64,000 nucleotides of DNA from an uncultured candidatus Porisulfidus sp. (GCA_965215765.1 OZ244118.1:1101007-1165006); one strand, 5' to 3'; numbered from the stretch's first letter, positions 1 through 64,000 are shown. Translations and numbers: made by a program. The notes: generated by a model from the sequence alone, not told the origin.

Positions 1-11622: not shown

Positions 11623-11683
11623 GGCGGCATGCTTTCTTCGCCGTTTTGCCAACTGCATTGACTGGGAAAGCCCTGCGCGCCGG

Positions 11684-12565
11684 GTGGGCTGTGTCAAGAG
11701 CAACTTGGCAACGAGCGGGATTGCAGTCGTGAAGATCACAGACGTGGATTTTTCGAGACCCTGTCTGATGGGGATTCTGAACGTCACGCCGGACAGTTTT
11801 TCAGACGGTGGGAATTATCTCGATCCGCGCAAGGCGGTTCGGCATGCTGAGGCAATGGTGGCGCAGGGGGTGGATATCATCGACGTTGGTGGGGAATCGA
11901 CCCGTCCCGGTTCCGAACGGGTCTCTGTTGCCGAACAAGGGCGTCGCGTGATTGACGTGATCTCTGCGATACGGAAAGGTTTTCCACATATTCCGGTCAG
12001 CATTGACACCACTAAAAGTGCAGTCGCAGATATGGCTTTGGCGGCGGGTGCCAGCATCCTGAATGATATTTCCGCTGGCTGTGAAGACCCTGGCATTTTC
12101 CGGCTTGCTGCAGAAAGCGGGGCTTATTTGTGTTTAATGCATAAACAGGGTTCTCCGAAGGACATGCAGAACGACCCGCACTATGAAGACGTGGTGGCTG
12201 AGGTGGAGGCGTTTTTATTACAGCGCGCGGAGGATGCGAAAGACTCCGGGATTGATGCCAGCAAAATTCTTCTGGATCCGGGCATTGGTTTCGGAAAAAC
12301 CTTGCAACACAATCTGGAACTGCTTGCCAATCTCCAAAACTTGACCCGCCATGCCTACCCGGTTTTGCTGGGTGCCAGTCGTAAGCGTTTTATCGCCAGT
12401 CTTTCGCGAGACGAGTTGCCGCAACAAAGAGAGCCGGCGAGTATCGCGACCACGGTTTATGGTTACTTAAGCGGCGTGAAAGTATTTCGTGTTCACGATG
12501 TGGCAGCCCATCACCAGGCATTGCTCGCCACGAGTGCCATTCACGCGCACCGCTTGCCCGCCTAA
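11684..12565 (+). CDS. folP: Dihydropteroate synthase. The true start may be the GTG at ~11729. The 3' end lies inside a tandem repeat.
   Basis: GILNVTPDSFSDGG is the DHPS signature, and the pterin-binding TIM-barrel fold is consistent along the length. Confidence 0.88.
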   Translation: MGCVKSNLATSGIAVVKITDVDFSRPCLMGILNVTPDSFSDGGNYLDPRKAVRHAEAMVAQGVDIIDVGGESTRPGSERVSVAEQGRRVIDVISAIRKGFPHIPVSIDTTKSAVADMALAAGASILNDISAGCEDPGIFRLAAESGAYLCLMHKQGSPKDMQNDPHYEDVVAEVEAFLLQRAEDAKDSGIDASKILLDPGIGFGKTLQHNLELLANLQNLTRHAYPVLLGASRKRFIASLSRDELPQQREPASIATTVYGYLSGVKVFRVHDVAAHHQALLATSAIHAHRLPA

Positions 12566-13440
12566 TGGCATTTTGCTTCAGGAAGAAGTCCGGACGGATG
12601 ACCCTCGTGCCCTCGTGCCCTTGTTTCCTGGGCGTGGTCTTGCGGGAGGTCTGAGCACAACAGGTGCAGAGACTTCACCGGATCACCGGTTTCCAAGGCA
12701 CTGATAAAAGCAAAAAGTTTGCAACCGCTGCCGCGAAGCTTGTGCAGATTGTGCCGGCTCACCCCACCGATGACGCACATCGGAATGCGCAGGGCTTGTC
12801 GAAATCGTGTTCACGATGTGGCAGCCCATCACCAGGCATTGCTCGCCACGAGTGCCATTCACGCGCACCGCTTGCCCGCCTAATGGCATTTTGCTTCAGG
12901 AAGAAGTCCGGACGGATGACCCTCGTGCTCTTGTCCCCTTGTTTCCTGGGCGTGGTCTTGCGGGAGGTCTGAGCACAACAGGTGCAGAGACTTCACCGGA
13001 TCACCGGTTTCCAAGGCACTGATAAAAGCAAAAAGTTTGCAACCGCTGCCGCGAAGCTTGTGCAGATTGTGCCGGCTCACCCCACCGATGACGCACATCG
13101 GAATGCGCAGGGCTTGTCGAAATCGTGTTCACGATGTGGCAGCCCATCACCAGGCATTGCTCGCCACGAGTGCCATTCACGCGCACCGCTTGCCCGCCTA
13201 ATGGCATTTTGCTTCAGGAAGAAGTCCGGACGGATGACCCTCATGCCCTTGTCCCCTCGTTTCCTGGGCGTGGTCTTGCGGGAGGTCTGAGCACAACAGG
13301 TGCAGAGACTTCACCGGATCACCGGTTTCCAAGGCACTGATAAAAGCAAAAAGTTTGCAACCGCTGCCGCGAAGCTTGTGCAGATTGTGCCGGCTCACCC
13401 CACCGATGACGCACATCGGAATGCGCAGGGCTTGTCGAAA
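12489..13440. repeat. 3 tandem copies (318 bp) of the convergent folP-3'/thiE-3' junction. Each unit holds the last ~25 codons of folP (+) and the last ~70 codons of thiE (-).
   Basis: Identical ORFs MFTMWQPITRHC... at 12489, 12807 and 13125 (+), and MCVIGGVSRHNLHKL... at 12562..12780, 12880..13098 and the thiE tail (-). Confidence 0.85.
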
Positions 13441-13902
13441 CTCAGCCAGTTTTTTGAATGTTGTTCGAGGGGTGCGCTTTTTGGTCTGCGAAGCGAAAGG
13501 TGAGCTGAAGGACACATAGTCCGCGCCCTGCGCCTGTGCCTGCAACGCCAAATCCAGGTGCTTATAGCAGGAAATGCCAATGATGCTTACAGTGCCAAGC
13601 ATGAGTCGGGCAGTGGCAATATCCGGGTCTTTGGCTCCCAAATGTACGCCGTGTGCCCCTGTGACATGAGCAAGCACTGGGTCGTCGTTCACGAGCAAAA
13701 GAATCCCGTTTCTTTCACAGGCATCACGCAGAGCCATGATCCTCGGCAAATTGTGAAAGGCATTTCCGCTTTTGTCGCGGTATTGCAGGATGCTGAAGTC
13801 AGCCGCAAGCCAGGCATCCAGCGTTCTGGTACGCAACAGGCGAGCCAGCAGTTCTGGCGATAAAACAGGGTAGAGACCGGCAAGGATGGGGGAGGTCAAC
13901 AA
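13198..13902 (-). CDS. thiE: Thiamine-phosphate synthase ThiE. A TTG start immediately after the thiD stop is proposed. The C-terminal tail extends into the 318-bp repeat.
   Basis: LYPVLSPEL..., GAHGVHLGAKD and GADYVSFSSPFASQTKK...IPMCVIGGV... match ThiE blocks. The start coordinate is inferred. Confidence 0.7.
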   Translation of the reverse strand: MLTSPILAGLYPVLSPELLARLLRTRTLDAWLAADFSILQYRDKSGNAFHNLPRIMALRDACERNGILLLVNDDPVLAHVTGAHGVHLGAKDPDIATARLMLGTVSIIGISCYKHLDLALQAQAQGADYVSFSSPFASQTKKRTPRTTFKKLAEFRQALRIPMCVIGGVSRHNLHKLRGSGCKLFAFISALETGDPVKSLHLLCSDLPQDHAQETRGQGHEGHPSGLLPEAKCH

Positions 13903-13903
13903 G

Positions 13904-14674
13904 TCAGTAGCGTTTTGGCAGCCATGTTCCTTTATCGCTTTGCACGGCACCAAGAAGAGCGGTGTGCGTGAAATCCAGTGCTTTTTGGATGGCAGCTTCC
14001 AAAGGATGGGCACAAGCCATGTACGTGGCAATGGCGCTTGCCAATGTGCAGCCACTGCCGTGATAGCGATGCGGCAGTCGGCGGCTGCGGAAAGTTTGTG
14101 TGGGGCTCTTTGTCTGGTACAAGCGGTGCCTCAATTCTCTGTGTGTGGTTTCCACGCTGGTGACTAATATCGCCGCGCATCCTGTATCAAGCAGAGCCTG
14201 TGCTGCCGTGTCTGCATGATGTGTTCCCGGAGCCAGCAACAGCACCTCTTCACGGTTAGGGGTTGCCAGACATGCCATAGGCAGCAGCCGCTTTTGCAAA
14301 GCCGTGATTCCGGCTGTCGTGCTGAGCGACTGACCCGTCCCGGCATTGATGATCGGGTCAATGAGCAAAGGGACAGGTGGAAATTCCTTCAAGACTTCGC
14401 TGAGAGTTCTGGCATGAGGGCCCAGCATTCCAGTTTTAACCAGAGAGATTTTGAACTCTGAAAAAAGTGTTTGAATCTGAGCGCGCAGACTGCGGGCACT
14501 CGTGGCTTGCCAGGAAAAGATGGTGCTTCCGCTTTGGATGGTGTTGCAGCTAAGTGCGCAGACCGGGCGACCCCCGCAGGCGGAAACCGTTTCTATGTCG
14601 GCCTGCAACCCGGCACCTCCGGTCGGGTCGAATCCGGAAATGCACAGTACGATGGGTGTTTTGTTGTTAGCCAA
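13904..14674 (-). CDS. thiD: Hydroxymethylpyrimidine/phosphomethylpyrimidine kinase ThiD.
   Basis: ISGFDPTGGAGLQADIETVSACGG... and GSGCTLASAIA are ThiD motifs. The length is 256 aa. Confidence 0.85.
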   Translation of the reverse strand: MANNKTPIVLCISGFDPTGGAGLQADIETVSACGGRPVCALSCNTIQSGSTIFSWQATSARSLRAQIQTLFSEFKISLVKTGMLGPHARTLSEVLKEFPPVPLLIDPIINAGTGQSLSTTAGITALQKRLLPMACLATPNREEVLLLAPGTHHADTAAQALLDTGCAAILVTSVETTHRELRHRLYQTKSPTQTFRSRRLPHRYHGSGCTLASAIATYMACAHPLEAAIQKALDFTHTALLGAVQSDKGTWLPKRY

Positions 14675-14989
14675 AGAGGCAGAACGGATGCCACGCAGCA
14701 GCGTAGAAAATGGCGGTGCTACACAAGCGAGGGCTTTTGCCAGCGGTGCAGTTGTTGTTTGCCAAGGCGAGAGAAATCAGAATCAGCGATCTTTGTTTCT
14801 GGTGACTCATTCTGCTTCATTATGCAATCGGGCACACCGTCGAATCAGGGTCTCGGCCAATCGCGTTGCTCTGACGAAGGATGCTGCCGAGTAGAATAGC
14901 CCGCCTTGTGGTGCAAAGTGAGGCTGTTGCGTGTTATTGCCTGATTGTTTGCGAATCGGGTGTTATTTTTCCTGTCAGGAGTGGTCAAG

Positions 14990-15172
14990 ATGACTTATAA
15001 GAAATGGATGTGCCTTGTCTGTGGGTGGATTTATGATGAGGAGCATGGGGTGCCGGAAGATGGCATTGCCCCCGGCACACGGTGGCAGGATGTGCCGGCT
15101 CATTGGACGTGCCCGGAATGCGGTGCAACAAAGGGAGATTTTGACATGGTCGTGATCCCATCGGACAGGTGA
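14990..15172 (+). CDS. Rubredoxin (~60 aa). The internal ATG after GGAG is preferred to the ORF-track start at 14945.
   Basis: CLVCGWIYDE...WTCPECGATKGDF carries the two CxxCG/CPxCG knuckles. Confidence 0.85.
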   Translation: MTYKKWMCLVCGWIYDEEHGVPEDGIAPGTRWQDVPAHWTCPECGATKGDFDMVVIPSDR

Positions 15173-15242
15173 GCGAAAAGTGCTTCGCTGAAAGCTGTCT
15201 CCCTGACCCGCCATTTTCCTGAAACGACTGCTACATTCCTGG

Positions 15243-16574
15243 TTGCCGCCTGAGCATTTCAGGCTTTGGCAAATCACGCTTCCCATGATGTTGACCGGTC
15301 TGTCGGTTCCCTTGCTGGGTTTTGTGGATATCGCAGTGCTTGGCCATCTTGACGATTCGCTTTTTCTTGCGGCGGGGGCTGTCGGGATTGCTGTGATGCA
15401 TTTTCTGTTCTGGCTTTTCGGGTTTTTGCGCATGGGCACGACCGGGATCACCGCACAGTTATACGGAGGAGGGGAACTCAAAACCTTGGTGCGGTGCTTT
15501 CACCAAGTGCTGTTTCTGGGTTTGTTCCTTGCGGGCATTCTGATTCTGCTGAAAGGACCGTTGGTAGAACTGGTTTTGTATTTGTATCACCCGGGTCAAT
15601 CGTTGAGAACCTTGATTTCCGATTATGTAGACGTGCGGATTTGGGCGGCTCCGGCAACCTTTGCCAATTTTATTTTCTGGGGAGTTTTTCTGGGCTTGCA
15701 AAAGCCGCTGGGTCCGTTGGTGCTGATGCTGTTTGTAAACACCTTGAATGCCGTTCTGGATGTGTTTTTTGTGTTTTATATGGGGCTTGACGTGGCCGGG
15801 GTTGCCTTGGCTTCAGTGATAGCTGAATACTGTGGGTTGATACCTGCTATCTGGCTGCTGAGACGTCTCTTCCCCGCCGGCTTCAGTGCCTGGCGCGTTT
15901 CGGAATGGAAGGCGTCCCAGTTGTGGGCATTGCTCTCTTTGAACTATTACCTGTTCCTGCGAACCTTGTTGCTACTGTTTGCCTTTTTCTTTTTCAATTT
16001 GCAATCTGCCAAGTTGGGCGCGGAGTATGTCTCCGCCAATGCCATTTTGATCAACATGCTGATGTTCACGGCTTTTGCGCTTGACGGATTCGCATACGCC
16101 ATTGAAACTTTGGTCGGGTATTGCGCGGGTCGCCGTGACCTTGTGGGGACGAAAAAATTTTTGGCGGCTGGCTGGCTTTGGGCGGGGTTGCTAGGCGGCT
16201 GTTTTTCTCTGTTTTACGGCTTCGGTGGTGGCTGGCTCATTCATTTGTTGACGGATCTGCCCGAGGTGCAGGTGGTCGCAGAGGAATTTCTTTATTGGAT
16301 GGTGTTGATGCCTCTGTTGTGCGTGGTTCCTTTTTTTTACGACGGTGTTTTTATTGGCTTGCTGAGATTCAAAGAGATGATGGTGTGTCTGCTGTTTGCG
16401 ACCCTTGTGGTGTACTTGCCGCTTTGGTACTTTCTCCGCGATTTTGGCAACGATGGACTCTGGATGGCGATGTGTGCTTTTATGCTGGCTCGTGGTCTGG
16501 TGCTCCATATCTGGTATTTGCACTGGCGTGCCAACAACGCGCTTTTTGCCGAGCCGGGGAGAAAAATTGTATAA
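15243..16574 (+). CDS. MATE-family multidrug efflux transporter (DinF/NorM-like), about 12 TM helices.
   Basis: Hydrophobic 443-aa ORF. The N-terminus ...LPMMLTGLSVPLLGFVDIAVLGHL resembles DinF. Confidence 0.8.
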   Translation: MPPEHFRLWQITLPMMLTGLSVPLLGFVDIAVLGHLDDSLFLAAGAVGIAVMHFLFWLFGFLRMGTTGITAQLYGGGELKTLVRCFHQVLFLGLFLAGILILLKGPLVELVLYLYHPGQSLRTLISDYVDVRIWAAPATFANFIFWGVFLGLQKPLGPLVLMLFVNTLNAVLDVFFVFYMGLDVAGVALASVIAEYCGLIPAIWLLRRLFPAGFSAWRVSEWKASQLWALLSLNYYLFLRTLLLLFAFFFFNLQSAKLGAEYVSANAILINMLMFTAFALDGFAYAIETLVGYCAGRRDLVGTKKFLAAGWLWAGLLGGCFSLFYGFGGGWLIHLLTDLPEVQVVAEEFLYWMVLMPLLCVVPFFYDGVFIGLLRFKEMMVCLLFATLVVYLPLWYFLRDFGNDGLWMAMCAFMLARGLVLHIWYLHWRANNALFAEPGRKIV

Positions 16575-16630
16575 GGTCAGCCAGGTTTGAAAAGTGCCAT
16601 AAAGGCGGCATTGCTTACATAAGGAGGTGA

Positions 16631-17374
16631 ATGATGAATTTTCTGGTATTTCAGCATATAGCGTGTGAGCACCCCGGTGTTTTTCGTGACTTTATGCGTT
16701 CAGACGGCGTGAGCTGGGACACGGTGGAGCTGGACGAAGGTGAGAGTATTCCTGACCTGGACGCATACGACGCGCTTTTGGTGATGGGTGGCCCGATGGA
16801 TGTCTGGCAGACACAAAGCTATCCCTGGTTGCTTAAGGAGACCGAAACGATACGGCACTGGGTGCAAACGCTGAACAAGCCATTTTTGGGTTTTTGTCTG
16901 GGGCATCAACTGCTGGCGGTCGCATTAGGCGGGGAAGTCGGCTCCTCAAAAGATGCGGAAATCGGGGTGATGGAAGTCGCATTGAGCGAGTCAGGCCAGT
17001 CCAGTCATTTTTTTGCAGCTTGCCCAAAAAACATCCCATGCCTGCAATGGCATTTTGCTGAAGTGAGCCAATTGCCGGCTGGAGCAACGGTTCTGGCTTC
17101 TTCGCCAAGGTGTAAAGTGAATGCGATGTCGTGGGGCTTAAGGGGTTTTGAAAAGGCGTTCTCGGTGCAGTTTCATGTAGAAATCAGCAAAGACACGGTC
17201 AGGCAGTGGGGCAGCATACCCGAATACGAACAGGCGCTTGAAAAGTCTTTGGGGGCAGGAGCACTGTCCAGACTGGAACAAGATGCGGCGCGTGTCATGC
17301 CGGAACTTAACAAGCTGGCTCGCCAGCTGTATGAAAATTTTATGCGGCAGGTGAGGGCTGAAAAAGCATCTTGA
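16631..17374 (+). CDS. Class I (type 1) glutamine amidotransferase-like protein, copy 1.
   Basis: The GFCLGHQLL nucleophile-elbow Cys and downstream His/Glu fit the GATase1 fold. The length is 247 aa. Confidence 0.75.
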   Translation: MMNFLVFQHIACEHPGVFRDFMRSDGVSWDTVELDEGESIPDLDAYDALLVMGGPMDVWQTQSYPWLLKETETIRHWVQTLNKPFLGFCLGHQLLAVALGGEVGSSKDAEIGVMEVALSESGQSSHFFAACPKNIPCLQWHFAEVSQLPAGATVLASSPRCKVNAMSWGLRGFEKAFSVQFHVEISKDTVRQWGSIPEYEQALEKSLGAGALSRLEQDAARVMPELNKLARQLYENFMRQVRAEKAS

Positions 17375-17433
17375 CTTTCAGCTTCCTGATTGGACAGCGC
17401 GTTTTTGGGTGCGCTTTTGCGTAGGCGCTGAAG

Positions 17434-19304
17434 CCGTTTGCCATCAGGCGATCAAGCGGCTGTCAGGCCGTTTCGTCTTTTCCGCAGATTTCCCGCAGCT
17501 TGTCCTTGGGATCATCCGCGGTCAGCAGTGCTTCTCCGATCAGGAAGGCATACACCGAAGCGTCTTGCAGTTTGAGAACATCAGCGCGATTGTGGATGCC
17601 ACTTTCGCTGACGAGCAGGTAGTTGGCTTCTGGTGGTATCTCGGACGCCAAGCGTAATGTGACATCCAGACGTGTGGTGAAGTCACTCAGGTTGCGATTG
17701 TTGATGCCGCTCGCCGTTTGCCATCAGGCGATCAAGCAGTTGTCAGGCCGCTTTGGTACTTTCCCCGCGATTTTGGCAACGATGGACTCTGGATGGCGAT
17801 GTGTGCTTTTATGCTGGCTCGTGGTCTGGTGCTCCATGGCGTGCCAACAACACGCTTTTTGCCGAGCCGGGGAGAAAAATTGTATAAGGCCGACCAGGCT
17901 TGAAAAGTGCCATAAAGGCGGCCTTGCTTACATAAGGAGGTGAATGATGAATTTTCTGGTATTTCAGCATATAGCGTGTGCACACCTCGGTGTTTTTCGT
18001 GACTTTATGCGTTCAGACGGCGTGAGTTGGGACACGGTGGAGCTGGACGAAGGTGAGAGTATTCCTGACCTGGATGCATACGACGCGCTTTTGGTCATGG
18101 GTGGCTCGATGGATGTCTGGCAGACACAAAGCTATCCCTGGTTGCTTAAGGAGACCGAAACGATACGGCACTGGGTGCAAACGCTGAACAAGCCATTTTT
18201 GGGTTTTTGCCTGGGGCATCAACTGCTGGCGGTCGCATTAGGCGGGGAAGTCGGTCCCTCAAAAGATGCGGAAATCGGGGTGATGGAAGTCGCATTGAGC
18301 GAGTCAGGTCAGTCCAGTCATTTTTTTGCAGCTTGTCCAAAAAACATCCCATGCCTGCAATGGCATTTTGCTGAAGTGAGCCAATTGCCGGCTGGAGCAA
18401 CGGTTCTGGCTTCTTCGCCAAGGTGTAAAGTGAATGCGATGTCGTGGGGCTTAAGGGGTTTTGAAAAGGCGTTCTCGGTGCAGTTTCATGTAGAAATCAG
18501 CAAAGACACGGTCAGGCAGTGGGGCAGCATACCCGAACTCGAACAGGTGCTTGAAAAGTCTTTGGGGGCAGGAGCACTGTCCAGACTGGAACAAGATGCG
18601 GCGCGTGTCATGCCGGAACTTAACAAGCTGGCTCGCCAGCTGTATGAAAATTTTATGCGGCAGGTGAGGGCTGAAAAAGCATCTTGACTTCCAGCTTCCT
18701 GATTGGGCAGCGCGTTTTTGGGCGCGCTTTTGCGTAGGCACTGAAGCCGTTTGCCATCAGGCGACAAGCCGTTGTCAGGCCGTTTCGTCTTTTCCACAGA
18801 TTTCCCGCAGCTTGTCCTTGGGATCATCCGCGGTCAGCAGTGCTTCTCCAATCAGGAAGGCGTACACCGAAGCGTCTTGCAGTTTGAGAACATCAGCGCG
18901 ATTGTGGATGCCACTTTCGCTGACGAGCAGGTAGTTGGCTTCTGGTGGTATCTCGGACGCCAAGCGTAATGTGACATCCAGACGTGTGGTGAAGTCACTC
19001 AGGTTGCGATTGTTGATGCCGCTCGCCGTTTGCCATCAGGCGACAAGCCGTTGTCAGGCCGTTTCGTCTTTTCCGCAGATTTCCCGCAGCTTGTCCTTGG
19101 GATCATCCGCGGTCAGCAGTGCTTCTCCGATCAGGAAGGCATACACCGAAGCGTCTTGCAGTTTGAGAACATCAGCGCGATTGTGGATGCTACTTTCGCT
19201 GACGAGCAGGTAGTTGGCTTCTGGTGGTATCTCGGACGCCAAGCGTAATGTGACATCCAGACGTGTGGTGAAGTCACTCAGGTTGCGATTGTGGATGCCG
19301 CTCG
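17434..19304. repeat. Composite duplication. A ~1.32-kb segment (MATE 3' end + GATase + trpC 3' end) is repeated (16421-17749 then 17750-19025). A 279-bp trpC-3' unit occurs 4 times (17434, 18747, 19026 and the real one at 19305).
   Basis: Near-identical ORFs at 16631 and 17944. The trpC C-terminal fragments MASEIPPEANYLLVSESGIHNRADV... occur at 17463..17651, 18775..18963 and 19054..19242. A MATE C-terminal fragment lies at 17718..17903 with a 16-bp deletion. Confidence 0.85.
17944..18687 (+). CDS. Class I glutamine amidotransferase-like protein, copy 2 (about 6 aa differences from copy 1).
   Basis: It is 98% identical to 16631..17374, including the upstream RBS region. Confidence 0.75.
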   Translation: MMNFLVFQHIACAHLGVFRDFMRSDGVSWDTVELDEGESIPDLDAYDALLVMGGSMDVWQTQSYPWLLKETETIRHWVQTLNKPFLGFCLGHQLLAVALGGEVGPSKDAEIGVMEVALSESGQSSHFFAACPKNIPCLQWHFAEVSQLPAGATVLASSPRCKVNAMSWGLRGFEKAFSVQFHVEISKDTVRQWGSIPELEQVLEKSLGAGALSRLEQDAARVMPELNKLARQLYENFMRQVRAEKAS

Positions 19305-19333
19305 CCGTTTGCCATCAGGCGATCAAGCAGTTG

Positions 19334-20194
19334 TCAGGCCGTTTCGTCTTTTCCGCAGATTTCCCGCAGCTTGTCCTTGGGATCATCCGCGGTCAGCAGT
19401 GCTTCTCCGATCAGGAAGGCGTACACCGAAGCGTCTTGCAGTTTGAGAACATCAGCGCGATTGTGGATGCCACTTTCGCTGACGAGCAGGTAGTTGGCTT
19501 CTGGTGGTATCTCGGACGCCAAGCGTAATGTGACATCCAGACGTGTGGTGAAGTCACTCAGGTTGCGATTGTTGATGCCAATCAATTTCAGCGCTTCGCC
19601 AAGTTCAAGCGCGTATTCCAGATCTGCTTCGTCGTGAATCTCTACCAGCGCGTCCATGCCGAGTTCATCGGCCTGGCTTAGCAGATCGGCCATCTGTTGT
19701 CCGCTCAATGCCTTGGCAATCAGCAATAAGGCATCGGCGCCGTAAGCCCGGCTTTCCACGATTTGCCAAGGGTCAATGATGAAGTCCTTCCGCAAGACGG
19801 GCAAAAAACAGTAGCGGCGAATCATGTCAAGGTGAACGCCTGAGCCTTTGAAAAAATGTTCTTCCGTCAAAACCGAGAGGCATGTAGCACCGGCCTGAGC
19901 GTATTGTCGCGCCAGTTCCAACGGCTGAAACGGCTCGCACAAGATTCCACGACTGGGAGAGGCGCGTTTGATCTCGGCAATGACCGCGGTCTCCTGCTTT
20001 TCTGTGATGCCTTGCAAAGCGGTCAGGAAGCCGCGCGTGTATCCCTGTTCCTCGCCTCGCTCTTTGAGTTCGGTCACTTTCCGGTGCCTTTTGGCATCCG
20101 CTATTGTTTCTTTTTTCTGCTCAAGTATTTTTCGCAACAAGCCCTCTGGTCTTTTCAATTTCTCTCCCTCCTGAGTTGTGCGGTGGTTTCGCAA
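19334..20194 (-). CDS. trpC: Indole-3-glycerol phosphate synthase.
   Basis: Conserved blocks LTEEHFFKGS, FLPVLRKDFIIDPWQI and GINNRNL match TrpC. Confidence 0.9.
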   Translation of the reverse strand: MRNHRTTQEGEKLKRPEGLLRKILEQKKETIADAKRHRKVTELKERGEEQGYTRGFLTALQGITEKQETAVIAEIKRASPSRGILCEPFQPLELARQYAQAGATCLSVLTEEHFFKGSGVHLDMIRRYCFLPVLRKDFIIDPWQIVESRAYGADALLLIAKALSGQQMADLLSQADELGMDALVEIHDEADLEYALELGEALKLIGINNRNLSDFTTRLDVTLRLASEIPPEANYLLVSESGIHNRADVLKLQDASVYAFLIGEALLTADDPKDKLREICGKDETA

Positions 20195-21189
20195 AGTTTC
20201 CGGAGGGTGTTTTCGGCAGCACCGGATTGAATCGCTGTTGAGGCAATGGTGACCCCCTCTTCAAGGGTTTTTGCCATCCCTGAAACGTAAATGGCTCCTC
20301 CGGCGTTCATCGCCACGACATTCCGTGCGGGTCCCGCCTCGCCGGCGAACACCCGTTTTATGATCGCCAGACTTTCTGCCGCTCCGGAGGCACTGATGGT
20401 TGCTTTGTCTGCCAGGTCAAAGCCGAAGTTTTCCGGGCTCAGTGTGTAGATTGATTCTTGATCCTGAACCCGCTCCACGACCCGAGTTTTTGCGGAAATG
20501 GATATTTCGTCCATTCCGTCTTCGCCGTGTACCACCAGGACATGGCGCACGCCAAGTTGGGTGGCCGCTCGAGCCATTGGAAACAGCCATGTGGGGTCGA
20601 ACACACCCAGCAAACGATTATCGGCATGAGCAGGGTTCGCCAAGGGACCCAGCAAGTTGAAAATTGTCCGCACTGACAAGGCTTTGCGTACAGGGCCGAC
20701 GTGGCGCATGGCAGTGTGGTAGACCGGTGCGAAGAGAAAGCCCAGCCCGGTTTCTTCAATACACCGAATCACTTCGGAGGGTTGCAAGGAAATTTCGACT
20801 CCGGCTGCTTCCAAAACGTCAGCGCTTCCGGTTGACCCGGACACGGCACGGTTGCCATGTTTGGCGATTTTGACTCCGGCGGCGGCAGCGACGATGGCAG
20901 CAGCGGTGGAGATATTAAAAGTGCCGGAGGCATCTCCGCCCGTGCCGCAGGTGTCAGTCAAAGGTGCTGGCCAAGACTCCGTCTGCAGGGCGAATTTTTG
21001 CAACACCATGGCCGCTGTGGCAATTTCTTCAGCGCTTTCTTTTTTTGCGCGCCAGGCGATCAAAAGCCCGGCTGTCTGTGCAGCGTCAAGCTCACCCGAC
21101 ATCAGCGCGTTCATGACCGCTGTGACTTGGTGGGGCGCAAGTGCCCGTCTGGCAAGCAGCGTCTCCAGAATTTCCTTATAGGCAGTCAT
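20155..21189 (-). CDS. trpD: Anthranilate phosphoribosyltransferase.
   Basis: [27 protein letters not shown] and [18 protein letters not shown] match TrpD. Confidence 0.92.
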
Positions 21190-21760
21190 GCAGAAAGTGA
21201 TCCAGAAGTTTGTGCCCGTTCTCTGTCAAGATGGATTCGGGGTGGAACTGGACACCGACCAAGGGATATTCCCGGTGTCTGATGCCCATGATTTCTTCGA
21301 CTGTTCCGTTCGCATTCAACGTCCAGGCCGTCACTTCAAAGCAGTCTGGCAGGGTTTCCTTTTGAATGGACAGCGAGTGATAGCGGACTGCCTGGTAGGG
21401 GTTTGCAAAGCCCTCGAACAGCCCTTTTCCGTCGTGGTGAATCAAGGAGGTCTTGCCGTGCATGATGTGTTGTGCACGTACGATTTTTCCGCCGAAGGCC
21501 TGGCAGATGCTCTGGTGTCCAAGGCAGACGCCGATGATTGGCAATTGCCCGGCAAAACGACGAACCAGCTCCAGGGATATTCCGGCTTTCTCTGGTCGGC
21601 AAGGCCCAGGAGAGAGCACAATGCGCTCCGGCTGTCGGCGTTCTATTTCGTCCAGCGTAATCTGGTTGTTTCGTTCTACCCACACCTCTGCACCGAGCTC
21701 GCCCAAGTACTGGACGAGGTTGTACGTGAAAGAGTCGTAGTTGTCGAGAACCAGGATCAT
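21176..21760 (-). CDS. trpG: Anthranilate synthase component II (glutamine amidotransferase). The start is at the ATG overlapping the trpE stop (ATGA).
   Basis: [19 protein letters not shown]..., GVCLGHQ and VQFHPES match TrpG/PabA. Confidence 0.9.
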
Positions 21761-23244
21761 CCGCTGATCCAGTTCTGCTGGCTGGCCGCAACAGCGGCCT
21801 GAATGAGCACTTGCGCCTTGTTCATGGTTTCGTTCCACTCGTTTTGCGGCTGGGAATCAAATACCAGCCCCGCACCTGCCTGGGCATAAATCGTCTGATC
21901 TTTGATGAGTGCTGTCCGAATGGCGATCGCGGTATCAATGGCGCCGTCCCAAGAGATATAGCCCACCGAACCTGCGTAGATCGACCGCCTTACCGGCTCG
22001 AATTGTGCAATCAGTTCCATGGCGCGAATTTTTGGTGCTCCGGTCACGGTTCCGGCTGGAAAGGATGCCTTGAGAATATCCATGGTGGACACTCCTTGTG
22101 CACACCGCCCGACAATGTTGGACACAATATGCATGACGTGCGAGTAACGCTCCACCTTCATCATGCCTTCGACAGTTACGCTGCCGGTTTCGCATACCCG
22201 CCCCAAGTCGTTGCGCCCCAAGTCCACCAGCATCAGGTGTTCAGCCAGCTCCTTGGGATCATTGAGCAGTTCTGTGGCCAGTGCGCGGTCTGTTTTTGGA
22301 TCCTCGCTTCTCGGTCGAGTTCCGGCTATCGGGCTCAAAGTCAAGAGTTCGTTTTCTTTGCGGATCAGGATTTCAGGAGAAGAACCGACAACGTGAAATT
22401 CCCCCAAATCCAGGTAGTACATATAAGGAGAGGGATTGAGATGGCGCAGGCTCCGGTAATAACTCAGTGGCGAGCCAGTAAAGCGAGCCTGTAATCTTTG
22501 GGACACGACTACCTGCATGATGTCGCCATCTTCAATGTATCGCAAAGCGTCTTCGACTGAAGATTTGAAAGCGGATTCTCCGGTCAGCGAAGAAAAGTCA
22601 TTTTCGGAAACAGGCACAAGTGTCTCGTTTCGGGGAGGATATACAGGTGTGTCACGTAGCTGTTCGGCAATTCTGGCAACACGCTGCCTGGTTTTTTCGT
22701 AAGCCTCTTCCTCGTGGGTGTTTGCACAGACAACGATGTGGAGCATGTTGCGAAGTCTGTCCAGGACGATGACTTCGTCTGAAACCATCAGCAGCGCGTC
22801 AGGAACATCCGGTTCATTTGCGGCCGGCATAATATTTGCCAGACAAGGCTCCACCAGACCGGAAATCTCATAGCCAAAGTAGCCTACCAGACCGCCGGAA
22901 AAGCGAGGCGCATTGGCGAGATTTGGCATGCTGCGCTCGGCCAGAAAGTGTTCCAGGTAGTCCAGAGGGGCATCATGCCGGACGTCGGTGCTGGTGTTGC
23001 CATTGAACCAGGTCAGTCGATCACCGCGAATTTCCAGTCGTTCCTTGCAGGGCAAACCAATAATGGAGAAGCGCCCCAAGCGTTCTTCCTGGCTGGCGGA
23101 TTCCAACAGGTAGCCGAACGGGGCGTTTGCCAGTTTCAAGTAAATTCCCAGGGGTGTATCCAAGCCAGCAGGCAGTTCCTGAACCAAGGCTATTTTTGCG
23201 TAGCCTTGTCGTGCGTAACGCGTGTATTGTTGTTCAGTAATCAA
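21757..23244 (-). CDS. trpE: Anthranilate synthase component I.
   Basis: The N-terminus ...[19 protein letters not shown] matches the TrpE regulatory site LLES motif. The C-terminal chorismate-binding domain carries GAVGY. Confidence 0.92.
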
Positions 23245-24790
23245 GGTTGCGAAGTGCCCCCCGGCGTTCTTCCTGGCTGACGGATTCCAAGTAAATTCCC
23301 AGGGGTGTATCCAAGCCAGCAGACAGTTCCTGCACTTGCGGCTATTGTGGCGTAGCCTTGTCGTGCGTAACGCGTGTATTGCTGTTCAGTAATCATGGTT
23401 GCGAAGTGCCCCCCGGCGTTCTTCCTGGCTGGCGGATTCCAACAGGTAGCCGAACGGGGCGTTTGCCAGTTTCAAGTAAATTCCCAGGGGTGTATCCAAG
23501 CCAGCAGGCAGTTCCTGGACCAAGGCTATTTTTGCATAGCCTTGTCGTGCGTAACGCGTGTATTGCTGTTCAGTAATCATGGTTGCGAAGTGCCCCCCGG
23601 CGTTCTTCCTGGCTGACGGATTCCAAGTAAATTCCCAGGGGTGTATCCAAGCCAGCAGACAGTTCCTGGACCAAGGCTATTGTGGCGTAGCCTTGTCGTG
23701 CGTAACGCGTGTATTGCTGTTCAGTAATCATGGTTGCGAAGTGCCCCCCCGGCGTTTTTCCTGGCTGACGGATTCCAAGTAAATTTCCAAGGGTGTATCC
23801 AAGCCAGCAGGCAGTTCCTGCACTTGCGGCTATTGTGGCGTAGCCTTGTCGTGCGTAACGCGTGTATTGCTGTTCAGTAATCAAGGTTGCGAAGTGCCCC
23901 CCGGCGTTCTTCTTGGCTGATGGATTCCAAGCAAATTCCCAGGGGTGTATCCAGGCCAGCAGGCAGTTCCTGGACTTGCGGCTATTGTGGCGTAGCCTTG
24001 TCGTGCGTAACGCGTGTATTGCTGTTCAGTAATCATGGTTGCGAAGTGCCCCCCGGCGTTCTTCCTGGCTGGCGGATTTCAAGTAAATTCCCAGGGGTGT
24101 ATCCAAGCCAGCAGACAGTTCCTGCACTTGCGGCTATTGTGGCGTAGCCTTGTCGTGCGTAACGCGTGTATTGCTGTTCAGTAATCAAGGTTGCGAAGTG
24201 CCCCCCGGCGTTCTTCCTGGCTGACGGATTCCAAACAAATTCCCAGGGGTGTATCCAAGCCAGCAGACAGTTCCTGCACTTGCGACTATTGTGGCGTAGC
24301 CTTGTCGTGCGTAACGCGTGTATTGCTGTTCAGTAATCAAGGTTGCGAAGTGCCCCCCGGCGTTTTTCCTGGCTGACGGATTCCAAGCAAATTCCCAGGG
24401 GTGTATCCAGGCCAGCAGGCAGTTCCTGGACCAAGGCTATTTTTGCGTAGCCTTGTCGTGCGTAACGCGTGTATTGCTGTTCAGTAATCATGGTTGCGAA
24501 GTACCCCCCGGCGTTTTTCCTGGCTGACGGATTTCAAGTAAATTCCCAGGGGTGTATCCAGGCCAGCAGGCAGTTCCTGCACTTGCGGCTATTTTTGCGT
24601 AGCCTTGTCGTGCGTAACGCGTGTATTGCTGTTCAGTAATCAAGGTTGCGAAGTGCCCCCCGGCGTTCTTCCTGGCTGACGGATTCCAAGTAAATTCCCA
24701 GGGATGTATCCAAGCCAGCAGTGCGGCTATTGTGGCGTAGCCTTGTCGTGCGTAACACGTGTATTGCTGTTCAGTAATCATGGTTGCGGA
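23245..24790 (-). repeat. About 10-11 tandem copies (alternating ~150 and ~184 bp) of the trpE 5' end (codons 1 to ~30 or ~57) plus ~20 bp upstream. These are pseudo-starts between rpe and trpE.
   Basis: gcgtagccttgtcgtgcgtaacgcgtgtattgctgttcagtaatca(t/a)gg recurs at ~23353, 23537, 23683, 23837, 23985, 24141, 24290, 24437, 24591 and 24731. ORFs [16 protein letters not shown]... occur repeatedly on the minus strand. Confidence 0.9.
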
Positions 24791-24847
24791 AAACCGAGTG
24801 GAATTTTTTGTGTCCGAACCCGTGAATTTGCTGCCAGCTAGCCGTGC

Positions 24848-25555
24848 TCACTTTGCTTTGCCAGTAGCAGAGCGGAGCTTGGTTCTCATGGTGTCTATGG
24901 TTTTCCGGTAATCAGGAGAGCCAAAAATTGCCGAGCCGGCAACGAAAGTATCGGCACCTGCACTTTTGACGGTGGCTATGTTTTCGGTATTGATGCCGCC
25001 GTCGACTTGCAAGCGAATTTGTCGTCCGCTGGCATCAATAAGGCGGCGTGCCTGTTCCAGTTTTTTGTACGCCAGCGGGAGAAATGTTTGTCCGCCGAAG
25101 CCCGGGTTGACCGCCATCACCAAAATCATGTCAACTTTGTCAAGGATGTAATCCAGGCGGGAAAACCCGCTCGCTGGATTGAAAGCCAAGCCGCTTTTAC
25201 AACCACAGTCGTGGATCAGTTGGAGGCTTCGATCCACATGGTCGCTTGCTTCCGGGTGGAAGCTGATATAGTCGGCTCCGGCTTCGGCAAAGGCGGTGAT
25301 TAGGCTGTCCACAGGTCGGGTCATGAGATGCACATCAATCGGGGAGACAACGCCGTAATTTCGTAGGGCACTACAGACCATGGAACCAAAACTCAGGTTG
25401 GGAACATAGTGATTGTCCATGACGTCAAAATGCACCATGTCGGCGCCGGCATCGAGAACAGCAGACACTTCTTTCCCGAGTCGGGCAAAGTCTGCGGCGA
25501 GTATGGAGGGGCAGATTTGGTCTTTCACTTCACTGTGTTGCGCGGCTTGAGCCAA
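24848..25555 (-). CDS. rpe: Ribulose-phosphate 3-epimerase.
   Basis: [17 protein letters not shown] and GGIN are Rpe motifs. The rpe-trpE linkage is common in gammaproteobacteria. Confidence 0.9.
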
Positions 25556-26186
25556 GGGGGCTTATGGTAACCCAAGCCGAGTGCGGGGTTGCTGGCAAAA
25601 TGGCTTTGAGGCAGTGCTGGTTCGGGCGAGAAGTGGTCAGGCAGACTTGGCAGAGGATTTGTGTGGCAAACGGCGACAGGCCGTGGAGAAAAGCGTTTTG
25701 ATTTCTTCTTTTGGTTTTTTGAGGCTGGCTCTGGTTTTTCTGGGGCTGGCAATGGTGTTTCTGGTTCCGGATCCGAAAGCGGAACTCATTCTGGAGTGGC
25801 CTGAGGTGTTGTTCGTGTTGGTGGCACCTGTAATGGCCCCGCTTTTTTTTTAATACTTTTGCTGGATGCCTTGCTGACCCGACCGTTCTCAAGCGGTGCT
25901 TCCCGCTTGGAATGCCAGCGACTCAACCGTATCCTCGTACTTGATTTGGTGGTGGCCATGTTGCTGTTGCTGGCGTGGTTCCCATATTTTTCAACTTTGG
26001 GTGAAGTGTAGTTCAGGTAACCGTCAGTGGCGCATCCTTTGTTGTTTCAGGCAAAATTTTGGCGGAAGTTTCGGGTCGCGCGTCAAGGGTCAGGCAAGGC
26101 GATCTGGTCTCCAGACAGACTGAAATCGTGGCGAGAGGGATGGGGCACTTTCGAGGCGAAAAAACCAGTCCCGTGTGCTGCTTGAT

Positions 26187-27197
26187 TCAGAGCCGGACGA
26201 GTATCCGTCCGATAACCTCGTTTTGCAGCAGTTTCTGTGCGGTTGGCAACACCGCGTCAAGCGTAATTTCCGAGTAGCAGAACTGATCAAGGTGAACAGA
26301 GCGCATGTCACCGCCCAGTGATTCCCAGACTTGGCGGCGCAATGCTATGGGGCAATTCGAAGAGCTTATCCCGAGTAAATTGACACCGCGCAAAATAAAC
26401 GGGTGCGTCGTCAAATGCAGTGTTGCAGATTGCGCAAGCCCGATGCTCGCAATATTGCCCCTCGGTCTGGTGCACTTTATGGCGGTTGCCAGAGCGTCAC
26501 CGCCCAAGTTATCTATGGCTCCCCCCCAAAGGGCTTTCCCAAGTGGCTCTGTTGTCGCGCTGAGTGGCGGGCAGATTCGTCTTGCTCCCACTTGGGAAAG
26601 AAAGTTATGTGCCTGCGCTTTGGTGGTAGCCGCCAGGCAGTCATAGCCTTTCAAAGCCAGCAGCTTGACTGCGAAACTTCCGACCCCGCCACTGGCACCC
26701 GTGACCAGAACCTCTCCCTGTTCGGGGCTTTGTCCGTTTTCCTCCATTCTTTTAATGGCCAAGGCGGCAGTAAAGCCCGCTGTTCCTATCAACATGGCAC
26801 TTCTGGGGTTCAGGCCTTCCGGCATTTTCACCACGCACTCCGCAGGAAGCGTCGCGTAGTCGGCAAAACCGCCATCACGTGTTTCGCTGAGCCCGGATCC
26901 CTGCGCCAGCACCGCGTCTCCGACCCGAAAGTTTGGGCTATTGCTTTCTGTGACGTATCCGCCAAGGTCAATTCCTGCGGTCAGGGGGTAGCGGCGCAAA
27001 ATCGGTGCCTTTCCCAAAACTGCCAAAGCATCCTTGTAATTGATTCCGGAATACGCCACCGCGATTTGTACTTCGTTTCCCCCGGGTGTACGTAGTGGCA
27101 ACTCTTCAATACGCGCGTTTCCTGAACCACTGTCATGGATGCGCAAAGCCCGGGAACGATTCATGCTTGTCTTGTTCGAGTCAGGAAGACAGGACAA
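26187..27197 (-). CDS. MDR-family NADPH:quinone oxidoreductase (YhdH/acrylyl-CoA reductase-like). The start is probably the internal ATG near 27165.
   Basis: VTGASGGVGSFAVKLLALKGY is a Rossmann motif and the GroES-like N-domain is present. The overall architecture matches YhdH. Confidence 0.75.
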   Translation of the reverse strand: MSCLPDSNKTSMNRSRALRIHDSGSGNARIEELPLRTPGGNEVQIAVAYSGINYKDALAVLGKAPILRRYPLTAGIDLGGYVTESNSPNFRVGDAVLAQGSGLSETRDGGFADYATLPAECVVKMPEGLNPRSAMLIGTAGFTAALAIKRMEENGQSPEQGEVLVTGASGGVGSFAVKLLALKGYDCLAATTKAQAHNFLSQVGARRICPPLSATTEPLGKALWGGAIDNLGGDALATAIKCTRPRGNIASIGLAQSATLHLTTHPFILRGVNLLGISSSNCPIALRRQVWESLGGDMRSVHLDQFCYSEITLDAVLPTAQKLLQNEVIGRILVRL

Positions 27198-27202
27198 GCC
27201 TG

Positions 27203-28444
27203 TCAGACTCCATCCGCTTGTAAAACGTGATGACTGACGCCTTCGTGCAAGCGATTGGCAACTTCAGAAATCTCTGCCAAGGTGTTTCCCAGCAAACAGA
27301 AGTGCCCCATTTTTCTGCCTCGTCTCGCCTCATCTTTTCCGTACAGATGCAATGTCAGGTTGGTGTGCTTTTGTAGCAAAGACCAGTCAGGGAATTCGTT
27401 GTGCCACAAGTCACCAAGCAGATTCATCATGACCACAGCGGGGTGCTTCATCCTTGCCTTTGCGACTTTGAGGCCGACCATCATGCGTACCTGTTGCTCA
27501 AATTGTGAAACATTGCAGGCGTCAATTGTGTAGTGCCCGCTGTTGTGCGGGCGTGGCGCAAACTCATTGATCAGAAGCTGCTTTCCCTCAGTGGCAAAAA
27601 ACTCCACCCCGAGAACACCGCAGTAATTCAGGGCGTGAGCCAGTCTTTCAGCAAGCGACTGTGCTTCTTGGTGCAGCGTCTCGCAAATGGGTGCCGGAAC
27701 CATACTTTTGTACAGAATCCCGGATCGATGTTCGTTTGCCGCAACCGGGTAGGAAAAGCTGTTGCCTTCTGCATCACGCGCGACGATGACAGACAGTTCG
27801 TGTTCCAGAGCCACTTTTTCTTCAAGGACACAGGGTGTGGATCCAAGGTCGAGAAAGGCATCACGAGCTTGTTGGGGTGTTTCTGCGAGCATCTGCCCCT
27901 TTCCGTCGTAGCCGCCGCGCGCGGTTTTCATGATTGCAGGAGGTGCCAGTTTGGCAAACCGCTCGCCAATATTTGCCAGCTTGTCAATCACTGTGAAATT
28001 AGCTGTGCTGAATCCTGCAGAGCGCAAGAAAGTTTTTTCGGCAATCCGGTCTTGGGCAATTCCCAAGGCATACGGGGACGGGCAAAGGGTCAGCCTATCA
28101 GACAAAAACCGCGCGGTGTTCATTGGGATGTTCTCAAATTCGAAAGTGGCCGAGTCGCAATGCCTCGCAAATTCCGACAACGCATTCAGATCGTCGTAGG
28201 GAGCGCAGAAATGCCGATCGGTTTCCTTGCTTGCCGGGCTGTCTGCATGGTTGTCAAATACCGCTGTGCGATAGCCCATGGCTCGTGCCGCCGTCACAAA
28301 CATCATGCCAAGCTGACCACCGCCTAAAACGCCCAGAGTCGAACCTTTCGGCAAAGGTCTGGTTGCCTGGGCAGAATTTTTATTGTTTTCAGGCACGACC
28401 ATTGGGTAGCCGAGACCTGTGCAAGAGTTTTGTTTCGATAGCAA
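27203..28444 (-). CDS. purK: N5-carboxyaminoimidazole ribonucleotide synthase.
   Basis: LGVLGGGQLGMM...ATP-grasp blocks are present and the gene is adjacent to purE. Confidence 0.88.
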   Translation of the reverse strand: MLSKQNSCTGLGYPMVVPENNKNSAQATRPLPKGSTLGVLGGGQLGMMFVTAARAMGYRTAVFDNHADSPASKETDRHFCAPYDDLNALSEFARHCDSATFEFENIPMNTARFLSDRLTLCPSPYALGIAQDRIAEKTFLRSAGFSTANFTVIDKLANIGERFAKLAPPAIMKTARGGYDGKGQMLAETPQQARDAFLDLGSTPCVLEEKVALEHELSVIVARDAEGNSFSYPVAANEHRSGILYKSMVPAPICETLHQEAQSLAERLAHALNYCGVLGVEFFATEGKQLLINEFAPRPHNSGHYTIDACNVSQFEQQVRMMVGLKVAKARMKHPAVVMMNLLGDLWHNEFPDWSLLQKHTNLTLHLYGKDEARRGRKMGHFCLLGNTLAEISEVANRLHEGVSHHVLQADGV

Positions 28445-28532
28445 ACACCATCATTGGTTGTGCGAAATTTTATTCAGAAAGGATTTTTTCGGCTTTCGCC
28501 AGTCCATTCCCCAAGTGGCGAGAAGCGCTGCC

Positions 28533-29021
28533 TCAGTCGGCAAGCTTGGAATTGAGCACTGCGTCAGCCATGCTCTCGCGATATGTGGCCAATTTCTGGT
28601 ATAGCACTTGTGAGCGCATTGCCAACAAAGCACAAGCGAAGAGGGCGGCGTTTTCTGCCCCTGCCGGACCAACGGCAAAAGTCGCGACCGGTACGCCTTT
28701 GGGCATTTGTGCAATTGAGCACAGGGCATCCATTCCTTGCAGCTCTCCTCCTGCAATCGGTACGCCAAGTACAGGAAGCAGCGTCAGCGACGCAAGCATG
28801 CCTGGCAAATGAGCTGCGCCTCCGGCACCAGCAATGATGCATTTCAGACCACGTCCTTTTGCACTTTTCGCGTATTTATACATTCGTGTCGGCGTACGGT
28901 GTGCCGACACGATTTCCTTTTCGTAGGGAATGGCGAAACTGTTCAGGCACTCAGCGGCGAGCTTCATGACTTGCCAGTCATTTTTGCTGCCCATAACGAG
29001 TCCAACGACCGGTTTGTTCAT
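28533..29021 (-). CDS. purE: N5-CAIR mutase.
   Basis: VGLVMGSKNDW...IIAGAGGAAHLPGM is the canonical PurE sequence. Confidence 0.93.
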   Translation of the reverse strand: MNKPVVGLVMGSKNDWQVMKLAAECLNSFAIPYEKEIVSAHRTPTRMYKYAKSAKGRGLKCIIAGAGGAAHLPGMLASLTLLPVLGVPIAGGELQGMDALCSIAQMPKGVPVATFAVGPAGAENAALFACALLAMRSQVLYQKLATYRESMADAVLNSKLAD

Positions 29022-29671
29022 GGTTTTTCCAGGTTCCTTTATTTCAGGAGTCTCAGCAGTGCTGTTTTTACGATAGCGACCTGTTATTTTGCCACAGCTT
29101 TTGATTTGGGTTCAGGTGCTGCCAAGGCGGCGAGCAGGTGCAGACAATGGGGCATGGAAGGCTGTTTTAGTGCCCACAGCTTGCGTCATTGGAAAATGTC
29201 CAAGTGCTTGTGTACGTTTGGCAAAGTGTGCAGGAGACCAAGTAGTGCACAGCAGAAAAAAACAGAGCAAGCCCTGCTGCCCTCTGTGAAAGATTGTGTT
29301 CGGGGAACTCAGGAGTTGAAAAGTCAGGTGCTTCAAACGAGACAGAGCGGGTGGTTTTTACCGCCGATACAGGCGAGAAACTGGTCATTACAGGCTTTTT
29401 AGGCTAAAATAGTTGCCAATCGGTTTTGGAGCGATGGGTTCAGGTTCGAGCCTACATGGGCAAATGGAGGTAGGGGAGTTGTGTGTGAAATGACTGTTGT
29501 TCTTTGCGTTCCGGTCTGGGGAAGGTGGCAAAAAAGGTTAAGAAATATCGAGTGCCCATGCTTGATAGTCAATAATTTTATTATGGTCGGAAAAGGCCGT
29601 TTTTCGGGTTGCAGAAGTGTGCTCGAATTGCGTTGGCCACACTTTGTGGCTGTGAATTGTTACAGGAGGTC

Positions 29672-30820
29672 ATGATGGCAAACAGTGTTGGGAATTTATT
29701 TACGAAGTACTCGGCTACTTACAGTAAAGCTGGTGAAGAAGACGCGGAGCGCGAGCCACTGACTCCAAAGGAGCTAAAAAAAGCGTCTCGAAATGAACTG
29801 CGTGGTTTTGAAGGGGATGTTCTTCGCGTTAGCAAGCGTGGTGGTAATTTTCTGGATCGCGTTATGTGCTGGATTGAAGACCGTGTTTTTTCGCTTACGC
29901 GCAGCGGCCACCCGGATTCAAGTCGGCAATCGCAAAGCAAGGAATTTTCTGAAGATGTTAAGAAAGCACTCAGAGAAATAGACGTGGACACTGAAGGAGT
30001 AGACGAACACCAACTAATGAAGCAAATAAAATCTGTTCAGGTGCGTGATTTGCCGCTGCGCTCAGGTTTTGTTCAATCCATTCTTCGGGAAGTCGCGTCA
30101 CTGGAAAATGCTAGCGGGAAGGGCAGGCTGCCAAAAATTGCCAAAGAAGCGTTTCTATCTAATGGCGAAGTTGCCCGGAGCAAGACTCCAGAATTGAATG
30201 TTGATTTACTTTTTCTTTCTCCTGAAAAAGCAGGAAGAAGAGAAGTGATAGGCGTGGATGGCAGCTCAGAGGGGGAGAGTGACGATGATAGCGTAGAGCT
30301 TTCACACTCTTACTCTGGCCCCAATCCCCAACCGGGCTCCGGCAGAGCCAAGGCAGACAATTTAAGTTCTATACCGGGCTCCGGCAGAGCCAAGGCGGAC
30401 AATTTAAGTTCTATGGATAATGGAATGTTTTTCGATCGGCTTAGTGATCACGTAGAAGAAATTGTGCGGCCATACGTAGTCACGGAAACCCAGGGGATTT
30501 TCTCGGAAACCAGTTTGGACTCCTATACGGAGGCAGGTTATGCGCGTGACACTAAGGCGGTTGCAAAGGTGTTGACCGGAAGACTCGCCCGTACAAGTTT
30601 TACGTCTGCGTCTGTGCCAGATTTTAGAGTGCCTCTTCAACAGAGAGCGCAAGATATATATGATGGATTAGCATTGAATGAGAGTGTCGATTCCGTGGTT
30701 GACAGGGAAACGCAAGCGTTTCGTGAATTGGCGCGCGAAATAAGCGCAGGACGTGAGGATCTGATAGAAGCGTATGTTTCTGGACATTTTAATCCAAGCA
30801 CTGGTGAAGACACGATTTAG
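29672..30820 (+). CDS. Family-B paralog B1 (382 aa). It has the conserved N-terminal ~180-aa domain (MMANSVGNLFTKYSATYSKAG...RDLPLRSGFVQSIL...) and an acidic variable C-terminus with a duplicated SGRAKADNLSS motif. It is the first member of the array and has a truncated leader.
   Basis: ATGATG lies 6 nt after AGGAGG. The N-domain is shared with 9 downstream genes. Confidence 0.7.
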   Translation: MMANSVGNLFTKYSATYSKAGEEDAEREPLTPKELKKASRNELRGFEGDVLRVSKRGGNFLDRVMCWIEDRVFSLTRSGHPDSSRQSQSKEFSEDVKKALREIDVDTEGVDEHQLMKQIKSVQVRDLPLRSGFVQSILREVASLENASGKGRLPKIAKEAFLSNGEVARSKTPELNVDLLFLSPEKAGRREVIGVDGSSEGESDDDSVELSHSYSGPNPQPGSGRAKADNLSSIPGSGRAKADNLSSMDNGMFFDRLSDHVEEIVRPYVVTETQGIFSETSLDSYTEAGYARDTKAVAKVLTGRLARTSFTSASVPDFRVPLQQRAQDIYDGLALNESVDSVVDRETQAFRELAREISAGREDLIEAYVSGHFNPSTGEDTI

Positions 30821-31309
30821 GACAGTGGTTTGAGCGTAAAGCATAGTCTACTCATGATGCAGTGCCCGCATAAGCCTTTCATAACGCTACTGCCTGCATG
30901 TTGGCTTGAGACTGGCGCATTTCAGCAACGGTCAGCCACCGGTAGTTTTCCGGTCACCATGTGTTCGACCGTTGCTTGACTCGGTACATCTTTCAGCTGC
31001 AGAGATTGACCTGCAGGAACCTGTCTCGTGACATGGGGGAGGTGTTGGTAAAAGGAATGCCCCCCGGTTTGTCACCATACGCGCAACCTGCTGTTGCTTG
31101 GGTTGCTTTTTTGTGCCGGATATCCCCGGTGCGTAACCCACAGGCCACTCGCTTCTGCCTGTCCATGTGGTGTTTGCCGGTGATGATCGACTTTTATGCC
31201 ACCCGCCTTTCTCTGTGCAAACTGCGCCCGGGTGACCCAAAAATTCAAGAGGTGGGGTCTCTAAATGGGACAGAGCGGGTGGGCTTTGTCGCCCGAAGCA
31301 GGCGGAAGA

Positions 31310-31338
31310 TTGGATGTTTGTGCTTTTCAGGTTACAAT
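31310..31338 (+). promoter_or_regulatory. Putative sigma70 promoter of B2: -35 TTGGAT, 17-bp spacer, -10 TACAAT. It predicts a ~280-nt 5' leader.
   Basis: The near-consensus hexamers and spacing are conserved upstream of every family-B copy. Confidence 0.45.
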
Positions 31339-31618
31339 GGTCTCTAGTCGCTTGGAGCGATGGATTGAGGTTCAAGCCGACATGGGCAAACGGAGGCAGG
31401 AAAGTTGTGTGTGGAATGACTGTTTTAATGCGTAAGCGGCCACTTGTTCTTGACGTTCAGGTCTGGGGAAGGTGGCAAGAAAGGTTAAGAAATATCGAGC
31501 GCCCATGCTTGATAGTCAATAATTTTATTACGGTCGGAAAAGGCCGTTTTTCGGGTTGCAGAAGTGTGGTTGAATTGCGTTGGCCACACTTTGTGGCTGT
31601 GAATTGTTACAGGAGGTC

Positions 31619-40547: not shown

Positions 40548-43271
40548 ATGATGGCAAACAGTGTTGGGAATTTATTTACGAGGTACTCGGCTACTTACAG
40601 TAAAGCTGGTGGAGAAGACGCGGAGCGCGAGCCACTGACTGCAAAGGAGCTAAAAAAAGCGTCTCGAAATGAACTACGTGGTTTTGACGGGGATATTCTT
40701 CGCGTTAGCAAGCGTGGCGGTAATTTTCTGGATCGCGTTGTGTGTTGGCTTGAAAGTCGTGTTTTTTCGCTTACGCGCAGCGGTCAAAGGGAGTCAAGTC
40801 GGCAAAAGCAGAGCCAGGAATTTGCTGATTGTGTTAGTGCTGCGCTCACAGAAATAGGCGAAGTTGTTGAAGGTGATGGCAGACACGATCTGATAAGGAA
40901 AATAGAATCTGTTCAGAAGCGTGATTTGCCGTTGCGCTCCGGTTTTGTTCAATCCATTCTTCAGGAAGTTGCGGCATTGCAGCGTACTGCTGGGCAGGGT
41001 GTACTGCCAGATTTTGCCCAAATGGCGTTTCCAGCAGCAGAAGTGATCCATCAAGTAGAGATCCGTGATCAAGGTGTCGTGGTTCCTGATGGACAACTGG
41101 AACCTGGACGAGCGGCGGAAGTGGTTCATGGCGATCGTGACGAAGGTTTGCCTCAAGTTCCGGCCAATAGGGATAATGAGCCTGAAATTGTTCAGCAGAA
41201 CCTGCCTGTTCCCAATATTCTGCGCAATAACCCTGCCGACCCCATACAGCCAAAAAGATTTGACGAATTTTCACAGGTGTCTGGCTCTGTCTTTACTGAA
41301 AGGCTTAGCGGATACACGGGAGATATGCTTATTGGCCCCTGCCTGAATGAGGAGGTGAATCGGCGCGGCATTAAAATCTCCAGCCAAGTCTACAATAAAA
41401 TTGTGAATCACGCGACTTTGGAACTTGCTGTTTTCACATATCAAGTAGAAGACGGTGAAAGACCTATTTTTGGCACCTATAACTTTGCGCAAGATCTGCA
41501 TGAAAGATGGGTTGGTGAAAATAATAAAGCAACAAATCGCGCCACCCCAGAGCAATTGGAACATGATGTGCTTTATAGAACAGCATGCAATATATGCAAC
41601 GGAAACGAGGATTGGGTGAAAAATTATGTTGTTGAAAGATTAAATTTGATGGGGGCAGTCGCCCTACCTGAAAATGCTAATCAGGGGATACCGCAGCAGC
41701 AAGCCCCTATGCAAGCCCCTGTTCAAGCTGAGCAGGCCATAGGAGCCTTTCAGTTTGCGCAACAGAGCGATCAAGATTTTAAAAACAGTCTTCTTGATCC
41801 CGTAAAGACCAAGTTGGTTAATCCGGTGCTTGAAGGAAAAGGCTTTTATATCGATACAACAGATGCGAAAATACTAACCGCTGATGCCATCACCTCTGAT
41901 ATGGTGGATCATGTTATTAAACATCATGGTGGTGCTCAACAGGCAAAAGAAGCGGTAGACCAAAATCTTGGTCTTCTTAAGCTTGCAAGTAATCCAAATG
42001 CTAGCGAGAATCAGTTGCAGAATCAGGCACTTGAAAATGTAATTGTGGGCTTGGCCACTAATCATAAGGATGATATGTATGCAGCTGTCAATGTGCTATA
42101 TGAAGCGAGAGTAAGAGTAGCGGACGTGCCAGAAGCACCAGGAGAAGTTCCACCACCGCCGCAGGCACCGCAAGAACAACCTGTGCCTGAGCTACTACCT
42201 GGGCATGGGGACGTGGATCTGATGGCGCCTCAAGCACCCCAACATGAAGGGGGTGTGAGAGTTCAACCTCTCAATCTCGACCCTGTTCCAGCAGAGCCAG
42301 CCATAGAAGGTTTTCAGTTTACGCAACAGAACGATGAAGCATTTAAAGCCAGTCTTTTTGATCTCATATCGGCCAGGTTGGTTTATCCGGTGCTTGAAAA
42401 GAAAGGCTTATATAATAATCCAACACAAGAGACTATGAGAAACGCTAGTGTCATCCTTAGAGCCATTACCACTGATATGGGGGACTATGTTATTAATAAA
42501 AATGGCGGTTATCTGCAGGTAAAAAATGTAGCAAACGAGAATCTGGGTCTTTTGAGGTCTGTTGCAGAGCCTAATGATACCGATGAACAGTTGCAGAAGA
42601 ATGCGTTGAATGCTGTAATAGATGGCTGGATCACTAATGATAAGGTTGGTTTAGATGCAGTTGTTGGAAACATGTATGAAACGAGAGTAGGGGGCGCTCC
42701 AAAAGCACCAGCTGAAGTTGCACCACCGCCGCAGATGCGACCACAAGTTGTGCCTGGCCCGGATGATTTTTCGCAACCAGTTGGGTCAAAGATACCCCCT
42801 CATCCACCCCAAGTGCAGCGAGCAGCACCTCCGGTTAACCAACCTTTGGATGCCCCGGATTCTTTGCATGGAGCTGAGGCAATTAGAATCGGTCAGCCAA
42901 ATCTTGATCCTGCTAAAGGAAGGGCAATAGATGATTTTGTACGGAAACTTGAAAGGAATGAACTTAAAAACCGTGTGCGAGCTGCTGCCCATAAGGTTAT
43001 TGATGTGGCAGGGTATGCTAATGCCACCGGTATTGAATCTGACTTTGGTTCTCCACTTCATCACGTATATGCTGATCATATAGCTGGAAATAGTTGGGAG
43101 AATCACAAAGAATTTGCGAAAGGAACTTTTTCTAATGTTTACGATAATCAGGAAAAGAAAGCGCTAGATGAAGGTAAAAAAATTGATTTGCAGAAAGTAG
43201 AGGATACCACCATGAAGTTGTTTATCATCAATTTTTCAGGTGGATTTAGGTATGCCATGCAAAAAGTCTAA
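40548..43271 (+). CDS. Family-B paralog B4 (907 aa). It has the N-domain, an FTERL module, two ~185-aa QFAQQ modules and the conserved C-terminal domain.
   Basis: Full ORF. The modules are homologous to B2 at the amino-acid and DNA level. Confidence 0.7.
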   Translation: MMANSVGNLFTRYSATYSKAGGEDAEREPLTAKELKKASRNELRGFDGDILRVSKRGGNFLDRVVCWLESRVFSLTRSGQRESSRQKQSQEFADCVSAALTEIGEVVEGDGRHDLIRKIESVQKRDLPLRSGFVQSILQEVAALQRTAGQGVLPDFAQMAFPAAEVIHQVEIRDQGVVVPDGQLEPGRAAEVVHGDRDEGLPQVPANRDNEPEIVQQNLPVPNILRNNPADPIQPKRFDEFSQVSGSVFTERLSGYTGDMLIGPCLNEEVNRRGIKISSQVYNKIVNHATLELAVFTYQVEDGERPIFGTYNFAQDLHERWVGENNKATNRATPEQLEHDVLYRTACNICNGNEDWVKNYVVERLNLMGAVALPENANQGIPQQQAPMQAPVQAEQAIGAFQFAQQSDQDFKNSLLDPVKTKLVNPVLEGKGFYIDTTDAKILTADAITSDMVDHVIKHHGGAQQAKEAVDQNLGLLKLASNPNASENQLQNQALENVIVGLATNHKDDMYAAVNVLYEARVRVADVPEAPGEVPPPPQAPQEQPVPELLPGHGDVDLMAPQAPQHEGGVRVQPLNLDPVPAEPAIEGFQFTQQNDEAFKASLFDLISARLVYPVLEKKGLYNNPTQETMRNASVILRAITTDMGDYVINKNGGYLQVKNVANENLGLLRSVAEPNDTDEQLQKNALNAVIDGWITNDKVGLDAVVGNMYETRVGGAPKAPAEVAPPPQMRPQVVPGPDDFSQPVGSKIPPHPPQVQRAAPPVNQPLDAPDSLHGAEAIRIGQPNLDPAKGRAIDDFVRKLERNELKNRVRAAAHKVIDVAGYANATGIESDFGSPLHHVYADHIAGNSWENHKEFAKGTFSNVYDNQEKKALDEGKKIDLQKVEDTTMKLFIINFSGGFRYAMQKV

Positions 43272-44303
43272 CCTCAGGTTTAGAGAAAGCTGCAGAAGGG
43301 CATACGGGGCGGTCTTTTTCTGGCAAAAAATCTCTGACACTAATTTTGCCAAGCCGCCTATTCTATACAGCTGTTATTGAAACTGTTGCTGGAACTGTTT
43401 CTGCAGAAGTCAGGGTTGAGTGTTGTCGGGGCACAGGATAACTGCGTATGTTTCTGGTTTACTATACGGGTAAGCTACGGGTAATTCATCTTCTACACAA
43501 CATGATTAGACATCGTAGAAATTATGAATATGTTGCACCTTTTACTCCAAGGATAATCGATAGATGTTGGAGTTCAAGAACTCGTCACGTCGGATTCAGT
43601 ATCCGCACACCACTGGCAGTTTCCCGGTCACCATGTGTTCGACCTTCACTTGACTCGGCACATCTTTCAGCTGTGAAGGATGGTTCGAAGGAACCGCCTC
43701 ATAACATGGAAGGTGTGCATGGTTTGGTGTTGGCAAAAGGAATGCTTCCCGGTTTATCACCATACGGGCAGTCGTCTGTTGTTTGGCTCGCTTTTTTGTC
43801 GGGTAGTCGTGCGTAACCCGGAGGTCACTCGCTTATGCTGTCCATGTTGTGTTTCGCCGGTGCTGATTGATTTTTATGCCACCTGCTTTTCTCTGTGCAA
43901 ACTGCACCTGAGTGGCTCAAGAATTCAAGGGTCGAGCCTCTGAAACGGGGCAAAGCGGGTGGGTCTTGTTTTGCCCGAAACAGGCGAAGACAGGTCGTTA
44001 AAGGCTTTTCAGGTTAAAATGGCTGCCAATTGGTCTTGGAGTGATGGGTTAAGGTTCTAGCCGATGTGAGCAAATGGAGGTGGGAAAGTTGTATGTAGTA
44101 ATGGTTGTTTCAATGCGTAAGCAGGCACTTGTTCTTTGCGTGTCGGTTTGGGGAAGGTGGCAAAAAAGGTTAAGAAACATCAAGCGTCCATGCTTGATAG
44201 TCAAAAATTTTATTACGGTCGGGAAAGGCTGTTTCTTCGATTGCAGAAGTGTGGGCGAATTGCGTTGGTCACACTTCGTGCCTGTAAATTGTTACAGGAG
44301 GCC

Positions 44304-45446
44304 ATGATGGCAAACAATGTTGGGGATTTATTTGGGAAGTACTCGGCTACTTACAGTAAAGCTGGTGGAGAAGGCGAGGATCTTGTGCCGCTGGATCCAA
44401 AGGAGCAAAAAAAAGCGTCTAGAAATGAACTGCATGGTTTTGACGGGGGTGCTCTTCGCGTTAGCAAGCGTGGCGGTAATTTTCTGAATCGCGTTGTGTG
44501 TTGGCTTGAAGACCGTGTTCTTTCGCTTACGAGAAGCGTTGGTCGAGAGCCTACAATTCGGCAAAAGCACAGCAGTGAATTTGCCAGGCATGTTAGTGCT
44601 GCGCTCACAGAAATAGGTGAGCATGATGCTGACGGTGTGGAGAATCATTATCTAATGAAGAAAATTGAACTTGTTCAGAAGCGTGATTTGCCGTTGCGTT
44701 CAGGTTTTGTTCGATCCATTCTTTGGCAAGTTGCTCTACTGTAGGGTGACAGTGGGCAAGGTGTACTGCCAGATATTGCCAAGCAGGCGTTTCTGGCAGA
44801 ACCACCAGCAGTACCACCAGCAGTACCAGGTGTGGATTATGGCGGTCGTGATGAAGGTGAGCATCAAATTCCGGACGATAGGAATGTGGCACACAGAGGT
44901 GATCAGAACCAGCCTCCTCCCGACATTCCGGCCAACAAGAATGTAGCTGGCGGCGATCAGCAACTGCCTCCCCAGATGGCGGCGGGAGTTCATAAAGCCG
45001 ATGTGAGAGACTATAAAGACTTTGCAAACCTGTCTAGTGGTGACTTCACTGAAAAGCTTTGCCAATACATGGCAAATTTTGTCTCCAAAATTGTGGATGG
45101 GCAGTTGGATCAACGCGAATGTCGCATCACCAACCATCAGTGCGACCAAATTGTTCGAGAGACGACTTTGAGACTTGCTGATAACAAATATCCAGGGGGT
45201 GAAGGCGAAGATCGTATACTTACCACCTTTGTGACTGCTCAAGACATGCACAAGCAACTTGTTGCCGAGAATGAGCAAAAAGGTTTCCCTAGATCCCCGG
45301 CTGATTTGGAAAAGACTGTGGTTTCTTTAATAGGATACAACATAGGCGTAAACCAAGGGGACTGGATGGAAACGATTGTTTCTGAAAATTTAAACAACCT
45401 GATGATAGAGCCCCCACCAGAGAATGCCGATCAGGGTATACCGTAG
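44304..45446 (+). pseudogene. B3' is a copy of B3 inside a ~6.6-kb segmental duplication. It is interrupted by an in-frame TAG at 44742-44744 (CAG to TAG). The downstream part 44832..45446 is still in frame.
   Basis: Offset of 6594 bp from B3. ORF 44136..44744 and ORF 44832..45446 share a reading frame. B3 has CAG at the homologous position. Confidence 0.75.
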
Positions 45447-45449
45447 CAA

Positions 45450-47870
45450 TCACTCTATGATCAAGCCTGTGGTCAATGAGGTGCGGAAGTTCAAATTTCC
45501 GCTCCCGACCTTGTTCAAGTCTGGCGAGTCGAAGTAGACTTTCAGTAACAAGCACCTTTGTGTGCCCCAGCTTTCCAGCAGCCACCGCAACAAGGACAAC
45601 CTTGGGGTGCCCCAGATTTTCAGCTACCGCAGGTTCCTCAAGCATCCCATCGTCAAGAAGGTGCGGAAGTTCAAATTCCTGATCCCGACCTTTCTCAAGC
45701 AGGGCGAGTCGAAGGAGATTTTCAGTTTGTGCAACAGAACGATTTAGAACTTCAACAAAGTCTTTTTAAGCCTGTAAAGGACAAGTTGGTTGATCCGGCG
45801 CTTCACGAAAAAGGTTTTTATAACGACAGGACACATGCGCAAGCGAAATCAACCACCGCTGACCAGATCGCCTCTGAAATGATGGAATATATTATTCAAC
45901 GTTGTGGTAGTACTTAAAAGGTAAAAGAGGTAACAGACGATAATCTGAAGCTTCTGAGGATTGCAGGAAATGGAACCAGCTAACAGATGCAGTAGCAGGC
46001 ATCGGGAAATGTAATTGATGGCTTAGCCACTAATCATAAGGCTAAAATGGGTACACGTGTCGAAGAGTTATATGGAAGAGCGGTAGCAGGGGACAGGTAA
46101 AGGACAGCACGTGAAGTCAAGCAGCCGTCGCAGCAAGTAACAACCATGACTTGTGCTTGCCCCCCGGCTTTCCAGCCGCCGCCGCAACAAGGACAACCTT
46201 GGGGTGCCCCAGATTTTCAGTAACAAGCACCTTTGTGTGCCCCAGCTTTCCAGCAGCCACCACGATAGCAATCATGACTTGTGCTTGCCCCGTGTGCCCC
46301 TGGGTTTTAGCCACCACCGCCCGGGCAATTACAACCTGCACCTCTCTCCCGGGACGATCTTTCGCAGTCAGTCGGGTCATCAGTCAGACTCCTTTAGCCA
46401 CCTTTAGCCGCCGCCGCAACAAGGACAACCTTGGGGTGCCCCAAATTTTCAGCTACCGCAGGTTTCTCAAGCATTCCATCGTCAAGAGGGTGCGGAAGTT
46501 CAAATTCCTGATCCCGACCTTTCTCAAGCAGGGCGAGTCGAAGGAGATTTTCAGTTTGTGCAACAGAACGATTTAGAACTTCAACAAAGTCTTTTTAAGC
46601 CTGTAAAGGACAAGTTGGTTGATCCGGCGCTTCACGAAAAAGGTTTTTATAACGACAGGACACATGCGCAAGCGAAATCAACCACCGCTGACCAGATCGC
46701 CTCTGAAATGATGGAATATATTATTCAACGTTGTGGTAGTACTTAAAAGGTAAAAGAGGTAACAGACGATAATCTGAAGCTTCTGAGGATTGCAGGAAAT
46801 GGAACCAGCTAACAGATGCAGTAGCAGGCATCGGGAAATGTAATTGATGGCTTAGCCACTAATCATAAGGCTAAAATGGGTACACGTGTCGAAGAGTTAT
46901 ATGGAAGAGCGGTAGCAGGGGACAGGTAAAGGACAGCACGTGAAGTCAAGCAGCCGTCGCAGCAAGTAACAACCATGACTTGTGCTTGCCCCGTGTGCCT
47001 CTGGGTTTTAGCCACCACCGCCCAGGCAATTACAACCTACACCTCTCTCCCGGGACGATCTTTCGCAGTCAGTCGGGCCAACAGTTAGGCACCTTTAGCC
47101 ACCGCCGCCTCAAGCATCCCATCGTCAAGAAGGCGCGGAAGTTCAAATTTCCGCTCCCGACCTTGCTCAAGTCTGGCGAGTCGAAGTAGATTTTCAGTAA
47201 CAAGCACCTTTGTGTGCCCCCCAGCTTTCCAGCCGCCGCGGCAGCAACCATGACTTGCGCCTGCTCCAAGTGCCCTTGGTTTTTAGCCACCACCGCCCGG
47301 GCAATTACAACCTGTACCTCCACCCCAAGATAATCTTTCGCAGTCAGTCGGGTCATCAGTCAGACTCCTTTAGTCACCGCCGCATCAAGCATCCCATCGT
47401 CAAGAAGGTGCGGAAGTTCAGATTCCCGGTTCCGATCCTGTTCAAGCCGGGCGAGTCGAAGGAGATTTTAGTAACAAGCACCTTTGTGTGCCCCAGCTTT
47501 CCAGCAGCCACCACGATAGCAATCATGACTTGTGCTTGCCCCGTGTGCCCCTAGGTTTTAGCCACCGCCCGGGCAATTACAACCTGCACCTCCACCCCAA
47601 GACGATCTTTCGCAGTCAGCCGGGTCATCAGTCAGACTCCTTTAGCCACCGCCACCTCAAGCATCCCATCGTCAAGAAGGTGCGGAAGTTCAAATTTCCG
47701 ATCCCGAACCTGTTCAAGCCGGGCGGGTCGAAGGAAATTTTAGTAACAAGCACCTTTGTGTGCCCCAGCTTTCCAGCCGCCACCACGGCAGCAACCATGA
47801 CCTGTGCTTGCCCCGTGTGCCCCTCATTACCTGTGCTGCCTGCATGTTGGCTTGAGATTGGTGCGTTTCG
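45450..47870. repeat. Field of about 10 degenerate ~245-bp repeats (expanded from the 38860-39450 type) interleaved with two copies (45650-46100 and 46480-46930) of a decayed QFVQQ module riddled with stops.
   Basis: The cagtaacaagcacctttgtgtgcccc(c)agctttcc..gccaccgc motif recurs at least 8 times. Identical ORF fragments lie at 45558..45917 and 46558..46746. Confidence 0.75.
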
Positions 47871-48560
47871 GCAACGGTCAGCCACCGGCAGTTTTCCGGT
47901 CACCACTGTTCGACCTTTGCTTGACTCGGCACATCTTTCAGCTGCAAAGGTTGACCTGCAGGAACCTGTTTCGTGACATGGGGGGTGCTGGCAAAAGGAA
48001 TGTACTTCGGTTTGTCACCCAAACGCATAACCTGCTGTTGCTTGGGTTGTTTTTTGTGTCGGATAGCCGTGCGCAACCCTCTGGTCACTCGCTTTTGCCT
48101 GTCCAAGTGGTGTTTTTCGGTGATGACCGACTTTTATGCCACCTGCTTTTTCCTGTGCAAACGGCACCCGGGTGACTCAAGAATTCAAAAGCCAGAGTCC
48201 CTAAACGGGATAAAGAAGGTGGCTCTGTCGCTCGAAGCAGGCGGAAAATTGGATGTTATGGGTTTTTCAGGTTACAATGGTTGCCAATCGGTATTGGAGC
48301 GATGGGTTAAGGTTCGAGCCGACATGAACAAACGGAGGTAGGGAAACTGTGTGTGGAATGACTGTTTTAATGCGTGAGCAGCCACTTATTCTTTACGTTC
48401 CGGTCTGGGCCATGTGGCAAGAAGGGTTAAGAAATATCAAGCACCCATGCTTGATAGTCAATAATTTTATTACGGTCGGAAAAGGCCGTTTTTCGGGTTG
48501 CAGAAGTGTGCTCGAATTGCGTTGGCCACACTTTGTGGCTGTGAATTGTTACAGGAGGTC

Positions 48561-50072
48561 ATGATGGCAAACAGTGTTGGGAATTTATTTACGAAGTACT
48601 CGGCTACTTACAGTAAAGCTGGTGATGACGACGCGGATCGTGAGCCACTGAATCCAAAGGAGCTAAAAAAAGCGTCTCGAAATGAACTACGTGGTCTTGG
48701 GAATGCTCTTCGCGTTAGCAAGCGTGGCGGTAATTTTCTGGATCGCGTTGTGTGTTGGCTTGAAGACCGTGTTTTTTCGCTTACGCGCAGCAGTTACACG
48801 GAGTCAAGTCGGCAAAAGCAGAGCCAGGAATTTGCTGGTTATGTTAGTGATGCGCTCTTAGAAATAGGCGAAGATGTTGAAGGTGAAAGCAAACACGAGC
48901 TAATACAGCAAATAGAATCTGTACGGAAGCGTGATTTGCCGTTACGCTCAGGTTTTGTTAAATCCATTCTTGATGAAGTTGCGAAATTGAAGCACGATGC
49001 TGGGAAGGGTGAACTGCCAGAAATTGCCGATCGAGTATTTCCAGCAGGGTATAGATACTCCTCTGAACCTGAACAGGTATCAGCAGGAGCTGTATGCAGT
49101 AAGCAAATTGGCTCACGAGAGGATCCAAATTTGGATGATATTAATGTGACTGACGAAAAAGACCAGAGCCTGTTTCTTTCCGATGTGAAACCAATTAATA
49201 TTGCCGATGAGAAAGGCGGTAAGGACTTTATGGATCTGACTGTTGAAGAATTCACAGAAAAGTTTTGCGAATACACGGGAAGGTCAATTATTGAAGTCGA
49301 ACTTGGCAATGAGTTGATGGGACGCAATGTTAGTATCAGTTCGGAACAGCGCAGCCAAGTTGTGAAAGGCGCCACTTTGAAATTTGCTAAAAACAAATTT
49401 CCAGGAAATGAAGGCGAAGACCCTATTTCTGGTACCATGGCGCATGCGAAAGAAGAGTATAAGAAAAAAATTGATAGCGGAACACATGCTCATTACCTGA
49501 GTGCTGTGGAAGATGATGTGCTTCAAGAATTATCGGAACAAATATGTCTTGGAATTAATGAATCAGTGAGAGCATTTATTTCTGAGGATTTAGATCGCTT
49601 GTTAGGGAAACCAAGTGGGAACGATGTAAAGGATGCACCGCAGCCACCAACCAATGCAACGGAAGCAACCGATGTAAAGGCAGCAACCGATGTAAAGGCA
49701 GCTGCCGCCGCAAAGAATGCAGCAATGAAAGCTTATTCGAAACTGTTAGAAGCTCCAACCTATAAAAATAGTATATTAAATGCTGCCAAAGATGTTATGG
49801 GTGATGCAGGATATGATTTTGAATATGTTTCAGCAAATGCTGAATCTCCAGTTCGTTTAGCGTATAATGATCATACGCATGGCGACACATGGAGGCAAAC
49901 ACACAAAAATGTTGCGTTAGACATTTTTGATGCTCGTTATGATGCAGCAATTCAGAAAGGTGATTCTTCGCTCGACAACGTAGGGGATGATACCAAAGCT
50001 GAATTTACTCAATATTTTAAACATGCATTCATGCGTGTCGTGAACGAAATTAAAGCTAAGGAAGAACAGTAA
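48561..50072 (+). CDS. Family-B paralog B5 (503 aa). It has the N-domain, an FTEKFC module, an acidic TDVKAATDVKA repeat and the conserved C-terminal domain.
   Basis: Full ORF with the conserved leader upstream. Confidence 0.7.
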   Translation: MMANSVGNLFTKYSATYSKAGDDDADREPLNPKELKKASRNELRGLGNALRVSKRGGNFLDRVVCWLEDRVFSLTRSSYTESSRQKQSQEFAGYVSDALLEIGEDVEGESKHELIQQIESVRKRDLPLRSGFVKSILDEVAKLKHDAGKGELPEIADRVFPAGYRYSSEPEQVSAGAVCSKQIGSREDPNLDDINVTDEKDQSLFLSDVKPINIADEKGGKDFMDLTVEEFTEKFCEYTGRSIIEVELGNELMGRNVSISSEQRSQVVKGATLKFAKNKFPGNEGEDPISGTMAHAKEEYKKKIDSGTHAHYLSAVEDDVLQELSEQICLGINESVRAFISEDLDRLLGKPSGNDVKDAPQPPTNATEATDVKAATDVKAAAAAKNAAMKAYSKLLEAPTYKNSILNAAKDVMGDAGYDFEYVSANAESPVRLAYNDHTHGDTWRQTHKNVALDIFDARYDAAIQKGDSSLDNVGDDTKAEFTQYFKHAFMRVVNEIKAKEEQ

Positions 50073-50776
50073 GACACACGAGGCGGTCTTTTTCTGACGA
50101 ATGATCTCTAAAGCCAATTTTGCAAGCCCACATTCACCACAAATGAGAGGTCTGTCAGCAGAGACCCGACTCACTGACATGGGTCAGGTATCCGGTTTGG
50201 TGTTGACAAAAGGAATGCCTCCAGGTTTGTCACTATAAGTGGAGCCTGCTGTTGCTTGGGTTGCTTTTTTGTGCCGGATAGCCGAGCGCAACCCACAGGC
50301 CACTCGCTACTGCCTGCCCATGTGGTGTTTGCCGGTGCTGATCGGTTTTTATGCCACCCACTTTTTTCTCTGCAAACGGTGCCCCGGTGAGCCAAGAATT
50401 CAAAAGAAGAGGTCTCTAAATGGGACAGAGTGGGTGGGTTTTGTCGCTCGAAGCAGGCGGAAAATTGGATGTTATGGGTTTTTCAGGTTACAATGGTTGT
50501 CAATCGGTATTGGGGCGATGGGTTAAGGTTCGAGCCGACATGAACAAACGGAGGTAGGGAAACTGTGTGTGGAATGACTGTTTTAATGCGTGAGCAGCCA
50601 CTTATTCTTTACGTTCCGGTCTGGGCCATGTGGCAAGAAGGGTTAAGAAATATCAAGCACCCATGCTTGATAGTCAATAATTTTATTACGGTCGGAAAAG
50701 GCCGTTTTTCGGGTTGTAGAAGTGTGCTCGAATTGCGTTGGCCGCATTTTGTGGCTGTGAATTGTTACAGGAGGTC

Positions 50777-52243
50777 ATGATGGCAAACAATGTTGGGAAT
50801 TTATTTACGAAGTACTCGGCTACTTACAGTAAAGCTGGTGATGACGACGCGGATCGTGAGCCACTGAATCCAAAGGAGCTAAAAAAAGCGTCTCGAAATG
50901 AACTACGTGGTCTTGGGAATGCTCTTCGCGTTAGCAAGCGTGGCGGTAATTTTCTGGATCGCGTTGTGTGTTGGCTTGAAGACCGTGTTTTTTCGCTTAC
51001 GCGCAGCAGTTACCCGGAGTCAAGTCGGCAATCGCAAAGCAAGGAATTTTCTGAAGATGTTAAGAAAGCACTCACAGAAATAGGCGTGGACACTGAAGGA
51101 GTAGACGAACACCAACTAATGAAGCAAATAAAATCAGTTCAGGTGCGTGATTTGCCGCTGCGCTCAGGTTTTGTTCAATCCATTCTTCGGGATGTTGCGA
51201 GATTGCAGCGCGATGCCGGGTGGGGTGAACTGCCAGAAATTGCCAAAGCGGCGTTTTTGGAAACAGATACGGATTCCCCTGCACAGGATCCAGTTTATCA
51301 GGAAGATTTGCTTGAGCGTGATTCTGAACCAGAACAGGTGGTAACAAATACGAGCGATAACAGTCATGACAAGAGTGGGCATCAAACCCCGGTCCATGGC
51401 GATGAGTCTGTCAGAAATGACCCGAGTCTGCCTTCTTCCGAAATGGAAGTGGAAACTCATAAAGACGATGAGAAAAAATTTGCGGATCTGACTGGTGCTG
51501 AATTCACTGACAGGCTTTGCTCACAGACAAGGAAGTTTGTTGTAGGCTACCTGGAAATTGAGTTGAAAAGACGCCAGTGTGATATCAACCCGGAACAGAG
51601 TACCCAAGTTGTGAAAGACGCGACTTTGGAACTTGCTAAACGCAAATTTCCGGGAGAAGAAGGCCATGACCCTATTTCTGATATTATGGCGCACACGAAA
51701 GAACTGGAAAAGAACAAGTTTTATGAGAATGTGAATGAAAGTTTTGCTAAGCCTGTGGCTGCTTCTGAAGATGAGGCACTTGTTGAGACAGCACTCGAAC
51801 TATTTGTAGACAATGAGGCTTGGCTGGAAGCGTATATCTCTACACGTTTAGACGAATTAGGGATAGGGGTATCACCTGTGGATGATCCAAATTCTTCACC
51901 AAAAGTTAGTCAACTAAAAGCTTTTAGGGAGAAACTCGACACACAGGAAATTAAAAAACGTATACATAGTGCTGCCAGTGAAGTACTTGGTGAGGCAGGA
52001 TATAATACTGACATTCTTTTAATTGATAAAGAATCTCCAGTTCGTAGGGTATATCAAGATAATTTATATGGAGATGCATGGAGTCGGCACAAAACAGCCG
52101 CGACACAACTTTTTTCTAATAATTATATGGCTGCAAGAATGGGAGGTGATGTTCTTTTGTTGGACAAAGTAGAGGAAGACACCATACAGGCATTTATTGT
52201 GCAATTTAAAATTGATTTTGTTAAGGGTATGCCATCACCCTAA
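50777..52243 (+). CDS. Family-B paralog B6 (488 aa).
   Basis: Full ORF. The N-domain and C-domain are conserved. Confidence 0.7.
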   Translation: MMANNVGNLFTKYSATYSKAGDDDADREPLNPKELKKASRNELRGLGNALRVSKRGGNFLDRVVCWLEDRVFSLTRSSYPESSRQSQSKEFSEDVKKALTEIGVDTEGVDEHQLMKQIKSVQVRDLPLRSGFVQSILRDVARLQRDAGWGELPEIAKAAFLETDTDSPAQDPVYQEDLLERDSEPEQVVTNTSDNSHDKSGHQTPVHGDESVRNDPSLPSSEMEVETHKDDEKKFADLTGAEFTDRLCSQTRKFVVGYLEIELKRRQCDINPEQSTQVVKDATLELAKRKFPGEEGHDPISDIMAHTKELEKNKFYENVNESFAKPVAASEDEALVETALELFVDNEAWLEAYISTRLDELGIGVSPVDDPNSSPKVSQLKAFREKLDTQEIKKRIHSAASEVLGEAGYNTDILLIDKESPVRRVYQDNLYGDAWSRHKTAATQLFSNNYMAARMGGDVLLLDKVEEDTIQAFIVQFKIDFVKGMPSP

Positions 52244-52407
52244 TCTGAGATTTAGAGAAAACTGTAAAGGGTACACGAGGCGGTCTTTCTCTGGCATAAG
52301 ATCTTTAGCGTTTTTGCCAAGCCGCCTCTTTTATATAACTGAGGAGCTGTTATTGGGACTGTTTCTGCAGAAGTCGGGATGGGGCTGCCGTCATGGCTTC
52401 CGGAAAG

Positions 52408-52873
52408 CTACAATCGTTTCTGGTTTCTATACAGGAAAAGTTGCAGGGAATTCCTCTTCCGCATAATAAAGTTTGACATCATCGCAGGACTGGTTCCCGG
52501 CACTGCCGGTAAATCCTTGATAAAACTTCTGGTGACACTGACCACTTGCTCTTCGATCAGGAATGATTTGCCCTCGTTTCCCGCCTTGGGATTGATTCGT
52601 TTGAGATAGTACCTGCCGTTACGGTTGATGAAGCCAAGGTCAATAACGGACAGCTTTTCCCGTTTATTTTTTTCCAGCAAATAGCTTGGCTCAACATTGG
52701 TTTTTCATCAGATTGGCTGTCAAGCCAACGCTGCAGGCGTCTGTACTTATGCTGGTTTCCAGCCAGAACTGCGAAAGTGAAAACTTAAGCTCCGTGAAGC
52801 GCCGACGAAGAAAATCATGGTCGATCCAACTCAGCAAGGCACCAGCGCGTGGCTCGCTCGTTCTGCTGTCCAA
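52408..52873 (-). pseudogene. Frameshifted copy of the lysK 3' end (last ~150 codons) carried along in an array duplication.
   Basis: ORFs 52408..52680 and 52691..52873 match the LysK C-terminus (...GPRAGALLSWIDHDFLRRRFTELKFSLSQFWLETSIS... / ...INPKAGNEGKSFL.EEQVVSV.RS.IKDLPA.PGTSP). Confidence 0.8.

Positions 52874-64000: not shown

What the first reader, a model, noticed from the sequence alone, without database searches (positions are those of the whole stretch)
23245..24790. About 11 tandem pseudo-starts of trpE between rpe and trpE
Units of about 150 and 184 bp alternate. Each carries about 20 bp of upstream sequence (including the RBS region) and the first ~30 or ~57 codons of trpE, terminating in-frame with ...[12 protein letters not shown] just before the next ATG. 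Transcripts from rpe or any upstream promoter must traverse 1.5 kb of repeated short ORFs with RBSs before reaching trpE. This could act as a translational sink or terminator, or it may simply be slippage debris. It is unusually extreme for a biosynthetic operon.
Basis: seen in the sequence. Interest (0 to 1): 0.55.

Follow-up and report, generated by a model that had tools for sequence, protein, structure and literature searches.

The report
Strain-variable tandem trpE 5'-fragment array
Ten head-to-tail copies of the first part of the tryptophan gene trpE sit in front of the intact gene, but they look like tolerated duplication debris in a bacterial lineage whose genome is unusually full of such arrays, not like a tryptophan control device.

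Summary
The array is real. It has 10 pseudo-starts plus the true trpE start on the minus strand (23245-24781). Units measure 138/151-153 bp with a single 184-bp unit, so there is no 150/184 alternation. Only 6-9 nt of native leader is carried, with no recognisable RBS. Six of 10 units are frameshifted. The founding duplication joined codon 59 of trpE to the leader at a 3-nt microhomology (TTC). Same-species assemblies carry 10, 10 and 6 units in shuffled mosaic order. A ~91%-identical sister genome has none, and an ~83% relative instead has 10 pseudo-starts of the neighbouring rpe. The window holds nine unrelated long-period arrays (12.7% of its bases, against 0.1% in 909 kb of outgroup loci). 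All of them span gene ends or spacers and none is internal to a gene (P~9e-5). I found no promoter, sense-strand terminator, Rfam hit, unusual RNA fold, tandem Trp codons or coding constraint. Best reading: microhomology-mediated tandem duplication followed by unequal exchange, kept only where an intact gene copy survives. It is probably tolerated because every unit ORF stops at a TGA at or just after the next start, giving a chain of stop/start overlaps down to trpE. The regulatory reading is not supported. The lineage-wide density of arrays is the more interesting result.

The parts
24848..25555 (-). rpe (ribulose-phosphate 3-epimerase), the gene upstream of the array. The ORF is 235 aa from TTG; relatives' gene calls give 226 aa.
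   Evidence: ORF list; PF00834 on the orthologous genes.
24782..24847 (-). Native 66-nt rpe-trpE spacer (leader). It is present once only, upstream of unit 1, and has no SD-like core and no sigma70-like promoter.
   Evidence: Alignment with the array-free L083 and L082 leaders; promoter scan; SD check.
24644..24781 (-). Unit 1 (138 bp, ATG). It is the only unit behind the native leader. It has a 14-nt internal deletion plus the 33-nt deletion, and its length is a multiple of 3, so its ORF runs on into unit 2 (97 aa).
24492..24643 (-). Unit 2 (152 bp, TTG), frameshifted type. The 51-aa ORF ends with a TGA overlapping the next start (NTGA).
24341..24491 (-). Unit 3 (151 bp, ATG), in-frame gene-like type. 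The 53-aa ORF ends ...[10 protein letters not shown], with its stop 8 nt after the next start.
24189..24340 (-). Unit 4 (152 bp, TTG), frameshifted type with NTGA overlap.
24037..24188 (-). Unit 5 (152 bp, TTG), frameshifted type with NTGA overlap.
   Evidence: RNA fold z=0.06.
23885..24036 (-). Unit 6 (152 bp, ATG), frameshifted type with NTGA overlap.
23732..23884 (-). Unit 7 (153 bp, TTG; an extra G in the G-run). Its length is a multiple of 3, so its ORF fuses into unit 8 (104 aa).
23581..23731 (-). Unit 8 (151 bp, ATG), in-frame type. The 53-aa ORF ends ...[10 protein letters not shown].
23397..23580 (-). Unit 9 (184 bp, ATG), the only full-length unit. It holds codons 1-59 of trpE without the 33-nt deletion and differs from the real gene's 5' end at about 4 sites.
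23245..23396 (-). Unit 10 (152 bp, ATG), frameshifted type. Its TGA overlaps the real trpE TTG start (TTGA).
21757..23244 (-). Intact trpE (anthranilate synthase component I, 495 aa, TTG start). It is the eleventh and only complete copy of the start region.
   Evidence: PF04715+PF00425, with homologues aligning from residue 1-2.
19334..21838 (-). trpG, trpD and trpC downstream of trpE, forming the rest of the operon.
   Evidence: Pfam families of the orthologues.
18746..19579 (.). Sister array: 279 bp x 3 (98% matches) made of the last 246 nt of trpC plus about 33 nt downstream. A further copy lies at 17453-17752, inside a 1.3-kb duplication that also doubles the GATase gene.
   Evidence: Copy number differs in L081 and L084; the array is absent in L083.
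12487..13440 (.). Sister array: 318 bp x 3.0 (99%) spanning the convergent 3' ends of folP and thiE.
   Evidence: TRF finds no array there in L083 or L082.
7463..8335 (.). Sister array: 218 bp x 4.0 (98%). Each unit holds the first 24 nt of mutS, the spacer, and the last 78 nt of the upstream ORF.
4254..4945 (.). Sister array: 231 bp x 3 (93%). It covers the mutS 3' end (12 nt) plus the spacer.
1854..2588 (.). Sister array: 182 bp x 4 (80%), including the 3' end of a 549-aa ORF.
46970..47824 (.). Sister array: 272 bp x 3.1 (86%). Its gene context is unclear.
54530..55114 (.). Sister array: 300 bp x 2 (84%), including the 3' end of a 477-aa paralog-family ORF.
63102..64000 (.). Sister array: 211 bp x 4.3 or more (94%). 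It runs off the end of the window.

Best explanation
The array is a variable-number tandem repeat made from local sequence, not a regulatory element.

A founding illegitimate duplication joined trpE codon 59 (...GCGCTTC) to the leader 6 nt before the start codon (TTC|GCAACC) at a 3-nt microhomology. This produced a 183/184-bp unit holding 6-9 nt of leader plus codons 1-59 (shown).

A 33-nt slippage deletion between TTGAAA and TTGGAA, and a 1-nt indel variant, then produced the 151/152-bp forms. Unequal exchange and conversion between units amplified and shuffled them to 6-10 copies (shown by comparing strains).

The same process acts across this lineage's genome. Only duplications that span a gene end or spacer persist, because they leave one intact gene copy at the edge of the array (inferred from the positions of 9 of 9 arrays).

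The array is tolerated in front of trpE because the native start context NTGATTACTGA holds a TGA in both alternative frames. Every unit ORF therefore terminates at -4 (NTGA) or -11 relative to the next start. That gives an unbroken chain of translated short ORFs with stop/start overlaps from the native leader down to the real TTG. Such a chain should prevent out-of-frame read-in and untranslated-RNA polarity, and it may pass ribosomes on by termination-reinitiation. The geometry is shown; its effect on expression is inferred.

The cause of the high duplication rate is not known. A defect in Okazaki-flap processing or in another slippage-suppressing function is a guess.
For: Array anatomy.

Junction and microhomology, using the array-free L083 and L082 as proxies for the ancestral state.

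Strain comparison: the window and L081 have 10 pseudo-starts in different order, L084 has 6, and L083 and L082 have 0. Flank identity is 98-99% for L081/L084, 90-92% for L083 and about 83% for L082. The same biallelic sites recur in mosaic combinations across 26 units.

Lineage-wide pattern: 9 arrays make up 12.7% of the window, against 5 small arrays making up 0.1% of 909 kb of outgroup loci. An analogous array of 10 rpe pseudo-starts exists in L082. No sequence is shared between arrays. All arrays span gene ends or spacers, with random-placement P about 9e-5.

No coding constraint: variable sites fall 11/8/9 by codon position, 13 synonymous against 16 nonsynonymous changes, and 6 of 10 units are frameshifted.

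Stop/start geometry. A published review states that NTGA (-4) is the commonest spacing and among the most efficient for coupling, and that MIRU ORFs are coupled the same way (PMC12548453).

General mechanism of microhomology-mediated tandem duplication followed by expansion, and its increase when Rad27 is lost: bioRxiv 10.64898/2026.02.28.708716.
Against: No expression data exist, so a quantitative effect of copy number on trpE output cannot be excluded.

The microhomology is only 3 nt, and the junction has 2 substitutions plus 1 inserted G relative to the inferred parent sequences, so the exact breakpoint is an inference. Younger arrays show only 0-1 nt of apparent microhomology, which fits blunt illegitimate joining as well as it fits MTD.

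All 26 pseudo-units keep a valid start codon and both TGAs. This is compatible with neutrality at this level of divergence, but it would also fit weak selection for the coupling chain.

The lineage-wide claim rests on 64 kb plus four ~20-kb loci, not on whole genomes. The sister genome L083 has few arrays in the region compared.

Read-level support for exact copy number and order was not available.
Confidence: 0.8

Rival explanations
1. The array is a regulatory device for trpE. The repeated short ORFs would act as a translational sink, an attenuator or a transcription terminator that makes trp operon expression conditional.
For: Ten translatable short ORFs lie between the leader and trpE, each with the same start context as the real gene. 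Six of the ten units contain one Trp codon in the frameshifted frame.
Against: No sense-strand terminator-like site with a credible U-tract and no promoter. No Rfam match in the window. Unit RNA folds at z=0.06. No tandem Trp codons. The array is absent from the sister species and the 83% relative, which keep the same operon. Copy number and order are unstable within the species. Similar arrays sit at 3' ends of unrelated genes. There is no sequence constraint.
Confidence: 0.06
2. The array is a selected contingency or tuning locus. Expansion and contraction of the repeat would change trpE (or operon) expression between cells or strains, and this variability would itself be advantageous.
For: Copy number varies between 0, 6 and 10 among close relatives. 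All pseudo-starts and stop/start overlaps are retained. Tandem repeats upstream of genes serve this role in other bacteria (general knowledge; see also the discussion in 10.64898/2026.02.28.708716).
Against: trpE is a housekeeping biosynthetic gene. The same lineage has arrays at 3' ends and at convergent gene ends, where tuning is implausible. Unit length of ~152 bp and units whose lengths are not multiples of 3 do not switch the real gene's frame. No phenotype data exist.
Confidence: 0.08
3. The array is an assembly artefact, meaning an over-expanded or mis-joined repeat.
For: Tandem repeats are error-prone for assemblers. Exact copy number and order were not checked against reads. Coverage of the related contigs is modest (13x and 19x).
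Against: Three separately assembled versions all contain the array, with distinct unit orders and unit-specific SNPs and indels. Units differ at 28 substitution sites, which an assembler does not invent. At 1.5 kb the array is short relative to long reads. Relatives assembled as circular ~1.9-2.0 Mb contigs at 58x and 87x show arrays of the same kind elsewhere.
Confidence: 0.04
4. The array is a store of silent cassettes for gene conversion into the expressed gene, as in vls or pilS systems.
For: Partial copies without the native leader lie directly upstream of the complete gene. The mosaic polymorphism among units indicates conversion or exchange.
Against: The target is a cytoplasmic enzyme (PF04715/PF00425). 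The real gene's 5' end is nearly identical in the three array-bearing strains and carries none of the unit-specific variants, such as the 33-nt deletion, GCAAGTG or CGGGGGGCA. Units differ from the gene mostly by disabling changes.
Confidence: 0.02

Closest known systems
Microhomology-mediated tandem duplication (MTD) expanding into variable-number tandem repeats or minisatellites
   Same: The unit is local single-copy sequence duplicated head to tail at a short microhomology (TTC). It then expanded to multiple copies, and copy number varies between close strains. The general process is described across bacteria in bioRxiv 10.64898/2026.02.28.708716.
   Different: Units here are long (105-318 bp) and arrays cover about 13% of the window. 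That is far above the 0.1% in outgroup loci and above typical bacterial VNTR unit sizes (my own knowledge). Microhomology at the younger arrays is only 0-1 nt. All surviving arrays sit on gene boundaries.
MIRUs (mycobacterial interspersed repetitive units)
   Same: Both are tandem, strain-variable repeats lying between co-oriented genes, whose internal short ORF is coupled to the downstream gene with an NTGA (-4) stop/start overlap. This is thought to minimise the effect on expression (PMC12548453). The trpE array has the same geometry at 6 of 10 junctions, including the last one into trpE.
   Different: MIRUs are a dispersed family with a shared consensus and 40-100-bp units (my own knowledge). 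Here each array is made from its own locus, and no sequence is shared between arrays. The stop/start overlap is inherited from the trpE start context rather than brought in by an element.
trp operon leader peptide / attenuator (trpL)
   Same: Short ORF(s) lie upstream of trpE on the same transcript.
   Different: No tandem Trp codons, no terminator or antiterminator, no Rfam hit, and no conservation in relatives.
Silent partial-gene cassette arrays (Borrelia vls, Neisseria pilS)
   Same: Both are tandem partial copies next to a complete expressed copy, with signs of exchange among copies.
   Different: The target is a housekeeping enzyme, no transfer of cassette variants into the gene is seen, and the cassettes are degenerate rather than diversified.
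Tandem repeats containing gene fragments in organelle genomes with relaxed repair (mitochondrial control-region repeats, Geraniaceae plastomes)
   Same: Arrays of gene-end fragments accumulate next to intact genes in small genomes. This comparison rests on my own knowledge plus the titles found.
   Different: This is a free bacterial chromosome of about 2 Mb with an intact mutS. No link to loss of repair genes has been shown.

Membership tests
Tandem-duplication-derived VNTR / minisatellite | Head-to-tail copies of one unit derived from adjacent single-copy sequence | tested here: met
   TRF finds 10.8 copies. The unit alignment matches the trpE 5' end. The single-copy state is seen in L083 and L082.
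Tandem-duplication-derived VNTR / minisatellite | Copy number and/or unit order varies between closely related genomes | tested here: met
   10, 10, 6, 0 and 0 pseudo-starts. Order is not conserved at 98-99% flank identity.
Tandem-duplication-derived VNTR / minisatellite | Founding junction at a microhomology (MTD subtype) | tested here: inconclusive
   The trpE junction fits a 3-nt TTC microhomology, but it has 3 later changes. Other arrays show 0-1 nt.
trp leader-peptide attenuator | Leader ORF with consecutive Trp codons | tested here: not met
   Unit ORFs have 0 or 1 Trp codon, never in tandem.
trp leader-peptide attenuator | Alternative terminator/antiterminator hairpins with a U-tract before trpE | tested here: not met
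   No credible sense-strand terminator. Unit fold z=0.06. No Rfam family reaches gathering score.
MIRU-like intercistronic repeats | Internal short ORF with a stop/start overlap to the downstream gene | tested here: met
   NTGA overlap at 6 junctions and an 11-nt overlap at 4 junctions.
MIRU-like intercistronic repeats | Dispersed family: the same unit consensus at many loci | tested here: not met
   No cross-similarity among the units of the 9 arrays.
Silent-cassette gene-conversion system | Cassette-derived variation appears in the expressed copy | tested here: not met
   The 5' ends of the real gene in the window, L081 and L084 lack all unit-specific variants.
Silent-cassette gene-conversion system | Target is a surface-exposed or variable antigen | tested here: not met
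   The target is anthranilate synthase component I (PF04715, PF00425).
Mobile or selfish repeat (IS, MITE, REP) | Shared element sequence or terminal inverted repeats at each site | tested here: not met
   Units are pure local sequence, and there is no shared sequence between arrays.

The most novel reading that the evidence does not exclude
This uncultured gammaproteobacterial lineage (circular genomes of about 1.9-2.0 Mb) may have a heritable hyper-tandem-duplication phenotype. A possible cause is impaired Okazaki-flap processing or another lost slippage suppressor. The result would be that a tenth or more of the chromosome is 100-320-bp arrays sitting on gene boundaries and turning over faster than point divergence. 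Arrays in front of genes would survive only when, as at trpE and rpe, they form self-terminating chains of pseudo-start ORFs coupled to the real start. To my knowledge that density and architecture have not been described for a bacterial chromosome.
Probability: 0.3. Interest if true: 0.7.

Novelty: new variant of a known kind. Interest (0 to 1): 0.45.

Why it matters
For trpE itself it matters little. The array is most likely a tolerated by-product, and the operon should not be annotated as having a novel attenuator. It matters more as a natural experiment.

First, the set of arrays shows directly how selection filters tandem duplications in a compact genome, because only those that preserve an intact gene at the array edge survive.

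Second, the trpE and rpe arrays show that a gene can tolerate more than 1.5 kb of repeated pseudo-starts when its own start context supplies stops in both other frames. That is a testable rule for translational coupling chains.

Third, a lineage with array density roughly 100-fold higher than its relatives is a place to look for the genetic determinants of tandem-duplication rate in bacteria.

Practically, these arrays produce many spurious short 'genes'. Examples are the 80-aa Ribul_P_3_epim fragments and the 77-aa ORFs called in the relatives. They will also confound short-read assembly and binning.

Tried and rejected
1. Genome-contig scan with TrpE. The closest species representative is only 57% identical, so it gave no close relative. 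I used its 80 loci as the outgroup baseline instead.
2. First exact look-up of the window's TrpE failed, probably because the reference included the stop codon or an L at the TTG start. It worked via P0001 from the protein search.
3. P0123, the fourth cluster member, was not on record.
4. The Trp attenuator, terminator and riboswitch idea was rejected.
5. The dispersed-element idea (MIRU, REP or MITE-like) was rejected because arrays share no sequence.
6. The silent-cassette idea was rejected.
7. A DGR-like targeted mutagenesis idea was rejected. Variable sites involve all base types, mostly transitions, and are not adenine-specific.
8. A junction-specific 40-mer scan of JGI metagenome contigs found nothing.
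9. Literature searches for an existing description of gene-boundary arrays at this density, or for the family name Oxydemutatoraceae, found no direct precedent. The Nitrosomonas europaea genome paper, which I vaguely recalled as mentioning tandem partial gene copies, is not held, so that recollection is untested and I did not use it.
10. A batch fold failed on a length limit and was redone singly.
11. The 'len mod period' estimate of microhomology is crude. I treat it as inconclusive for the older, indel-bearing arrays.

Full report
**1. What is there**

All genes in this region are on the minus strand, in the order rpe (24848-25555), the array, trpE (21757-23244, TTG start, 495 aa), trpG, trpD, trpC. 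Tandem Repeats Finder reports a 152-bp-period array of 10.8 copies, scoring 1893, and up to 2263 for the 304- and 456-bp higher-order periods.

A 20-nt anchor from the trpE start occurs 11 times. These are ten pseudo-starts, at 24781, 24643, 24491, 24340, 24188, 24036, 23884, 23731, 23580 and 23396, plus the real start at 23244. Unit lengths are 138, 152, 151, 152, 152, 152, 153, 151, 184 and 152.

So the array is real and far beyond chance. The reported 150/184 alternation is not real, because there is a single 184-bp unit (U9).

**2. Anatomy of a unit**

I compared the units with the array-free orthologous loci L083 and L082. The ancestral gene reads ...GAAGAACGCTGGGGGCGCTTC|TCC... and the native leader reads ...GGTTTTTC|GCAACC-start. 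Every unit ends ...GAAGAACGCCGGGGGGCACTTC|GCAACC.

The founding event therefore joined codon 59 of trpE to a point 6 nt before the start codon, at a TTC microhomology. Two substitutions and one extra G were fixed before amplification. A unit holds 6-9 nt of leader plus codons 1-59.

The 151-153-bp forms lack 33 nt (codons ~37-47). That deletion lies between TTGAAA and TTGGAA. Most of these units also carry a clustered variant, GCAAGTG in place of TTGGTC, that adds one base and shifts the frame.

There is no Shine-Dalgarno-like core within 25 nt of the start in either the native leader or the units, although other genes here (GATase, trpC) have strong ones.

**3. Reading frames**

Four unit ORFs are in frame and end ...RRGALRN(H/L)DY*. 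Six are frameshifted and end ...PGGTSQP*. Two units whose length is a multiple of 3 (U1 and U7) read through into the next unit.

In every case the stop is a TGA that either overlaps the next start (NTGA, '-4' spacing; six junctions, including the one into the real trpE) or lies 8 nt after its first base (four junctions).

This follows automatically from the native start context NTGATTACTGA, which has a TGA in both alternative frames. The third frame is simply the next unit's own ORF.

**4. Comparison with relatives**

The protein search found an identical TrpE and an 83% relative, and the cluster listing gave further members. Their contigs were fetched.

| Locus | Source | Flank identity to window | trpE pseudo-starts |
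|---|---|---|---|
| Window | unknown | - | 10 |
| L081 | ERZ25071281, 19x, linear contig | 98-99% | 10, different unit order (152, 153, 136, 152, 151, 138, 152, 152, 152, 152) |
| L084 | ERZ25071281, 13x, linear contig | 98-99% | 6 |
| L083 | circular 1.92 Mb, 58x | 90-92% | 0; rpe and trpE are 66 nt apart |
| L082 | circular 2.0 Mb, 87x | about 83% | 0 |

Across the 26 pseudo-units the same small set of biallelic sites recurs in shuffled combinations. That is the signature of repeated unequal exchange or conversion.

L082 has no trpE array, but it has ten pseudo-starts of rpe. Those units are 236-258 bp, holding the first ~74 codons plus a short junction, and they sit ahead of the intact rpe.

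**5. The phenomenon is lineage-wide and local in origin**

The window contains nine long-period arrays (periods 152-318 bp, 2-10.8 copies, 80-99% matches) covering 8136 bp, or 12.7%. The 80 outgroup loci total 909 kb and hold five small arrays with periods of 63-96 bp, covering 0.1%.

The nine arrays share no sequence with each other. Each overlaps a gene end or a spacer:
- the 3' end of trpC;
- the convergent 3' ends of folP and thiE;
- the mutS 5' end together with the upstream gene's 3' end;
- the mutS 3' end;
- the 3' ends of two unknown ORFs;
- the trpE 5' end.

None is internal to a gene. With about 80% coding density, a random unit would be internal 60-70% of the time, so the probability that none of nine is internal is about 9e-5. 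The gene context of two arrays is unclear, so the exact figure is soft.

The trpC-3' array and a nested 1.3-kb duplication carrying a GATase gene also differ in copy number among strains and are single-copy in L083.

**6. Tests of a regulatory role**

- There is no sigma70-like promoter in 22900-25700, and no credible sense-strand terminator. The repeated '+'-strand hits are a weak 6-bp stem inside trpE codons, antisense to the gene.
- No Rfam family reaches its gathering score anywhere in the window.
- A 152-nt unit folds at -39 kcal/mol against -39.2 for shuffles, z=0.06. The real 5' end gives z=-0.95.
- Unit ORFs contain 0-1 Trp codons, never in tandem.
- Variable sites among pseudo-units are spread 11/8/9 over codon positions, with 13 synonymous and 16 nonsynonymous changes. 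So there is no protein-level constraint.

**7. Most likely mechanism**

The sequence shows a local tandem duplication at a short microhomology, later internal slippage deletions, and amplification and reshuffling by unequal exchange. The published framework is microhomology-mediated tandem duplication expanding into tandem repeats, which is stimulated when Okazaki-flap processing (Rad27) fails (bioRxiv 10.64898/2026.02.28.708716).

Two points are inferred. The first is that the positional bias reflects purifying selection: duplications inside genes are lost, and those spanning a boundary leave an intact copy. The second is that the array is tolerated in front of trpE because it is a continuous chain of translated short ORFs with stop/start overlaps. 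According to the translational-coupling literature, NTGA is the commonest spacing and among the most efficient, and MIRU repeats appear to use the same geometry to insert at start codons with minimal effect (PMC12548453).

The cost is roughly ten wasted 51-104-aa peptides for each initiation on trpE, if all starts are used equally. The ultimate reason for the high duplication rate is unknown. mutS in the window is intact, with all five domains present.

**8. Comparison with known systems**

The array behaves like a VNTR or minisatellite generated by tandem duplication, and it meets that family's defining features (see the membership table). It resembles MIRUs in its coupling geometry, but it is not a dispersed element. 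It is not a trp attenuator and not a silent-cassette system. I did not find a description of bacterial chromosomes with this density of 100-320-bp gene-boundary arrays. The library is incomplete, though, so absence of a precedent is weak evidence.

**9. Caveats**

- Exact copy number and order depend on assemblies I could not check against reads. That these are long-read assemblies is inferred from the contig names and circular ~2 Mb contigs.
- The organism is known only as an uncultured gammaproteobacterium whose nearest represented TrpE is 57% identical.
- The array-specific junction was not found in JGI metagenome contigs.
- The lineage-wide claim rests on about 150 kb of sequence.

**10. 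Verdict**

As a trpE feature this is a new instance of a known kind of mutation product, with an unusual and testable architecture (a pseudo-start coupling chain). As a property of the lineage it is an unusually extreme variant that is worth a whole-genome follow-up.

Noticed in passing
window 29400-59710 (+ strand ORFs at 29609, 31580, 37542, 40485, 44136, 48498, 50738, 53264, 55651, 58186): Ten-member paralog family, 202-1702 aa. Members share a ~95%-conserved upstream region (TTGATAGTCAATAATTTTATTAYGGT...) and the first ~100 residues (MMANSVGNLFTKYSATYSK...). The C-terminal parts are variable, there is no Pfam match, and GC is lower (45-47%). The layout resembles effector or polymorphic-toxin families with a common N-terminal module.
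   Followed up: partly
window 16418-19579; L081:13666-17523; L084:11826-16329: Nested duplication. A ~1.3-kb unit carrying a 247-aa class-I glutamine amidotransferase gene plus trpC-3' fragment repeats is present twice in the window and in L081, three times in L084, once in L083, and apparently not at all in L082.
   Followed up: partly
L082:6797-9463: In the 83% relative, rpe is preceded by 10 pseudo-starts of rpe (units 236-258 bp). Gene callers annotated them as a run of 46-80-aa 'Ribul_P_3_epim' proteins.
   Followed up: yes
window 4254-4945 and 7463-8335: mutS (850 aa, all five MutS domains intact) is flanked on both sides by tandem arrays. The upstream one duplicates its first 24 nt together with the preceding gene's last 78 nt.
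   Followed up: partly
window 23076-23078 (trpE codon 56): TrpE residue 56 is Trp (TGG) in L083 and L082, Leu (TTG) in all three array-bearing strains, and Arg (CGG) in every pseudo-unit. Both changes derive from TGG. This suggests the founding duplication predates the W56L change, which lies 3 codons from the duplication breakpoint.
   Followed up: no
window 23245-24781, start codons of units: The start codon is polymorphic, ATG or TTG, among units (16 ATG and 10 TTG across 26 units in three strains). Unit 1, behind the native leader, is ATG in all three strains. The real gene is TTG in all five genomes. No unit has lost its start codon.
   Followed up: partly
window 1-64000: GC skew is positive across essentially the whole window (cumulative skew rises to 3.0). 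The + strand is therefore probably the leading strand, and rpe, the trp operon and mutS would be transcribed head-on to replication. No tRNA gene and no Rfam family were found in 64 kb.
   Followed up: no
L083:16140-16461 and L082:15829-16120: The array-poor relatives still have small, young arrays (105 bp x 3.1 near the rubredoxin gene; 146 bp x 2 at the thiD 5' end, 98% matches). The process therefore seems to be active across the clade.
   Followed up: no
window 23245-24790, + strand: Each unit also carries a ~56-aa antisense ORF (MYCCSVI[KM][15 protein letters not shown]...) that repeats along the array. It is probably meaningless, but it would be called as a gene family by an ORF finder.
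   Followed up: no
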